Assembly: GCA_947452365.1 (NCBI GenBank)
Contig: CANGCO010000007.1
Span: 363-64,362 of the forward strand
Length of the DNA: 64,000 nt
Reading direction: 5' to 3'
From: Caulobacteraceae bacterium
GTDB lineage: Bacteria > Pseudomonadota > Alphaproteobacteria > Caulobacterales > Caulobacteraceae
The notes under the pieces are model-generated. The model was given only the letters and a program-made list of their open reading frames with translations, was not told where the DNA came from and did no database searches. Position 1 is the stretch's first letter. The number at the start of each line of letters is the position of its first letter. Shown one piece after another: positions 1 through 64,000 of the stretch. The translations under genes and the position numbers were made by a program.

Positions 1-2
1 CC

Positions 3-494
3 GATCTGCAGGATGCGATGCGTAGCGTTGCGCGCGAAGGCTTCTGTCCAGCGGGGCGCGAGCATCTGGCCTATGCCGAAACCCAAATCGAATACGCACC
101 CGGCCATTATCTAATGGCGCCCCGCGACATTGCCAAGATTTTGCAATTGCTCAAGGCGCGCTCGGGCGAAAGCGCCTTGGCTATTGCTGCGCCTTATGCG
201 GCGGCTGTGCTTCGGCAAATGGGTCTGGCGGTTGTCGAACAGGCGGCCGATGCCCCGGTTTCGGCGGGCGCCTATGATCTGATCGTGTCTGAGGGAGCGG
301 TCACGGCCGTGCCGACGGCCTGGCTTGCGGGTCTAAACGCGCACGGCCGTCTTGGCCTGGTCGAGCGCAAGGGGCCGGTGGGCAAGGCCAAGATTCATGT
401 GCGCTCGGATGACGGGTTTGCCGCTAGGGATGGCTTTGACGCGGCACCGCACTATTTGCCCGGTTTCGCGCCACGGCCTGCCTTTAGCTTCTAG
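3..494 (+). CDS. protein-L-isoaspartate O-methyltransferase-like protein (5' end cut by window edge)
   Basis: The frame is open from the window edge through the listed ORF 18..494. The sequence (APGHYLMAPRDIAKILQ..., DLIVSEGAV) resembles the Pcm-like gene that commonly precedes tolC in alphaproteobacteria. The family call is from memory, not a search. Confidence 0.5.
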   Translation, partial: DLQDAMRSVAREGFCPAGREHLAYAETQIEYAPGHYLMAPRDIAKILQLLKARSGESALAIAAPYAAAVLRQMGLAVVEQAADAPVSAGAYDLIVSEGAVTAVPTAWLAGLNAHGRLGLVERKGPVGKAKIHVRSDDGFAARDGFDAAPHYLPGFAPRPAFSF

Positions 495-632
495 GTCGGT
501 TTGACAGAATTTTGGCGTTTGGTGGCGATGTGAACAAAGCTTAATTCGCATCTTTTACGAACAGACGCTATTTGAGGTTTAGACGGGCGCGATCACGGGG
601 ATCGGGCCTTCACACGGTTAGGGAAGAGACAG

Positions 633-2096
633 ATGCGCAACGGTTATCGTCAAACGGTTCTGGCGGCTGCCAGCGCGGCGGTCTTGATGCTTGGCATGGC
701 GGGCGCCGCTTGTGCAGAGACCCTGCCCGAGGCGATTGCCCTGGCCTATCAGTCCAATCCGACCCTGTTGTCGCAACGCGCCCAGCTTCGCGCCCAGGAA
801 GAAACCTATGAACAGGCGCGCGGCGGGTCTCGCCCCAGCCTTAGCCTCGGCGGCACCAGCCGCTATAATGACCCTCAGGGCAGTGCGATCGGTACCTATA
901 CGACCAATTCGGCAAGCCTTACGGCTTCGCAAGCAGTCTATACTGGCGGGCGCACCGCCGGTGCCCTGCGCGCTGCCGAGGCCCAGGTGCTGGCCGCGCG
1001 TCAGGGTCTGCGCCGCGTCGAGGCGAGTGTGATGCAGTCCGTAATCCAAGCTTATATTGATGTGCGTCGCGATAGCGAAAGCCTCAAGATCCGCCAGGAA
1101 AACGTCGCCGTGCTCAAGCGCCAGCTCGACGAGGCCAAGGCCCGGTTTGATGTGGGCGAAATTACCAAGACCGATGTCAACCAGGCGGCTGCTCGCTATG
1201 CCGGTGCCAAGGCGCTTTTGGCCGCAGCAGAAGCCCAGCTCGCCGCTAGCCGCGCCGCCTATACCGCCAATATTGGCCAGGCCCCTGGCGATCTGGCCCC
1301 TGAGCCGGAACTGACCCAGGTGCCCGCCAGTGTGGATCTGGCCTTCACCACCGCCGAGCGCAATAGCCCGGTCTTGTTGCAAGCCGATTATACAGAGCAG
1401 GGCTCCAATGCCCGGGTCGCGGCTGCGCGGGCTGAGCGGATGCCGAACCTATCCCTGCAGGCCCAGCTCGCCTTTACCGACCAAAGCCGGGTGCTGAGCC
1501 AGGCCTCGGGCTCTGGTCATTATGACCGCGATGTCACCGCCGCGGCTGTGTTTACCCAGCCCTTGCTCGCAGGCGGGGTGATTAATTCTCGTGTGCGCCA
1601 AGCGATTGAGCTGAATACCAGTGACCGGCTACAGTTGGATTATGCTCGGCGGTCGGTTGTGCAAGCCGTGTCCCAGGCCTGGGCCCAGCTTTTGGCGACC
1701 AAAAGCAGCATTATAGCCAATGAAGAACAGGTCCGCGCGACCGAGATCGCCTTTGAGGGCACAAAGCAGGAAAATCAGGTTGGTCTAAGGACGACCCTGG
1801 ACGTGCTTAATGCCGAGCAGGAACTGCGCAATGCCGAACTGGCCCTGGTCAATGCCCGTCGCGATTCGTATCTGGCGGCTGCGCAATTGCTCAATGCCAT
1901 GGGCGCGCTTGAAATCCGTAATCTGAATACCGCGGTCACGCCCTATGACGACAAATCCAAATTTAATCGCCGCAAGAATGGGCTGTCCCTGACCCCTTGG
2001 GACCGAATCGTTGAGACGGTCGATGGCGTAGGCGGTGCAAAAATCCAGCAAAGAGAGATGCTGCCCGACGCCCCAATCGCTGCAAACCGCCCCTAA
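633..2096 (+). CDS. tolC: TolC-family outer membrane efflux protein
   Basis: 487 aa with an N-terminal signal peptide (..LMLGMAGAACA/ETL). It has the typical TolC start (LPEAIALAYQSNPTLL) and two internally repeated halves (..AEA QL..AR..L). It lies in pcm-tolC-popZ-valS synteny. Confidence 0.85.
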   Translation: MRNGYRQTVLAAASAAVLMLGMAGAACAETLPEAIALAYQSNPTLLSQRAQLRAQEETYEQARGGSRPSLSLGGTSRYNDPQGSAIGTYTTNSASLTASQAVYTGGRTAGALRAAEAQVLAARQGLRRVEASVMQSVIQAYIDVRRDSESLKIRQENVAVLKRQLDEAKARFDVGEITKTDVNQAAARYAGAKALLAAAEAQLAASRAAYTANIGQAPGDLAPEPELTQVPASVDLAFTTAERNSPVLLQADYTEQGSNARVAAARAERMPNLSLQAQLAFTDQSRVLSQASGSGHYDRDVTAAAVFTQPLLAGGVINSRVRQAIELNTSDRLQLDYARRSVVQAVSQAWAQLLATKSSIIANEEQVRATEIAFEGTKQENQVGLRTTLDVLNAEQELRNAELALVNARRDSYLAAAQLLNAMGALEIRNLNTAVTPYDDKSKFNRRKNGLSLTPWDRIVETVDGVGGAKIQQREMLPDAPIAANRP

Positions 2097-2224
2097 CCGA
2101 TATTTTTTCGTCATTTTCTGTCGATAATCCGGTGCAACTGCATCTTGGAATTTGCACCAGAGGCTCGAGACGCCTAGCCTAGGTAGAATGAAATTCGATC
2201 TTTTCTGAGACGGTGACCATAGGC

Positions 2225-2752
2225 ATGTCCGAAGCGAACGCCCAAGAACCGAGCATGGAGGAAATCCTCGCCTCCATCCGCCGCATCATTTCCGATGATG
2301 CCGATGAGATTGCGCCGCCTGCAGCACGCGATCCAGTGGGGTTTGCGCCCGAGGATGACGATGATGTGCTGGAATTGACCATTCCAGCAGTGGACAAGGA
2401 AGATCAATCTATTCAGGCCTTTGCGCCCGAGCCAGAAACCGTCGATCTGGAAGCCTTCGATTTTGATATTGACGAAGATCTGGATAGCGAGCCGGAGCCG
2501 GTTGCGCCGCCCATCTTGGCGCCTGTACCAGAACCGAGCCTCGTGGATACGGTCGCTCAGGCTGCAGCCGCCTCGGCTTTTGACCGTCTAGCCCAAACGG
2601 TCGCCATGCCAATGGATGGCCGAACGCTTGAGGATGTGGTGCGCGAACTGTTGAGGCCCTTGCTCAAGACCTGGCTCGACGAAAATCTGCTGCCAATCGT
2701 CCAGGCCAAGGTCGATGAAGAAGTCGAACGGATTGCGCGCCGCCGGTTCTAG
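2225..2752 (+). CDS. popZ: PopZ-like polar organizing protein (DUF2497)
   Basis: N-terminus MSEANAQEPSMEEILASIRRIISDD, an acidic Pro-rich linker, and C-terminus DGRTLEDVVRELLRPLLKTWLDENL.IV..KV.EEV.RI closely parallel Caulobacter PopZ as I remember it. The ORF track starts at 2213, but the ATG at 2225 gives the canonical N-terminus. Confidence 0.8.
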   Translation: MSEANAQEPSMEEILASIRRIISDDADEIAPPAARDPVGFAPEDDDDVLELTIPAVDKEDQSIQAFAPEPETVDLEAFDFDIDEDLDSEPEPVAPPILAPVPEPSLVDTVAQAAAASAFDRLAQTVAMPMDGRTLEDVVRELLRPLLKTWLDENLLPIVQAKVDEEVERIARRRF

Positions 2753-2846
2753 CTGCAATTTTGTCACCCATTATCGATCACCGCTTCGCATTGTGGCGGG
2801 CGTGCTGCTATAGGCTTTTGCTTGCGCAGATCAGGCGCTGACGTGA

Positions 2847-5525
2847 TTGGCCATGCTCGAAAAAACCTACGACCCAAAATCCGCTGAACCGAGACTTTAT
2901 GCCAAATGGGAGAGCTCCGGCGCGTTTGCGCCCACGGAGGATCCCGCGGCTGAGCCCTTTTGCTTGGTGATTCCACCGCCAAATGTCACCGGCTCGCTGC
3001 ATATTGGCCATGCCCTGAACAATACCTTGCAAGACGTGCTGACCCGGTTCGAGCGCATGCGCGGCAAGGCGGCCCTGTGGCTGCCGGGCACGGACCATGC
3101 CGGCATTGCCACCCAGATGGTGGTTGAGCGGCAATTGGCGGCCGAGGGCAATGTTTCGCGGCGCGATATGGGCCGTGACGCCTTTATCGCCAAGGTCTGG
3201 GAATGGAAGGCTAGTTCGGCCGGGACCATCCAAAATCAGCTGCGCCGACTGGGCGCCTCGTGTGATTGGAGCCGAGAGCGCTTTACCCTGGATGAGGGCC
3301 TGTCCCAGGCGGTACGCAAGGTGTTTGTCGCCCTACACAAACAGGGTCTGATCTATCGCGACAAGCGCCTGGTCAATTGGGATCCCCAGTTCCAGACGGC
3401 GATTTCCGACCTAGAAGTCGAGACCCGCGAAGTTCAGGGCAAGATGTGGCACTTTGCCTATCCCCTAGAGGGCGAGGCGATCGATGGCGTGAGCGAGATC
3501 GTGATTGCCACCACCCGGCCCGAAACCATGCTGGGCGATGGCGCTGTGGCTGTGCATCCGGATGATCCACGCTATCAAAAATTCATTGGTCGGTTTGTGC
3601 GCTTGCCGATCGCTGATCGTCTGATTCCGATTATTGCCGATGAATATCCTGATCCAGAAAAAGGCTCGGGCGCGGTCAAGATTACGGGTGCCCATGATTT
3701 CAACGACTTCCAGGTCGCGGCCCGCCACGGCCTGTCCTTGATCTCGATCATGGATGAACAGGCCAAGATGGCCGGGCCGATCCCAGAGCGCTATCTGGGC
3801 CTTGATCGCTATGTCGCCCGCAAGAGGGTGATTGCCGAAATTGAGGAGATGGGCCTGCTGCGCCTGATCGAAGACAAGCTGATTGCCCAGCCGTTTGGCG
3901 ACCGCTCCGGCGTGGTGATTGAGCCCTTCTTGACCGACCAATGGTATGTTGATGCCCATACCCTCGCCCAGCCCGCCATCAAGGCGGTTGAAAATGGCGA
4001 TATGGTGTTTGAGCCGCGCAATTGGGAAAAGACCTATTTCGAATGGCTACGGAATATCCAGCCTTGGTGCGTGTCGCGCCAGCTCTGGTGGGGCCATCGT
4101 ATCCCGGCTTGGCACGGTCCGGATGGGACCATTTTCGTCGAGGAGTCTGAAGCCGAGGCCAAGGCTGCAGCCCTAGCCCATTACGGTCATGAGACCGTGC
4201 TTAAACAGGACGAGGACGTCTTAGACACCTGGTTCTCGTCGGCATTGTGGCCGTTTTCGACCCTAGGCTGGCCGCAAGACACGTCTGATCTTGCGCGGTT
4301 TTATCCGACCCACACGCTGGTTACCGGCTTTGATATTATCTTCTTCTGGGTCGCCCGGATGATGATGATGGGGCTGCATTTCAAGGGTGAGGTGCCGTTT
4401 AAGCGGGTATTTATCAATGCCTTGGTCCGCGATGATAAGGGCCAGAAGATGAGCAAGTCCAAGGGCAATGTCCTAGACCCGCTCGACCTGATTGACGAGT
4501 TTGGCTGTGATGCCCTGCGCTTTACCTTCACGGCCATGTCTGGCCAGGCGCGTGACATCAAATTATCGCGGCAACGCATTGAAGGTTATCGTAATTTCGG
4601 CACCAAATTATGGAATGCTGCACGCTTTAGCCAGATGAATGAATGTCTGCGTGAGGACGGATTTGATCCGGGCGCAGCTAAACAGATCATTAATCGCTGG
4701 ATCCGTGGCGAGACGGTCAAGACGGTCTTGGCCGTGACCAAGGCGCTGGAGGCCTGCGCCTTTGATGTGGCCGCCCAGGCGCTTTACCGATTTGTCTGGA
4801 ACGTGTTCTGCGACTGGTATCTGGAGCTGGCCAAGCCGATCTTGAACGGCGATGACGGCGAGGCCAAGGCCGAGACCCGGGCCATGACCGCCTGGGCGCT
4901 GGATGTCTGCCTTAAATTGCTTCACCCCGTCATGCCCTTTGTCACAGAAGAGCTTTGGGGCAAGCTGGCCGAGTTTGGCGCGGCCCGTGACGGCATGTTG
5001 ATTACCGCCCAATGGCCGGTATTTCCTGAGGCCTGGCTCGATGCCGAGGCCGAGGCCGAGATTGATTGGGTGATCGCCCTGGTCAGCGAGGTACGCTCGA
5101 TCCGTTCGGAAATGAATGTGCCGCCCTCGGCACGTGCGCCCCTGACCCTGGTCGGGGCCGGCGATGTGGCCAAGGCCAGACTGGTGCGTAATCGCGACCT
5201 GATCGTCTCGCTCGGGCGTCTGGAATCGGTCAAGGAGGCTGATGTGGCACCGGCAGGGGCTGTGCCGTTTGTGATCGAGGAAGTGACGGCCGCGCTTTCC
5301 ATTGCCGGGTTTATTGATCTGGCCGCGGAAAAAGCCCGCCTGGCCAAGGAAATCGCCAATTTTGCAGGCGACATTGAGCGCACCGCGAAAAAGCTCGACA
5401 ATCCCGATTTCGTCGCCCGCGCGCGTGAGGATGTGGTCGAGGACAATCGGGAGCGCTTGGCCGAGTCCAAGATTGCCAAGGCAAAACTCGAAAGCGCCAT
5501 GGATCGTCTGATCGCCTTGGGCTAG
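2847..5525 (+). CDS. valS: valine--tRNA ligase
   Basis: 892 aa with the class I HIGH motif (GSLHIGHALN), KMSKS (QKMSKSKGN) and a C-terminal coiled coil. Confidence 0.97.
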   Translation: MAMLEKTYDPKSAEPRLYAKWESSGAFAPTEDPAAEPFCLVIPPPNVTGSLHIGHALNNTLQDVLTRFERMRGKAALWLPGTDHAGIATQMVVERQLAAEGNVSRRDMGRDAFIAKVWEWKASSAGTIQNQLRRLGASCDWSRERFTLDEGLSQAVRKVFVALHKQGLIYRDKRLVNWDPQFQTAISDLEVETREVQGKMWHFAYPLEGEAIDGVSEIVIATTRPETMLGDGAVAVHPDDPRYQKFIGRFVRLPIADRLIPIIADEYPDPEKGSGAVKITGAHDFNDFQVAARHGLSLISIMDEQAKMAGPIPERYLGLDRYVARKRVIAEIEEMGLLRLIEDKLIAQPFGDRSGVVIEPFLTDQWYVDAHTLAQPAIKAVENGDMVFEPRNWEKTYFEWLRNIQPWCVSRQLWWGHRIPAWHGPDGTIFVEESEAEAKAAALAHYGHETVLKQDEDVLDTWFSSALWPFSTLGWPQDTSDLARFYPTHTLVTGFDIIFFWVARMMMMGLHFKGEVPFKRVFINALVRDDKGQKMSKSKGNVLDPLDLIDEFGCDALRFTFTAMSGQARDIKLSRQRIEGYRNFGTKLWNAARFSQMNECLREDGFDPGAAKQIINRWIRGETVKTVLAVTKALEACAFDVAAQALYRFVWNVFCDWYLELAKPILNGDDGEAKAETRAMTAWALDVCLKLLHPVMPFVTEELWGKLAEFGAARDGMLITAQWPVFPEAWLDAEAEAEIDWVIALVSEVRSIRSEMNVPPSARAPLTLVGAGDVAKARLVRNRDLIVSLGRLESVKEADVAPAGAVPFVIEEVTAALSIAGFIDLAAEKARLAKEIANFAGDIERTAKKLDNPDFVARAREDVVEDNRERLAESKIAKAKLESAMDRLIALG

Positions 5526-5645
5526 CGGGCAAGCATTCGGACGAGAGGCCTTGGGCGGGCGAACACGCGCCAATGTCTTAAAACGATCATCTATTCGTGC
5601 GTTAGATGCGACTTGCGCGCTTGGCGTCTATGCGACTGATTCGAT

Positions 5646-7109
5646 ATGATGAACATTCTCCTCATTACGCTCGACCAGTTTCGCGCAGACTGCCTTGGAT
5701 GCGCGGGGCATCCGATTGTCCAGACCCCCAATCTGGATCGGCTAGCGGCCGACGGCCTTAGGCTGGCGCGGCACTATAGCCAATGCGCGCCTTGCAGCCC
5801 TGGCCGGGCGAGCCTCTATACCGGCCTGTATCAGAGCAATCATCGCGTGGTTGGCAATGGCACACCCTTGGATGCGCGCTTTGACAATATTGCCAAGGCC
5901 GGTCGCCGCGCGGGTTATGTGCCGACCCTATTTGGCTATACGGATCAGAGTATTGATCCTCGGCAGGCTGACGGTCCGGACGATCCAAGGCTTGAGGATT
6001 ATGAACAGGTCCTGCCCGGTTTTGACGTCGGTTATCGCCTTGGTCCGGCGCGCCCTGATGACTGGGTCCAATGGCTCAAGGCCAAGGGCTATACACTCCC
6101 AACCGATGCCATGGCCGCGATTGCAACCGAAGCCGATCGACACGAGGATTTGAGCCTATCGGCATTCTTGACGAACAAGTTTGTCGATTGGCTTGGCGTT
6201 CAGGACCGGCCCTGGTTTGCGCATCTTAGCCAGTTTCGTCCACATGAGCCATTTGCGGCAGCAGGCCGATTTGGCACCCTGTATGATCCAGACGACATGG
6301 CTGATCCAATTATTCCGGCCGCAGAACGCCACCCCTTGCATGATGGCCTAATGCGCCACCCCCTGCTCAAGGCCCCGTCCGATCCAAACGAGATGAGGCG
6401 GCTTCGTGCGCAGTATCTGGGCATGGTTAGCGAGGCAGACCATCAATTGGGGCGCGTCTGGGATGCGCTAGAAGCCCTTGGGCAATGGGACAATACGCTG
6501 ATTATTGTGACCTCTGACCATGGCGAGCAGTTTGGCGATCACGGCTTGATGCAAAAGCTGGGGTATTTTGAAGGCAGCTTCCATATTCTCGGTCTTGTGC
6601 GCGATCCGCGTGCGGGCAAGGCGCGTGGCGGCGTTGTGGATCGGTTCACAGAGAATATTGATTGGTTTCCCACGCTTTGCGAGGCGATGAATATCCCCGT
6701 GCCGACCCAGTGTGACGGGTTTCCTCTAACGCCGTTTTTGGAGGGCCGCACCCCCGACCAATGGCGTGACGCGGCGCATTGGGAATTTGACTGGCGCTCT
6801 TCCTATATTGCCCAAGGCCCGCATGATTGGCCCTGGGACCGGCGGCTCGAGCGGATGAATCTGGCCGTTCGGCGCAGCGAAAAGGCGGCCTATGTCCATT
6901 TTGGCGATTGCAGTAATATTGCCTTTGACCTTGCCGCTGACCCCAGCTGGCGAACGCAATTAACGGATCCGCGGGATATACTCAGAGAAGCGCAGGCCAT
7001 GCTGACCTGGCGGGCACAGCATACGGATCGCACCATGACCGGCATGCTGGTGGAAAATGGCGGCATTGGCCGATGGCCGCCCATGCCAAAAGATTGGGGC
7101 AACCAATGA
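5646..7109 (+). CDS. alkaline-phosphatase-superfamily hydrolase (sulfatase / phosphonate monoester hydrolase-like)
   Basis: 487 aa with no signal peptide. It carries the formylglycine-type C-x-P-x-R motif (CSPGR) after LLITLDQFRAD and the motif IIVTSDHGEQFGDHGL. From memory it resembles cytoplasmic PMH-type enzymes. Confidence 0.75.
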   Translation: MMNILLITLDQFRADCLGCAGHPIVQTPNLDRLAADGLRLARHYSQCAPCSPGRASLYTGLYQSNHRVVGNGTPLDARFDNIAKAGRRAGYVPTLFGYTDQSIDPRQADGPDDPRLEDYEQVLPGFDVGYRLGPARPDDWVQWLKAKGYTLPTDAMAAIATEADRHEDLSLSAFLTNKFVDWLGVQDRPWFAHLSQFRPHEPFAAAGRFGTLYDPDDMADPIIPAAERHPLHDGLMRHPLLKAPSDPNEMRRLRAQYLGMVSEADHQLGRVWDALEALGQWDNTLIIVTSDHGEQFGDHGLMQKLGYFEGSFHILGLVRDPRAGKARGGVVDRFTENIDWFPTLCEAMNIPVPTQCDGFPLTPFLEGRTPDQWRDAAHWEFDWRSSYIAQGPHDWPWDRRLERMNLAVRRSEKAAYVHFGDCSNIAFDLAADPSWRTQLTDPRDILREAQAMLTWRAQHTDRTMTGMLVENGGIGRWPPMPKDWGNQ

Positions 7110-7687
7110 TCACAGACAACGCACCAAACAAGCTCGCGCCCTTGGCGGATTTCGCCCCGCGTTTTGGGACGGTCGATGAAATCATCGACGCCTTGATCGA
7201 GATGGGCAGTATTAGAATGGTCGAGCCGGGCATGGTCGAGCTGGATCATGCCTTGCAATGCGCGGCTGAGCTAAAATTGATCCGGCCGAATGATCTTGAA
7301 TTGCAGGTCGCGGGACTTGTGCATGATATCTGCCATGGCCGCTGCCATATTCGTGATCACGGCGAGGCGGGGTCCGAGGCGGTGCGCGACGTGTTTGGTA
7401 CGCGCGTCGCCGAGCTGGTTAGGCTGCATATTGACGCCAAGCGCTATCTCGTCGCGGTCGACCAGACCTATCGCTCCAAATTATCGGCCGTGAGTATTGA
7501 GACCCTAGCCCTTCAAGGGGGCGGCCTGTCGCCCGGTCAGATCGCGGCGTTCGAGGCAAGCCCATACGCCGAAGATGCCTGCCTGCTTCGCATTGCCGAT
7601 GAGGCCGCCAAGGTGGCTGGACGTGAGGTTCAAGGTCTTGAGACCTGGATTGAGACCTTGAAATCTTTGGCCCTTACCGCGCAATGA
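7106..7687 (+). CDS. HD-domain protein, PhnZ-like (phosphonate-degradation-associated HD oxygenase family)
   Basis: The ATG at 7106 overlaps the upstream stop (ATGA). Motifs HALQCA, LVHDICHG, LHIDAKRYLV and RIADEAAK are spaced as in PhnZ-type HD proteins. The family assignment is from memory. Confidence 0.55.
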   Translation: MITDNAPNKLAPLADFAPRFGTVDEIIDALIEMGSIRMVEPGMVELDHALQCAAELKLIRPNDLELQVAGLVHDICHGRCHIRDHGEAGSEAVRDVFGTRVAELVRLHIDAKRYLVAVDQTYRSKLSAVSIETLALQGGGLSPGQIAAFEASPYAEDACLLRIADEAAKVAGREVQGLETWIETLKSLALTAQ

Positions 7688-8844
7688 CCCTTAAGGCTAT
7701 CGCCTTAGACGCCCCAGAGCTTAGGATTGAAGGCGCGCTAGAGGTCCAAAAATCGCCCGATAAGATCATAATCCGGCGTCTGCCAGACTGGACCCGGGCA
7801 CAATCGCCAGAACCGGCCTTTGACCTCATGGCCGCAATGACCGCAGGCGTTCGCCTCAGTTTTGCCACCGACGCTGAGCGCGTCGAACTCGATTTTTTGG
7901 CAACTGGCCTTCAATTTCAGGGCGAGGACCGCAGATCGATCGTCTTTGACGTCTATGTCAATGGTGCCCTGTTTGCGCGCGAATCGATTGGCTTGGGCCA
8001 TACGATTACTGTGGACGGTGGCTCTGTTCGATTTACGGTGGGCGAGGCCAATACGCTTCGGGTCTGTGATCTCAGTGCCGGTCGAAAGAACGTCTGCATC
8101 TATCTACCTCAATCGGCCATGACCGAGGTTTTGGGCCTAAGACTTCCCACGGCCGCAAGTCTTTTTGCCCAGAACGAGACGCGTTGCCATTGGGGCCATT
8201 ATGGCAGCTCAATCAGTCATGGCATGGATGCAGACGGACCATCTGAGACCTGGCCCGCCATTGTCGCCCGGCAACTGGGCTTGGACCTGACCAATCTCGG
8301 CCTCGCCGGCCAATGTCATCTGGATGGGTTTGTGGCAAGAGCCCTGCGCGATGGGCCTTTTGACGTCATCAGCCTGAAGCTTGGCGCCAATATTGTTGCC
8401 TCGGACTCCATGCGTCAAAGGACCTTTGCGAGCGCGGTTCACACTATGTTGGACACAATACGCGAGGGAAGGCCAAACCTACCGATCCTATTGATATCCC
8501 CAATCTATTGCCCGCTGATCGACGATAGGCCCGGTCCTGTAACGCGGCTAGAGGGCGGTGCGTATCTGCGTTTGCAAAGAGCGGCGGCAATTGAGGATGG
8601 CGCGCTGAGCCTGTCGGCTGTGCGCACCCAATTGAAAGCTATTTTTGATCGCCGTCGCGGTGCCGGTGACAAAAACCTGCATTATCTAGACGGGCTAGGG
8701 CTGTTTAGCGCAGCCGACTTGGCCATGATGCCGGATCAACTTCACCCGAATGCAGACGGCCACAGGATAATGGCTCAACGCTTTGGGCAATTGACGCCCG
8801 ATGTTTTCGGTGGGTTCGCAAACCCGGAGCCATTACCGAATTGA
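7684..8844 (+). CDS. SGNH/GDSL-like hydrolase with an N-terminal beta-rich domain
   Basis: The ATG at 7684 overlaps the upstream stop (ATGA). It has a GSSISHG block I-like motif, a LKLGANI block and a C-terminal D..HPN block, consistent with an SGNH esterase fold. Confidence 0.55.
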   Translation: MTLKAIALDAPELRIEGALEVQKSPDKIIIRRLPDWTRAQSPEPAFDLMAAMTAGVRLSFATDAERVELDFLATGLQFQGEDRRSIVFDVYVNGALFARESIGLGHTITVDGGSVRFTVGEANTLRVCDLSAGRKNVCIYLPQSAMTEVLGLRLPTAASLFAQNETRCHWGHYGSSISHGMDADGPSETWPAIVARQLGLDLTNLGLAGQCHLDGFVARALRDGPFDVISLKLGANIVASDSMRQRTFASAVHTMLDTIREGRPNLPILLISPIYCPLIDDRPGPVTRLEGGAYLRLQRAAAIEDGALSLSAVRTQLKAIFDRRRGAGDKNLHYLDGLGLFSAADLAMMPDQLHPNADGHRIMAQRFGQLTPDVFGGFANPEPLPN

Positions 8845-9023
8845 ATCCGTCCCCCTCGGAAGCGGGGCGCTGAAACCGCCTTGGCCTCCGACACGGTGTG
8901 CAGGCTTGCGCTCTATCCAAACATTTGCCGCCCGCACGGCAAACAGGTGTTTACATTCTAGACCGGCTTATGTTTGTTCAAGGGTCAGGCGCGCGGATCG
9001 ATAGACGCGCCGAACCCTTGAGG

Positions 9024-10769
9024 ATGCCGATGACCCTGAAGACCGCGACTCCCTGGCCCGCCATGTCGATTGCCCAGGCCCATGACCTGCTGACCGCGCC
9101 GGGACAGCCCTTCGAGATGGACGAAATGGTCATTCGCGGCGTGTCTATGCGGGTCTGGAAGAATGCGCCGCCGACCTTGCGCGATGTGCTGTTGGCAGGC
9201 CGTGCGCACGGGGCCAAGGACTTCCTCGTCTATGAGGACGAGCGCGCCACATTTGAAGATTTTTACCGCGCCAGCCTGACCTTTGCCCATGATCTGATCA
9301 AGAATGGGGTGAAAAAGGGCGATCGGGTTGCGATTGTCATGCGCAACTTTCCCGAATGGCCGGTGGCGTTTTTTGGGGCCTCGATTGCGGGCGCGATTGT
9401 CACGCCCTTGAATGCCTGGTGGACGGGGCCAGAGCTTGAATATGGCCTGACCGATTCTGGCGCCAAGATCTTGATCTTGGATGCCGAGCGGATGGAGCGC
9501 CTGCGCGAACACCTGCCCAATTGCCCTGATCTGACCCGGGTCTATGTCTCACGCGAGAGCGAAGAGATCGCCCATCCGATGATTGTCCGCATGGAAGGCG
9601 TGATCGGCGGCACCAATAGCTGGAAGACCTTGCCAGAACTGGCCATGCCAGACATTGATCTTACCCCAGAAGATGACGCGACCATCTTCTACACCTCTGG
9701 CACCACGGGCAAGCCCAAGGGCGCGCTGGGGACGCACCGCAATATCGTCTCCAATATTATGGCCTCGGCCATATCGGGCGCACGCACCTATCTGCGCCGC
9801 GGTGAAACCCCGCCTGCGCCGGATCCAGATGCGCCGCAACGCGCCACGCTCTTGTCGGTGCCCTTCTTCCACGCCACGGGCTGTTTTGCCGTTTTGTCAC
9901 CGTCCTTGTTTGCCGGGGCCAAGCTGGTCTTGATGCGCAAATGGGAGCCGGAACTGGCCATGCAGCTGATTGAGCGCGAGCGCGTCACGGGCTGCGGCGG
10001 CGTGCCCACCATTGCCTGGCAATTGATCGAGCATCCGGCCAGAGCCAATTATGACCTGTCCAGCCTAGAGAGCGTTTCCTATGGCGGTGCGCCGTCAGCC
10101 CCAGAACTGGTGCGGCGCATTGTCGAAAGCTTTCCCAAGTCCTTGCCCGGCAATGGCTGGGGTATGACCGAGACCTCGGCCACCTTTACCCACCATCAGG
10201 GCGAAGACTATGAGAACCGGCCCGATAGCTGCGGTCCAGCGGTACCGGTCTGTGATATGAAAATCCTCGATGCCGATGGTCGTGAATTGCCTGCAGGACA
10301 GGTTGGCGAGCTCTATGGCAAGGGTCCCAATGTCGCCAAGCTCTATTGGAACAAGCCTGAAGCCACGGCCCAGACCTTTATTGCTGGCTGGGTGCGCACG
10401 GGCGATCTGGCGCGGATCGATGAAGAGGGCTTTTGCTATATTATTGACCGGGCCAAGGACATGCTGATCCGCGGCGGTGAAAACATCTATTGTGTCGAGG
10501 TCGAAAACGTCCTGTACGAACATCCCGCTGTGATGGATGCCGCGCTTGTCGGCGTGCCGCATAAGCAATTGGGCGAGGAACCCGCCGCGGTTGTGACCCT
10601 AAAGCCGGGCACCAGCGCCACCGAACAGGAATTGCGCGCCTTTGTCGCTGAACGCATCGCGGCCTTTAAGGTCCCGACCAAGGTGGTGTTCTGGCCCGAA
10701 ACCCTGCCGCGAAATGCCAATGGCAAGATCTTGAAAAACGAGCTGAAAAAGGTGTTTGTTCAGGGCTGA
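9024..10769 (+). CDS. AMP-dependent acyl-CoA synthetase/ligase
   Basis: It has the AMP-binding motif IFYTSGTTGKPKG, plus TGD..R.DEEG and the conserved C-terminal NGKILK. The start was chosen at the internal ATG (9024 or 9030), because the upstream extension of the ORF looks non-coding. Confidence 0.85.
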   Translation: MPMTLKTATPWPAMSIAQAHDLLTAPGQPFEMDEMVIRGVSMRVWKNAPPTLRDVLLAGRAHGAKDFLVYEDERATFEDFYRASLTFAHDLIKNGVKKGDRVAIVMRNFPEWPVAFFGASIAGAIVTPLNAWWTGPELEYGLTDSGAKILILDAERMERLREHLPNCPDLTRVYVSRESEEIAHPMIVRMEGVIGGTNSWKTLPELAMPDIDLTPEDDATIFYTSGTTGKPKGALGTHRNIVSNIMASAISGARTYLRRGETPPAPDPDAPQRATLLSVPFFHATGCFAVLSPSLFAGAKLVLMRKWEPELAMQLIERERVTGCGGVPTIAWQLIEHPARANYDLSSLESVSYGGAPSAPELVRRIVESFPKSLPGNGWGMTETSATFTHHQGEDYENRPDSCGPAVPVCDMKILDADGRELPAGQVGELYGKGPNVAKLYWNKPEATAQTFIAGWVRTGDLARIDEEGFCYIIDRAKDMLIRGGENIYCVEVENVLYEHPAVMDAALVGVPHKQLGEEPAAVVTLKPGTSATEQELRAFVAERIAAFKVPTKVVFWPETLPRNANGKILKNELKKVFVQG

Positions 10770-12292
10770 GGCGGTTTTGTACTGAAGTTGAAATAGATGG
10801 GGTTGCTGATCATCAGCAAGCGGCCCTCGGCCGAGCGGATATTGAGCCGCACCCATTGCCGGGCCTTGCTGAGGTTCAAGGTGAAGCTTTGAACCGAGTC
10901 GGCATCGGCTATCGGTGGAAGCTTAGGGGCCTTGGCCCCAAGGCCGATAATGTCGATATGCGCCCCGACCAGATTGCGGGTTGTGATCTGGAATACGACC
11001 TTGCCGCCCTTGGGCAGGTTTAGGCCTTCGCCCAGGGTTGCCACCTGCTCATTATATCTAGCCGTCAGTTGAAGCGAATGATCGCTAGTGCCCTCTAGAT
11101 CGATGACCACGTGTCCAGAGCGCAAGGCCTTTAGGACTGCCCCCTGATTAAGGGCTGGTGCGTAAACGGCCGTGACAGGATGGCCAAGCGTGCCAGCAAC
11201 CGTTCCCATTTCATCGGCATTGTGATTGTCGCTGCCAGCAATCGCGGTTGGTCGATAGCCCAGGTCCAACAATTTTTCCCAAAAGGCCAGGCCGCTGAGC
11301 GGTGTTTCAACCGCGCCCTTGGCGGCGCGGATGGAACCGCCATTGATAACCTCAATCGCGTCTATCTGATCCCAGGGCGTTTGCGCGGTCCAGCCACAGC
11401 CCATGCATTGTTCGCCGGAGGGCACAGTGGGGTGGTTGATGGAGACGAGGCCGCCAAGCTGATGGGCTTGATCGAGGATGGTCTTGACGTCAGGTGCCCT
11501 TGGGCTGGTTAACTGAAAATCGATCGGGTCAATAACACCAAACACATTGGCATGGCCTTGAAAGGTCGTGATTTCACGGCCTGGTATCAGCAAGAGATCG
11601 TCAAAATAGGGCTGCAATTCGCGCATGGCCTGGAATTGCGAGGCGGTATTATGGTCGGTTATGGCGATAAAATCTAAGTGGTTGCGGGCAGCGGTCTCGA
11701 GGCTGCGATAAACCGGGCAGGGGGTTTTGGCCTGTTTTCGCGTCAGACAGGTCCCGTCGCTATGGGCCGTATGGGCATGAAGGTCGCCGCGATACCAGCG
11801 CGGGCCGGTGGCGAGATCCTGAGTGGCAAAGCCGTCAAACCGCGCCTCTTGTCCGTCAAACCACAGCTTGGCGGTATAGGTTGATTGGCTGGCAGGACGG
11901 ATGTTTGGAATGCCAAGCAGCAGCTTCCATTCGCCCTTGGGCAATGGGCCCGCCAAATAGGAGGGTGTGGCATCGCTGGCAGCCAGGGTGAATTCGCGCT
12001 TATTGCCGCCGCTCCAGCCGCGAAACCGGTCAGGATCATAGAGGCCAAGATCAATCGTGGTGCGCTCTTCGCGCCCGGTATAGTCAAACTCAAGGGTTAG
12101 CCGCTTGGTATTGGCCGGAAGTCGGAATGGCACTTCCTGATAGGTCTGGTGATCTGCGCCGGTCAATATGCCCGTCAGAACAAGATCGGCGGGCCGGCCT
12201 GGCGCGGTCCAGCCTGGTCGCGCGCCCAGGGTCAAAACCAGGGCGGCCATAAGCCCAAGGTAGGCGCATGATAAACGCATTATAGGTCTCAA
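10760..12292 (-). CDS. secreted PHP-domain metallohydrolase (CehA/McbA-like)
   Basis: It has a signal peptide and the PHP motifs DLHAHTAHSDG and ITDHN, with a beta-rich N-terminal domain. It converges on the acyl-CoA ligase gene with a 10-nt overlap. Confidence 0.6.
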   Translation of the reverse strand: MRPIMRLSCAYLGLMAALVLTLGARPGWTAPGRPADLVLTGILTGADHQTYQEVPFRLPANTKRLTLEFDYTGREERTTIDLGLYDPDRFRGWSGGNKREFTLAASDATPSYLAGPLPKGEWKLLLGIPNIRPASQSTYTAKLWFDGQEARFDGFATQDLATGPRWYRGDLHAHTAHSDGTCLTRKQAKTPCPVYRSLETAARNHLDFIAITDHNTASQFQAMRELQPYFDDLLLIPGREITTFQGHANVFGVIDPIDFQLTSPRAPDVKTILDQAHQLGGLVSINHPTVPSGEQCMGCGWTAQTPWDQIDAIEVINGGSIRAAKGAVETPLSGLAFWEKLLDLGYRPTAIAGSDNHNADEMGTVAGTLGHPVTAVYAPALNQGAVLKALRSGHVVIDLEGTSDHSLQLTARYNEQVATLGEGLNLPKGGKVVFQITTRNLVGAHIDIIGLGAKAPKLPPIADADSVQSFTLNLSKARQWVRLNIRSAEGRLLMISNPIYFNFSTKPPQP

Positions 12293-12344
12293 AAAGCTGG
12301 GCGGCCGGCACAGGTCCAGCCGCCCATAGGTCTGGGGGAACAGA

Positions 12345-14828
12345 CTAGAAGCGGTAGGTAATGGCGGCGCGAATGGTCCGGCCTAGGATTGGCCGCGCTA
12401 GAATGTATCGTGCACCGGCCTCGCCAGAGACAAATTGACCGGACCGCGGATTGCCCTCGGTCAAGCCAATCTCATTGGTGAGGTTTTCACCATTGGCATA
12501 GAGGGTGATCTGGTCGGTCAGATTGTAGCGTGCCGAGGCATTCAGGACGGTATAGGCGGGGAGCTTTTGGGTATTGGCATTATCGGCATAGCGGTCTGAA
12601 TAATATTCAATCTCAGCCTGGGCGCGCAGGGCACCGCTCATCAGATTAATGCCAGGCACAAGCCGTGCCCCGATTTGCGGGACCCGAACCAGTTGCTTGC
12701 CGCCAAAATCGCGAACCACGGGCTGACCACCCACAAGGTCGGAATATTTGAAGTTCTTGTATTGCGGGTCCTGCCAGGTCAGGGCCGCACCAAGATCAAA
12801 CCAAGATACCGGCCGCAATTCGCCTTCCAACTCCAAGCCAACGGTTTCGCTGCCGCCAAAGGCCGTGACCTGGCGATAGGAATTTGTCGCGGTATCAAAG
12901 ATGTTATCGGTGAAGGAGATGCCGGTGAATTTGCTGAAGAAAGCCGTGGCAAATACGTCCAATACTGGTGAGGTGTATTTTAGACCCAGCTCGGACATCT
13001 TGATCGGTTGGACGATAATATCCTTGCGCAGCGGCGAGCCGGTAAAATCGCTGCCATTGGGCAGGCGCTTGGCATCGGTATAGCGGGCAAAGGCCCCAAG
13101 GTTTGGATTGATCTGGTAATTGACGCCGATGGTCCAGTGGGTCCCGTCATATTTGCGGCTGATCGGGGTAAAGACGCCCGTCCCGGTAATGACGGAATTA
13201 TCGGCCAAGGTTCCGGCAACGCCCAAATCAACGGTCTTCTTGCCCTCGACCGAGCCTTCGAGCTTTTCGGTTTCATAACGGAAGCCAGCATCGATGCGCA
13301 GCGCCTCAGTCACCTGCCATTCATCAGAGGCATAGAGGGCTAGGGTGCGAGACTTGGCCTGGCTATTGTCGAACAGGGAGCCATAGCGCAGGAAGCCATT
13401 CTCGCTGATCTTGCCAACTATGGCGCCATTCGCATCGACTGCGACGGCGTCGAGCAGGCGGCCATTGTCGCGCACATCCACCATGGCGGTAGACATATAG
13501 CGATCAAAGATGAACTCTGTTCCGGCATAATAGGCCCCGAGCGAGACATTGTGGGTCTGGCTGCCGGCCTCGAACTTCTTGACCAGGCGCAGATCATTGA
13601 TGAACTCTTTCAGCGGTACATGCACGGAAAGGGCATTGACGCTGACGACCTGACCATTGCCATTGGCATTAGCCATATCGAATGCGCCATTGGCGGCAGT
13701 GACATACTGGAACTTAACCGCGGTCGCCGTCGGATAGGCCGCCTTGGCCGCGGTCAGATAGCCGGCGGCACGGACGGTTGCGGCTTCAATATTACCGGTC
13801 GGGAACAGGCCATTGCGTTGGGTGTCACTGTCGCGATAGCGCAGGCCATTTTGTAAGATCCAACCATTGCCGACCTCGAGGTCGAGCTTGGCCGTCCATT
13901 GACTAAGCTTGACCTCAGTCCCGCGGGTGAGATCAAAATCATAGGGGCCATTAACATTACGGAAGCTGAGGACCGAGGTTTCGGGACCGGCCAGGGTGCC
14001 ATAATTGGGATCAAAGCCGGGCACGGCGCTCTTGCTGTCATTGTTCGACAAGATGGGTACGGGCAGATAGAAGCCGACCGTATCGTCAATGCGCTTGAAA
14101 TTGACATCGAGCGCGCCCTTGTCCCAGGTCTTGACGACCCCGATGCGGACCTGGCCGCCCTTATTGGCGGTAAAGCCAGGATCCCTTACGCCATTGTCTT
14201 CACGGTAAAAGCCGCCGACATAGGCCGACAGGCCCTCAGCCACGGGCGTGCCATACCAAAAATCGGTGCGGTAATGGTCATAGTCGCCAAGCTCGAGCTT
14301 AACGATGCCTTCGGCCTTGTCGCCTGGCTTGCGGGTAATGAAATTGACGACACCGCCGGGGGCATTTGACGCAAAGATCGATGACGGCCCGCCGCGAACG
14401 GCTTCAACCCGGTTAATGGTTTCATCAAGCCGGAAGGACTGGTCGGCGTTCAAATAGCCAAGGCCTGGATCATGTTGCACCGGCAGGCCGTCCTCTTGCA
14501 GACCAACCGAGGAATAGCCATCCCGCGGAATGCCGCGGGTGCGGATATTGTTTGAGGCTTCACCGCCCGAAGATTCCACCCAAAAGCCCGGAACCGCCTT
14601 GAACACCTCGGCGACGCTGGAGGGATTAACCAGCCTTAGTTTTTCCTTGTCGATCACGGAAATCGCAAAGCTGGCATCTTGCTTGACATAGCGGCCGACA
14701 CCGGCCCGCGCAGTGACTATGATGGCATCATCGGCTGGGCTAGCGGCCGCATCGGCATAGGCCGCCGCGCCACTGATCAATAAGCAGGCCATAGAAGCAC
14801 CGCAGCACAAAAAGGATCTTTTTAGCAT
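12345..14828 (-). CDS. TonB-dependent receptor
   Basis: 827 aa with a signal peptide, a plug domain (IIVTA.., NIRTRGI), a long beta-barrel and a C-terminal aromatic residue (..ITYRF). Confidence 0.9.
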   Translation of the reverse strand: MLKRSFLCCGASMACLLISGAAAYADAAASPADDAIIVTARAGVGRYVKQDASFAISVIDKEKLRLVNPSSVAEVFKAVPGFWVESSGGEASNNIRTRGIPRDGYSSVGLQEDGLPVQHDPGLGYLNADQSFRLDETINRVEAVRGGPSSIFASNAPGGVVNFITRKPGDKAEGIVKLELGDYDHYRTDFWYGTPVAEGLSAYVGGFYREDNGVRDPGFTANKGGQVRIGVVKTWDKGALDVNFKRIDDTVGFYLPVPILSNNDSKSAVPGFDPNYGTLAGPETSVLSFRNVNGPYDFDLTRGTEVKLSQWTAKLDLEVGNGWILQNGLRYRDSDTQRNGLFPTGNIEAATVRAAGYLTAAKAAYPTATAVKFQYVTAANGAFDMANANGNGQVVSVNALSVHVPLKEFINDLRLVKKFEAGSQTHNVSLGAYYAGTEFIFDRYMSTAMVDVRDNGRLLDAVAVDANGAIVGKISENGFLRYGSLFDNSQAKSRTLALYASDEWQVTEALRIDAGFRYETEKLEGSVEGKKTVDLGVAGTLADNSVITGTGVFTPISRKYDGTHWTIGVNYQINPNLGAFARYTDAKRLPNGSDFTGSPLRKDIIVQPIKMSELGLKYTSPVLDVFATAFFSKFTGISFTDNIFDTATNSYRQVTAFGGSETVGLELEGELRPVSWFDLGAALTWQDPQYKNFKYSDLVGGQPVVRDFGGKQLVRVPQIGARLVPGINLMSGALRAQAEIEYYSDRYADNANTQKLPAYTVLNASARYNLTDQITLYANGENLTNEIGLTEGNPRSGQFVSGEAGARYILARPILGRTIRAAITYRF

Positions 14829-15068
14829 AACCGCCCCATTTGACGTCGATCATTAATCCGCACACTGCTTATTCAGAATGCAGATTTCAAATCACGAGAA
14901 GGCATTATGCATAGGTTCGAAACGCTAAAGATTTTTGACAATTATTTATAATAAATATAAAAATTATACAGAAATTATACTTATGATTATTTAAATATAC
15001 TGAAATTATCAGGCCCTGTGGCTTGCGCTTGATGCTGGGGGCAAGGCAAGCCGCAGTCCAGACGCCGA

Positions 15069-16580
15069 CTAGCCGCCAAACCAGATGGGCGGTTTGCGTG
15101 CTGCCCAGGCCTGGGCAGCTTCTAGTTCATAGGCCAGTTGGAACAGGGTCTTTTCGCTGCCTGCGCGGCCGGCAAAATGCATGCCGACGGGGATGCCGTC
15201 AGGGGTCCAGTGCAGGGGCACGCTCATGGCCGCTCCCCCGGTGACATTCATAAAAGGGGTATAACCCACATAGTGGGTCAGCCGCTCGGACAAGACCTCA
15301 AAGGGCACGCTTGGGCTGACATAGCCAAGCTCAACGGCGGGCTTGGCCAGGACTGGCGATAGCACCAGGTCCTGGGTTTTGAACCAGGCATCATAGATGG
15401 GTGCTGAAGCCTCAAGTCGGCCAATAGCGGCCTCGACCGCCCCCTTGGGCAGGGCAGCAACCATTTGGGCCATGCCAATGGTGAAGGGCTCTAGCATATC
15501 AGGCACGGCCTTCATGCCAAAGGTCTTGGCCACGGTCTGGACCTGACTAGCGGCATCGGTTGCCCAAAGTGCCATAAAGTCTTGTCCGAACTGGGCGCCG
15601 TCTACTGGCCATTGGGTTGTTTCAACCTGGTGTCCCATCGACTGCAGCAGGGCAATCGTGGCATCGAGCCCAGCCTGCACCTCGGGGTCAGGGCTTAAGC
15701 CGGTCGCGGTCTTGCTCAGCACGCCTATGCGCAGGCGCTTGCGGCTTGGGCCAGACACCATGCCGACAGCGGGGTATTGTGCGCCGGGCCCACGATACTC
15801 GGTTGCGGCAAACATGGCCGCACTGTCGCGCACAGAGCGGGTCAAGACGTGCTGGACGCCAATATCATAGGCATGGGTCTGGGTTTGTGAGCCGATCATG
15901 CGGCCGCGCGAAGGCTTGAGGCCAAACAGGCCGCAATTGGCCGATGGGATGCGGATAGAGCCACCGCCGTCGCTGGCATGGGCAAAGGGCACGATTCCCG
16001 CCGCGACAGCCGCAGCCGCGCCGCCCGAAGACCCGCCGGTTGAATGGCCAAGATTCCACGGATTGCGCGTCGCGCCAAAGGCGATCGGCTCTGTGGTTGG
16101 CAAATAGCCCTGTTCTGGTGTTGCTGACTTGCCGATCACGATCAGGCCCGTATTCGAATAGGCCTCGATCAGGGGCTCGCTTGCTGCAGCGACTGGGGCA
16201 TTCAAAAAGGCGCGCGAGCCATTGCGGGTCGGTGCGCCCTTAAAATCGTGCAAGTCCTTTATCAAAAACGGCACACCGGCGAAGGGCCCCTTGGCGGTGC
16301 TGGTCTTGGCCTGATCGATGGCTTGATCAAACAAGGAGGTGACGATGAAATTCAGCTGTGGCTGCGCCGCCTCGGCGCGGTTGATCGCGTCTGTGACCGC
16401 CTCCAGCGGGCTGATCGCCTTGCGCCGGATCAAGGCGGCCATGGCCGTGGCATCGGTGGCTAGGGGGGCGGCGGCGGGCTTGGCGAGGGCCAAGGGCGCA
16501 TTGGCCATGCCGGCGGCAGCGGCAGAAACAGCTAGGAGGCTGCGACGGCTAAAACTATTCATCTTGATGGTCATCCCCAA
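15069..16580 (-). CDS. amidase (amidase-signature family), probable Tat-exported
   Basis: It has the twin-arginine leader [14 protein letters not shown] and the AS-family signature [14 protein letters not shown]...[10 protein letters not shown]. Confidence 0.85.
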
Positions 16581-16681
16581 GGCGCGGCCTGGTGCCGCCT
16601 ATCGCCTAGTTTTGACCGGGCTAGCGGCGGCTTTCAAGCCTTGGATTGAGGAAACTTGCCGCCATTGTTCGCAACGAAGAA

Positions 16682-16723
16682 GGGGCTCAAGGCTGGCGCA
16701 TGCAGGCGCATAGCTTGAGCCCC
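16682..16723 (-). terminator. candidate stem-loop terminator downstream of the 16785..17456 gene
   Basis: The 10-bp arms GGGGCTCAAG and CTTGAGCCCC are separated by 22 nt, and a T-rich tract follows on the minus strand. The loop is long, so this is tentative. Confidence 0.35.
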
Positions 16724-16784
16724 ATTTATCGGATGGGATCACAGTCGACATCATCTGGCCTCGGCCAGAGGCGCTTAAACCTGC

Positions 16785-17456
16785 CTAGTTGACGACCTGA
16801 TAATTGCCATAGGCGTCGGGGCAGACCCGGACAAAGCGGCTCTGAACCCGGCCATCGGGCAGATAGATGGGGCTTTCGGCCAGGGTGCAGCCATCATTCG
16901 CTGGGCGCTGCTCGATCCGGCGGTCATAGCCATAATCTTCGTCGTGGTCCCAGATGCGGTCATGATCATAGCCGTGACCGCGATGCTTAGGATAATAGGT
17001 GCGCGATTCATAAATAGTCACAGACCGGTCCGGGCCATTGCCATAGCCCGACCCATAGCTGCGGACAGGGGCTGGGCGATTGGGCGAGTCGCAGGCGGCG
17101 GAACTATTGCCCGCCGCAGCACCGACGCCAGCGCCCAATAGTCCGCCCAGGACCGCGCCCTCGGTCTTGTTATGCTTGCCGGCAATCGCCGCCCCGGTCG
17201 CTGCGCCCAAAACCGCGCCCAACAGGCCGCCGCCCGTGGTCCGCTTGACGGTCGAGCGCTGGCAAGGATCATAATAATAGCCGTTGGCGTCATAGGTTCC
17301 GCGTGGCGCAGCCTGGGCTGCGGCCTGGGCTTGAGACGCGGGCGCTTGCACATTGGGGGCGGCGGTCTGGGCCAGGCTGGGGGCAGCCATACCCGACACG
17401 GTCATGGCCACAAGGCTCGAAATCAGGCAAGTCTTGGTCAGCAGGGGCAAGGTCAT
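16785..17456 (-). CDS. secreted glycine-zipper (17-kDa-antigen-like) protein
   Basis: It has a signal peptide, then the glycine zipper GGLLGAVLGAATGAAIAG....GAVLGGLLGAGVGAAAG, and a Tyr/Asp/His-rich C-terminal region. Confidence 0.5.
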   Translation of the reverse strand: MTLPLLTKTCLISSLVAMTVSGMAAPSLAQTAAPNVQAPASQAQAAAQAAPRGTYDANGYYYDPCQRSTVKRTTGGGLLGAVLGAATGAAIAGKHNKTEGAVLGGLLGAGVGAAAGNSSAACDSPNRPAPVRSYGSGYGNGPDRSVTIYESRTYYPKHRGHGYDHDRIWDHDEDYGYDRRIEQRPANDGCTLAESPIYLPDGRVQSRFVRVCPDAYGNYQVVN

Positions 17457-17579
17457 ATTCAGGTCTCCCGATCATGCAGCGGTCATCCGCCAGTCTTGTC
17501 ACCCTAGAGGGGCCTAGCTGAACAGGTCTTGAGCGCGCCGTTCATCTTCGTTCATAAAACAAACCGCACGAAATCTCAG

Positions 17580-17786
17580 TCAGGCCTTGGCGACCACCTC
17601 GCCTTGCCCGGCAATTGCGGCATCAAAAAGGAGCGTCGCCGCCTCAAACTTGTCCCGACACCCCGGATTACAAAACCCTACGGTTTGTCCCCGATAAACT
17701 GTCAAGGAGTCTGGGGAAATCGGCTCCCCTGACCAGGGGCAGGTCGAGTTGACGGCGTCAAGAATATCGAGGCTAGGGCGGGGCAT
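17580..17786 (-). CDS. small TRASH/YHS-like cysteine-motif protein
   Basis: 68 aa with C-x22-C-x3-C spacing (CPWSG...VGFCNPGCRDKF), matching the TRASH metal-binding pattern. There is no other evidence. Confidence 0.4.
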   Translation of the reverse strand: MPRPSLDILDAVNSTCPWSGEPISPDSLTVYRGQTVGFCNPGCRDKFEAATLLFDAAIAGQGEVVAKA

Positions 17787-17908
17787 GGCCGTGAGGCTCC
17801 GGGGCGGGGGGCTTGATTGGTATTTTGGCTGATTTGTGATAGTGCTGGATCATAACAAATCCGATATTGTTCCAATAGTCTGGCCCTGACAGGTTTATCT
17901 CAGGCCCC

Positions 17909-18082
17909 TCACTTCTGCCCCTGCACATAGGCCTGCAAGGCCGCATTGATGCGGGTTTGATAGCCCTTGCGGGAGGATTTGAACCAGTCGATTAGGTCGG
18001 CGTCCAGGCGCACCGACAAAAGCTGTTCGACGGGCCGATGAAACTTGCCGGGTAAGGCGTTGGACCAGTAGACCGTACTGCC
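17909..18082 (-). pseudogene. 5'-truncated BrnA-like (CopG/RHH) antitoxin remnant
   Basis: A frame not listed in the ORF track reads ..KFHRPVEQLLSVRLDADLIDWFKSSRKGYQTRINAALQAYVQGQK*. This is the characteristic C-terminal BrnA motif (RLD.D....F.....GYQTRIN..LR.Y). The frame is closed by TAA at 18083-18085, has no ATG, and no BrnT partner is present. Confidence 0.45.
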
Positions 18083-18084
18083 TT

Positions 18085-18133
18085 ATACGCCAGTCGCGTA
18101 TTTCTACTTGCCTTTTATACGCCAATAGCGTAT
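18085..18133. promoter_or_regulatory. two copies of a palindromic operator-like site upstream of the toxin gene
   Basis: ATACGC-cagtc-GCGTAT (18085-18101) and ATACGC-caata-GCGTAT (18117-18133) start 32 bp apart. The extended repeat is TTATACGCCA-N3-GCGTATT. The second copy ends 10 nt before the ATG at 18144. Confidence 0.45.
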
Positions 18134-18143
18134 TGCCGTCTCC

Positions 18144-18476
18144 ATGGAGATCGTCCGCACATCTTCCTACTCCAATGCTCTGAAACGCCTAAGGAAGCTT
18201 GGCGCATCTTTGGATGACATTACGGTCATGGAGGATGCCATAGCCAATGCGCCCGGGGCGGGGGTGGTTATTCGTGGAACCAAGGGTCTGAGGAAGATTC
18301 GGTTCGCGTTCGGCCATAGGGGCAAGACCGGCGGCGGCAGGACGATTTATTACGTGATGGCTAATGATGAGCTGATCTATTTGCTGGCGGCCTATGCCAA
18401 GGCAGACAAGTCGGACCTAACGACCCAAGAAAAAGCCTTGTTTAGCGCATTGATTGAGGACCTGACCCATGACTGA
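18144..18476 (+). CDS. RelE/ParE-superfamily toxin (HigB-2/PF06296-like)
   Basis: 110 aa with the pattern ..GLRKIRFAFGHRGKTGGGRTIYYV....IYLLAAYAKADKSDLT..E typical of this toxin family. The toxin-first gene order is as in hig-type modules. Confidence 0.7.
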   Translation: MEIVRTSSYSNALKRLRKLGASLDDITVMEDAIANAPGAGVVIRGTKGLRKIRFAFGHRGKTGGGRTIYYVMANDELIYLLAAYAKADKSDLTTQEKALFSALIEDLTHD

Positions 18477-18774
18477 CCGCACAGAGCTTGGCTTGCAGAT
18501 CGAACAGGGACTGCGCGACGCCATTGCCCATCGCAGGGGTGAGATCGCGCTTGAAAGCCGCCATGTTCAGGCCATGTCCGCCGAACGTGTGCGGGAAATC
18601 CGGCGATCCTTGGCGAAAACGACCCGCGAATTTGAGCGGCGCTTTGGCATTCCGGCGCGCACGATCGAGGGCTGGGAACAGGGTCGCAGAATTGATGTGG
18701 CGCACAGGGTTCTGCTCACCATCATTGCAAGGTCCCCGGATATGGTTGAGGCGGCGCTGGCCAAAACAGATTAG
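18469..18774 (+). CDS. XRE-type HTH antitoxin (HigA-2/NadS-like)
   Basis: The ATG overlaps the toxin stop (ATGA). It has the motif REIRRSL..T..EF...FGIPARTIEGWEQGRR......LL.II...P. Confidence 0.7.
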   Translation: MTDRTELGLQIEQGLRDAIAHRRGEIALESRHVQAMSAERVREIRRSLAKTTREFERRFGIPARTIEGWEQGRRIDVAHRVLLTIIARSPDMVEAALAKTD

Positions 18775-18897
18775 ACGCCGCACCCCCCATCCCACCACCC
18801 CTCGCATCAGGGGGCTAAATAGGGCATAGGCATCGCTAACACCGATCCCTGCCGGGCCGAGGCCCAGATTGACGAAGACGCCGTGACCCGATCGCCC

Positions 18898-20196
18898 ATG
18901 TCCCATCGCAAGGCTCCCCGCTCCAAGGGGGTGGCCGTGCGGCCGCGCGCGCCGGAGGGCGAGGCGGCGGTCTTGCAGATTGATCATGTTGGGGCCCAGG
19001 GCGACGGTATTGTGCTGGAGCCGCGGGTCTATGTGCCATTTGGCCTGCCGGGCGAGACGGTGAGTGTCATGCGGCACGGCGATCATGCCGAGATTGTCGA
19101 GGTCCAGACCCCAAGTCCCGACCGCATCACCGCGCCTTGCCAACACTTTGGCGATTGCGGCGGCTGTTCGATGCAGCATTGGCGAGACGAGCCCTATCTG
19201 GCCTGGAAGACGGGTCTGGTGCGCAATCTGTTGGCGCGTGAGGGGCTCGAGCCGGAATTTTTAAGCCCCTATGCCGCCAGGCCGGGGTCGCGTCGGCGGC
19301 TGGCCCTGCATGCGCGCAAGGGCGTGGGCGGGGCCGAGCTTGGCTTTAAGGCGCGGCGCAGTTGGCGGCTGGTGGCGATCAAGGACTGTCTGGTCGCGGA
19401 CCCCCGGCTGGTTGCGGCCTTGCCGGCCTTGCGCAAGCTGGCCCTGCCGTTTTTGGAGCATCCCAAGTCTGCCCCGACCTTGCATGTCACCCTGACCCGC
19501 ACCGGCCTTGATGTCGATGTCAGCGGGGTTGAGGCCAAGAGTGGTGGGCTGTCTATGGATGCGCGGATTGCCGCGGCCCAGGCCGCAGGCGAGGCGGATA
19601 TGGCGCGCGTGACCATGGCCGGCGAGATCATCTATATGGCCCGCCAGCCGATGATTTCGTTTGGCCCAGCAACAGTTGCGCTTCCGGCGGCCTCCTTCCT
19701 TCAGGCTGATGCGCAGGCCGAAGCCTTTATGGCCAAGGAGGCGGTTGCGGCCCTGGCGGGATCCAAGGGCATTGCTGACCTGTTTTGCGGGGCAGGGGCC
19801 TTTACCTTCCGTCTGGCCCAGATTGCGCCGGTCTATGCGGCGGACTCGTCTGCCCCCGCCATCAAGGCCCTGTCTTCGGCGCTGGCGTCTGCGCCGGGTC
19901 TAAAGCCGGTCGTGGCCGAGGCGCGCGACCTGGTGCGACGGCCCTATCTGGCCATCGAGATGAAAAAGATCGATTCGGTCGTGTTTGACCCGCCGCGCGC
20001 TGGCGCAGAGGTTCAATGCGGCGAGATTGGGCGATCAGGCGCCTCGCGTGTGGTGGCCGTGTCCTGCAATCCGGTCAGTTTTGTCCGCGATGCGCGCATT
20101 CTGGTCGATGCGGGTTTTAAGCTAAAAACCGTGCGGCCAGTGGACCAGTTCCTATGGTCGCCCCATATAGAATTGGTCGCTGTTTTTGAGCGTTGA
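18898..20196 (+). CDS. TRAM-domain class I SAM-dependent RNA (uracil-5-)methyltransferase (RlmD/TrmA family)
   Basis: It has the Fe-S cysteine cluster C..FG.CGGCSMQHW, the SAM motif DLFCGAGAF and a C-terminal catalytic region (VSCNP). The ATG at 18898 is preferred over the GTG at 18883. Confidence 0.8.
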   Translation: MSHRKAPRSKGVAVRPRAPEGEAAVLQIDHVGAQGDGIVLEPRVYVPFGLPGETVSVMRHGDHAEIVEVQTPSPDRITAPCQHFGDCGGCSMQHWRDEPYLAWKTGLVRNLLAREGLEPEFLSPYAARPGSRRRLALHARKGVGGAELGFKARRSWRLVAIKDCLVADPRLVAALPALRKLALPFLEHPKSAPTLHVTLTRTGLDVDVSGVEAKSGGLSMDARIAAAQAAGEADMARVTMAGEIIYMARQPMISFGPATVALPAASFLQADAQAEAFMAKEAVAALAGSKGIADLFCGAGAFTFRLAQIAPVYAADSSAPAIKALSSALASAPGLKPVVAEARDLVRRPYLAIEMKKIDSVVFDPPRAGAEVQCGEIGRSGASRVVAVSCNPVSFVRDARILVDAGFKLKTVRPVDQFLWSPHIELVAVFER

Positions 20197-20201
20197 TTCC
20201 C

Positions 20202-21251
20202 ATGGTGCCAGCCCGGTCTAGACCTGCCTTTCGCGCCAGCATGCTGGCCCAGTCGGCGCGCTCTGCGCTCAAGGCCGTTTGGTGGACGGCGGCGGGCAGT
20301 GCCGCGCGGGTCATGATTGCACCAAAGGCTGAGCCGGTCGCGACGGACCGGCCCAAACCGGCCCTGGCCAAGGTGCGCCGCGCCTATCTAGAGGCCTTTG
20401 CCAAGGATGCGCGCGACATTGCCGCTGGGCTTTATCCGGCCATGAATGACCGGGCAACTGCGCGCGGCCAGGCCATAGCCCAGACCGCTGATTTTTTGCA
20501 AGATGCCCGCCAAGTCGAGGCGCGGCGCCGCCGGGGCGGGAGCACAGAAGCGCGCGATCTAGCCAATTCGCCTGCCTATCCGACCTATTATAAACAAAAC
20601 TTCCATTTCCAGAGCGGCGGCTGGTTCACGCCTGATAGTGCACGGCGCTATGACGCCCAGGTCGAGGCCCTGTTTTCCGGAGCCGCCGCGGCCATGCGTC
20701 GCCGGGCCCTGTCGGTCTTGATGCAAGGCGTTAAGGGGCAGGATCAGCGGGGCCTAAAGGTTGTAGACCTAGCCTGCGGCACGGGCGGGTTTTTGCGCGA
20801 TCTTATGGCTGCCTTGCCGCGCGCCCAGGTCAGCGGCCTTGATCTGTCGCCCGCCTATGTGCAGCAGGCTAGGGTCGTTGCGGGCGCGAGCTTGGTTCAG
20901 GCCAATATGGAAAGCCTGCCCTATGCCAATGGCAGTCTGGATGCCGTTACCTGCATCTATCTGTTCCACGAATTGCCGCCGCGTCTTAGGCCACTGATCG
21001 CGCGCGAAATGGCGCGGGTGCTGAAACCCGGCGGCGTGCTGGCCTTTGGGGACTCCATCCAGCCGCAGGATGCGCCCGATCTGGCAAGGCTCTTGGATGT
21101 GTTTCCAGCCTTTTTCCATGAGCCCTATTATCTGTCTTATGCCCAGACCGACCTGGTCGCCCTGTTTGAGGCGGCGGGGCTTGAGCACGTGCTCAGCGAT
21201 CAGGCCTTCTTGACCAAGGCCCTATTGTTTCGCAAATCCGCACAATCATGA
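20202..21251 (+). CDS. class I SAM-dependent methyltransferase
   Basis: It has motif I VVDLACGTGGF and a post-I LDLS motif. The start is ambiguous (TTG 20193 or ATG 20202). Confidence 0.7.
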   Translation: MVPARSRPAFRASMLAQSARSALKAVWWTAAGSAARVMIAPKAEPVATDRPKPALAKVRRAYLEAFAKDARDIAAGLYPAMNDRATARGQAIAQTADFLQDARQVEARRRRGGSTEARDLANSPAYPTYYKQNFHFQSGGWFTPDSARRYDAQVEALFSGAAAAMRRRALSVLMQGVKGQDQRGLKVVDLACGTGGFLRDLMAALPRAQVSGLDLSPAYVQQARVVAGASLVQANMESLPYANGSLDAVTCIYLFHELPPRLRPLIAREMARVLKPGGVLAFGDSIQPQDAPDLARLLDVFPAFFHEPYYLSYAQTDLVALFEAAGLEHVLSDQAFLTKALLFRKSAQS

Positions 21252-21922
21252 TCAGCGTCGTCATCCCGACCCTTAATGCCGCCAAGACCCTGCCCCTAAC
21301 CCTCGCAGCCTTGGCCCCCGCGGCCATGGACGGTCTGGTTCGGGAGCTGATCATTATCGATGGCGGCTCCAGCGATGACACGGCAGCGATTGCCGATGAG
21401 GCTGGCGCGCGGTTTGAACAGGCCGAGCCGGGGCGGGGCGGGCAGTTGCGTTATGGCTGTGATCTGGCCAAGGGGCCTTGGCTCCTGATCCTGCATGCCG
21501 ATACGCGGCTGTCGGTGGACTGGGAGGCCGAGGCCATGCGCCATATGCGCCAAAGCCCAGACCAGGCTGGCTATTTTCGATTTCAACTGGACGATGATCG
21601 GTTCATCGCGCGTCTCTGGGAGGCGGGGGTCGCAGCGCGCTGCGCCGTGCTCGGCCTGGCCTATGGTGATCAGGGCCTCTTAATCCGCAAGGCCGTTTAT
21701 GAAGCCGTGGGCGGCTATGAGGCTATGGCCCTGATGGAGGATGTCGATCTGGTGCGCCGTCTTGGCGCCAAGCGTCTCGTGGGCTTAAGGGCGCGGGCCT
21801 TGACCAATGCCGATCGCTTTCGGGCCAAGGGCTATTGGCACCGAAGCCTGCGCAACTGGACTCTTTTGCTCAGATACCTGTTTGGGGCCGACCCCAAGAC
21901 CCTGGCCAAGGCCTATGGCTAG
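21248..21922 (+). CDS. family 2 glycosyltransferase-like protein (TIGR04283-like)
   Basis: It begins ISVVIPTLNAA and has D-G-S-D (IIDGGSSDDT) and DQG motifs. Its start overlaps the upstream stop (ATGA). Confidence 0.7.
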   Translation: MISVVIPTLNAAKTLPLTLAALAPAAMDGLVRELIIIDGGSSDDTAAIADEAGARFEQAEPGRGGQLRYGCDLAKGPWLLILHADTRLSVDWEAEAMRHMRQSPDQAGYFRFQLDDDRFIARLWEAGVAARCAVLGLAYGDQGLLIRKAVYEAVGGYEAMALMEDVDLVRRLGAKRLVGLRARALTNADRFRAKGYWHRSLRNWTLLLRYLFGADPKTLAKAYG

Positions 21923-22493
21923 ACCCACCCTGATCGTCTTTGCCCGGACGCCCGCCATTGGCGTCGGCAAGACCCGCCTGGCCGCCGATATTGGCCGGGT
22001 CGAGGCTTGGCGTGTCTATCGCGCCCTAAGCCAAAGAATTCTGACCCAGGTGCGCGACCCACGTTGGAAAACCGTGGTTCGACTGGCAGGGCGTGGTCGG
22101 TCAAACCACTGGCCTGCTGGGCTTGGTTATGACGATCAAGGGCGAGGTGGGCTGGGCCATAGGCTGCAAGCCGCCTTGCGCGCCCATGCCTCTGGGCCGG
22201 TCATGATTATTGGCACAGATTGTCCAGACGCCAAGCCAGGCCAGATCGCAAAAGCCTTGAAGGTCCTGCCGCGCCATGGGGCGGTGCTTGGCCCGGCGCT
22301 CGATGGCGGGTTTTGGCTGATCGCCCTGTGTGCAAGACGTAGCCGAACCGTGCGGCTCGATCGCGGTATTCGCTGGTCCAGCGCCCAGACATTGACGGAT
22401 ACCGAGTTAGCCCTGGGCCACAGATGCGACCGAATCGCGACCTTGGCTGATATTGATACGGGAAAAGACCTTAAGACGTGGCTTCGCCGCTAA
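21915..22493 (+). CDS. DUF2064 (TIGR04282-like) nucleotidyltransferase-fold protein
   Basis: It has PTLIVFARTP..G.GKTRLA, IGTDCPD and DGG(F/Y)WLIAL motifs. The ATG at 21915 overlaps the preceding gene by 8 nt, and the upstream part of ORF 21807 is likely non-coding. Confidence 0.6.
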   Translation: MARPTLIVFARTPAIGVGKTRLAADIGRVEAWRVYRALSQRILTQVRDPRWKTVVRLAGRGRSNHWPAGLGYDDQGRGGLGHRLQAALRAHASGPVMIIGTDCPDAKPGQIAKALKVLPRHGAVLGPALDGGFWLIALCARRSRTVRLDRGIRWSSAQTLTDTELALGHRCDRIATLADIDTGKDLKTWLRR

Positions 22494-22496
22494 GAC

Positions 22497-23480
22497 CTAT
22501 TGCTGTTGCTGTTGTTGCTGCTGGTCGTGCAGCAGATTGCTGCTGGTCTGCCTCCGTCGCCCCGGCGGTGGAAAGGCTGGGCGGGCTAGTTTTAGATATT
22601 CTGGCTCATGCACAGCGCTTTGAGCCTGGCGCACCGATACGCCAACAGCAAGCTGGCTTTGGGTCTCGCCCTTAAACACGCCTCTTGAGGGCGGTACATC
22701 GGTATAATCACGGCCAATCGCAACAATAATGTGCCGCTCACCGGCTAGGGCATCATTGGTTGGATCGATCCCAATCCAGCCTAAGGATGGCAGATAGACC
22801 TCAAGCCAGGCATGGCTGGCGTCTGGGTCCGACCGATCGCCGGTCTGGTCGCGATCGGTCAGCAAATAGCCCGACACATAGCGCGCTGGGATGTCCCAGC
22901 CGCGGCAGATGGCAATCATGATATGGGCAAAATCTTGGCACACGCCACGGCCAGCCTCTAAGGCCTTATCGATCGGGCTTTCGGCATCCGTCACCCCGGC
23001 CTGATATTCAAACTGCTGATAAATCGTCTTGGACAGGCCTATCACCGTCGACAAAGGGTCTTTCTGGCGAAGGGCTTCAAGGCCTTGGCCTTGGATAAAG
23101 GCCTTTAAGGCCTGAGTGCTGCGACCAAAGCCATGTGGTTTTAGAAAATCGAAACACTCGCCCTTGACGACATCACTGTCGAGTCGCGTCCATTCCTCGT
23201 GGGATAGCGCCAATGGCAAAGCCGCCGGGGCCTTGGTCTCGACCGTAGAGCGCGCCTCAATGGTAAGGCGGTCATGCGGCCTTGGCACATCGAAATGGTG
23301 TACGGCATTGCCAAACGGGTCGGCATAGGAAAACAACTGGGCGGAGGGCTCGAGCGCCAGATCAAACCGGATCAGGCGCTGCAAGCTGCTGCGCTTGGGC
23401 TGCATCCATAGCTCCATGACACTTTCGCGCACAGGCGTGGCGTAGTGGTATTCAGTGACGTGACGGATTTCCAAAAACAT
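22497..23480 (-). CDS. transglutaminase-family protein (Bact_transglu_N + transglutaminase core)
   Basis: It has N-terminal EIRHVTEYHY and the catalytic Cys context GVCQDFAH....CRGWDIPARYVSGY, then HAW.EVY and DPTN. It ends in an unusual Q8 tail. Confidence 0.8.
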   Translation of the reverse strand: MFLEIRHVTEYHYATPVRESVMELWMQPKRSSLQRLIRFDLALEPSAQLFSYADPFGNAVHHFDVPRPHDRLTIEARSTVETKAPAALPLALSHEEWTRLDSDVVKGECFDFLKPHGFGRSTQALKAFIQGQGLEALRQKDPLSTVIGLSKTIYQQFEYQAGVTDAESPIDKALEAGRGVCQDFAHIMIAICRGWDIPARYVSGYLLTDRDQTGDRSDPDASHAWLEVYLPSLGWIGIDPTNDALAGERHIIVAIGRDYTDVPPSRGVFKGETQSQLAVGVSVRQAQSAVHEPEYLKLARPAFPPPGRRRQTSSNLLHDQQQQQQQQ

Positions 23481-23486
23481 GATGGC

Positions 23487-24437
23487 TCAGCCCGGCAAAT
23501 GGTGTTCAAGGGAATAGTCGACATAGGCGCCGTATATGGCCTCATGGATGCGGGCGCAGTCCTGATTGACGGTGGCTAAGAGGCTGCTGGCACCCTGGCT
23601 GGCCATTTCTTCAAGATCGGCAAAGCGCAGGCGCGCACTCAAACGACCCGCCAAACGGTCCGGCGCGCTGGACCCCTGGTCCAGGCCTGGGCTGGCCAGG
23701 GCTTTTAAGTGTTCCTCGATCCTGGCCGTCGCAAATTGGATCGAGCGCGGAAACTCCGCATTGAACAGCAAAAATTCCTGGATCAGTTTGGGCTGAATAT
23801 CGGCGGTATAGACGCGCAGATAAGGCTCGAGCGCGCAGGCCATGCGCAAGAGGTTCATCTGGGCGAGGTGGTCATTAAGGGGTTCGCCGCCTGCCGCTTC
23901 GCCAAAACAGACATCCAGGAGCCGGACAATCAGCTGGGCCCGCTCCAGATAGATACCGAGCATAAGGAAGCGCCAGCCTTCGCCATGGCTCATGGTCGTG
24001 TCGACCGCGCCCTTAAATAGGAACAGGTCCGAAATCACCTCGTGCAAAAAGGGCAGGGCGGCCTGGTCAAATTGCTTGGCGGCCTTAGGGGCGGTAATGC
24101 GCAGGAATAAGAGGTTCAAGCGCTCCCAGGCCTCGCTGGTAATCTGGTCGCGAACCTGACGAGCGTTTTCACGGGCGCGGGCAAGTGAAACGATCACTGA
24201 GCCGGGATCATCACGGTCGAGCACTAGGGCAGCAGCGACATCAACCGCACTCTTGCCCTCTAGCGCAATCTGGGTCTCGCCGACGGCGCCTAAGACCGTG
24301 CGCGCGGCCAAGAGGGCATCGCCTGACGTATCAAGCGAGGCCGTCAGCATGACATCGCTGAGGCGGCTGACATGCTCGGCCCGCTCTATATAGCGCCCCA
24401 TCCAATAGAGACTGTCGGCAACGCGGGTGAGCATCAT
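23487..24437 (-). CDS. alpha-E domain protein (DUF403)
   Basis: It begins MMLTRVADSLYWMGRYIERAEH. The ATG at 24437 overlaps the ATP-grasp stop (ATGA). Confidence 0.8.
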   Translation of the reverse strand: MMLTRVADSLYWMGRYIERAEHVSRLSDVMLTASLDTSGDALLAARTVLGAVGETQIALEGKSAVDVAAALVLDRDDPGSVIVSLARARENARQVRDQITSEAWERLNLLFLRITAPKAAKQFDQAALPFLHEVISDLFLFKGAVDTTMSHGEGWRFLMLGIYLERAQLIVRLLDVCFGEAAGGEPLNDHLAQMNLLRMACALEPYLRVYTADIQPKLIQEFLLFNAEFPRSIQFATARIEEHLKALASPGLDQGSSAPDRLAGRLSARLRFADLEEMASQGASSLLATVNQDCARIHEAIYGAYVDYSLEHHLPG

Positions 24438-25939
24438 GCCGGGCTCTCCTGTGTCTGTGCGCGCGGATCGCTGAGCACCCAAGTGTCTTTGGACCCGCCG
24501 CCCTGGCTGGAATTGACGACCAAAGAGCCACGCTTGAGCGCCACGCGGGTCAGGGCCCCGGGCGTCACAACGATCTTCTCACCGCACAGGATAAAGGGCC
24601 GCAGATCGACATGGCGCGGCTCAATCGCGCCGTCGATCAGGCAGGGCGCTGTCGAGAGCTGGATGGTCGGCTGGGCAATATAATTGGCGGGATCGGCCTT
24701 CAATTGCTGGGCAAAATCCTCGCGTTCCTTGGCGCTGGCATGGGGTCCGACCAACATGCCATAGCCGCCAGAGGCCCCCACCGCCTTGACCACCAGCTTG
24801 TCGAGATTGCCAAGCACATGATCGAGCTGGCTGGTCTCGCGGCACAAATAGGTCTCGACATTGTTCAATATGGCGTCCTGGCCCAGATAATAGCGGATAA
24901 TGGCCGGGACATAGGCATAGACCGCCTTGTCATCGGCAACGCCTGTGCCGGGCGCATTGGCGATCACGACGTTTCCTGCCCGATAGGCATTGAACAGGCC
25001 TGCAACGCCTAGCGACGAGTCCCGCCTAAAGGTCAAGGGGTCAATAAAGTCATCATCGACCCGGCGATAAATCACATCGACGCGCTTTAGGCCGGTCGTG
25101 GTGCGCATATAGACAAGATTGTCATGCACAACCAGGTCTCGGCCCTCAACTAGGGGCGCCCCCATTAGCCGGGCTAGATAGGCATGCTCATAATAGGCTG
25201 AATTATAGACGCCGGGGGTGAGCACCACGACCTGCGGATTAGACCGCCAATCGGAGGCTAGGCTCTTGAGGGTCGCGAGTAAGGCATCGGGATAACGCTC
25301 AACCGACCTTACGCCGCTGGAGCGATAAGTGCCTGGAAAGGTGCGCTTGGCCGCGTCGCGATTGGCCAGCATATAGGATACGCCCGAAGGCACGCGAAGA
25401 TTGTCCTCGAGCACGACAAATTCGCCCGCCTCATTGCGGATCAGATCGCTGCCGCAAACATTGGCATAGGCCTTGTGCGGCACAAACAGGCCCTGCATTT
25501 CGCGGCGATAGGAGGGCGCGCCTAGAACCAGATCGCGCGGAACCACCCCATCCTTCAGAATAGTCTGGTCGCCGTAAATATCGGCCAGAAACAGGTTCAA
25601 GGCCTGAAGCCTTTGGGTCAGGCCCGCCTCGATCCTGGCCCATTCAGCGGCGGGGATAATGCGGGGAAACAGGTCGGTCGGGATGATCTGCTCGGTCGAG
25701 GCCCCGGCCCCATAGACGGTAAAGGTGATCCCTTGCAGCAGGAAGGATTGCTCCAAGGTCCGTTGCCGATCCGCAAGTTCGCTAGCGCCTAGGGTCGATA
25801 TTCGAGACTGAAGCGGACCATAATGGTCTCTGACACCGTGGCTGCGGTCATACATCTCGTCATAGGCACGATCGATCGGATAGGCGGCAGACAGGGGAAA
25901 CAAACTGTCCTGATCTTGGGTTTCGCCCACGGTCATCAT
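24434..25939 (-). CDS. circularly permuted type-2 ATP-grasp protein (DUF404/DUF407)
   Basis: 501 aa with characteristic blocks (RPDL..DGE.VVLEDN.R.PSG.SY, PGVYNSAY.EH..LA..MG). It is the first gene of the conserved triad. Confidence 0.8.
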   Translation of the reverse strand: MMTVGETQDQDSLFPLSAAYPIDRAYDEMYDRSHGVRDHYGPLQSRISTLGASELADRQRTLEQSFLLQGITFTVYGAGASTEQIIPTDLFPRIIPAAEWARIEAGLTQRLQALNLFLADIYGDQTILKDGVVPRDLVLGAPSYRREMQGLFVPHKAYANVCGSDLIRNEAGEFVVLEDNLRVPSGVSYMLANRDAAKRTFPGTYRSSGVRSVERYPDALLATLKSLASDWRSNPQVVVLTPGVYNSAYYEHAYLARLMGAPLVEGRDLVVHDNLVYMRTTTGLKRVDVIYRRVDDDFIDPLTFRRDSSLGVAGLFNAYRAGNVVIANAPGTGVADDKAVYAYVPAIIRYYLGQDAILNNVETYLCRETSQLDHVLGNLDKLVVKAVGASGGYGMLVGPHASAKEREDFAQQLKADPANYIAQPTIQLSTAPCLIDGAIEPRHVDLRPFILCGEKIVVTPGALTRVALKRGSLVVNSSQGGGSKDTWVLSDPRAQTQESPA

Positions 25940-26236
25940 GTCCTTTTACGCTTGCCACCAAGCAGCAGGCCGGAGCCTAGCCTAGGACTTGATTGAGGCT
26001 TTGCTGGTGAAATCGGCAAATATGGGTGGCATTTGTCAGATTGCATATTTTTTAGGCATGGATCGGTTGCTGGTCTGGCGCGGCACGCGGACTAGGCTGT
26101 GTTTGGGAAAATCGACGGGCTTTTCGTAAATTGTTCGAAGATTGCTGCACGCCTTGGCCTAATCGCGGCATCACAAGCCTTGCATTGCGCCTGTGGGCAG
26201 GGTTTAGCTAGGGTTTAGCGGCTATTGTTGTGAATC

Positions 26237-27481
26237 ATGTTTCTGACCGCCCAAGACCAGGCAGTGATGGATCGGCTGGCGGACCTGGGTCCGGCCCTGA
26301 TCACTCGTACCCGGCAATGGTCTGAAATCAATTCGGGCAGCCGTAATCTTTCCGGTCTTAATGCGCAAAAATCCGCCCTGATCGAGGCGGCAACTGGCCT
26401 GCCTGCCGATGTGACCTGCCATCCGCTCGCCCCCATGCGCGAGGTCGCCAATGACGGCCAAGTTTGTGACCTTGAAACCACTGAGGCCCTGTCGATCACG
26501 GTGCGGCCCGATGCGCCGGTTCAGGTCATCCTGACGGGCCATTATGACACAGTGTTTGGCGCGGATAGCCGATTTCAGTCGGTGGTGAGGCGCGCTGATG
26601 GCGCGCTGAACGGTCCTGGCATGGCCGATATGAAGGGCGGGCTTTGCATTATGCTCGCCGCGCTTGAGGCGTTTGAGTCCCATCCCTTAGCCAACCGTGT
26701 CGGCTACCGGGTCCTGATGTCGCCCGACGAGGAGGTGGGTAGCCTGTCTTCAGCCCCGCTCTTGGCGCAATTTGGTCGGCTGGGCCATATTGGCATGACC
26801 TATGAGCCAGCCCTGAGCGACGGTACCTTGGCCGGGGCCCGTAAGGGTTCGGGCAATTTCCATGTCGTGGTCCGTGGCCGCGCCGCCCATGCCGGGCGTG
26901 ATTTTACCCTTGGTCGCAATGCCATCACGGCTGCGGCCCGCTTGGCCGATCAGTTGGATCGGCTTAATGGCCAGCGCGAAGACGTTACCTTGAATGTGTC
27001 GCGCATTGATGGCGGCGGGCCGTTAAACATGGTGCCCGATACCGCTATTGTTCGGTTCAATATTCGTTTTCCAGACCAGGCCGCCGCCGACTGGGCCTTG
27101 TCCGCCGTACAGGCCGCGATTGGGTCTAGCGGCGGGGACGGGCTTGACCTTCATCTGCATGGCGGGGTGACCCGTCCGGCTAAGCCGATGAATGCCTCCC
27201 AGACCCAATTGTTTGAGGCCGTGCGCCAAGTCGGGGCCTTGCTTGGCCAAGAGATTGGCTGGAAGCCGTCGGGCGGGGTGTGTGAAGGCAATAACCTGTT
27301 TGCTTCGGGCCTGCCCAATATTGACACGCTGGGTGTGCGCGGCGGCGATATTCACAGCGAAGACGAATATGCCTGGCCAGACAGTTTTGCCGAACGGGCG
27401 CAATTGTCAGCGGCGATCTTAATAAAGCTGGCAGATGGCGGCATAGACGGCCCGGCCATTCGCGCGGCTATGGAGCTTTAA
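26237..27481 (+). CDS. M20-family metallopeptidase/amidohydrolase (carboxypeptidase G2-like)
   Basis: It has LTGHYDTV, GPGMADMKGG, SPDEEVGS and HAGRDF blocks. It lies immediately upstream of astA. Confidence 0.7.
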   Translation: MFLTAQDQAVMDRLADLGPALITRTRQWSEINSGSRNLSGLNAQKSALIEAATGLPADVTCHPLAPMREVANDGQVCDLETTEALSITVRPDAPVQVILTGHYDTVFGADSRFQSVVRRADGALNGPGMADMKGGLCIMLAALEAFESHPLANRVGYRVLMSPDEEVGSLSSAPLLAQFGRLGHIGMTYEPALSDGTLAGARKGSGNFHVVVRGRAAHAGRDFTLGRNAITAAARLADQLDRLNGQREDVTLNVSRIDGGGPLNMVPDTAIVRFNIRFPDQAAADWALSAVQAAIGSSGGDGLDLHLHGGVTRPAKPMNASQTQLFEAVRQVGALLGQEIGWKPSGGVCEGNNLFASGLPNIDTLGVRGGDIHSEDEYAWPDSFAERAQLSAAILIKLADGGIDGPAIRAAMEL

Positions 27482-27485
27482 GTCT

Positions 27486-28490
27486 ATGTTGGTTGTGCGC
27501 CCCGCTGGGCCTAAAGATTTTGATGCCTTGATGGAACTCGCCATCCTGTCTGGTCGCGGTTTTACCAGCCTGCCGGAAGACGAGGCAACCTTGCGCGGGC
27601 GGCTTGAAACCTCCAAGGCCAGTTTCGATGGCTCAATCGCGCCGCTGGAAGCCTGGTACACGCTCATGCTCGAGGATGCTGCCCTCGGCCAGGTCGATGG
27701 CGTGGCTGGGGTCAAGGCTGGGGTTGGTCTGAAACGACCACACTTTTCATTCCGGGTCGTAACCCTGGCCCAGTCCTCACCGACCTTGAATATGCGCTTT
27801 GACCATAGCGCGCTGGTCTTGGTGAATGAGTGTTCGGGCTGGTCTGAGGTGGGTTCACTGTTTTTGCGCCCCGAGCGGCGGAAGGGTGGGGCGGGGCGTC
27901 TGCTGGCCCAGTCCCGCTATATGCTGATCGGGCTTGATCCGCAGCGGTTTGCCGAAATGGTCCTGGCCGAATTGCGCGGCTGGTTCGAGGCCGATGGTGC
28001 CTGCCCCTTTTGGGACAATGTCTCATCCAAATTCTTTCGCCTGCCGTTTGATGAGGCCGATTTGATGAGCGCCTCGACCGATGGCCAATTCATTCTCGAC
28101 CTTGCGCCGCGTCATCCCATCTATGTGTCTCTGCTGCCAGACTCGGCCCGCGACGCGATCGGCATGGTCCATCGCGAGGGCGAGGCGGCGCGGGCCATGT
28201 TGGAGACCGAAGGTTTTCGCTATCAGGGCCTGATTGATATTTTTGATGGCGGACCGTCCGTGGCTTGCCAGCGCGACGATATTCGCACTGTGCGCGATGC
28301 GGTTGTGCGGACCGTGCAGATCGGGACGGACATCAAGGCCAGCGAGGCCTTGATCTCGAGCGGCCGACTGGAGGCCTTCCGCGCGGTGCGCGCGCCCGTG
28401 GCTATCGATACTGAAACCGCCACGCTCAGCCGCGATGTCGCGGACGTGCTTGGCGTACGCAATGGCGATCTGATCCGGATAAAGGACTAG
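27486..28490 (+). CDS. astA: arginine N-succinyltransferase
   Basis: It begins MLVVRPAGPKDFDALMELA..SG.GFTSLPEDEATL and is 334 aa, in ast gene context. Confidence 0.85.
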   Translation: MLVVRPAGPKDFDALMELAILSGRGFTSLPEDEATLRGRLETSKASFDGSIAPLEAWYTLMLEDAALGQVDGVAGVKAGVGLKRPHFSFRVVTLAQSSPTLNMRFDHSALVLVNECSGWSEVGSLFLRPERRKGGAGRLLAQSRYMLIGLDPQRFAEMVLAELRGWFEADGACPFWDNVSSKFFRLPFDEADLMSASTDGQFILDLAPRHPIYVSLLPDSARDAIGMVHREGEAARAMLETEGFRYQGLIDIFDGGPSVACQRDDIRTVRDAVVRTVQIGTDIKASEALISSGRLEAFRAVRAPVAIDTETATLSRDVADVLGVRNGDLIRIKD

Positions 28491-28493
28491 GGC

Positions 28494-29948
28494 ATGACCA
28501 AGGGCGCATTTATCGACGGACGCTGGCAGGCAGGCTCTGGCCCGGTCTTGACCTCACGGGATCCAGCAACCGGGCTTGCAGTTTGGCAAGGGGCCAGCGC
28601 CGGGCCCGATCAGGTCGCCGCTGCCGTTGTCGCAGCGCACCGAGCGTTTCAGGCCTGGTCGGATACGTCGCGCGACGACCGGATCGCCCTGATGCGGCGC
28701 TATAAGGCCGTGCTTGAGGCCCGGACGCCGCAAATGGCCAAGGCCTTGTCGCAAGAGACTGGCAAGGCGCTCTGGGAAACCACAGCCGAGCTGGGCTCCA
28801 TGATCGGCAAGATCGAGGTCTCGATCGCCGCCTTTAATGAGCGGACCGGCGAAAAGCGCAATGACATGCCGTTTGGCCAAGCCGTCCTGCGCCATCGCGG
28901 TCATGGGGTCATGGCGGTCTTGGGCCCGTTCAATTTTCCAGGTCACCTGCCCAATGGCCATATTGTCCCGGCCTTGCTGGCCGGGGATTGCGTGGTGTTC
29001 AAGCCCTCGGAAGAAACGCCCTTGGCCGGTCAAGCCTTGGTTGAGGCCCTGATCGAGGCTGGCATTCCTGACGGCGTGGTCAATCTGGTCCAGGGCGGGC
29101 GTGAGGTTGGCGCGGCCCTCATCAATCAAAAGATTGACGGGCTTTTGTTTACGGGCTCGGCCCAGGCCGGGGCGTTTTTCCGCCGCCATTTTGCCGATCG
29201 GCCCGATGTGATCTTGGCGCTAGAGCTGGGCGGTAATAATCCCCTAATCGCCTGGAATGTCGCCGATATCGAGGCTGCGGCGGCCCTGGTGGTGCAGTCG
29301 GCCTTTATCACGACCGGGCAAAGGTGTTCGTGCGCGCGCCGTCTGATTATCCCGCAAGGCGCAGTGGGCGATGCCCTCGTCGATGCCGTGCTGGCCTTGA
29401 CCCAAAGGCTGCGGATTGGGGCCTGGGACGATGTAGATGAGCCGTTTATGGGGCCCTTGATTTCGGATCGCGCGGCCATAGCAGCGCGGGTGGCAGCGGC
29501 TGGTCTTCCGGGCAAGGCTCTGCTTGCAGCTGGTCAGGTGGGTGGGCGCAGCGACGCCTTTATCAGCCCGGGCCTGGTCGATGTCACCGGGCACGATGTG
29601 GCCGACGAAGAGATTTTTGCCCCGGTCTTACAGGTGCGACGCGTTGCCAGCCTGGATGAGGCGATCGCAGCGGCCAATGCCACGCGCTTTGGCCTAGCTG
29701 CCGGTGTGATCAGCGATGACCCTGCAGTCTGGAGCAAATTCCTGAGCCGAAGCCGGGCAGGGGTCGTCAATTGGAACCGGCCAACGACAGGGGCGGCAGG
29801 CTCCATGCCCTTTGGCGGGCTTGGGGCCTCGGGTAATCATAGGCCGAGTGCCTATTATGCCGCCGATTATTGCGCCTATCCGATTGCCAGTTTTGAGTCT
29901 CAACATGTGCAATTAACCTTGAAAGATATCAAGGGCTTGACGGCATGA
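28494..29948 (+). CDS. astD: succinylglutamate-semialdehyde dehydrogenase
   Basis: It is in the aldehyde dehydrogenase family (FTGS, LELGGNNP, catalytic GQRCS) and lies between astA and astB. Confidence 0.85.
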   Translation: MTKGAFIDGRWQAGSGPVLTSRDPATGLAVWQGASAGPDQVAAAVVAAHRAFQAWSDTSRDDRIALMRRYKAVLEARTPQMAKALSQETGKALWETTAELGSMIGKIEVSIAAFNERTGEKRNDMPFGQAVLRHRGHGVMAVLGPFNFPGHLPNGHIVPALLAGDCVVFKPSEETPLAGQALVEALIEAGIPDGVVNLVQGGREVGAALINQKIDGLLFTGSAQAGAFFRRHFADRPDVILALELGGNNPLIAWNVADIEAAAALVVQSAFITTGQRCSCARRLIIPQGAVGDALVDAVLALTQRLRIGAWDDVDEPFMGPLISDRAAIAARVAAAGLPGKALLAAGQVGGRSDAFISPGLVDVTGHDVADEEIFAPVLQVRRVASLDEAIAAANATRFGLAAGVISDDPAVWSKFLSRSRAGVVNWNRPTTGAAGSMPFGGLGASGNHRPSAYYAADYCAYPIASFESQHVQLTLKDIKGLTA

Positions 29949-31282
29949 CTTCAGAAATTGCTTTTGAGGCCAATATTGATGGCTTGATCGGCCCGACCCA
30001 TTCCTATGCCGGTCTGTCGCCGGGCAATCTGGCGAGCGCAGGCCATAAGGGGCAGGTGTCCAATCCACGCGCGGCTGTGCTCGAGGGCCTGACCAAGATG
30101 CGGCGTCTGGCCGATCTGGGCGTGCCGCAATTTGTTTTGCCGCCCCAGGTACGGCCCGATCTGGCGTTTTTGCGGGTCGTGGGTTTCGAAGGCTCAGATG
30201 CCGATGTTCTGCAAAATGCCTGGAAGACCGCGCCAGCCTTGGCCGCAGCGGCCTGTTCGGCCTCAGCCATGTGGGCAGCCAATGCCGCGACTGTGACGCC
30301 GTCGGCGGACTCAGCCGATGGGCGGGTTCATTTTACCCCGGCCAATCTGGTGACTCATCTGCACCGGAGTCTCGAAGGTGGCCAGTCGACCTGGTCCTTG
30401 CGCCGCCTGTTTGCCGACCCGGCCCATTTCGCGGTGCACGAGCCCTTGCCTGCCCAGCCGCATTTTGCCGATGAAGGCGCAGCCAATCATGTCCGCCTCT
30501 GTGCCGAGCACGGCGCGCCGGGGGTCAATCTGTTTGTCTATGGCCGCAGCGCCTGGGAGACTTGGCCCGGCCAGTTTCCGGCCCGCCAGACGCTCGAGGC
30601 CTTTGAAGCCATTGCGCGTCGCCACGCTGCGGGCGGTGCCGTGTTTGCGCGGCAAGGCCAGGGCGCCATTGATGGCGGCGCCTTTCACAATGATGTGGTC
30701 TGTGTCGGCACCCGTACCTGCCTGTTTCATCATCAAGGCGCGTTTGCGGATACCCAAGCTGTGTATGCAGACATTCGCGCGGCTGCCGCTGGCCAGTTTG
30801 AGCCAGTATTTGTGTCCGTGTCCGAATCCGATCTGCCACTGGCCGATGCCATCCAGTCCTATTTGTTTAATAGCCAGCTTTTGGTCCTGCCTGGCGAGGA
30901 CCGGCTCGTGCTGCTAGCCCCGATCGAGGCTAAGGAAAACCCGCGTGCCTATGCGGTTGCCCAGGCCCTGGTGGCGAGCAATGGCCCGATTGGCCGGGTG
31001 GATTATGTTGATGTGCGCCAGAGCATGCACAATGGTGGCGGCCCGGCCTGTCTGCGCCTGCGCGTGGTTCTGACCCCCGCCGAGTTGGCAGCAACCCATG
31101 CAGCCCAGCGCCTGACCCCGGCCTTACACACTCAGTTGGAGGATTGGGCAAAGGCCCATTATCGCGACCGTTTAGCGGTCGAGGACCTCGCCGATCCTTA
31201 TCTGATCACAGAGGTCCAAACAGCCTTAGGCGCCTTGCGCGAAATATTAGACTTAGGCGATAAATTTTATAATTTTCAATAG
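29945..31282 (+). CDS. astB: N-succinylarginine dihydrolase
   Basis: It has N-terminal ANIDGLIGPTHSYAGLSPGNLAS and a C-terminal NGGGPACLRLRV motif. Its start overlaps the astD stop. Confidence 0.9.
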   Translation: MTSEIAFEANIDGLIGPTHSYAGLSPGNLASAGHKGQVSNPRAAVLEGLTKMRRLADLGVPQFVLPPQVRPDLAFLRVVGFEGSDADVLQNAWKTAPALAAAACSASAMWAANAATVTPSADSADGRVHFTPANLVTHLHRSLEGGQSTWSLRRLFADPAHFAVHEPLPAQPHFADEGAANHVRLCAEHGAPGVNLFVYGRSAWETWPGQFPARQTLEAFEAIARRHAAGGAVFARQGQGAIDGGAFHNDVVCVGTRTCLFHHQGAFADTQAVYADIRAAAAGQFEPVFVSVSESDLPLADAIQSYLFNSQLLVLPGEDRLVLLAPIEAKENPRAYAVAQALVASNGPIGRVDYVDVRQSMHNGGGPACLRLRVVLTPAELAATHAAQRLTPALHTQLEDWAKAHYRDRLAVEDLADPYLITEVQTALGALREILDLGDKFYNFQ

Positions 31283-31318
31283 TCTAATGGTAAAAGCTTA
31301 GTCCTATTCTAGATTTGC

Positions 31319-31648
31319 TCAATGCGCCATCTTGGTCTTGGGACGATAATGGCCCGCGTCAAAGCCTTCAAACATTAGCGCGGTGTGGGGATGACCCACA
31401 GGCTCGCCGGTCTCATCGGGCAAGAGGTTTTGCTCGGACACATAGGCGACATAGCTGTTCTGATCGTTTTCCGCCAAGAGGTGGTAAAAGGGCTGGTCCT
31501 TGCGTGGCCGCACTTCTTCGGGAATGGATTGCCACCATTCCTCGGTATTGTTGAAGGACGGATCGACATCGAAAATCACGCCGCGAAAGGCGAAGATCCG
31601 GTGCTTTACGATTTGACCGATAGCGAATTTGGCGAGTCTTGTGCTCAT
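31319..31648 (-). CDS. hspQ: heat shock protein HspQ / hemimethylated DNA-binding (YccV) family
   Basis: MSTRLAKFAIGQIVKHRIFAFRGVIFDVDP.F......W......RP.KDQPFYHLL.E matches the HspQ pattern. The internal ATG gives about 110 aa. Confidence 0.8.
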   Translation of the reverse strand: MSTRLAKFAIGQIVKHRIFAFRGVIFDVDPSFNNTEEWWQSIPEEVRPRKDQPFYHLLAENDQNSYVAYVSEQNLLPDETGEPVGHPHTALMFEGFDAGHYRPKTKMAH

Positions 31649-31800
31649 ACGATTTTCATACACCGAAGTTTGGCCCGACAAAAGGCAGGATGCGGATGAT
31701 CTGAAGCTTTGATCTAGGGCTATCAGACCCTGCGGCAACTTGTTACACTGGTCCTCGAAACGAGGCGGCGAGTCTGCCAGCCTCTCCCGTGAGCTTTGCC

Positions 31801-32928
31801 ATGACCAAGGCACCAAGCCCTGCCGACGGCCGTCACGGTCGCGAGGGGTCGCATAATATGGGCCACAGCCCTGATGATCCGCCCCTGTTTGCGGCGCTGG
31901 ATCTAGGGACCAATAATTGCCGCCTCCTGATCGCGACGCCCTCCCTGACCGGTTTTCGGGTAGTCGAATCCTTTTCGCGGATTGTGCGGCTAGGCGAGGG
32001 CCTAAGCCAAACAGGGCGCTTGCAGGATGGCGCTATGGACCGGGCCATGGCAGCCTTGAGGGTCTGTTCTGAGAAGCTGAAGCGCAGGCGCACTGTGCGG
32101 GTACGGGCGGTTGCGACCCAGGCTTGCCGCGGCGCCGAGAATGGCCCGGACTTTGTCGCCCGGGTTGCTGAGGAAACGGGTATTCGCCTGCAGATCATCA
32201 CGCCGCGCGAGGAGGCCCAGCTTTCGGTCGCCGGTTGCCTGAACCTGTTTGATCGCGCGGCCGAGGCGGCGCTAGTGGTTGATGTCGGGGGTGGCTCGAC
32301 CGAATTGTCCTGGGTCGACCTCGCTGATCCAAGGCTGGACATGCGGGTGCGCGAATTTTCGGCCTCTGCCCTGCCGATCAAGGCCTGGGTCTCTATTCCT
32401 GTTGGCGTGGTCAGCCTGGCCGAGCGCTTTCCAGAGCGACTTGACGATAGCCAGGGCTGGTTCCGGGCCATGGTTGAGGATGTCAAACAAAGGATCTTGG
32501 CGTTTGAATTGGCCGAGCCCATGCGGCCGATTTTCGATCGTGGCAAGGCGCATCTGGTCGGGACGTCTGGAGCCATAACTGGGCTTGCAGGCCTGCATCT
32601 GGGGCTTAGGCGCTATGATCGCAATCTGGTTGACGGGCTATGGATGCGCCGGGCCGATTGCGAGGCCGCGGCCTATGGCCTTTTAAGATTGGATAATGAG
32701 GGTAGGGCGGCCCAGCCCTGTATTGGTCCAGACCGCTCTGATCTGGTCTTGGCGGGCGCGGCCATCTTGCAGGCCGTGCAAGAGGCCTGGCCGTGTGATC
32801 GGGTGCGGGTGGCCGACCGCGGGCTGCGCGAGGGCCTGCTCCTATCCCTAATGTCCGATAAAAAGCCGCGTCGCCGCACTCGCAGACGGCGCAGGGGCAG
32901 CCGCTCAGCCCAGGTCGCGAGCGCATAG
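31801..32928 (+). CDS. Ppx/GppA-family phosphatase
   Basis: It has the ASKHA motifs ALDLGTNNCRLLIA and VVDVGGGSTEL, and an Arg/Lys-rich C-terminal tail. The start is ambiguous (GTG 31789, ATG 31801 or ATG 31858). Confidence 0.8.
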   Translation: MTKAPSPADGRHGREGSHNMGHSPDDPPLFAALDLGTNNCRLLIATPSLTGFRVVESFSRIVRLGEGLSQTGRLQDGAMDRAMAALRVCSEKLKRRRTVRVRAVATQACRGAENGPDFVARVAEETGIRLQIITPREEAQLSVAGCLNLFDRAAEAALVVDVGGGSTELSWVDLADPRLDMRVREFSASALPIKAWVSIPVGVVSLAERFPERLDDSQGWFRAMVEDVKQRILAFELAEPMRPIFDRGKAHLVGTSGAITGLAGLHLGLRRYDRNLVDGLWMRRADCEAAAYGLLRLDNEGRAAQPCIGPDRSDLVLAGAAILQAVQEAWPCDRVRVADRGLREGLLLSLMSDKKPRRRTRRRRRGSRSAQVASA

Positions 32929-32965
32929 GCGTTTCTTAATCGCCGCAATTGGCCTAAGAGGGCGC

Positions 32966-36463
<3,498 letters not shown>

Positions 36464-36467
<4 letters not shown>

Positions 36468-38032
36468 CGACCACGACCACCGCTTCGGCGCCGCATCACC
36501 AACGCGTCCTGATTGTCGATTTTGGCAGCCAGGTCACCCAGCTGATCGCCCGCCGGGTGCGCGAAAGCGGCGTCTATTGCGAAATTCATCCCTATGACAA
36601 GGTCGAGGCCATTCTGGACGCCTATGCGCCCAAGGCCATTATCCTGTCGGGTGGCCCGTCCAGCGTCACCGATTATGAAAGCCCAACTGCGCCGCATCGG
36701 CTGTTTGAACTGAGTGTCCCGGTCCTAGGCATTTGTTATGGTGAACAAGCCTTGTGCGCCCAGCTTGGCGGGGCGGTCGAGGGCGGCCATTCGGGCGAGT
36801 TTGGCCGCGCCGAGATCGATATTATCAAGCCTAGCCCGCTGTTTGCTGGCCTGTCGGCACGCGAAACCGTCTGGATGAGCCATGGCGACCGGGTCACTGC
36901 CATTCCGCCCGGCTTTGAGGTTATCGCCACGTCTGAAGGCTCGCCCTTTGCCGCCATTGCCGATGAGGCACGCCGCTTTTATGGCGTGCAATTTCATGCC
37001 GAGGTCGCCCATACGCCCAAGGGTGCGCAGATCCTGCGCAATTTCACCCATGGCATAGCGGGCCTGAGCGGTGACTGGACCATGGCCTCGTTCCGCCGCG
37101 AAATGGTCGATAAGATCCGCGCCCAGGTCGGCGAGGGCAAGGTGATTTGCGGTCTGTCGGGCGGGGTGGATTCCTCGGTCGCCGCCGTCCTGATCCATGA
37201 GGCGATCGGCGAGCAATTGACCTGCGTCTTTGTCGATACGGGCCTTCTTCGCCACAACGAAGCCGAGCAGGTCGTGACCCTGTTTAACGAGCACTATAAG
37301 ATTCCGCTGATCCATGTTGATGCCAAGGACACCTTCCTCGATGCCTTGGCGGGCGTGTCCGACCCCGAGACCAAGCGCAAGACGATTGGCCGGCTGTTTA
37401 TCGAGATCTTTGACGCCGAGGCCGCCAAGATTGACGGCGCAGCCTTCCTGGCCCAAGGCACCCTCTATCCCGATGTGATCGAAAGCGTCTCGGCGCGCGG
37501 CGGCCCGTCAGCCGTGATCAAGAGCCATCATAATGTCGGCGGCCTGCCCGACTTTATGAAGCTCAAACTGGTCGAGCCCTTGCGCGAACTCTTTAAGGAC
37601 GAGGTGCGGGTCTTGGGCGTTGAGCTGGGTCTCGCTCCCGCCTTTGTGGATCGCCACCCCTTCCCGGGGCCTGGCCTAGCCATCCGCATCCCCGGCGAGA
37701 TCACCCGCCAAAAGGTCGCCACCCTGCAACAGGCCGATGCCATCTATCTGGAGGAAATCCGCAAGGCGGGTCTTTATGACAAGATCTGGCAAGCCTTTGC
37801 CGTGCTCTTGCCGGTCAAGACGGTCGGGGTCATGGGCGATGCCCGCACCTATGAAGATGTCCTAGCCTTGCGCGCCGTCACCTCCACCGACGGCATGACG
37901 GCGGACTTTTTCGAATTCCCCTGGGAAGTCCTAGGCCGCTGTGCCACCCGGATCATCAATGAGGTGAGGGGCGTCAACCGCGTGGTCTATGACGTGACCA
38001 GCAAGCCACCGGGTACTATTGAGTGGGAATGA
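36464..38032 (+). CDS. guaA: glutamine-hydrolysing GMP synthase
   Basis: It has a GATase domain (ICYG.Q), the ATP-PPase P-loop ([10 protein letters not shown]) and the canonical C-terminus ..KPP.TIEWE. Confidence 0.97.
38017..38028. repeat. left copy of a 12-bp direct repeat (TATTGAGTGGGA) at the guaA 3' end
   Basis: It matches 39227..39238 exactly. It encodes the last guaA residues (..IEWE*). Confidence 0.7.
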
Positions 38033-39226
38033 CAGGACTTTTTAAACAGCTAAATAGACAAGATTGTTTAAGTGGCAGTTTAAAGAGCTGTTAAGCCATT
38101 AAAATTAGCCCCATTGACTGAATTCTTGAAATTTATTAACGCAATAACTTTGAAAGATCAATTTTTAGGCGACATAGGAAATAATATGGAAAAAATAAAC
38201 ATATGCGTGGTTAAGCCTGATAATTATATTCATTCTTATGCTTTTAAAGAGTTAGGGGAGTTGATTTATTTTTCACTGAAAGAGCTTGGTTACCAAGTTT
38301 CAATTGGATTTAACAACTTAGAATTTAATAATAAGAATATCCTCATAGGATGCCATCTGCTCGATCCGAGTTACATAAAGAAAGTTCCAAAATCCACAAT
38401 CATATTAAATACTGAGCAAATATATAGCGACACAACTAGCTGGAATAGTAATATTTTTGAGTGGGTTAAAAATTTTGAAGTTTGGGATTATAGCGAAAGG
38501 AACATTGAAAAATTAAAACAGTTAGGTGTTGATAGGGTAAAATTATTAAAGATAGGATATCAGAAAGAGCTTCGTAGAATTAATATGTCAGTGAATAAAG
38601 ACGTGGATATTCTGTTTTATAGTTCAATAAATGAAAGAAGGTCTGAAATAATTAGAGATCTTATAAATAGGGGTCTGAAAGTCAAGACTTTATTTGGTGT
38701 ATATGGGAAGGAGCGTGATGAATGGATCGGTAGATCAAAAATAGTTCTTAACCTTCATCATTATAATTCGCAGATTTTTGAAGTCGTAAGAGTTTTTTAT
38801 TTATTAAGTAACTCTATAGCAGTTGTTGGAGAAGTTAATGATTCAACATCAATTGACAATGTATTTAAAGATGGCATATATGCATCAAAATATGAAGATT
38901 TAGTTGATAGTTGCTTTAAGCTTATTAAAGATAATTCGTTAATACAAAAAATCCAAATTGACGCCTTTAATTCTATTTCTAAATATGAGCAAAAATTTTA
39001 TACACAGCAAATACTTAATTTGTAAATTAAATTTGTTTTCTAATATTTTAAATTTTTATTCAATATATTTTTGTTATCTGTGTATCAGCGTTAAAACTCA
39101 GGATTGGAAACAAATAGAATTTTGCTTTATTTGCAAATGGCCCAGCTCAGTCAAATTACGTAAAATATAAACTCAAATATCTTTGTGCTTCACTATATGA
39201 TTTATGATAGTTTTTAGATGAGTAAA
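38033..39226. mobile_element. AT-rich inserted islet at the guaA 3' end (no recombinase present)
   Basis: Composition switches abruptly right after the guaA stop. A sampled 60-nt line inside has 15 G+C, against more than 30 in flanking lines. Composition switches back at the right repeat copy, and the islet is bracketed by the 12-bp direct repeat. Confidence 0.55.
38186..39025 (+). CDS. hypothetical protein, possibly a GT-B-like glycosyltransferase
   Basis: The ATG at 38186 is preceded by AGGA. Its C-terminal half (DVDILFYSSINERR..II..L...G..V..LFGVYG.ERD..I.RSKIVLNLH.Y....FE.VRV.YLL.N..AVV.E) resembles sugar-transferase-like proteins I recall from low-GC genomes. Codon usage is very AT-rich. 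Confidence 0.45.
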   Translation: MEKINICVVKPDNYIHSYAFKELGELIYFSLKELGYQVSIGFNNLEFNNKNILIGCHLLDPSYIKKVPKSTIILNTEQIYSDTTSWNSNIFEWVKNFEVWDYSERNIEKLKQLGVDRVKLLKIGYQKELRRINMSVNKDVDILFYSSINERRSEIIRDLINRGLKVKTLFGVYGKERDEWIGRSKIVLNLHHYNSQIFEVVRVFYLLSNSIAVVGEVNDSTSIDNVFKDGIYASKYEDLVDSCFKLIKDNSLIQKIQIDAFNSISKYEQKFYTQQILNL

Positions 39227-39238
39227 TATTGAGTGGGA
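39227..39238. repeat. right copy of the 12-bp direct repeat (TATTGAGTGGGA)
   Basis: It matches 38017..38028 exactly and is followed by TTAG. It therefore reads ..IEWD*, looking like a displaced copy of the guaA end. High GC resumes here. Confidence 0.7.
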
Positions 39239-39337
39239 TTAGGGGCTGGCCTCGAGTTCTGGGGCCCGGCATCTCGCCATTAAACTATAGCGGCAAAAGC
39301 GCTATTCTTACCCAACTCCGTAAGAAAGTTAACCGCA

Positions 39338-39570
39338 ATGAGGATCGCCACTAAGGGACGGGTCACCCCCCTTAGGACGTGCGGGAACGGGCAGGGCTTA
39401 TGCCGGGGACTGATGTCGCGTTCGATATCGAGGCGGGCATGGTCCGGTTGGTCAAGGTAACCGGCCCTGGCGGTCGTCAAACTCGCGGCCAGAAGCGCGT
39501 TGAAGGTTTGCGCAGGCCCGCCTTGCCCTACGAGGCCACATTCGACGCTGGCAAGGCCGTTGTTGAATGA
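39338..39570 (+). pseudogene. frameshifted AbrB/SpoVT-type (VapB-like) antitoxin
   Basis: MRIATKGRVTPL (frame of ATG 39338) continues in the -1 frame as DVRERAGLMPGTDVAFDIEAGMVRLVKV.. (ORF 39379..39570). Together these form a SpoVT/AbrB motif. The break is consistent with a 1-nt loss near 39374-39376. Confidence 0.5.
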
Positions 39571-39735
39571 CGTAGGCGCGGCGGCGTTCGCACCTTGCTG
39601 CGCCCGGACCTCTATATCGATGCCCATGCGGCCGTGTCTGGGCTCGGCCTTCTGACCCGCGATCCGCGCCGCTTTGCAGGATACTATCCATCGGTACAGT
39701 TGATTTCCCCTGGCAACGCGATCACACTCGGCTAG
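39571..39735 (+). pseudogene. C-terminal remnant of a PIN-domain (VapC-like) toxin
   Basis: The frame directly after the antitoxin stop reads ..LRPDLYIDAHAAVSGLGLLTRDPRRFAGYYPSVQLISP..*. This is the typical VapC C-terminus (D..IAA.A.....LLT.D..F......L..P). The N-terminal two thirds and a start codon are missing. Confidence 0.45.
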
Positions 39736-39760
39736 GCTTGACCGTCTGCTTAACCGGACC

Positions 39761-40366
39761 ATGCCCATGAGCCCCCAAAACACACAGCCCACGCCCCAAT
39801 ATGCGCTCTTCCCAACCGCGCTTGGGCCTTGCGCAATAGCTTGGCGCGGAGACGTGGTGGTGGCGACGCAGTTGCCGGAGGAGGGTAAGGCGGCGACGGC
39901 TGCCAGGCTGGCCCGGCGGGCCGGGGCGGTAGAGGGCGCGCCGCCGCTGTGTATTCAGCAGGCCATAGCGGCCATTACGGCATTGCTTGACGGCGAAAAG
40001 ATCGATCTGAATGATATTGTCTGTGATTTTAGCCCGGTCGATGCCTTCTCAGTCCAGGTCTATGCCGTCACCCGCGCCATCGCGGTTGGTGAGACCCTGA
40101 CCTATGGCGATATTGCTGTGAAGCTGGGCGATAAGCGCCTGGCGCAAAGGGTTGGTCAGGCGCTTGGCCGCAATCCATTGCCGATCATTGTGCCTTGCCA
40201 CCGCGTCATGGGCGCCAATGCCAAGCTGACCGGATTCTCGGCCGGCGGCGGCGTGGCGACCAAGCTGAAAATTCTGGCCATTGAAGGGGCTCAGGTCGGT
40301 GGGCCACCCGGCCTGTTTGACGATCTGCCGCTGGCGATTAGGCCGTCGGGCGGAGCCAAGCCTTGA
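39761..40366 (+). CDS. ogt: methylated-DNA--protein-cysteine methyltransferase
   Basis: It has the active-site IIVPCHRV and LTYGDIA...G...A.RAVG.A...NP. Confidence 0.85.
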   Translation: MPMSPQNTQPTPQYALFPTALGPCAIAWRGDVVVATQLPEEGKAATAARLARRAGAVEGAPPLCIQQAIAAITALLDGEKIDLNDIVCDFSPVDAFSVQVYAVTRAIAVGETLTYGDIAVKLGDKRLAQRVGQALGRNPLPIIVPCHRVMGANAKLTGFSAGGGVATKLKILAIEGAQVGGPPGLFDDLPLAIRPSGGAKP

Positions 40367-40508
40367 GCCCCGCCCATTGGCTTTAACCGCGTATCGCAAC
40401 CGTCTCATAATTTGGTTTTGCCAAATGAGGAGGCCGGTTCGACGGCGCCAGACCATACATAGGGGCTGGTTCGTGGTATTTAACCCCACTAGACCGGAGA
40501 CTAAGGCC

Positions 40509-41093
40509 ATGAGCGCGATTGAAGCGCTGATCAGCAATATTCGCAATTGCCAGGTCTGCGCCGCGAGCCTGGCGCATGGCGTCAGACCCGTGGTGCAGTT
40601 TTCGCAAGCCTCGCGCCTATTGATTATCGGCCAGGCCCCTGGCGCGCGCGTTCATGCCAGTGGCATACCCTGGGACGATGCCAGCGGCGCTCGGCTCAGA
40701 GCCTGGACGGGTCTTGATCGAGACCAGTTTTATGACCCACACGCTGTGGCGCTTGTGCCCATGGGCTTTTGTTTTCCTGGCACGGGTACGAGCGGTGACC
40801 TGCCGCCGCGGCCTGAATGTGCCCCGCTTTGGCATGATAAGGTCTTGGCCAGCTTGAGCCACTGCCGCTTGACCCTTCTGGTCGGTAGCTATGCGCAAAA
40901 GCATTATCTCGCTATAGCGCGCAAGCAGACCTTGACACAGACGGTGCAAAACCTTGATGAGCATGGCCCTGATGTCATCGCCTTGCCGCATCCGTCGTGG
41001 CGAAGCACAGGCTGGATGCGGAAAAACCCCTGGTTCGAGCGTGATCTGGTACCAGGACTGAAGGCAAGGATTGCTGAGGCGCTGCGCGATTAG
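40509..41093 (+). CDS. uracil-DNA glycosylase superfamily protein
   Basis: It has C..C....H..RPV, LIIGQAPG...H..G.P(W/F)D.SG.RL and HPS.R motifs. The internal ATG at 40509 is used, because the upstream part of the ORF overlaps ogt. Confidence 0.65.
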   Translation: MSAIEALISNIRNCQVCAASLAHGVRPVVQFSQASRLLIIGQAPGARVHASGIPWDDASGARLRAWTGLDRDQFYDPHAVALVPMGFCFPGTGTSGDLPPRPECAPLWHDKVLASLSHCRLTLLVGSYAQKHYLAIARKQTLTQTVQNLDEHGPDVIALPHPSWRSTGWMRKNPWFERDLVPGLKARIAEALRD

Positions 41094-41167
41094 GTTTCCA
41101 ATGGCAAGAAACCAAATGCGGCTATTTGCAGATGAATCTAGGCAGTATATCCTATTGTAATCCTTAC

Positions 41168-41614
41168 CTAGCTCAGCCGACCCCTACGACCCAACCAGAC
41201 CGCATAGGCTTGCAGGCCAATAGCGATACCTAGGACCATGGTCATGATCGTCACCTGCTTGGAACCTAAGACCTCAAACACGCCATAGGCAATATCGGCC
41301 AGATAGAGGCTAATATAGGCGACCAAGGCGGCCCAGAGGACGGGTAGTGCGAATTTGCGGCCGAGCACCAGCAGCAAACAGCCGATTGAGCCTCCGATAA
41401 CGCCAATCCCAAATGCAAACTTCATCCAGATCGGCAGGTGCAGATAAAACTCAGCCTGGTCGGGGGTCATGCCTGCGGCAATATTTTGGGCCTTATCGCC
41501 AAATTCCCGAACGATAAATTGGAAGATTCCAATCAGGTTCCAGATCAGGCCTAGTCCCGCAATCAGCCAGACTACGAGATCTGGCTTAGGCTTGGCAGCG
41601 TCAGTCATAGGCAT
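41168..41614 (-). CDS. hypothetical integral membrane protein (about 4 TM)
   Basis: The hydrophobic segment pattern supports a membrane protein, but no family was recognised. The start was chosen at MPMTDAAKPK. Confidence 0.45.
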   Translation of the reverse strand: MPMTDAAKPKPDLVVWLIAGLGLIWNLIGIFQFIVREFGDKAQNIAAGMTPDQAEFYLHLPIWMKFAFGIGVIGGSIGCLLLVLGRKFALPVLWAALVAYISLYLADIAYGVFEVLGSKQVTIMTMVLGIAIGLQAYAVWLGRRGRLS

Positions 41615-41645
41615 TGCTCCTTGTTTAGAATGGGCAGCAACAGTT

Positions 41646-42665
41646 TCAACGAATGGCAAACACCTTGGCGATCAGGGGCGTGTCGATAAACAGGTGCGGT
41701 GCAAAGGCGTGATAGCCCAAGGCATGGGCCCAGGCATTGCCGGTGCGCAGGGTGAAATAGCTCTTAAACATGCCAGGGCTTGTATAGGTCAGGAATACAA
41801 AGATCAGGGACAGGGCTGTATCGCGTGGATTGGCAAAACTCGACCAGCCTTCCACCAGATGCATGAGCGCATAGGTCAGGCCGCCGAGTATGACCGTCGC
41901 CATAATTGAGCCGGTGAGTTTCAAATAGCGCGGCAGCAATATGGCATAGATCAAGATCATGGTGGGCAGGACTGTGCCGAAAAAATACAGCGCAAAGGTC
42001 AAGGGTGCGGCCAGGAGCAGGGTGTGCGGCGCAAGTTTAAATATGCCGGGCAGGGTGGCGACCTCCGTCGCGGACTCAACCACCCCAATAATGAGAATGA
42101 TCCAGACATCAGCCCCAATATTCATTGATTTCAAATTGAGCTGTATGGGCGTGTATTGGCGGCGAAACCACAGCAGAGGAATGACCGCAAACACGACAAA
42201 ATTATAGACGCACCAAACAATAGTTTCGCCCGGCGAAACAAGGCGCGAACAGCCGACCAAGGTGCCAGCGAGATGGAAGCTAAAAGGGCTATAGCCCATG
42301 GCTGGCCCAAGGATCCAGCCACCGACCTGGCCCAGAATGGCATAGGTCAGCAGCCCCCCGGTCTCGATCGCGGCGCGGCGACGATCCGGGGCTCTCGCCG
42401 CCATATCAATGGGCTCGCGCTTGCGGGTCAGCCAGCAGACCAGCCCCATCATGGCAAAAATCTGGATCATGCCAAGGGTTGGAACGGCCATCTGAACGGC
42501 AAAAGGCATGCCGACCAAGGCAGGGCGATCAAATGGCAGATAGCCGCCGGCCAGATAGAGTGCCGCAAGGTTCAGGGCGATCCATCCCAAGACACCCACA
42601 ATCAAGTTGGGATTAGTGAGAAGGTTCAGACTCTGTGTCCGAATCCCAATCGCGCTTGTGCTCAT
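41646..42665 (-). CDS. hypothetical polytopic membrane protein
   Basis: 339 aa with many hydrophobic helices. No family was recognised. Confidence 0.45.
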   Translation of the reverse strand: MSTSAIGIRTQSLNLLTNPNLIVGVLGWIALNLAALYLAGGYLPFDRPALVGMPFAVQMAVPTLGMIQIFAMMGLVCWLTRKREPIDMAARAPDRRRAAIETGGLLTYAILGQVGGWILGPAMGYSPFSFHLAGTLVGCSRLVSPGETIVWCVYNFVVFAVIPLLWFRRQYTPIQLNLKSMNIGADVWIILIIGVVESATEVATLPGIFKLAPHTLLLAAPLTFALYFFGTVLPTMILIYAILLPRYLKLTGSIMATVILGGLTYALMHLVEGWSSFANPRDTALSLIFVFLTYTSPGMFKSYFTLRTGNAWAHALGYHAFAPHLFIDTPLIAKVFAIR

Positions 42666-42762
42666 AACCGAAACCCAACCTTGCCAGCCTTATGTCAGGC
42701 AAACAATGGGGGAGTAACCGCAAATTGTAAATCCAAGCGCAACAGGTCTAGATGAGTCGCCC

Positions 42763-43371
42763 TCAGGCCGCCGCGGCAAATTGCGCCGCATTCTTGCCTT
42801 TAGCCCCGTCATAATGGCCCATAATTAGGGCAAGATCGTCGTCATAATCACCGATGGGATGAATGATGGCGGCGATGCGGATGGCCTTGGTGCCATAGTC
42901 CAGCACGGTGACAATGATGGGTACCCTTGCCTGGACGGCAATGTGGTAGAAGCCGGTCTTCCATTGGCGGGTCAGGCTGCGGGTGCCTTCGGGTGGGATG
43001 GCTAGGATCATGTGCGATGTGGCGGCAAAGGCCTGGCCCATGGCCTTGACCAGGTCATGGCTGGCCGAGCGGTCGATGGGCACACAGCCAAGCGCCTTGA
43101 TCAGCCCGCCAAATGGGCCCTCAGTTAGGCTCTTCTTGCCCATCCAGCGCAGCTTGACCCGGTAATAGGCTGCAGCTGCCAGCATCATAAGCCCGTCCCA
43201 GTTCGAGGTGTGGGGCGCAGCCACCAATACGGCCTTGTCCAGGTCTGGCCAATCGCCCTGCATCTGCCAGCCGCTAAGGCGCAGATAGGCCCCGCTGATC
43301 CAGCGTAAAATCTCTGAAACTGGACCGCTGAAACGGGCGGGGCGGGCGGCCCAAGGTCTAATTAGCGGCAT
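42763..43371 (-). CDS. lysophospholipid (1-acyl-glycerol-3-phosphate-type) acyltransferase
   Basis: It has the HXXXXD motif (APHTSNWDG) and a PEGTR block (IPPEGTRS). Confidence 0.75.
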   Translation of the reverse strand: MPLIRPWAARPARFSGPVSEILRWISGAYLRLSGWQMQGDWPDLDKAVLVAAPHTSNWDGLMMLAAAAYYRVKLRWMGKKSLTEGPFGGLIKALGCVPIDRSASHDLVKAMGQAFAATSHMILAIPPEGTRSLTRQWKTGFYHIAVQARVPIIVTVLDYGTKAIRIAAIIHPIGDYDDDLALIMGHYDGAKGKNAAQFAAAA

Positions 43372-43460
43372 TTGATACGAATCCTGTTGCCGTGAGTATA
43401 AGCCTAGACGATCCTCTCGCTAGACCTTGTTGTAACCTTCAAAGCTGGACTGAGCCTGTC

Positions 43461-44234
43461 ATGACCTATCCCTTGCCAAACCTGTCGCATGATCTGAGCG
43501 GGCGCGTTGCCCTAGTGACCGGAGCCTCATCGGGCCTAGGTTGGCGGTTTGCCAAGGTCTTGGCCCATTGCGGCGCCAAGGTCGCATTGGTCGGGCGCAG
43601 GCTTGAGCGGCTAGAAGCCTTGGCTGCTGAGATCAAGGCTGATGGCGGCGAGGCGGCGGCCTTTGCCGTTGATGTGGCCGATGCTGAGGCCTTGATCGCC
43701 ATGGTCGGTCAGGTCGAGGACCGTTTTGGTCTGGTCGATATCCTCGTCAATAATGCCGGTATTCCCGATGCCCAGCGCGCGCACAAGATGTCGCTCGAGC
43801 TGATTGACCGGGTGATGGATGTCAATCTGCGCGGGCCGTTTGTCTTGTCTTGCGAGGTGGCGCGCCGCCTGATCGCCGCCAAAAAGCCCGGCCGCATGGT
43901 CAATATCGCCTCCATCGCCGCCTTCCAGTATAGCGGCGGCGGGGCGGCCCTCTATTCTGTGACCAAGGCCGGGGTCATCCGCATGACCGAGGCCCTAGCC
44001 GTTGAGTGGGCACCGTTCAATATCAATGTGAATGCCATAGCCCCCGGCGCGTTTTCGTCCGAAATGATGGACGGCATGCTGGCCCGGGTCGGCGACATTA
44101 CCAAGGGCTTCCCCCGCGCCCGCATTGGCGACCCAGCCCAGATGGACAGCACCCTGATCTATCTGGTCTCGCCCGCTTCGGATTTTGTAACGGGGACCTT
44201 TATCAAGATCGATGATGCCCAAGGAGGGCGGTGA
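43461..44234 (+). CDS. SDR-family oxidoreductase
   Basis: It has TGASSGLG, NNAG and Y-x3-K (YSVTKAG) motifs. The internal ATG at 43461 gives the canonical N-terminus. Confidence 0.85.
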   Translation: MTYPLPNLSHDLSGRVALVTGASSGLGWRFAKVLAHCGAKVALVGRRLERLEALAAEIKADGGEAAAFAVDVADAEALIAMVGQVEDRFGLVDILVNNAGIPDAQRAHKMSLELIDRVMDVNLRGPFVLSCEVARRLIAAKKPGRMVNIASIAAFQYSGGGAALYSVTKAGVIRMTEALAVEWAPFNINVNAIAPGAFSSEMMDGMLARVGDITKGFPRARIGDPAQMDSTLIYLVSPASDFVTGTFIKIDDAQGGR

Positions 44235-44240
44235 GGGGGC

Positions 44241-45524
44241 TTATTCGACCTTCAGCCGCACCCAAACCGTCGTCCCATTTGGCCGCTGGCCGTATTCGCT
44301 CTTAAGCGCGCCCGGCACGAAGGACTGGCTATAGAGGCCGCCAAGACCGACCTTGATATGCTCGGACAATGGCCAGTCATGGATCGCCCCGACCGATAGC
44401 TTGGCGACCCGGTAAGCGCCGCCGTGATGGTCATCGACCGCCAAGAGCTCGGCATTCTTAGCCTGTTCGGCCTTGGCAAAAAGGGTCCAGGCGGGGTTTG
44501 GCTTGGCGGCGGCCTCGAGCAGATAGGCATCTAGGGCCTGGCCATGGGCGCTCTTGCGGCCAAGGCCAGCAGTCAGCGACCACCAGCCGCCGGTCTGACC
44601 CAAGGGGGCGGTGTATATGGCGCTGGCCGATAGCTTGACCGGGCTGACCTCGGGCGCCAGCGCTTCTGGGCTGTGCTGATCGGCATAGGAGGCTTGCAGC
44701 GACCAGTACGGGCCCGGGTTCCAGGACAGGCGCGCAGCGGTGGAGTCCAAGGCCCCGGTCTCGATATTATAGCGCCTTTGGTCTGGCTCGCGGCCACGAT
44801 AGCGTGAGACCTCCAGCTTCCAATTATCGTGCACATAGCCTGCAGTGACGACGCCAAACGTGATGTGGGTGGAGTCCAGCCAGTGATGGCTGATCGGGGC
44901 TTCGGGGCTGTCCATGGCCGATAGCCGGTGCATAAAGGTCGGCGGGCCAAAGGCGGGCTCGCCCGGCAGGCCGGCATAGACATAGGCACTGTCGAGCGGG
45001 GTAAAGGGGTGGCTATAACTGGCCGACAATTCCATAAACAGGTCGTGCGGGTGCTGGCGATCGATCAGAAGGGTCTTGCCATCAGCGGTCTCGCCACTGG
45101 CCAGGAGCAGGGGATAGCCGGACCTGCCCATGACCGGATCTGGGCTGAGCATGGCACGCAGCTGGACTGTATCACTATTGGCAAAGCTCTTCTTGGCCAT
45201 GCCCATGACCATGCCCGATATAAAGGTCTTGTCATCGCCTCTAGGGCCCGATTGGCTTGTAAAGGTGCCATTGAGCAGGCCGTGGGCCATGATCATCCAG
45301 TCGCCGCGCATAATATGGATGCCGCCGTGGCGGGAGGCGTCCGGCTGCCAGGCCGTGCCCGAGGCCTCGCGGGTCTGGCTATAGGGGCCAAGTGCGCCCG
45401 CAGACATGGCGCTCATATCCATGTCATCCATTGTGGCCATATCATGGTCCGATATGTCCTGAGCGCGGCCGAGCGTAGCGGACAGGGACAGGCTGGCAGC
45501 CAGGATCAGGGCAAGGCGGGTCAA
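44241..45524 (-). CDS. putative outer-membrane beta-barrel protein with a Met/Asp-rich N-terminus
   Basis: It has a signal peptide (..ATLGRAQD), an HDMATMDDMDMSAMS segment, alternating beta-strand-like sequence and a C-terminus of VRLKVE. The family is not recognised. Confidence 0.45.
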   Translation of the reverse strand: MTRLALILAASLSLSATLGRAQDISDHDMATMDDMDMSAMSAGALGPYSQTREASGTAWQPDASRHGGIHIMRGDWMIMAHGLLNGTFTSQSGPRGDDKTFISGMVMGMAKKSFANSDTVQLRAMLSPDPVMGRSGYPLLLASGETADGKTLLIDRQHPHDLFMELSASYSHPFTPLDSAYVYAGLPGEPAFGPPTFMHRLSAMDSPEAPISHHWLDSTHITFGVVTAGYVHDNWKLEVSRYRGREPDQRRYNIETGALDSTAARLSWNPGPYWSLQASYADQHSPEALAPEVSPVKLSASAIYTAPLGQTGGWWSLTAGLGRKSAHGQALDAYLLEAAAKPNPAWTLFAKAEQAKNAELLAVDDHHGGAYRVAKLSVGAIHDWPLSEHIKVGLGGLYSQSFVPGALKSEYGQRPNGTTVWVRLKVE

Positions 45525-45587
45525 TAGCGGCTCCTAGGTCGGCTAAGGGCCTATATAGACGCGCGGGGTGCAAAAGGGCAGTGAGCC

Positions 45588-47261
45588 CTAGACCTTGATT
45601 AAAGCGCGAACATGGTCTGCGACCGCCTGCATCATGGGCGCGCGGTCGGTAAAGCGCTCTGGCGCAAAGGCGTGGGCCTGGGGATAGGCGGGATAATGAT
45701 CAGTGCCAAACATGGGCCAGGTATCGGGCGAGACTAGAAACCCGACCTGTGCGCCGCAAGCCGCAGCTAGATTGGTCGTGGCATTGGCCGGGCCAAGCGT
45801 CGTATCCAGCGCGCAGGTCAGGGCCGCTAGGTCATCCAGATCATCTTTCAGATCGATCTTGGGCGGCCAAACCAGCCGTTTGCCGCAAATAGCCTCGAAC
45901 CGGTCAAGATCATCGCGCACATCGCCATATTGCAGGGCGATGAACTGGACACCGGGCACAGACAGGACCGACGCCCATTCATCAAGGCGCGGGAAATGCC
46001 GCTGTCTTTGCAGGTCCATGATCAGGCTCTTCCAGACAAGGCCGACCTTGGGGCCGGGGCCAAGGCTGTTAAGCCAGGCTTGCCAGGCGGCGATCTTGGC
46101 CGGATCAGCATGCAAAAACGGGCCCTTACGGGCGAAGCTGGCCAGGCTTGGGCGAAACGGGGCCAAGAGGCTGGCCATGGGGCTCCAAACCTTTGGGGCC
46201 TTGGTCGGCATGCTGGCAAGGCCGCGCAAGCCAAGGCCATCCTTGCGCGCGGTTGTATGGGCGATAATCTGCGCGCTTGGGAAGGACCGCGCCGCTAGGC
46301 GCATCAGCCTAGGGTCCATGGCCAGGGTCAGGCGGCCGTCGGGGCCAAGCGCCGCAATCAGGTCGGGTATGGCCTCGGCAAACAAGATTTCGTCGCCAAG
46401 GCCCTGTTCGCCGATCAGTAGGACATGCTTGCCCTCAACCGATTGGCCCGCCTGCCACTTCGGCCAGGCGAGGTCGAACACAGTGGCGTCCTCATAGGTG
46501 GGATCATGACGGGCCTCATAAAGATCCCAGGCCTCGGCCAGACGGCCCAGACTGAACAGCCGCTTGGCCTGGGCGACCTTGGCGGTGGCGCGGTGTTCTG
46601 GCAGCGCGGTATCGATGGCCGCCTGCCCCTCGGCGAGCGCACGGACCTTGACGTCAAGATCGCCGCGCGCCGTCACCATCAAGGCCTCGGCTAGGGCCAA
46701 TCGCGTTTGGCCAAAATGGGGGTCAAGATTGAGCGCCTCTTGCAATATGGGCAGGGCCTCGTCCATCCGGCCCTCAGACATCAAGACCAGGCCCAGAGTG
46801 TTCCACAGCATGGGCTGTTTGGGGTGCTGTTCCAGCGCATTGATCAGGGTGACTATGGCCTTGGCGGTATCGCGCTGATTGGCCTGGGCCCAGGCCAGGT
46901 CATTGGCTGTGGCGGCACTGTTTGGCACCAAGGACAGGTGAATCTTGAGCAGGCCCTCGGCAATCGCGTATTTCTCGATCTTGATCATGAGCCGGGCAAG
47001 ATCGGCAAGGGGGTCTGGGCCTTGCGGGTTCAGATCGATCGCGGTCTGATAGGCCTCAATTGCGCTGCCATAGTCTTTTAACTGTTCACTGGCCAAGCCC
47101 AGTATGTGCCAGGCTTCGCCAAGTCGCGGCTCGCGAATTATGGCATCTTGCGCCAAGGCCCTGGCCTGATCGGCCTTGCCGCCGCGCAAAAGCTTAATGG
47201 CTTGGCGCACGAGGTCTTCTACCGAAGGCCTTTTAGAAAGTTTTTGCAAAGCCTTGACCAT
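45588..47261 (-). CDS. TPR-repeat protein with a C-terminal GT9-like (heptosyltransferase-fold) domain
   Basis: The N-terminal half has repeated A..AY..AL..-type TPR units. The C-terminal half has HVLLIGEQGLGDEILF, resembling GT9-like domains. The assignment is from memory. Confidence 0.55.
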   Translation of the reverse strand: MVKALQKLSKRPSVEDLVRQAIKLLRGGKADQARALAQDAIIREPRLGEAWHILGLASEQLKDYGSAIEAYQTAIDLNPQGPDPLADLARLMIKIEKYAIAEGLLKIHLSLVPNSAATANDLAWAQANQRDTAKAIVTLINALEQHPKQPMLWNTLGLVLMSEGRMDEALPILQEALNLDPHFGQTRLALAEALMVTARGDLDVKVRALAEGQAAIDTALPEHRATAKVAQAKRLFSLGRLAEAWDLYEARHDPTYEDATVFDLAWPKWQAGQSVEGKHVLLIGEQGLGDEILFAEAIPDLIAALGPDGRLTLAMDPRLMRLAARSFPSAQIIAHTTARKDGLGLRGLASMPTKAPKVWSPMASLLAPFRPSLASFARKGPFLHADPAKIAAWQAWLNSLGPGPKVGLVWKSLIMDLQRQRHFPRLDEWASVLSVPGVQFIALQYGDVRDDLDRFEAICGKRLVWPPKIDLKDDLDDLAALTCALDTTLGPANATTNLAAACGAQVGFLVSPDTWPMFGTDHYPAYPQAHAFAPERFTDRAPMMQAVADHVRALIKV

Positions 47262-47448
47262 AAGCGCCGATTTGTCACGCCGGTCAGGAAGGGCCGACCG
47301 GATTAAATCTTCGCCGCTTATGGTTTACAATTGTTTACAATGTGGGCTGGAGAGAAGGCCCGCCCTTGCCAGACGCGCGATTGTCTGGCCCCATTGGGTC
47401 TAATCGCTGCATAGACAGCTGTGCAAACACATTGGGTAGGAAATACGC

Positions 47449-48243
47449 ATGAGCCTTGTCAGCACCCGGCGTCACGGCGCGACCGAGATCATCACCTATG
47501 CAAATCCTGGCCTTGGCACACTGACGGCGGCGGGTACCTCCCAGCTCTTGGTGGCCCTGCGCGCGGCCGTGGCTGATCCGGAAGTGCGGTGCATTGTTTA
47601 TACCGGCGGGTTAGCGGATGTTTTTATCCGTCATTATGATGTGGGCGAATTATGCGTCATGGCCGATGTGGTCAGTGGTGTGATCGCGCCGCCTGAGCCG
47701 CCGGCCAAGGGTGATGGCGGCTATTATGCCTTGGTTGATATTACCGCCTCGGCTCCCAAGCCCATGATCGCAGCGATTAATGGGCTGTGCATGGGCGGCG
47801 GGTTTGAGCTGGCCTTGGCCTGTGATCTGCGCATTGCCGGAACAGACGTCAAGGCGATTGGCCTGCCGGAGACCCGGATTGGTATTTTTCCGGGCGGCGG
47901 CGGTACTCAGCGCCTACCGCGCATTATTGGCGAGGCCAAGGCCTTGGAAATGATCCTGCTTGGCCGGGTCTGTACCGGTCCTCAAGCCGCAGCCCTTGGG
48001 CTGGTGCATGAGGTGGTGGCCGATCCCCTGGCCCGCGCCTTGGAATTGGCGGCAGAACTGACGGCCAAGCCGGCTGAGGGCCTGGCCCAGGCCAAGCGCC
48101 TCACGCGCTCTGCCCTGTCCCGCAGATTTGACGTGGGCACAGCCGATGAGCGCCGCAGCTTTATAGAGCTGCTCAAGGTGCCGTCGGCCGGCGCGGCCAT
48201 GAAGGCCAGCCTGGCCGCAGGCATTCCCATAGAAGATGCCTAG
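47449..48243 (+). CDS. enoyl-CoA hydratase/isomerase (crotonase) family protein
   Basis: It has AAINGLCMGGGFELALACDLRIA and LPE...GI.PG.GGTQRLPR motifs. Confidence 0.85.
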   Translation: MSLVSTRRHGATEIITYANPGLGTLTAAGTSQLLVALRAAVADPEVRCIVYTGGLADVFIRHYDVGELCVMADVVSGVIAPPEPPAKGDGGYYALVDITASAPKPMIAAINGLCMGGGFELALACDLRIAGTDVKAIGLPETRIGIFPGGGGTQRLPRIIGEAKALEMILLGRVCTGPQAAALGLVHEVVADPLARALELAAELTAKPAEGLAQAKRLTRSALSRRFDVGTADERRSFIELLKVPSAGAAMKASLAAGIPIEDA

Positions 48244-48302
48244 CTTGGCGGGGGCGGGAAGGCTAAGACAGCCACCATAAATCCTTACTGAAAGTAACCG
48301 CC

Positions 48303-48836
48303 TTGCCCCTAAAGATCCGTCTGGCCGTGCCTGAAGATATGGCTGTGCTTTCGCCCTTGATGAATGATGCCATTGCCACCTTGCTGACGCCCTTCCTGCC
48401 GCCAGCGGGGGTCGCTGCCTCGTTTGAGGTTATGGGGCTCGATACCCAGTTGATCGCGGACGGCACCTATTTTGTGGTGGAGGACGAGACCGGGGCCATT
48501 GGCGGCTGTGGCGGCTGGTCGCGGCGCGCAACCTTGTTTGGCGGCGATCATTCGGCCGGACGCGATGCGGCCTTGCTTGATCCAGCCAAGGATGCCGCCA
48601 GGGTTCGCGCCATGTATACGCACCCCGCCCATGTCCGGCGCGGTATTGGCCGCCTGGTGCTGCAAACCTGCGAGGCGGCGGCGCGGGCTGAAGGGTTTTC
48701 GCGCTGTGAACTGGCCGCGACGCTTGGCGGCGAGCCACTTTATCGGGCTTGCGGCTATCACGATATTGAACCGTTTTTCGCCAAGACCTCGTCTGGCTAT
48801 GAGGTGCCGCTGATCCGGATGGGTAAGGCGCTTTAG
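48303..48836 (+). CDS. GNAT-family N-acetyltransferase
   Basis: It has a motif A-like region (YTHPAHVRRGIGRLVL..CE..A...G). It starts with TTG. Confidence 0.7.
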   Translation: MPLKIRLAVPEDMAVLSPLMNDAIATLLTPFLPPAGVAASFEVMGLDTQLIADGTYFVVEDETGAIGGCGGWSRRATLFGGDHSAGRDAALLDPAKDAARVRAMYTHPAHVRRGIGRLVLQTCEAAARAEGFSRCELAATLGGEPLYRACGYHDIEPFFAKTSSGYEVPLIRMGKAL

Positions 48837-48847
48837 GGGTTAGCGCA

Positions 48848-49031
48848 GGGGAGGATTTAGAACAGTGAAATCTTCCCCCCTTGGGGGAAGTCCCGGCGAA
48901 GCCGGGGAAGGGGGCTGAGGCCAGTGCTGGCCCCCTCCACCGCTCCGCGGTCCCCCTCCCCCGATTGGGGAGGATTAAAAAGATAAATCTTCCCCCCTTG
49001 GGGGAAGTCCCCGCGAAGCGGGGTAAGGGGG
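48848..49031. repeat. REP-like structured intergenic repeat (two units of about 65 bp plus central palindromes)
   Basis: The two units are GGGAGGATT..AAATCTTCCCCCCTTGGGGGAAGTCCCGGCGAAGCCGGGGAAGGGGG (48848-48913) and GGGGAGGATT..AAATCTTCCCCCCTTGGGGGAAGTCCCCGCGAAGCGGGGTAAGGGGG (48967-49031). The central part carries the palindromes GGCCAGTGCTGGCC, ACCGCTCCGCGGT and CCTCCCCcgattGGGGAGG. Confidence 0.65.
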
Positions 49032-49084
49032 TCTAGCCCCGCGAATATGTGTTATAGGCCGCGCCTTAATCAAGGAGTGGATGT

Positions 49085-50266
49085 TTGGACCAGTTTGATG
49101 TGGTGGTGATCGGGGCTGGGGCCGCGGGCATGCTGTGCGCCATTGAGGCGGGCAAGCGGGGCCGGTCGGTTCTGATTATCGATCATGCCGAGGCGCCGGG
49201 CGAAAAGATCCGCATTTCGGGCGGCGGGCGTTGTAATTTCACCAATGTGAACACGGCGCCAGACCAGTTCTTGTCCGAAAATCCGCGCTTTTGCATCTCA
49301 GCCCTGCGCCGCTACACGCCCAAGGATTTTATCGCCCTGGTCGAGCGGTATGGCATTGCCTATCACGAAAAGGCTCTGGGCCAGTTGTTCTGCGACGGCT
49401 CGGCGCGTCAGATTGTATCCATGTTGCAAAGCGAGATGGAGCAATACGGCGTCAATCTGCGCCTGCGCACTGAGGTGGAACAGGTTGAAAAGTCTGATGC
49501 CGGTTTTGTCGTGCAACTGGTCGGCCAAGGGGCAGTGGCGTGTTCCTCGCTTGTGGTGGCAACGGGCGGCAAGTCTATTCCAAAAATGGGGGCTACAGGG
49601 TTTGGCTATGATCTGGCGACGCATTTTGGCCTGCGCTTGACACCTATTCGCCCAGCCCTTGTGCCCTTGACCTTTGAGGTTGGCCTCTTACAGCGGCTCT
49701 CCACCCTGTCGGGCGTGGCGGTGGATGCTGTGGTGGCCTGTGGCAAGCGGCGCTTTGCCGAGGCCATGCTGTTTACCCATCGGGGTTTAAGCGGGCCGTC
49801 CATCTTGCAGATCTCGTCCTATTGGCGCGAGGGCGACGAGATCGAGATCGATATGGTGCCGCAAATCGACCTTTATGAAACCTTGCGCCAGGACCGGGCC
49901 AAGCACGGCAAACAGGCTATTCATACGGTCTTGTCCAATTACCTGCCCAAGCGGGTCGCCCAGACTGTGGTTGATCTCGAAGGCGTAAGCGGGCCCATCG
50001 GGGATTTTTCGGACAAGCGGTTAAAGAGCCTTGCCTTGGGCGTTCAAGGCTGGAGGGTCAAGCCGGTCGGGTCTGAAGGCTATCGCACGGCCGAGGTCAC
50101 TTTGGGCGGAGTCGATACGCGCGATCTGGAGTCCCGAACGCTCGAAGCCAAGGCTGTGCCTGGGCTGTATTTCATCGGCGAGGTGGTGGATGTTACCGGC
50201 TGGCTGGGCGGTTATAATTTCCAATGGGCCTGGGCCAGCGGCTTTTGTGCCGGACAGGCGGCCTAG
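49085..50266 (+). CDS. HI0933/YhiN-family FAD-dependent oxidoreductase
   Basis: It has the dinucleotide motif DVVVIGAGAAG, then ISGGGRCNFTN and a C-terminal GGYNFQWAW.SG. It starts with TTG. Confidence 0.8.
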   Translation: MDQFDVVVIGAGAAGMLCAIEAGKRGRSVLIIDHAEAPGEKIRISGGGRCNFTNVNTAPDQFLSENPRFCISALRRYTPKDFIALVERYGIAYHEKALGQLFCDGSARQIVSMLQSEMEQYGVNLRLRTEVEQVEKSDAGFVVQLVGQGAVACSSLVVATGGKSIPKMGATGFGYDLATHFGLRLTPIRPALVPLTFEVGLLQRLSTLSGVAVDAVVACGKRRFAEAMLFTHRGLSGPSILQISSYWREGDEIEIDMVPQIDLYETLRQDRAKHGKQAIHTVLSNYLPKRVAQTVVDLEGVSGPIGDFSDKRLKSLALGVQGWRVKPVGSEGYRTAEVTLGGVDTRDLESRTLEAKAVPGLYFIGEVVDVTGWLGGYNFQWAWASGFCAGQAA

Positions 50267-51039
50267 CGCACACTGGTCATCAGGGCCGCGCGTTCGCCCT
50301 CGGTCAAATGGCGCCAATGGCCTTCTGGCAGATCGCCGATCGTCAGGGTGCCGATCCGGATACGCATCAGATCGACCACTTCCAGATCGACCAGTTCGCA
50401 CATGCGCCGGATTTGGCGGTTGCGGCCTTCGCTCAAGGTAAAGCTCAGCATCTGCTCGCCGCAAATATGCACCTTTGCTGGGCGCAATTGGCGGCCGTCC
50501 AGCATCAGGCCATAGCGCAGCATGGTGATTTTGCGGTCGGTGATCACGCCTTCGACCAAGACCCTATATTCCTTGGTCTGGCGCGAGTCCGGGCCAATGA
50601 TCGCTTTTGCCAGGACGCCGTCCTGCGACAGGATCAAGAGGCCGCGTGAATCCTTATCGAGGCGGCCGAGCGCGGGCAGACTTTCAGTATCATCGGGAAG
50701 GCCAAGGACGTCGAGGTCTTCGAGATGGCCCCAATAGGCGTCGGGGGTGATCAGGCGCGCCGCCGGGACCTGGTCGGGCTCTGGCTGTGCCGAAACAATG
50801 CCGACCGGCTTATGGATGACGATGCTGTAAGGGGCTTGCGACTCCAGATCGTCCATCAGGATCAGGGTCTGGCCGGTCATGATCTTGCGGCCGGGATCTT
50901 GGACAATCTCTCCATCAATCGAGACCAGGCCCTTGGCGATCAGTCCTTCGGCCTCGCGGCGCGAACACACGCCGCTTTGGCCAAGCCAGCGATTAATCCT
51001 TTGGGGTTCTGGGTCGGTATAGGTTTGGGTCCAGGGCAT
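50263..51039 (-). CDS. RsuA/RluB/RluF-family rRNA pseudouridine synthase
   Basis: It has an S4 domain (RINRWLGQSGVCSRREAE.LI..G.V..DGE), the catalytic GRLDKDSRGLL, and RNRQIRRM. Confidence 0.85.
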   Translation of the reverse strand: MPWTQTYTDPEPQRINRWLGQSGVCSRREAEGLIAKGLVSIDGEIVQDPGRKIMTGQTLILMDDLESQAPYSIVIHKPVGIVSAQPEPDQVPAARLITPDAYWGHLEDLDVLGLPDDTESLPALGRLDKDSRGLLILSQDGVLAKAIIGPDSRQTKEYRVLVEGVITDRKITMLRYGLMLDGRQLRPAKVHICGEQMLSFTLSEGRNRQIRRMCELVDLEVVDLMRIRIGTLTIGDLPEGHWRHLTEGERAALMTSVR

Positions 51040-51124
51040 AGATCAGGCAGTCCGTGATTAAGCCCAGTCCATAGCACGCCCAGAACGGGCCTGTCCGAAT
51101 ATAAGCGCGGGCGTCAAAGGCCGA

Positions 51125-51379
51125 TCAAGCCTGCCCCACGCGCGGCTGATGGCTTGTTTCCTGTGACCGCTCTATCGCCAGTTCAAACTCGCGGGCCACC
51201 ATGGAAAACACAGCATGATCCTGGCTGCCACTCGCCGAAAGGGCCCTAGCCTTGTTTGTATCACTTAGGATTTTTGCAGCCGAAACGGGATCTGTGCTCA
51301 TGCAATGGGCTAAGAGTTCCGATACGATAAGCTCCATAGCCGCCAATCGAACGTTATTATCATTGACTATATCGCTCAT
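51125..51379 (-). CDS. hypothetical small protein
   Basis: The ORF has an AT-rich upstream region. No family was recognised and the start is uncertain. Confidence 0.3.
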   Translation of the reverse strand: MSDIVNDNNVRLAAMELIVSELLAHCMSTDPVSAAKILSDTNKARALSASGSQDHAVFSMVAREFELAIERSQETSHQPRVGQA

Positions 51380-51575
51380 GCTCTCGTCCCTCACGCTCGC
51401 GGGGCTGATCGAATGCCTCGACCCACGCACCTAGCGTGTTGATCAAATTTGTACACGATAATATTTTTATCTATTTTAAATTACAATTTTTAAAAATTAT
51501 TATTTGAATTGCAAATCTTCGTCTCGATTGCGTCGAAATACAGCCAGTTTTCCATTGCGGTCTTAACGAATGCGC

Positions 51576-52328
51576 TCAGTCAATCACCCAAGCATCGGCA
51601 ATTTCATCGCCCAATTGGGCCAAGGTTTTTAGGGCGTCGGGATTCATCAGGGTCAGTATGCCGTCGTGAAAATCCAGAACCCGATCCTCTCTGAGCTTTC
51701 GCAACATGCGATTGACATGGATGGCGGTCAGGCCAGTCGCGTCGGCAATTTGAGATTGGGTCAGGGGCAGTCGAATCTTGCTGTCCGCCATGTGTGCCAG
51801 CTTGCGGGTCGCCATTACCGTTAATTCCATCAATAGGTTTGCAATCCGGGTCAAGGCGCTGGTCTGGCCGACAAAGGCTAGGCGGTTCTCGGTAATGAGC
51901 GACTCGCGGCCCATCATCCATACCAGACGGCGATTGAGTTGCGGATGGCTATTGAGCAGAACGGACAGATTGGCAGCTGGCATGGCGCAGACGGTCACCT
52001 CATCAAGGGCCATGGCGCTTTTTCCGTTGGAGACTAGTCCTTCTGGACGAAGTCCAAAAATTGCGCCCTTGGTTAGGAATTGGGAAATCTGTCTTTGACC
52101 GTCCAGCAGATCATGACTTATGGCCACCCAGCCAGAAATGATATTGTACACAAAGGCGTGAGGGTCATGGGCGCCATAGACCATCTTGCCAGGTCCGTAT
52201 GACCGGATCCGATATTGCAACATCTGCAGGTCTCGCAACTCATCCTCTGTCTTCATGGATTGACAAAGACCGAGCGGTCGAGCGGCGCAAAATCGACATA
52301 CCGAGGTTGACGGGGGGCGAGGGGGCAT
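51576..52328 (-). CDS. Fnr-type Crp/Fnr-family regulator (N-terminal C-x2-C-x7-C motif)
   Basis: Cys11, Cys14 and Cys22 (CRFCAARPLGLC) plus a central Cys114 are positioned like the FnrN/FnrL [4Fe-4S] ligands. It has a cNMP-like beta-roll and a C-terminal HTH (TQSQIADATGLTAIHVNRMLRKLRE). Confidence 0.8.
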   Translation of the reverse strand: MPPRPPSTSVCRFCAARPLGLCQSMKTEDELRDLQMLQYRIRSYGPGKMVYGAHDPHAFVYNIISGWVAISHDLLDGQRQISQFLTKGAIFGLRPEGLVSNGKSAMALDEVTVCAMPAANLSVLLNSHPQLNRRLVWMMGRESLITENRLAFVGQTSALTRIANLLMELTVMATRKLAHMADSKIRLPLTQSQIADATGLTAIHVNRMLRKLREDRVLDFHDGILTLMNPDALKTLAQLGDEIADAWVID

Positions 52329-52601
52329 TTTTACCGTGCTTCCAGACTAGGTCCACGCAGTAGATGGCGCGGCCTAGACAGTTAAAATTGAATGTTAGTC
52401 TCGTGTCCGATAGAAAATCTTCGGTCCTTTTACAAATTGGTTATGATAGGTGCTGATATTGTCTTTGAAGCAACGGGTTGGATTGCTATCGATGCTTTAG
52501 GCCGATATTTATTGTAATTTACCCTTTCCAAGACCGGAGATCAGCGCAAGTCCTACCAGATATTTTCATAATTATTAGATATCGTCGTTATGCAGAGGGA
52601 A

Positions 52602-52615
52602 TTGATTTTACTCAA
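52602..52615. promoter_or_regulatory. FNR/FixK-like box TTGATTTTACTCAA
   Basis: It has one mismatch to TTGAT-N4-ATCAA. It overlaps the stop codon of the flavodoxin-like gene and lies about 275 nt upstream of the fnr-like gene start (52328). Confidence 0.4.
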
Positions 52616-53147
52616 GCGCATAATTTAAATTACCAATAACGAGGTTTTTTCTAGATTTTGCCAAAACGGGAAACAGGGTCCGACTGAATTTTGCGATCGG
52701 ATATTGATAGAGATCAGCATCGCATAGGTGCTGGGCCAGGCTGCAACGGCGAAACTGGCTATGCCCGACCAGGCGCTCGACCTCGGCAAAAAAGCCTGTG
52801 CCGTCGGCAATGGTCCAGCCGGTGCAAAACACCCCGACCAGTCGGCTGGCAATGGCCGGATTGGTTAGATATTGGCGCAAGGGGCTTGGCACATGTCCGG
52901 CCCAAACCGGACCGCCAATAATGATATGGTCATAGGGTATTGGGTCCAGCAGGGCATGAATGGGGCACTGGCCGTGGCCAAGCCCCGCCAGATAGGCGCG
53001 GCCAAAGCCTAGCCTTCCGGCATAGCGCCCATCTTCGGTGATCGGATCACAATCGGCGCCAAGCCAGCGGGCCAACGCCTTAGCCAAGCGCTGTGTGGTG
53101 CCGGTTCGTGAATAATAGGCGACTAGAATTTTCACGCCAAACCTCAC
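52608..53147 (-). CDS. flavodoxin-like fold protein
   Basis: The N-terminus KILVAYYSRTGTTQRLAKALA is typical of flavodoxin-like proteins. The start is one of two GTG codons (53147 or 53135). Confidence 0.6.
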   Translation of the reverse strand: MRFGVKILVAYYSRTGTTQRLAKALARWLGADCDPITEDGRYAGRLGFGRAYLAGLGHGQCPIHALLDPIPYDHIIIGGPVWAGHVPSPLRQYLTNPAIASRLVGVFCTGWTIADGTGFFAEVERLVGHSQFRRCSLAQHLCDADLYQYPIAKFSRTLFPVLAKSRKNLVIGNLNYALE

Positions 53148-53247
53148 CTGAAAAAGGGGAGGTTAAGAAACCTAATAACAATAATAATTGATATTTATGT
53201 GGAAATTGGCCAATCGGCGCGATTTTTGGGTCTCTGGGCGTCGTGGA

Positions 53248-53484
53248 CTAGTGCGCGGCGGCTGTGAATGACCGTCTCGCTTCGCATTCCATCATCCGGT
53301 TGAGCCAGCGCCCAAGGCGCGAGCGCCGTGGCCCGCGATCCCTTGCGGCCCAAGCCCGAGACAGGGTCTTGCTGACCAGGACTTGGCCCTGATCGCGATC
53401 GGGTGTCAGGGTCATGGCCTTGCGCGTTAGGGCCGGGGTCTCTTCGAGTAGGCTAAACCCAAAGGCCAAGACATCATTTTGCAT
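53248..53484 (-). CDS. hypothetical small protein
   Basis: This is an ORF only, with no recognisable family. Confidence 0.25.
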   Translation of the reverse strand: MQNDVLAFGFSLLEETPALTRKAMTLTPDRDQGQVLVSKTLSRAWAARDRGPRRSRLGRWLNRMMECEARRSFTAAAH

Positions 53485-53566
53485 CTGCGTAATCCTGAAA
53501 TCAAACCCTTGCGGAGATGGGTTCCGGAGGCAGAGCCCTTATAGTCCCAACGACCCTGTCTAGGGA

Positions 53567-53580
53567 TTGATCTGGATCAT
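53567..53580. promoter_or_regulatory. FNR/FixK-like box TTGATCTGGATCAT
   Basis: It has one mismatch to TTGAT-N4-ATCAA. It lies in the divergent intergenic region, with its left edge 108 nt upstream of the ATG at 53675. Confidence 0.5.
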
Positions 53581-53674
53581 GGGGCCTTTGCATCCGGTGG
53601 ACCATGATGCTCGCAACATGCCCGGGCCGAATTGCCCGCGTGCATCTCGGTTTGGCCGTGAGGTTTGCGTCAAG

Positions 53675-54169
53675 ATGAAGAAGATTTGCTATGTGATCGC
53701 CGATGCGGGCCGGGCGCGGCTTGTTCGACAACGCTTGGAAGATGGGGCCTTTGTCACCTTCGAGATACTCGCGCCCGATTCAGGGATCGGTTTTGGCCGC
53801 CGCGCCTTGCGAACCGGGCATACGGTCAATTTCGCCAGCCATGGTGTCCGGCGTCACCAGATCCAGCCAAAACTTGGCCTAAGATATCGGGCTCTACGCG
53901 CTTTTGCCGTCCAGATCCTTGAGCGGGTCGATGCCTTGCTGAGTGTTGGCGCTTATGATGCGATCGTCTTGATCGCGCCACCGCGAATGTTGCAGGCCTT
54001 TGGTCGCTATATGAACCTGGGCATGCGCACGCGCCTGGTCGGGCAATTGGGCAAGGATCTCTCAAAGACCCCGGACCATGATCTGCAAGAGCACTTATGG
54101 ACGGTCAATTTGTCGGACCTGTCGCGCGGTGCCGGGCGACAATACCATGGCAGTGCAAGGCTGCATTGA
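53675..54169 (+). CDS. host-attachment-protein-like (AtsE family) protein
   Basis: It has N-terminal KICYVIADAGRARLV. Its size and pattern resemble 'host attachment protein' family members often found in FixK/Fnr regulons. The assignment is from memory. Confidence 0.5.
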   Translation: MKKICYVIADAGRARLVRQRLEDGAFVTFEILAPDSGIGFGRRALRTGHTVNFASHGVRRHQIQPKLGLRYRALRAFAVQILERVDALLSVGAYDAIVLIAPPRMLQAFGRYMNLGMRTRLVGQLGKDLSKTPDHDLQEHLWTVNLSDLSRGAGRQYHGSARLH

Positions 54170-54697
54170 GCGCGTAACCGCCTTATTCAGGGTGCTGATG
54201 GCCTGTTCATAATCCGAGCCAAGGCCTGCGGCCAGATGGTTCTGCGCGGCCTGTGCATAGGCGGATGTGGCTATCAGGGTTGGGCTGATCGCATTGACGA
54301 GGGCCACTTGGCCCTTGATGCCCGCGGCAAGCCGCCAGTGATTCGCAAAGCGACGGGCACTGTATGATGGCATAGACAAGACTTGCCCGTCTGATTGCGC
54401 CTCTGGATCGAGCATGCGGCTGAGCACTTCGGTTCTGTTCTGGGTTTGAATTCCATCAAGTCAGCCTAAGCCATTGCTCCTTGCTTGATCTAGATTGGTG
54501 ATCTTGTGCCCGGCTGCATTAGCATAGACCAGACCGTCCGTTAGATCTGTAATTCTGACGGGAGCCGGGCAAAGGGATGCCAGACCCATCCATTGCGCAA
54601 ATGGAGAGTCCAAGAGACCCATCGTTTGAACCAAACCCGTCGCCCTTGCGCCTCTTTCAAAAAATAGACCCGGATAGAAAAACGTAAATAAAAACAA
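54095..54697 (-). pseudogene. possible PAS-like gene interrupted by one in-frame TGA
   Basis: ORFs 54461..54697 and 54095..54427 are in the same frame, separated only by the TGA at 54458-54460 (..ARSNGLG*LDGIQTQ..). The upstream part has a PAS-like start (APVRITDLTDGLVYANAAG). The 3' end overlaps the convergent gene by 75 nt. Confidence 0.25.
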
Positions 54698-54739
54698 AAA
54701 CTAATTTGATTCCGGACGCGGGCTTTGTTGGGTCATAAA

Positions 54740-54753
54740 TTGAGACTTATCAT
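54740..54753. promoter_or_regulatory. FNR/FixK-like box TTGAGACTTATCAT
   Basis: It has two mismatches to the consensus and lies about 45 nt upstream of the minus-strand ORF start at 54697. Confidence 0.35.
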
Positions 54754-54856
54754 TTTTTAAAAAGGTAAATCTACACAAAATTGAAACATTAATTTTTTAT
54801 CGGTCGTGCCTTTAGTGCGTCCTATCGTGCCATTGAAAATACAATTTTATCACAAG

Positions 54857-54870
54857 TTAATCTGCATCAA
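54857..54870. promoter_or_regulatory. FNR/FixK-like box TTAATCTGCATCAA
   Basis: It has one mismatch to the consensus and lies about 90-105 nt upstream of the ATG at 54962 of the FixK-like gene. Confidence 0.5.
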
Positions 54871-54961
54871 TCGAAACTGCCTTGAGGCGTAAGTATAGTT
54901 ACAAATATCGAAATGAAATGAGGTCGGTTAAATGCGACTTCACCATAACGGAGGGCGTCTT

Positions 54962-55693
54962 ATGCAATTTTCTCGCAATCAAGGTGATCGACAGTCCTTA
55001 CACGCAGAGAAATCAACCAATGGGTCACGTCAGGATCTGCGCCGGGGCGAAACCCTTTATGCCGAGGATGATGCGGCCCTCGACTGGTTCGTTGTTGCCA
55101 GTGGCGTATTGCGCACCTGCCGGTATCTGCCCGATGGACACCGTCAGGTAACGGGCTTCTATTTTGCCGGCGATGTGGTTGGTCTAGAAGCGCCGGCTCG
55201 CCGGACCAGTGCCGAGGCCGTTACCGATGTCGCTGTAATGCGCTTTGATCGGGCCGTGCTCGATGGGCGTGATGACACACTTCTAGCGTCGCAAGGCTCG
55301 GCCCGGGAGGTTCTGCTTACGGCCTTGGACGCGGCTGAGGGCCGGATTGAGCTCTTGGGCCTTCGAAGCGCCAGCGAGCGGGTTGCCGGGTTCTTGTTGC
55401 GTATGGATGGCCAGGCCGACGCTGAGGGCTTCATCTATTTACCCATGGGCCGCGCCGATATTGCAGATTATTTGGCCCTGACGGTTGAAACGGTTAGTCG
55501 GACCTTGTCATTGCTGGGTCGGCGCAAGCTTTTGGCCTTTCGCGGTCCGCAAAAGGTTAAGCTGCTGAACCGTGAGACCTTGGAAGATGTCGCTGGTGGC
55601 AAGCCTTGGGTGCCGCATCCGGCCTTTATCCCAGCCATGCCAGTCGGTGTTTATAATCCAAGACTCGATGGCGCAAGCGCTCGTCCGTCCTAG
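54962..55693 (+). CDS. FixK-type Crp/Fnr-family regulator (no N-terminal Cys cluster)
   Basis: It has a cNMP-like domain and the HTH RADIADYLALTVETVSRTLSLLGRRKLL. There are 45 nt between its stop and the downstream OMP gene. Confidence 0.8.
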   Translation: MQFSRNQGDRQSLHAEKSTNGSRQDLRRGETLYAEDDAALDWFVVASGVLRTCRYLPDGHRQVTGFYFAGDVVGLEAPARRTSAEAVTDVAVMRFDRAVLDGRDDTLLASQGSAREVLLTALDAAEGRIELLGLRSASERVAGFLLRMDGQADAEGFIYLPMGRADIADYLALTVETVSRTLSLLGRRKLLAFRGPQKVKLLNRETLEDVAGGKPWVPHPAFIPAMPVGVYNPRLDGASARPS

Positions 55694-55738
55694 GCTCAGC
55701 GGTCCTTATCCGACATCCACCAAACGAGGAGAGGTTCG

Positions 55739-57067
55739 ATGAACCGCGCCAATCTGGCAGCCCTTGCCTGTGCCAGCCTGCCTTTGGGTCTGGTTATCGG
55801 CATGCCCGCTGCCCATGCCCAGGTTCAGGCCCAGGCCGCTCCAAGCCTCGAAGACCGCCTAGCGCGGCTTGAAGCCCAGTTATCAGCGCAAGATCAGAGG
55901 ATTGCTGATCAAAATCTGGAGCTGTTGCAACAGCACCGTCAGATCAAGGCCCAACAAGACCAGTTGGATATCAGCACGTCCGAACTGAGCCATCTTCGCG
56001 TCGAGACCGATCCGACCTTGGCGGGCCTGCAGGGGCGGGGTGAGACAGCCCCAGCCGCCCAGCCTAATTTGAACGCCCCACCGGGCACAGCGCCTCAGGC
56101 GCCTAGTCCCATGCCAGACCAGCCCGTGGGCCAGGCCCCGGCTGCGACGCCCGCACCGCCACCAATGGCCGCCATCCCGCCCGAAGCGACGGTCTTGACG
56201 CCTGTGCACCACCTGACCCTCGAGCCATCGGCCGATTATACCTATTCGGGTTCTAATATTTTGGTGTTTCGCGGCGTAGAGATTGTGCCCGGCGTTCAGC
56301 TTGGCGTAATTGAGGCCAGCAATACGTTAAGGGCGGCGGAATCGGTGGCCTTGACGGCGCGATATGGCCTGTTTCGGCGCCTAGAGGTCGAGGCGCGTGT
56401 TCCTTATGTCTGGCGTGCGGACCGCATTGGTGTGGTGCAACAGCGCGATGCTCAGGTCCGGCGTGAAATCTCGCTTGCTGACCAAGATTTTGGCGATATT
56501 GAGCTTGCGGCGCGCTATCAAATCAATCGTCTGCGCCCAGACTATCCGGTGTTTATCGCCGGCTTGCGGGTCAAGAGCGATACGGGCACCAGTCCGTTCA
56601 CCATCGCGCGCGATAGTTTCGGCGTCGCCGAGCACCTGGCTACGGGCTCAGGCTATTGGACGGCTGAGCCTAGCCTGACCATGATCTATCCCACCGATCC
56701 GGCCGTGTTCTTTATCACGGCCAGCGCCTTGGGCGGCCTAACCACCAAGATCAATCAAACCATAGACGGGGTCTTTCTGCATAAGGTGATTCCGGGCGGT
56801 TCAATGTCCTTGAGCCTTGGCTATGGCTTTGCAGTCAATCAACGGTTTTCATACTCGGTGGCCTATCGCCATAGCTATCTGATGCCGACGGTTTTGAGGA
56901 TCGGCACGGCTGAGGTGAAGTCCAAGAGTGTTCAAATCGGCGGCATTGCGTTGGGCGTATCCTATCGGTTGTCCGACCGGATCTCGATTAGCTCGGCCTT
57001 TCAGTTCGGCACCACGCCCGATGCGCCGGATACCAGTATTAGCTTTCGGGTCCCCATTGCCTTCTAG
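55739..57067 (+). CDS. outer-membrane protein: signal peptide, coiled coil, Pro/Ala linker and beta-barrel (FapF-like architecture)
   Basis: The RBS is GAGGAGAGG. The signal peptide ends ..MPAAHA/QVQ. A heptad-like segment (LEDRLARLEAQLSAQDQRIADQNLELLQQHRQIKAQQDQLD) is followed by a P/A-rich stretch (APPGTAPQAPSPMPDQPVGQAPAATPAPPPMAAIPP). About 280 aa of alternating beta-strand sequence then end in ..FRVPIAF. Confidence 0.6.
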   Translation: MNRANLAALACASLPLGLVIGMPAAHAQVQAQAAPSLEDRLARLEAQLSAQDQRIADQNLELLQQHRQIKAQQDQLDISTSELSHLRVETDPTLAGLQGRGETAPAAQPNLNAPPGTAPQAPSPMPDQPVGQAPAATPAPPPMAAIPPEATVLTPVHHLTLEPSADYTYSGSNILVFRGVEIVPGVQLGVIEASNTLRAAESVALTARYGLFRRLEVEARVPYVWRADRIGVVQQRDAQVRREISLADQDFGDIELAARYQINRLRPDYPVFIAGLRVKSDTGTSPFTIARDSFGVAEHLATGSGYWTAEPSLTMIYPTDPAVFFITASALGGLTTKINQTIDGVFLHKVIPGGSMSLSLGYGFAVNQRFSYSVAYRHSYLMPTVLRIGTAEVKSKSVQIGGIALGVSYRLSDRISISSAFQFGTTPDAPDTSISFRVPIAF

Positions 57068-57192
57068 GGTGATGATCCGAGGCGGTCCGGCCGTCCCCGC
57101 CCCTTTGCGCCGGTCCTGATGCTTAACCCGTCTCTCTGCCCCCTTGAGAGGCAGGTTAAGCACTTCATCGCGTGCACCGCATAACAGCAAAA

Positions 57193-57224
57193 TTGCCGCC
57201 GGGCGCCTTGTTTACCGGGCGGCA
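57193..57224. terminator. bidirectional stem-loop terminator between the convergent OMP gene and the fibre operon
   Basis: AAAA-TTGCCGCCGGG-cgccttgttta-CCGGGCGGCAA-AA forms a GC-rich stem. Only the bottom strand has a U-tract after the stem (for the minus-strand operon). On the top strand the stem is followed by AAAACC, so termination of the OMP gene is less clear. Confidence 0.5.
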
Positions 57225-57244
57225 AAACCATGAATGGCGCGGCT

Positions 57245-57817
57245 CTATTGCGCTGTGATCGCGGCCTGGGTGATGTCGCGGTTTAGGGCGGCGACCAATT
57301 GGCCTTGGCCCGTGGTGGCCGCGAAATTGGCCGCATCGGGCAGGGTTATGTTCAAGGCCAGATCTTGACGAATGGTTTGACCGTCGGCGGTATTGAGCAG
57401 CACATTTTGCAGCCCGCCATTGACCGCCTGTTGTATCAGCACGGTCTGGCCGTTGCCCCCGACATAGAGCCCAGTGCCCGTGCTCAGCAAGGCGCTGTTG
57501 GATTCAGACAGCATGGACTGGATATTGCTCATCTGGGTCAAGACCAGGTCACCATAGGCCGTCTGCTCGACCTGTTTGCCGGTAGGGGTCCAGGTCATGG
57601 TGGTTTCAAGCGCGAGCTGACCATCAATAAAGGTCTGCATCTTGGCGGCGAAATTAAAGGCAATCCCGTCGGCGACCAAAAAGCCGCCACGCTGATCGGC
57701 CAGGGTCGTCTCGTCCGCGGCCTCAAACTGGCTCCAGTCATCGGCGTACCCCTGCATGGGCAACAGAACTAGGGCTGTGGTCAGGACCAGTTGAGCAATC
57801 AGGGCTCTAGGTTTCAT
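57245..57817 (-). CDS. secreted protein P3 (position of FapE in a Fap-like operon)
   Basis: The ATG at 57817 has an AGGAG RBS that overlaps the upstream stop. The signal peptide is MKPRALIAQLVLTTALVLLPMQGYA/DD. The C-terminal part has the motif GGLQNVLLNTADGQTIRQDLALNITL. Confidence 0.5.
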   Translation of the reverse strand: MKPRALIAQLVLTTALVLLPMQGYADDWSQFEAADETTLADQRGGFLVADGIAFNFAAKMQTFIDGQLALETTMTWTPTGKQVEQTAYGDLVLTQMSNIQSMLSESNSALLSTGTGLYVGGNGQTVLIQQAVNGGLQNVLLNTADGQTIRQDLALNITLPDAANFAATTGQGQLVAALNRDITQAAITAQ

Positions 57818-57828
57818 GGCGTTCGCTC

Positions 57829-58599
57829 CTAGGGGGCCGGCAATTCGACATTGCGCACTGGCGTGATCTGGTAATAGGGCGGCAGGTTCATGGGCGTGTC
57901 TGTGATGGGCGGTGCAGCCTCGGTCAGGCTGGCCTGAAGCGGCGCCGTCGACCAAGGGCTCCATTCGCCTGCATCATTAAAACGGGGCTTGCGCTTAAGA
58001 TCTGGGGTCTCGCGAATGACAAACACAATGCCATTCCAGAGCTTTTCAAACACGGGCCGTTTGATGATCAAGAGACCCAAGGCGGGGTCGCCGACCAGGA
58101 CCTTGTCGGGGTGAATGCCCTTGACCACGACAAAATGTTTATATTGGCCAATGGTCAAAAGCACGATGGCCGGGGTCTGCATCCGCTCTAACTGGTCCAG
58201 GCTGATGCGAAAACCGTCGGCCCGGTAGCCCATGGCCTGCAGATAGGCGCGCATATCGAGCATGGAAAACCCGACCCTTTGGATGGCATTATGGTCGCCA
58301 ATCTTCCACATCCAAGCAAAGGCGTCGCTTTCGCGGGTCGGACGGCCATAATGATATTGCAGCAGGGTCGCAAGAGCCGCTGAGCCGCAGCTATAATCAT
58401 ATTGCTGGCGCACCACACTGCGAAACGGAATGTCCCGCCAGGTCATGATCGGCAGATTATAGACCGCCACATCGGCGCCATTGCGCATGGCCATAATTGG
58501 CTTGTCCGCGGCGCTGGCTAGGGGGCCCAAGGCGACAGACACTAGGCCAAGCATGGCCGCCAAGCGCATGGGTCGGCGGGAAGGGCGCATGGGCTGCAT
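57829..58599 (-). CDS. periplasmic C39-like cysteine peptidase (FapD-like)
   Basis: It has a signal peptide (..LGPLASA/AD), a Gln/Cys motif (VVRQQYDYSCGSAALATLLQY) and a His/Asp motif (YKHFVVVKGIHPDKVLVGDPALG). No ABC transporter domain is attached. Confidence 0.75.
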   Translation of the reverse strand: MQPMRPSRRPMRLAAMLGLVSVALGPLASAADKPIMAMRNGADVAVYNLPIMTWRDIPFRSVVRQQYDYSCGSAALATLLQYHYGRPTRESDAFAWMWKIGDHNAIQRVGFSMLDMRAYLQAMGYRADGFRISLDQLERMQTPAIVLLTIGQYKHFVVVKGIHPDKVLVGDPALGLLIIKRPVFEKLWNGIVFVIRETPDLKRKPRFNDAGEWSPWSTAPLQASLTEAAPPITDTPMNLPPYYQITPVRNVELPAP

Positions 58600-58612
58600 C
58601 GGTCTTGCCCCC

Positions 58613-59020
58613 TTAGGGTGCGGGCGTCATGGAGACGGGCACGCCCATAATGATGTTCACCGTGACACTGCCCTGCAGATTATTATTGTGCCCGGTATTG
58701 AACACATAATTGCCCACGCCCGTGGCCTGGGACAGGACCTGGCCCGACAGGGTGATGGCCCCAGACGATACGGAGTCGGCATTGATCGAATTGCCGCTAT
58801 TATTTGCGGTCAAGATCTGCAGCGAGATTGGCTTTGGATCCGACGGCTCGGCACCGCCCGACAGGTCGGCCAAGGCCTCTGGGCTCAAGGCGGGCGACAC
58901 TTCGCTAGAGGCGGCGGCTTGAACCGGGATGGGCTGGTCAAGGCCTGAGCCGCATTCGGGCGCTAGGGGGCTGGACCCGGCAAGCACGGCAAACGCGAGA
59001 ATGGACAGATGAACGGCCAT
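58613..59020 (-). CDS. secreted protein P2 (small N/S/G-rich subunit-like protein)
   Basis: The ATG at 59020 is preceded by AGGAGG. It has a hydrophobic leader. Its C-terminal motif is ATGVGNYVFNTGHNNNLQGSVTVNIIM. Confidence 0.5.
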   Translation of the reverse strand: MAVHLSILAFAVLAGSSPLAPECGSGLDQPIPVQAAASSEVSPALSPEALADLSGGAEPSDPKPISLQILTANNSGNSINADSVSSGAITLSGQVLSQATGVGNYVFNTGHNNNLQGSVTVNIIMGVPVSMTPAP

Positions 59021-59098
59021 GATGGCCTCCTCTTGTATCGAGATGAGAAAGCCGGACCGGGGCATGGGGGTACCCCGGTCCGGCCGCTGCTCAGACTT

Positions 59099-59794
59099 CT
59101 AGTGCCCGAAAGCGATAGAAGCGTTCGCAGTCACACCGGTCGCAGCCTGGTTGTTCGAGGCTAGGCCGGTATTGTTTGACGCAGTCTGGATACCCGCAAA
59201 GTTCTGGAAGGCCGCGCCGTCCATGCCGATATTGCCGGTATAGACATTAAGCGCGCCGCTCGAGGCTGCACCGGCACCGCCGCCAGCACCCGCACCACCA
59301 ACGCCGCCAACGCCGCCAACGCCGCCGGTACCAAGAGCAGCACTACCGCCATTGCCGCCGGTTCCGCCGCTTGCGGCATCACCACCCGAACCACCCGCAC
59401 CAGCGGCTTGGTTATTGTTGTAGTTAAAGGTCACATCGCTGACCTCACCCTTCAGTTCTAAATCAGTCGTTGCCCGGTTTTCGACGCGGGTGTCGTTTGA
59501 GGCATAAGAACCAATATTGATCGAGTCGTTGACATTCTTGACTTCGCTGACGCTTACGGTTTTGGTATTGGTCTCAGATGAGTTGCCGCTATCAGTGGCA
59601 ACCGTATTGCCACTGTCGCTAACTGTGACTGGCTTGTTGATGTTAACGGCCTCGTTGCCAAGGCCAATTGCGGCCGGGCCAGACCCGGTGACATTGCCAT
59701 CAAGCACAGGCACGGCGACCTGAGCGGACGCAAAGCCGCAAACGGCAAAGCTCAAGGCAAGGGCCGATGCAGTAGCGAGAACTGTCTTTTTCAT
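59099..59794 (-). CDS. secreted repetitive N/S/T/G-rich protein P1 (candidate major fibre subunit)
   Basis: The RBS is GAGGAG and the signal peptide is ..CGFASA/QV. An N/S/T/V-rich region is followed by a roughly 50-aa Gly-rich tract. The C-terminal motif is FAGIQTASNNTGLASNNQAATGVTANASIAF. Confidence 0.6.
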   Translation of the reverse strand: MKKTVLATASALALSFAVCGFASAQVAVPVLDGNVTGSGPAAIGLGNEAVNINKPVTVSDSGNTVATDSGNSSETNTKTVSVSEVKNVNDSINIGSYASNDTRVENRATTDLELKGEVSDVTFNYNNNQAAGAGGSGGDAASGGTGGNGGSAALGTGGVGGVGGVGGAGAGGGAGAASSGALNVYTGNIGMDGAAFQNFAGIQTASNNTGLASNNQAATGVTANASIAFGH

Positions 59795-59926
59795 TTTGTG
59801 CTCCTCACAAAACTAGAATTTACGGTAAAGCTGCCAATACCAAAGTATTGATAGGAAATTTACCTAACCACCCCCCGTGATGTATCGGGAGTAGGGGCAT
59901 TATTGAAGGAAATATACAATAATTAC

Positions 59927-59981
59927 ATGATATTGATCATGAATACTGGTTTTGATATATATCTATACTGATTTTTATCAT
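59927..59981. promoter_or_regulatory. cluster of three Crp/FNR-like TGAT-N4-ATCA boxes in a divergent AT-rich promoter region
   Basis: The boxes are ATGATattgATCAT (59927-59940), TTGATatatATCTA (59952-59965) and CTGATttttATCAT (59968-59981). They lie between the P1 gene start (59794, minus strand) and the MgtC-like gene start (60148, plus strand). Confidence 0.5.
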
Positions 59982-60147
59982 AATTTCAATTCATGATATA
60001 TGGGGGCGTTGTTTCCCGAATTCGTTATGGTGGGTCATGCTAGTCAGGTTTTGCACACGCTCTGCGGCTTGATGAATTCCTTGGCATGTAAAGGCTTGAA
60101 GGCGGATGATCGCTTCAGGTTCACCAATTGAGCGCTAGGGGCGTCAC

Positions 60148-61410
60148 ATGACGATCGGACCGGTTTACAGCCTCGCCATTGCCTTGAGCCTAGGCATGTT
60201 GATCGGGCTGGAGCGCGGCTGGCAGGCAAGGGACCTTCCCGAGGGACAAAGGGTCGCAGGCATTCGCACCTATGCCCTGATTGGCCTTTTAGGCGGGGTC
60301 TGTGGCCTAGAGCCAGGACCCTATCTGGCGGCGGTTGGCCTTGGCATGGTCGGCCTATTGGTCGGCGGGTTTCATTATCTTGAGGCGAGGAGTGATCGTG
60401 ATCTGGGCTTAACCAGCCTGTTTGCCGCGGTCTTGACCTATGGGCTGGGCGTATTGGCGGTGCGCGGCCAGCCCTTGGCGGCAGCCGCAGCCGCAACCGC
60501 GGCGGTCATACTCTTGGCTAGCAAATCGTCCCTGCATGCCTGGGTGCGGGCGGTCAGTTGGCCGGAATTGCGCGGCTTTTTGGTGTTGGTGTTTATGAGC
60601 GCCCTCGTCCTGCCACTCATGCCAAGCGTGGCCATTGATCCTTGGGGCGCACTGGTGCCGTCCGAGATCTGGTTCCTGGCTGTGATGATTGCCGCCCTGT
60701 CCCTGGTCGGTCATGGGGCGGTTAGGATATTGGGGCCGGGCAGGGGCTTGGCCGTGTCGGCGCTAGCGGGCGGGCTAATGTCCTCGACGGCCGTTGGTCT
60801 ATTGTTTGCCCGCAACGCCCGGCAAAGCCCAAGTCAGGCCCAGAGCCTAGCCGGGGCTTCCCTATTAGCCAGCGGCGTGATGAGTTGCCGTACACTCTTA
60901 CTCATCGGCCTGATCCGGCCAGCGCTCTTGCCCAGCCTTTCATTGGGTCTGGTGGGACTTGGCCTAGTACTATTTATTGGTGGCTATCTGGTCATGCGAC
61001 TGGACCAGCCCCTGACGGCTGTGCCTCGCGCCGCACTGGATATTGCCTCGCAACCGTTTGATCTGTTTGTTACCCTAAGGCTGGCGGGCCTGATCGGCCT
61101 TGTCATGCTCACTGCGCGTCTGGCCAGCTTGGCGCTGGGTCAGGGCGGGGTAATGATTGTTTCGATCCTGGCCGGCATGGCCGATGTGGATGCTGTCACC
61201 CTATCCTTGGCGCATGCCCAAACATTTGGACCAGACCAGGCCATGATTGTCATGGTCATTGGCGCTGCCATCGCAAGCAATACGGTCGTCAAGTCGGTCT
61301 TGGCGGTCATTCTGGGGGGGTGGGTGCATGGCCGGAACTATGGCCTAGTCAGTTTGGTCGCCTTGGTGTGCGGGGCGGCGGGCCTGGTATTGGGTCTCAA
61401 TCTAGGCTGA
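60148..61410 (+). CDS. MgtC/SapB-family plus DUF4010 membrane protein
   Basis: 420 aa and polytopic. The N-terminal LGMLIGLERGW......AG.RTYALIGLLG is typical of MgtC-domain proteins fused to DUF4010. Confidence 0.7.
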   Translation: MTIGPVYSLAIALSLGMLIGLERGWQARDLPEGQRVAGIRTYALIGLLGGVCGLEPGPYLAAVGLGMVGLLVGGFHYLEARSDRDLGLTSLFAAVLTYGLGVLAVRGQPLAAAAAATAAVILLASKSSLHAWVRAVSWPELRGFLVLVFMSALVLPLMPSVAIDPWGALVPSEIWFLAVMIAALSLVGHGAVRILGPGRGLAVSALAGGLMSSTAVGLLFARNARQSPSQAQSLAGASLLASGVMSCRTLLLIGLIRPALLPSLSLGLVGLGLVLFIGGYLVMRLDQPLTAVPRAALDIASQPFDLFVTLRLAGLIGLVMLTARLASLALGQGGVMIVSILAGMADVDAVTLSLAHAQTFGPDQAMIVMVIGAAIASNTVVKSVLAVILGGWVHGRNYGLVSLVALVCGAAGLVLGLNLG

Positions 61411-61435
61411 GATTTGCGGACAAATACCAATAGGC

Positions 61436-61449
61436 TTGATCTCAATCAG
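61436..61449. promoter_or_regulatory. FNR/FixK-like box TTGATCTCAATCAG
   Basis: It has one mismatch to the consensus and ends 67 nt upstream of the ATG at 61516. Confidence 0.45.
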
Positions 61450-61515
61450 GTCTATCCGAAGGGGAATTTGGCAATGATCAATTGTGATTTGCACCCTAAG
61501 AACAGGCACAGTCCC

Positions 61516-61713
61516 ATGCTTAAGATTATTGAGCTTCAAGCCGATTCCAATTCTGGGTGGCAAGAAGCGGCCGATCAGGTGATTAAGGTGGCCTCAAACA
61601 CGGTGCGCGGCATCCGCACAGTGCGGGTGGATAGTTTCGAGGCCCAGGTCGCAGAAGGCTTGATTGTCAATTACCGCGTGACGGCCAAGGTCTTGTTCGA
61701 ACTGGATAGCTAG
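61516..61713 (+). CDS. dodecin-like small flavin-binding protein
   Basis: The 65-aa MLKIIELQADSNSGWQEAADQVIKVASNTVRGIRTVRVDSFEAQVAEGLIVNYRVTAKVLFELD follows the dodecin pattern (.K.IE..G.S..SWE.A...A...A..T...I.......V..G.I..Y...V.V.F). Confidence 0.6.
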   Translation: MLKIIELQADSNSGWQEAADQVIKVASNTVRGIRTVRVDSFEAQVAEGLIVNYRVTAKVLFELDS

Positions 61714-62399
61714 GGCTGCAGAACCACAGTGCTGGCATGGTAGCAGGAGCAGGCGTGCTGTTCCAGCACGGGCCTGTCCTTGATCTCGATCCAGCCATAG
61801 CCTGTGGTAATAGCATTTGAGGCCTTGAGCTTGCCCAGTTCGACCGTTACGCCGGCGCGCCGGATGCCATGGAGCTGGGCCAAGACATGATGGCTGATAT
61901 TTACGCGGGCGCTGTCGGTTAGGTCTGATGCGCGCAATAGCCAAGAGACCAGGCGCTGTTGGCTAGTATGATTTTGACTACAGGCCGTAACCCTGGCCAT
62001 TTTCATAAACATGTTTCGTTTTGCCGTCTGCAAACCGGCCCTTAGGCTGGGCAATTCAGGCAGGAGCGTATTAGCGGTGCTAGACAAGAGCGCATAGGCC
62101 GTCAGGTTTGTCAGGCACAAGGCCTGGACCACGTCTAGGCCATTATCCAGCCTGACCGTGGCATCGATGAGGCTGTCATGGCCAAGTAATACAAAGGCTG
62201 TGTCTTGCCGATCCACCTGAATGGTCAGGGCAAAAATTCCAGACAAGACAAAATAAATATAAAAATCGGTGGGGCCATATTGTGTAGATAATGGGCCCGG
62301 TTTAAACTCTTTATACACAAGATGAGATTGTAGATTATACCAATCTTCAGCAGCTAAACCAGAAATTATGTGATTACTATGTCGATTAATTGCGTTCAT
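61710..62399 (-). CDS. Crp/Fnr-family regulator (no Fe-S motif; C-terminal C-x-C)
   Basis: It has a cNMP-like domain, the HTH ISHHVLAQLHGIRRAGVTVELGKLKA and a C-terminal ..LEQHACSCY. The first roughly 55 codons are markedly AT-rich. Confidence 0.65.
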   Translation of the reverse strand: MNAINRHSNHIISGLAAEDWYNLQSHLVYKEFKPGPLSTQYGPTDFYIYFVLSGIFALTIQVDRQDTAFVLLGHDSLIDATVRLDNGLDVVQALCLTNLTAYALLSSTANTLLPELPSLRAGLQTAKRNMFMKMARVTACSQNHTSQQRLVSWLLRASDLTDSARVNISHHVLAQLHGIRRAGVTVELGKLKASNAITTGYGWIEIKDRPVLEQHACSCYHASTVVLQP

Positions 62400-62645
62400 T
62401 ATCGCGCCAAATTAGATTTAAACTGAGCCAATTGGTCATTTAATCGCAAATGGATCTTCATAATGCTGTTATATATTCTAAAATTCAAACTGAAAAGATT
62501 TTTCATTTCATAGTACTAAGTCAGTATTTGATTTATTTACCAATTAAAAAAAATTATTGACCAGTTAAATCCAGTGTGATTTTCATAGCTATCTAAGGCG
62601 CCGGTAAGACCCTGAACGCGGTTAGATTCGAAGGATCGGGTGGTT

Positions 62646-63425
62646 ATGGCAGATGGCGGGATCGGCCTAGTCTTGCAAGACAATTGCCGCTTTTGCGGTG
62701 TTCGCGGGGCCTTGTCTTGCCCGCAAGCGGCCTTGGGCGCGCACGCCGACACCCTTGCGCAATTTGATCATGTCTATCCCATAAGTGTACTTCAGACCGG
62801 CGAACAGCTTGTGCCGAGGCGCCATGAGCCGGATCATTATTGCCTGGTTCGTTCGGGCTGGTTCGGGCTGTTTGCCCACCGGCATGACGGAAGCCGGCAA
62901 TTGCTGCGACTCGCCCTACCGGGCGAGGCCTTTTGGCTCAAGGCCAATCACCATGATCCGGCGACCCAGGCGGTTGAGGCCTTGACCCCAGCCAGCTGTT
63001 GCTGGCTCAGTCAGGCTGAAATGGAGACAATCAGCCGATCAGACCAGTCCTATTTCGGGGGGTATGTCACCGGTCTGGAGCGCGAACTGGCCCTTGCCCA
63101 AGACAGCATGATCAATCTGGGCCGCAAGGACGCCGCCACCCAAGTCACCCAGTTTCTGGTCAGTCTGGCCATGCGCTCTACCGGCAAGGATATCTTGCAG
63201 ACGCCAGAGCCCTGCAAAATCCCCCTGACCCAGCGCACAATCGGCGAGGCGCTGGGCCTGACCCAGATCCATGTCAATCGCACCATCCGGCACCTGCGTT
63301 GCGAAGGCCTATTGACCTATCAGGGCGGGGTCTTCATGCCGCTGGATCCCGTTCGGATCAGCGACATGATTGATCTGACCCCCGAAATGCGCGCCCTGTG
63401 GCTGGCAAGACCGCTGGCTAGCTGA
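62646..63425 (+). CDS. Fnr-type Crp/Fnr-family regulator (second C-x2-C-x7-C paralogue)
   Basis: It has CRFCGVRGALSC near the N-terminus and central Cys residues (PASCCW). The HTH is TQRTIGEALGLTQIHVNRTIRHLRCEG. Confidence 0.75.
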   Translation: MADGGIGLVLQDNCRFCGVRGALSCPQAALGAHADTLAQFDHVYPISVLQTGEQLVPRRHEPDHYCLVRSGWFGLFAHRHDGSRQLLRLALPGEAFWLKANHHDPATQAVEALTPASCCWLSQAEMETISRSDQSYFGGYVTGLERELALAQDSMINLGRKDAATQVTQFLVSLAMRSTGKDILQTPEPCKIPLTQRTIGEALGLTQIHVNRTIRHLRCEGLLTYQGGVFMPLDPVRISDMIDLTPEMRALWLARPLAS

Positions 63426-64000
63426 CGCGGATACGATCATCGACCGAGGTGACTCCGGGCGCTGACCAGGCGGCCTGCTCAGCGATCTGGCGTTCATGCC
63501 AGGTCTTGACATTGCCCTCGAGCACGACCTGTCCGGCAGTGGCCTGGACCCGGATGTGGTCAGATTCCAGCTCAGCATTGCGTAAAAATGCCTTTTCGAT
63601 GGCGCTGCTGACATCCTCGGGATGAATGGCCGGCTTGATGGCAATCAGATTGCTAACGCCGCGCACGCCGCTCAAGGCGTGGATGGCGCGCTCGGCGGCC
63701 TGTCTTTGATAGGCCCAATCGACGCTACCGCTCAGGGTCACCCAACCATGCTCCACCTTGACCTGGATGGATTCAGAGGTCCAAACATTCCATTTCAGAA
63801 TATCGACACAGCGTTTGGCCACCTCGTCATCAGAGGTTTTAGGCGAACTCGGCAGGCGAACCTCCATGTTCATGGCAACCGCCTTGACGCCCTTAAGTCG
63901 CCCAACCGTGCGCTCCACAGCCAGTTTTTCGGCATAGGAATGCACATGGCCCGTCAGGGTCACAACCCCGTTGCTAACCGCAACGCCAATGTCTTGCGAG
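63418..64000 (-). CDS. BON-domain (OsmY-like) protein, 5' end beyond the window
   Basis: It has three repeats of the BON pattern (V.V....G.VTL.G.V......A...A....GV..V.N.I.V). The frame stays open to the window edge (..SNGVVTLTGHV). Confidence 0.7.
   Translation of the reverse strand, partial: SQDIGVAVSNGVVTLTGHVHSYAEKLAVERTVGRLKGVKAVAMNMEVRLPSSPKTSDDEVAKRCVDILKWNVWTSESIQVKVEHGWVTLSGSVDWAYQRQAAERAIHALSGVRGVSNLIAIKPAIHPEDVSSAIEKAFLRNAELESDHIRVQATAGQVVLEGNVKTWHERQIAEQAAWSAPGVTSVDDRIRVS

Follow-up and report, generated by a model that had tools for sequence, protein, structure and literature searches.

The question raised by this locus is what a beta-barrel outer-membrane protein (OMP), a C39 peptidase and three secreted proteins of no annotated family export, and what the exported proteins become. 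It was found in the window, a stretch of 64,000 nucleotides from a Caulobacteraceae bacterium, and a preliminary description likened it to the Pseudomonas fap system of functional amyloid. Here, the locus is considered, with moderate confidence, to encode a Fap-type system that secretes proteins across the outer membrane in two steps and assembles them at the surface, a sister family to the fapBCDEF machinery of Pseudomonas.

The five genes and the secretion apparatus

All five open reading frames of the preliminary description were verified, with their coordinates. The OMP gene (55739-57067, plus strand) encodes 442 aa ending in -IAF. It converges on four minus-strand genes: P1 (59099-59794, 231 aa), P2 (58613-59020, 135 aa), the C39 peptidase (57829-58599, 256 aa) and P3 (57245-57817, 190 aa). 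The P2 and peptidase genes are separated by 13 nt, and the peptidase and P3 genes by 11 nt. Shine-Dalgarno-like sequences (GAGGAG, GAGGAGG, AAGGGGG, AGGAG; for the OMP, GAGGAG) precede all five starts. On direct reading, the N-region of each product is basic or neutral and is followed by a hydrophobic core and then an AxA-type site. Together with the junctions and the hairpin shared by the two units, these features are as first described, and an independent gene caller, applied to this contig in ENA metagenomes, returned the identical five genes. The signal leader of P2 is the weakest of the locus in this genome; those of P2 homologues are clear. The shared hairpin is a real stem-loop, an inverted repeat between the OMP and P3 genes (57193-57225, TTGCCGCCGGG...CCGGGCGGCAA, 10/11 bp paired) with a folding energy of about -18 to -22 kcal/mol (plus strand, -18.3; minus strand, -21.9). 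A short U-run follows it in the minus-strand RNA only, and the repeat is likely to be a terminator.

Sequence comparison identifies the OMP as homologous to FapF, the amyloid channel. The curated NCBIfam FapF model is matched over its full length (E 2.5e-28, residues 47-442, profile positions 18-420 of 420), and the sequence of the FapF crystal chain, PDB 5o67, is matched over the barrel (E 5.5e-22, residues 167-441). The protein reads as a signal peptide (55739-55819, plus strand, from sequence reading), a coiled-coil helix (55844-55996, plus), a Pro/Ala linker (56039-56188, plus) and a beta-barrel (from about 56234 to 57064, plus, by FapF alignment) that ends in Phe; the heptads, an AF2 helix and the FapF alignment agree on this build. 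Residues 36-86 follow a heptad pattern, with Gly absent and one Pro, and single-sequence AF2 places a helix at 37-84 (pLDDT 94-95 over about residues 41-70). The linker is recognized by its composition (26% Pro and 20% Ala in residues 96-160). AF2 gave no confident fold for the barrel from single-sequence input. Invariant T282-G283-x-x-P286 and TGxG motifs are common to the OMP and Aeromonas FapF.

The peptidase matches Pfam Peptidase_C39 (E 1e-22), and its best NCBIfam model is FapD (E 1.2e-41), in keeping with its original reading as FapD-like. It carries a signal peptide (58510-58599, minus strand, sequence reading). In an alignment of 16 sequences Q65, C71, H155 and D171 are invariant, and the catalytic residues align with the CG, HF and DP motifs of the solved double-glycine protease 6mpz; the peptidase also matches 4ry2 and 3k8u in the PDB. 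From the alignment, Cys71 is encoded within 58375-58401, His155 within 58117-58143 and Asp171 within 58075-58095, all on the minus strand. Judged from these alignments, the protein is a stand-alone, periplasmic FapD homologue with its Gln/Cys/His/Asp catalytic set intact.

A second branch with a FapD-like peptidase and a FapF-like channel is the Acinetobacter filABCDEF "putative pilus system" (FilB NF050078, FilC NF050079). The peptidase matches FilB (E 3.7e-35) and the OMP matches FilC (E 2.5e-17; E 6e-37 with a profile built from the OMP), but the window proteins score higher against the Fap models. The fil genes run in the order subunit, C39, OMP and then FilD/E/F, without P2- or P3-like genes, and the locus lacks counterparts of FilA, D, E and F. 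That homologues of fapD and fapF can lie together outside Fap systems was noted in 2018 (PMC6173800); only the substrates and the complete module are undescribed.

The subunits P1 and P2 and the relation to fap

P1 is composed of a signal peptide (59723-59794, minus strand, sequence reading), a variable N-terminal part rich in N/S/T/D, a Gly-rich tract (59264-59404, minus, by composition) and a conserved C-terminal motif (59102-59239, minus). Conservation across lineages is confined to the final ~48 residues (65-69% identity), and N-terminal variation causes homologues to range from 180 to 511 aa. The motif, of ~45 aa, is shared by the C-terminal ends of P1 and P2, where it occurs in one copy (58646-58762, minus); a motif HMM finds both in the window (P1, E 4.7e-20; P2, E 8e-19). 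Just past the P1 stop codon lies a strong GC hairpin (59051-59085, minus) with a 15-bp stem followed by UUUCUCAUCU, and the P1-P2 intergenic region folds with -38.5 kcal/mol. An equivalent hairpin, differing in sequence, sits at the same position in 9/9 lineages examined and is likely an intra-operon attenuator or terminator. Because it is 3' of the P1 gene, P1 is probably expressed above the others, and it is the putative major secreted subunit.

P1 and P2 have no Pfam, NCBIfam or PDB match. Both fail the curated FapB and FapC models and Pfam FapBC, a family that is recorded for true FapB/C, and P1, P2 and P3 leave the FapB, C and E models unmatched even at E<=10. The earlier view that P1 and P2 are not FapC-like therefore stands at the level of family models, but their motif appears to resemble a single Fap repeat, weakly but non-randomly: hhalign scores it at 21.6 against the Fap repeats, compared with 8.7 +/- 1.9 (maximum 17.1) for 200 column shuffles. 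Direct HMMER comparison of the motif with FapB/C was not significant. Since each protein has one repeat-like motif and not three, amyloid formation cannot be transferred from FapC.

It is possible, though doubtful, that the same machinery secretes P1-P3 as a non-fibrillar product, such as a soluble or surface-anchored matrix, an adhesin or a coat, with the motif serving only as a channel-targeting signal and not as a unit of polymerization. The single motif per protein and the unmatched FapB/C models suit this reading, the long, low-complexity N-terminal part of P1 resembles a spacer or adhesin stalk, and AF2 shows no beta-solenoid. However, the motif aligns in the correct register to the amyloid-core repeat of FapB/C, a FapE-like component has been kept (Pseudomonas FapE is fibre-associated; PMC6173800), and the hairpin after P1 suits one major and several minor subunits.

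It is unlikely that the locus is an orthologous fap operon that diverged in Alphaproteobacteria and is hence already known. The likeness to Pseudomonas fapABCDEF is extensive. In both, a coiled coil at the N-terminus and a disordered linker precede the barrel, which here is homologous to FapF; the C39 peptidase stands alone, is exported by Sec and has its catalytic Cys and His; the gene directly after it encodes a FapE-like protein, and two N/Q/G-rich secreted proteins are encoded ahead of it. Co-linear versions of the module also share the gene order. For each of the four core roles there is a homologous or remotely similar counterpart, arranged as in fap, and fap operons are known to vary by losing fapA or by having fapF apart from the rest (PMC3792158). 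The module nevertheless scores far under the equivalog cut-offs (99 versus 700 bits for FapF and 142 versus 330 bits for FapD), whereas the corresponding scores of a divergent but genuine fap operon from Aeromonas are 371 and 249, and its FapB, C and E are recognized. FapB/C have three imperfect repeats where P1 and P2 have one C-terminal motif, P1 has its long variable region, and FapA is absent, as the preliminary description correctly stated. The channel gene is usually convergent in the module, and its hosts are Alphaproteobacteria and Cupriavidus; a published survey of Fap detected no such system in Alphaproteobacteria (PMC3792158).

P3 and its double-glycine-type leader

The family of P3 is large (1213 clusters at E<=1e-3) and unannotated, and P3 occupies the operon position of fapE. 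It is composed of a Sec signal (57743-57817, minus strand, sequence reading), a double-glycine-type leader, DETTLADQRGG (G44-G45; 57683-57715, minus), and a C-terminal NT(A/G)-Q motif read from the sequence (57341-57451, minus). The family appears to be remotely but detectably related to FapE, and its proposed role as the FapE counterpart gains weight from an hhalign alignment of 88.4% (P 2.8e-6, about 31 aligned columns, at the equivalent N-terminal position) and from FapE-model matches in 11/86 members, the sole recurrent NCBIfam match. Direct HMMER comparison of P3 with FapE was not significant, and AF2 yielded no confident fold for P3 (pLDDT 47.6).

After the Sec signal peptide, the family carries a near-invariant (L/V)-S-D-x-E-L-x-x-x-R-G-G. 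Among 86 P3 representatives, position -12 is L/V/M/I in 94%, -10 is D/E in 83%, -8 is E in 68%, -7 is L in 94%, -3 is R in 95%, -2 is G in 96% and -1 is G in 98%. The leader consensus of C39 substrates is LSxxELxxIxGG, and the P3 leader fits this canonical double-glycine form. Beyond the P3 family, the leader HMM matches mainly P2-like proteins, with scores of just E 0.01-3 and leader ends that vary (GG, GE, AG or GR); in the window, P2 carries the leader-like SPEALADLSGG (58853-58885, minus; E 0.014, residues 43-56). P1 is without a leader of this type. Aeromonas-type FapE has Arg in place of the second Gly (R-G-R versus the canonical R-G-G of P3), so the motif may serve for docking and not for cleavage.

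Secretion in Fap depends on Cys38 of FapD, FapE is the only Fap protein found without its N-terminal ~70 residues, and published Fap work has established no FapD substrate (PMC5557850, PMC6173800). The recognition motif of P3 could reveal the cleavage target of a Fap-type periplasmic protease.

The C39 domains of ABC exporters (PCAT1, ComA and LahT-type) share the fold and catalytic residues of the peptidase, and their substrates share the hydrophobic -12, Glu -8, Leu -7 and Gly-Gly -2/-1 of the leader. The peptidase here is a free protein of the periplasm instead of part of an ABC transporter on the cytoplasmic side, the leader follows a Sec signal peptide and has a fixed Arg at -3, and export would be through an outer-membrane barrel. 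Another reading is an export system for bacteriocins or signalling peptides, with P2 and P3 as double-glycine-leader pro-peptides that are matured by C39 and released by the OMP as toxins or signals. The canonical leader and weak matches of 2/86 P3 members to a bacteriocin family (E 0.04) point that way, but the position of the leader, the lack of an ABC transporter or immunity gene at the loci, the size and composition of mature P2 and P3 (80-150 aa, N/Q/S/T/G-rich, with a Fap-like motif) and the leaderless state of P1, the likely main product, make it very improbable.

Linkage, proposed mechanism and regulation

Linkage was surveyed in 80 metagenome loci. The C39 gene is immediately preceded by a gene for a motif protein homologous to P2 in 57/60 loci and followed by that for P3 in 49/52, and the OMP gene is close to the C39 module in 25/27. 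As the gene set recurs on dozens of unrelated contigs, the five-gene arrangement is far beyond chance; this co-occurrence, with the FapF and FapD matches and the remote FapE likeness, supports the Fap-like order of two subunits, peptidase and accessory plus coiled-coil porin. The inverted porin gene is indeed the commoner layout, but 8/25 loci are co-linear like fap. In loci L011, L013, L015 and L018 the OMP lies within the operon; the gene order of fap was found in Croceicoccus, Polymorphobacter and Cupriavidus. It is scarcely credible that the OMP takes up hydrophobic compounds as an unrelated channel (COG4313 or MetA-pathway type) and is a chance neighbour of the operon: a weak Pfam Phenol_MetA_deg match (E 0.04), the opposite strand and the coupling to a regulator speak for this reading but are outweighed by a far better FapF match, a FapF-like N-terminal coiled coil and this linkage. 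The module is widespread and occurs in Caulobacterales, Sphingomonadales and Cupriavidus. It extends beyond the Alphaproteobacteria, with Cupriavidus metallidurans CH34 carrying the same module.

For the Fap-type secretion and assembly system, the following scheme is proposed. Sec would carry all five products over the inner membrane, and the OMP would assemble, presumably as a trimer, into a FapF-like barrel whose coiled coil lies in the periplasm. In the periplasm, the peptidase would act on the leader past the P3 signal peptide, cutting after Gly-Gly (G45|F46), and less clearly on P2; this cleavage may license or initiate export via the channel. The leaderless P1, probably the more highly expressed, would be the bulk of the exported set. 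The Fap-repeat-like C-terminal beta motif shared by P1, P2 and P3 might direct threading through the channel or mutual stacking outside the cell, and the result would be a fibre or matrix layer.

An analogy in concept is offered by curli (csgBAC/csgDEFG) and by HfaABD, the curli-like anchor of the Caulobacter holdfast, with Sec-exported unfolded N/Q/G-rich subunits, a dedicated outer-membrane channel and extracellular assembly. Their machinery is unrelated: the channel is a lipoprotein of the CsgG type, and a C39 peptidase is lacking. We know of no CsgG/HfaB-like gene at the locus described here.

In this Caulobacteraceae lineage, the channel gene would be coupled to a FixK-like Crp/Fnr regulator, whose gene (54932-55693, plus strand) ends 45 nt before the OMP gene and is probably co-transcribed with it. 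The regulator matches Pfam cNMP_binding, HTH_Crp_2 and Crp and NCBIfam FixK (E 2.5e-40). The same regulator is directly 5' of the OMP gene in L005, L007, L008 and L010. The reported link holds in this window, but it is present in 8/24 long loci; because the regulator is directly upstream in just 3/19 convergent metagenome loci, it is regarded as a lineage-specific accessory. Upstream of its gene is an FNR/FixK-type box, TTAATCTGCATCAA (54857-54870, plus), with one mismatch to TTGAT-N4-ATCAA; a -10-like TATAGT (54894-54899) implies a start site ~42 nt downstream of the box. This is the layout of a class II FNR promoter, and the box is predicted to function as an FNR/FixK site. A similar box, TTGATATATATCTA (59952-59965, one mismatch to consensus), lies in the AT-rich region upstream of P1; it is kept in the close relative L005 and absent from other lineages, and might tentatively be a further FNR/FixK site. 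Polysaccharide-synthesis genes adjoin the locus in two cases.

Homologues of the Fap channel and peptidase

The locus is composed of five genes. The OMP gene (55739-57067, plus strand, 442 aa) is met by a minus-strand group encoding P3 (57245-57817, 190 aa), the C39 peptidase (57829-58599, 256 aa), P2 (58613-59020, 135 aa), and P1 (59099-59794, 231 aa). All five open reading frames match the coordinates of the preliminary description exactly, and an independent gene caller agrees on the same contig in the ENA metagenomes. The 13-nt and 11-nt junctions on either side of the peptidase gene, the Shine-Dalgarno sequences, and the stem-loop common to the OMP and P3 sides, an inverted repeat at 57193-57225, were likewise borne out. 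Among genome records, a freshwater Caulobacteraceae MAG is the closest, its C39 protein being 91% identical.

The OMP had been described as a coiled-coil barrel protein similar to FapF, the channel of the Pseudomonas Fap functional-amyloid system, and it is a homologue rather than an orthologue of FapF. The NCBIfam FapF model matches residues 47-442 over positions 18-420 of its 420 (E 2.5e-28), with a score of 99 bits against an equivalog cut-off of 700, and in the PDB residues 167-441 match the crystallised FapF chain, 5o67, by sequence (E 5.5e-22). The N-terminus has a heptad pattern, and AlphaFold2 run on the single sequence predicts a helix at residues 37-84 at a pLDDT of 94-95. This helix was the one confident element of that model, which gave no confident barrel. 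The linker that follows the helix is 26% Pro and 20% Ala. FilC, the outer membrane protein of the putative Fil pilus cluster of Acinetobacter, matches the OMP more weakly than FapF does (E 2.5e-17). A COG4313/MetA-pathway uptake channel was rejected, as Pfam Phenol_MetA_deg scores 14.4 bits (E 0.04), below its cut-off of 22, and the gene is tightly linked to that of the C39 peptidase. Just before the barrel, OMP residues 128-134 (56120-56140) form a linker motif, P-V-G-(Q/E)-A-P, in which the Val-Gly is invariant, Aeromonas FapF included. This motif may mark a plug or hinge region.

The C39 protein matches Pfam Peptidase_C39 over residues 62-198 (E 1e-22) and has a signal peptide. Its best curated match is NCBIfam FapD (E 1.2e-41, 142 bits against a cut-off of 330), followed by FilB, the Fil peptidase (E 3.7e-35). 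Q65, C71, H155, and D171 are invariant in an alignment of 16 family members and align with the matching motifs of a solved double-glycine protease; the catalytic residues are intact. The proposed FapD-like peptidase is thus confirmed as a homologue and not as an equivalog. At E<1e-5, the entire C39 family numbers more than 6300 members. Beyond the Pfam match, residues ~194-256 (57829-58020) contain a conserved C-terminal tail of ~55 aa with the motif F-N-x3-E-W-x-P-W-S-x-A-P ... L-P-P-x-Y-Q-I-T-P. To our knowledge, the C39 domains of ABC transporters have no such tail. It is possibly a docking element.

By contrast with the window, a fap operon of Aeromonas that is divergent yet genuine scores 371 bits with FapF and 249 with FapD, and its FapB, FapC, and FapE are recognised. 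Because their own scores fall far below the equivalog cut-offs, the OMP and C39 protein are classed as relatives of the Fap proteins and not as orthologues.

P3 and a candidate peptidase recognition site

P3 of the window has no match in Pfam, in NCBIfam at E<=10 (FapE included), or in the PDB, and AlphaFold2 run with 12 sequences gave no usable fold (pLDDT 47.6). A word-indexed search found 15 relatives, none of them named, and an exhaustive profile search expanded the family to 1213 clusters at E<=1e-3, of which 154 reach E<=1e-30. In a search of all six-frame ORFs of the genuine Aeromonas fap locus with the P3 HMM, FapE ranks third with an E-value of 0.47. This direct HMMER comparison is not significant, and the relationship between P3 and FapE shows up only when profiles are compared with profiles. 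A 15-sequence P3 profile compared with a 7-sequence FapE alignment gave 45% (P 2.2e-4), and an 86-sequence profile gave 88.4% (P 2.8e-6) over ~31 aligned columns, which fall just after the signal peptides in both families. When the 86 members were scanned one by one against NCBIfam, the FapE model matched 11 (best E 8.8e-4) and was the sole recurrent family, all others being matched by at most two members each. The P3 gene also occupies the position of fapE, directly after the peptidase gene. On the profile evidence and this position, we accept P3 with moderate confidence as the probable FapE counterpart.

C39 peptidases recognise the consensus LSxxELxxIxGG. A conserved leader of the double-glycine type is found in the P3 family, ~10-20 residues past the Sec-type signal peptide. 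Its composition was calculated from 86 representatives, no two more than 50% identical, with positions given relative to the predicted cut. The leader has L, V, M, or I at -12 (94%), S or T at -11 (55%), D or E at -10 (83%), E at -8 (68%), L at -7 (94%), R at -3 (95%), G at -2 (96%), and G at -1 (98%), and F follows at +1 (72%). Position -4 is only partly hydrophobic (L 24%, M 10%). The family has the sequence features of a C39-substrate leader, namely the Gly-Gly end, the Glu at -8, and hydrophobic residues at -7, -12, and in part -4. In the window, the P3 leader ends ...ADETTLADQRGG and is followed by FLVADG, placing the predicted cleavage site between R-G-G and F. P2-like proteins from many lineages contain the same motif, for example LNDSELDTQRGG and LSDADLAEHRGG, in a more variable form that ends in SGG, AGG, RGE, or HGR. 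P2 of the window has SPEALADLSGG (leader-HMM E 0.014), a partial version of the leader, and a search of P1 with the leader HMM found none.

In Pseudomonas, the catalytic Cys of FapD is required for secretion of FapC, and FapE alone yields no peptides from its first ~70 residues (PMC5557850, PMC6173800). The substrate of FapD was undetermined and its recognition site not identified in that work, a question that dates from at least 2017 (PMC5557850, PMC6173800). At the position aligned with the P3 leader, Aeromonas-type FapE has L-x-D-x-E-L-x-x-L-R-G-R, for which cleavage is predicted between L-R-G-R and Y. The near-invariant leader of the FapE-like P3 is therefore a concrete candidate recognition site for FapD-class peptidases.

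P1, P2, and their shared C-terminal motif

P1 and P2 match no family model in Pfam or NCBIfam (E<=10) and nothing in the PDB, and PDB sequence searches with P1, P2, and the P3 profile returned low-complexity or chance matches only. Across lineages, only the last ~48 residues of P1 are conserved (65-69% identity). The remainder is variable and N/S/T/D- or Gly-rich, and the total length ranges from 180 to 511 aa. P1 and P2 have a common motif, G-x-(I/V)-x-(L/F)-x-G-x-A-(F/L)-x-N-F-x-G-(I/V)-x5-N-T-G-x3-N-x-Q-x5-(V/I)-x-(V/I), of which P3 contains a looser copy.

The preliminary description had noted that the subunits are not obviously FapC-like, and this holds, as the FapB/FapC models NF058557, NF058558, and PF27129 are all unmatched. 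By the precomputed Pfam marks on contigs, FapBC (PF27129) marks true FapB/C and is absent from P1/P2 on four contigs. The P1/P2 motif HMM found no FapB/C match in the genuine Aeromonas fap locus. P1 and P2 have one repeat-like motif, compared with the three imperfect repeats of FapB/FapC. A 70-sequence profile of the motif was compared with 11 Fap repeats, drawn from Aeromonas and one other fap locus, and it aligned in the expected register (43%, P 2.5e-4) with a score of 21.6. Column-shuffled alignments scored 8.7 +/- 1.9 with a maximum of 17.1, so that 0 of 200 reached 21.6, and the reversed alignment scored 7.8. Given these far lower controls, the sequence resemblance to the Fap repeat is real but weak. 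A tblastn search of plasmids with Aeromonas FapC returned itself only and added no further FapC sequences.

Directly 3' of the P1 stop codon, the P1-P2 intergenic region encodes a GC hairpin of 15 bp, with a tail rich in U (59051-85, -38.5 kcal/mol). A hairpin is found at this position in all nine lineages examined (the window and the related loci L005, L007, L008, L010, L011, L013, L015, and L018); the sequences differ, and a T-run often comes after it. This conserved hairpin suggests that P1 is produced in larger amounts than P2, the C39 peptidase, and P3. A search of Rfam for a riboswitch or other RNA in the long P1 leader found nothing; its one return was a sub-threshold match to snoU82P, a eukaryotic snoRNA, at 57066-57121 (18.3 bits against 42, E 0.34), which was judged to be chance and rejected.

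Distribution, regulation, and relation to known secretion systems

The proposed co-occurrence of the five genes in other genomes was found repeatedly. The genes are together in six lineages by tblastn and in three more from annotated records, Croceicoccus marinus pCME4A9I, Polymorphobacter sp. PAMC 29334, and Cupriavidus metallidurans CH34, where they are co-linear in fap order. Contigs of the Phenylobacterium zucineum type have the convergent layout. A metagenome scan confirmed at least 590 C39 relatives, and 80 loci were kept for linkage counts in which each denominator is the number of loci with enough flank. The P3 gene directly follows the C39 gene in 49 of 52 loci, a motif protein is encoded upstream of C39 in 57 of 60, and two motif ORFs are upstream in 18 of 41. 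The OMP gene lies in the downstream flank in 25 of 27 loci. The inversion of the porin gene holds for 17 of these 25, which are convergent, and not for the 8 that are co-linear. The preliminary description placed the system in an alphaproteobacterium, and its hosts include many of this class as well as the betaproteobacterium C. metallidurans CH34. Cultured carriers are C. metallidurans CH34, P. zucineum HLK1, C. marinus E4A9, and Polymorphobacter sp. PAMC 29334.

FapD/FapE/FapF-type machinery reaches well beyond the Fap systems of Beta-, Gamma-, and Deltaproteobacteria. With at least 590 metagenome loci and 1213 P3 clusters, the module is present in common freshwater and soil Alphaproteobacteria, and its different subunit build bears on the prevalence of amyloid-like or fibre matrices in environmental biofilms. 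Work published in 2018 had already recorded homologues of fapD and fapF lying together in additional phyla, though with no substrates (PMC6173800). The open-access literature on FapD-/FapF-like systems, FapD cleavage, and Fap in Alphaproteobacteria contained no description of the module. Its significance lies in this breadth and in the candidate recognition site for FapD-class peptidases.

Of the known systems, Fap is the nearest. The module has common ancestry with it for FapD, FapF, and probably FapE, but it is not classed as a Fap system because the three-repeat subunits are lacking and every score falls below its equivalog threshold. As had been proposed, there is no FapA equivalent: the model of this chaperone was unmatched among the five proteins and three neighbours (the FixK-like regulator, an MgtC/DUF4010 protein, and a second Crp-like regulator). 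This is not decisive, since fapA is commonly absent from true Fap systems (PMC3792158). The Acinetobacter Fil cluster was also compared. Its FilB and FilC models gave weaker matches than those of FapD and FapF, at scores far short of the 475 and 630 bits set as their thresholds, and the P1/P2 and P3 profiles matched none of the FilA, FilD, FilE, and FilF products, which sets the module apart from Fil at the sequence level. ABC-linked double-glycine systems also process such leaders, but here the peptidase is free and predicted to be periplasmic and the leader is behind a Sec signal. A curli- or Hfa-type system was dropped, as there is no CsgG-like component.

The products have predicted Sec-type leaders, and the module probably works like Fap, in which release of FapC depends on FapF, FapD, and FapE. 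The periplasmic C39 peptidase would cut P3, and perhaps P2, after Gly-Gly, and this cleavage would license export through the FapF-like channel. P1 would be the major exported subunit, the shared C-terminal motif may mediate threading or stacking, and the product would be a fibre or matrix component. A matrix role fits the neighbours of the module in two lineages, where it adjoins polysaccharide-synthesis genes encoding epimerases, GT2, BcsS-like, and GH10 proteins (locus L010, 11701-14570; locus L101, 8974-12753). More tentatively, the module could be a sister family of Fap, large and so far without a name, in which a two-part leader gates secretion, a Sec signal followed by a double-glycine propeptide removed by a free periplasmic C39 peptidase. 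FapE-like P3 would then be the substrate that has long been sought for FapD-type peptidases, and single-repeat P1 and P2 would form a cross-beta fibre to which each molecule adds one rung, with the variable low-complexity domain on its surface. We hold this full picture to be possible rather than probable.

Side observations come from three further loci. In A. baumannii, the product of filA (L014, 5512-6378) begins MQSMDDAALSAATG after its signal peptide, which faintly recalls the leader motif, and no FilB-length ORF (>=150 aa) was seen between filA and filC of this strain. On an Indioceanicola profundi plasmid (L016, 6518-9266), the FapF-like OMP has a coiled coil and its gene is followed by genes resembling those of type II secretion pseudopilins; an apparent giant repeat protein precedes the OMP on the opposite strand, and there is no C39 gene. 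A plasmid of Vibrio sp. SCSIO 43009 (L017, 6839-10054) carries phage-like genes and encodes a FapF-like OMP that lacks the coiled coil; a D/N/S-repeat protein of 355 aa is encoded ~1.1 kb downstream of it, with no C39 ORF of >=100 aa in the plus-strand listing of the region.

The regulators beside the module vary and can be Crp/Fnr, ECF sigma, or LuxR/GerE proteins. The link between the porin and a FixK-like regulator stands for the window, where 45 nt separate the fixK-like gene from the downstream OMP gene, and not as a general trait, since Crp/Fnr genes are found in only 8 of 24 long loci. The fixK-like gene has an FNR-type box upstream at the class II position, and a box with one mismatch lies upstream of P1, its conservation limited to the closest relative. 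On these counts, FixK control as a general property of the module was rejected, as boxes upstream of P1 are confined to the window lineage. In that lineage, we infer that FixK-type control operates. Four Crp/Fnr-family genes lie inside a 12-kb part of the window, at 51579-52346 (minus strand), 54932-55693 (plus), 61710-62399 (minus), and 62640-63425 (plus), with Usp, BON, Host_attach/baeRF_family12, dodecin, and MgtC/DUF4010 genes as neighbours. FNR/FixK-type boxes are enriched across the window (49 observed, 19.5 +/- 3.9 expected), and the region 51579-63425 has the appearance of a stress island of the FixK or low-oxygen kind.
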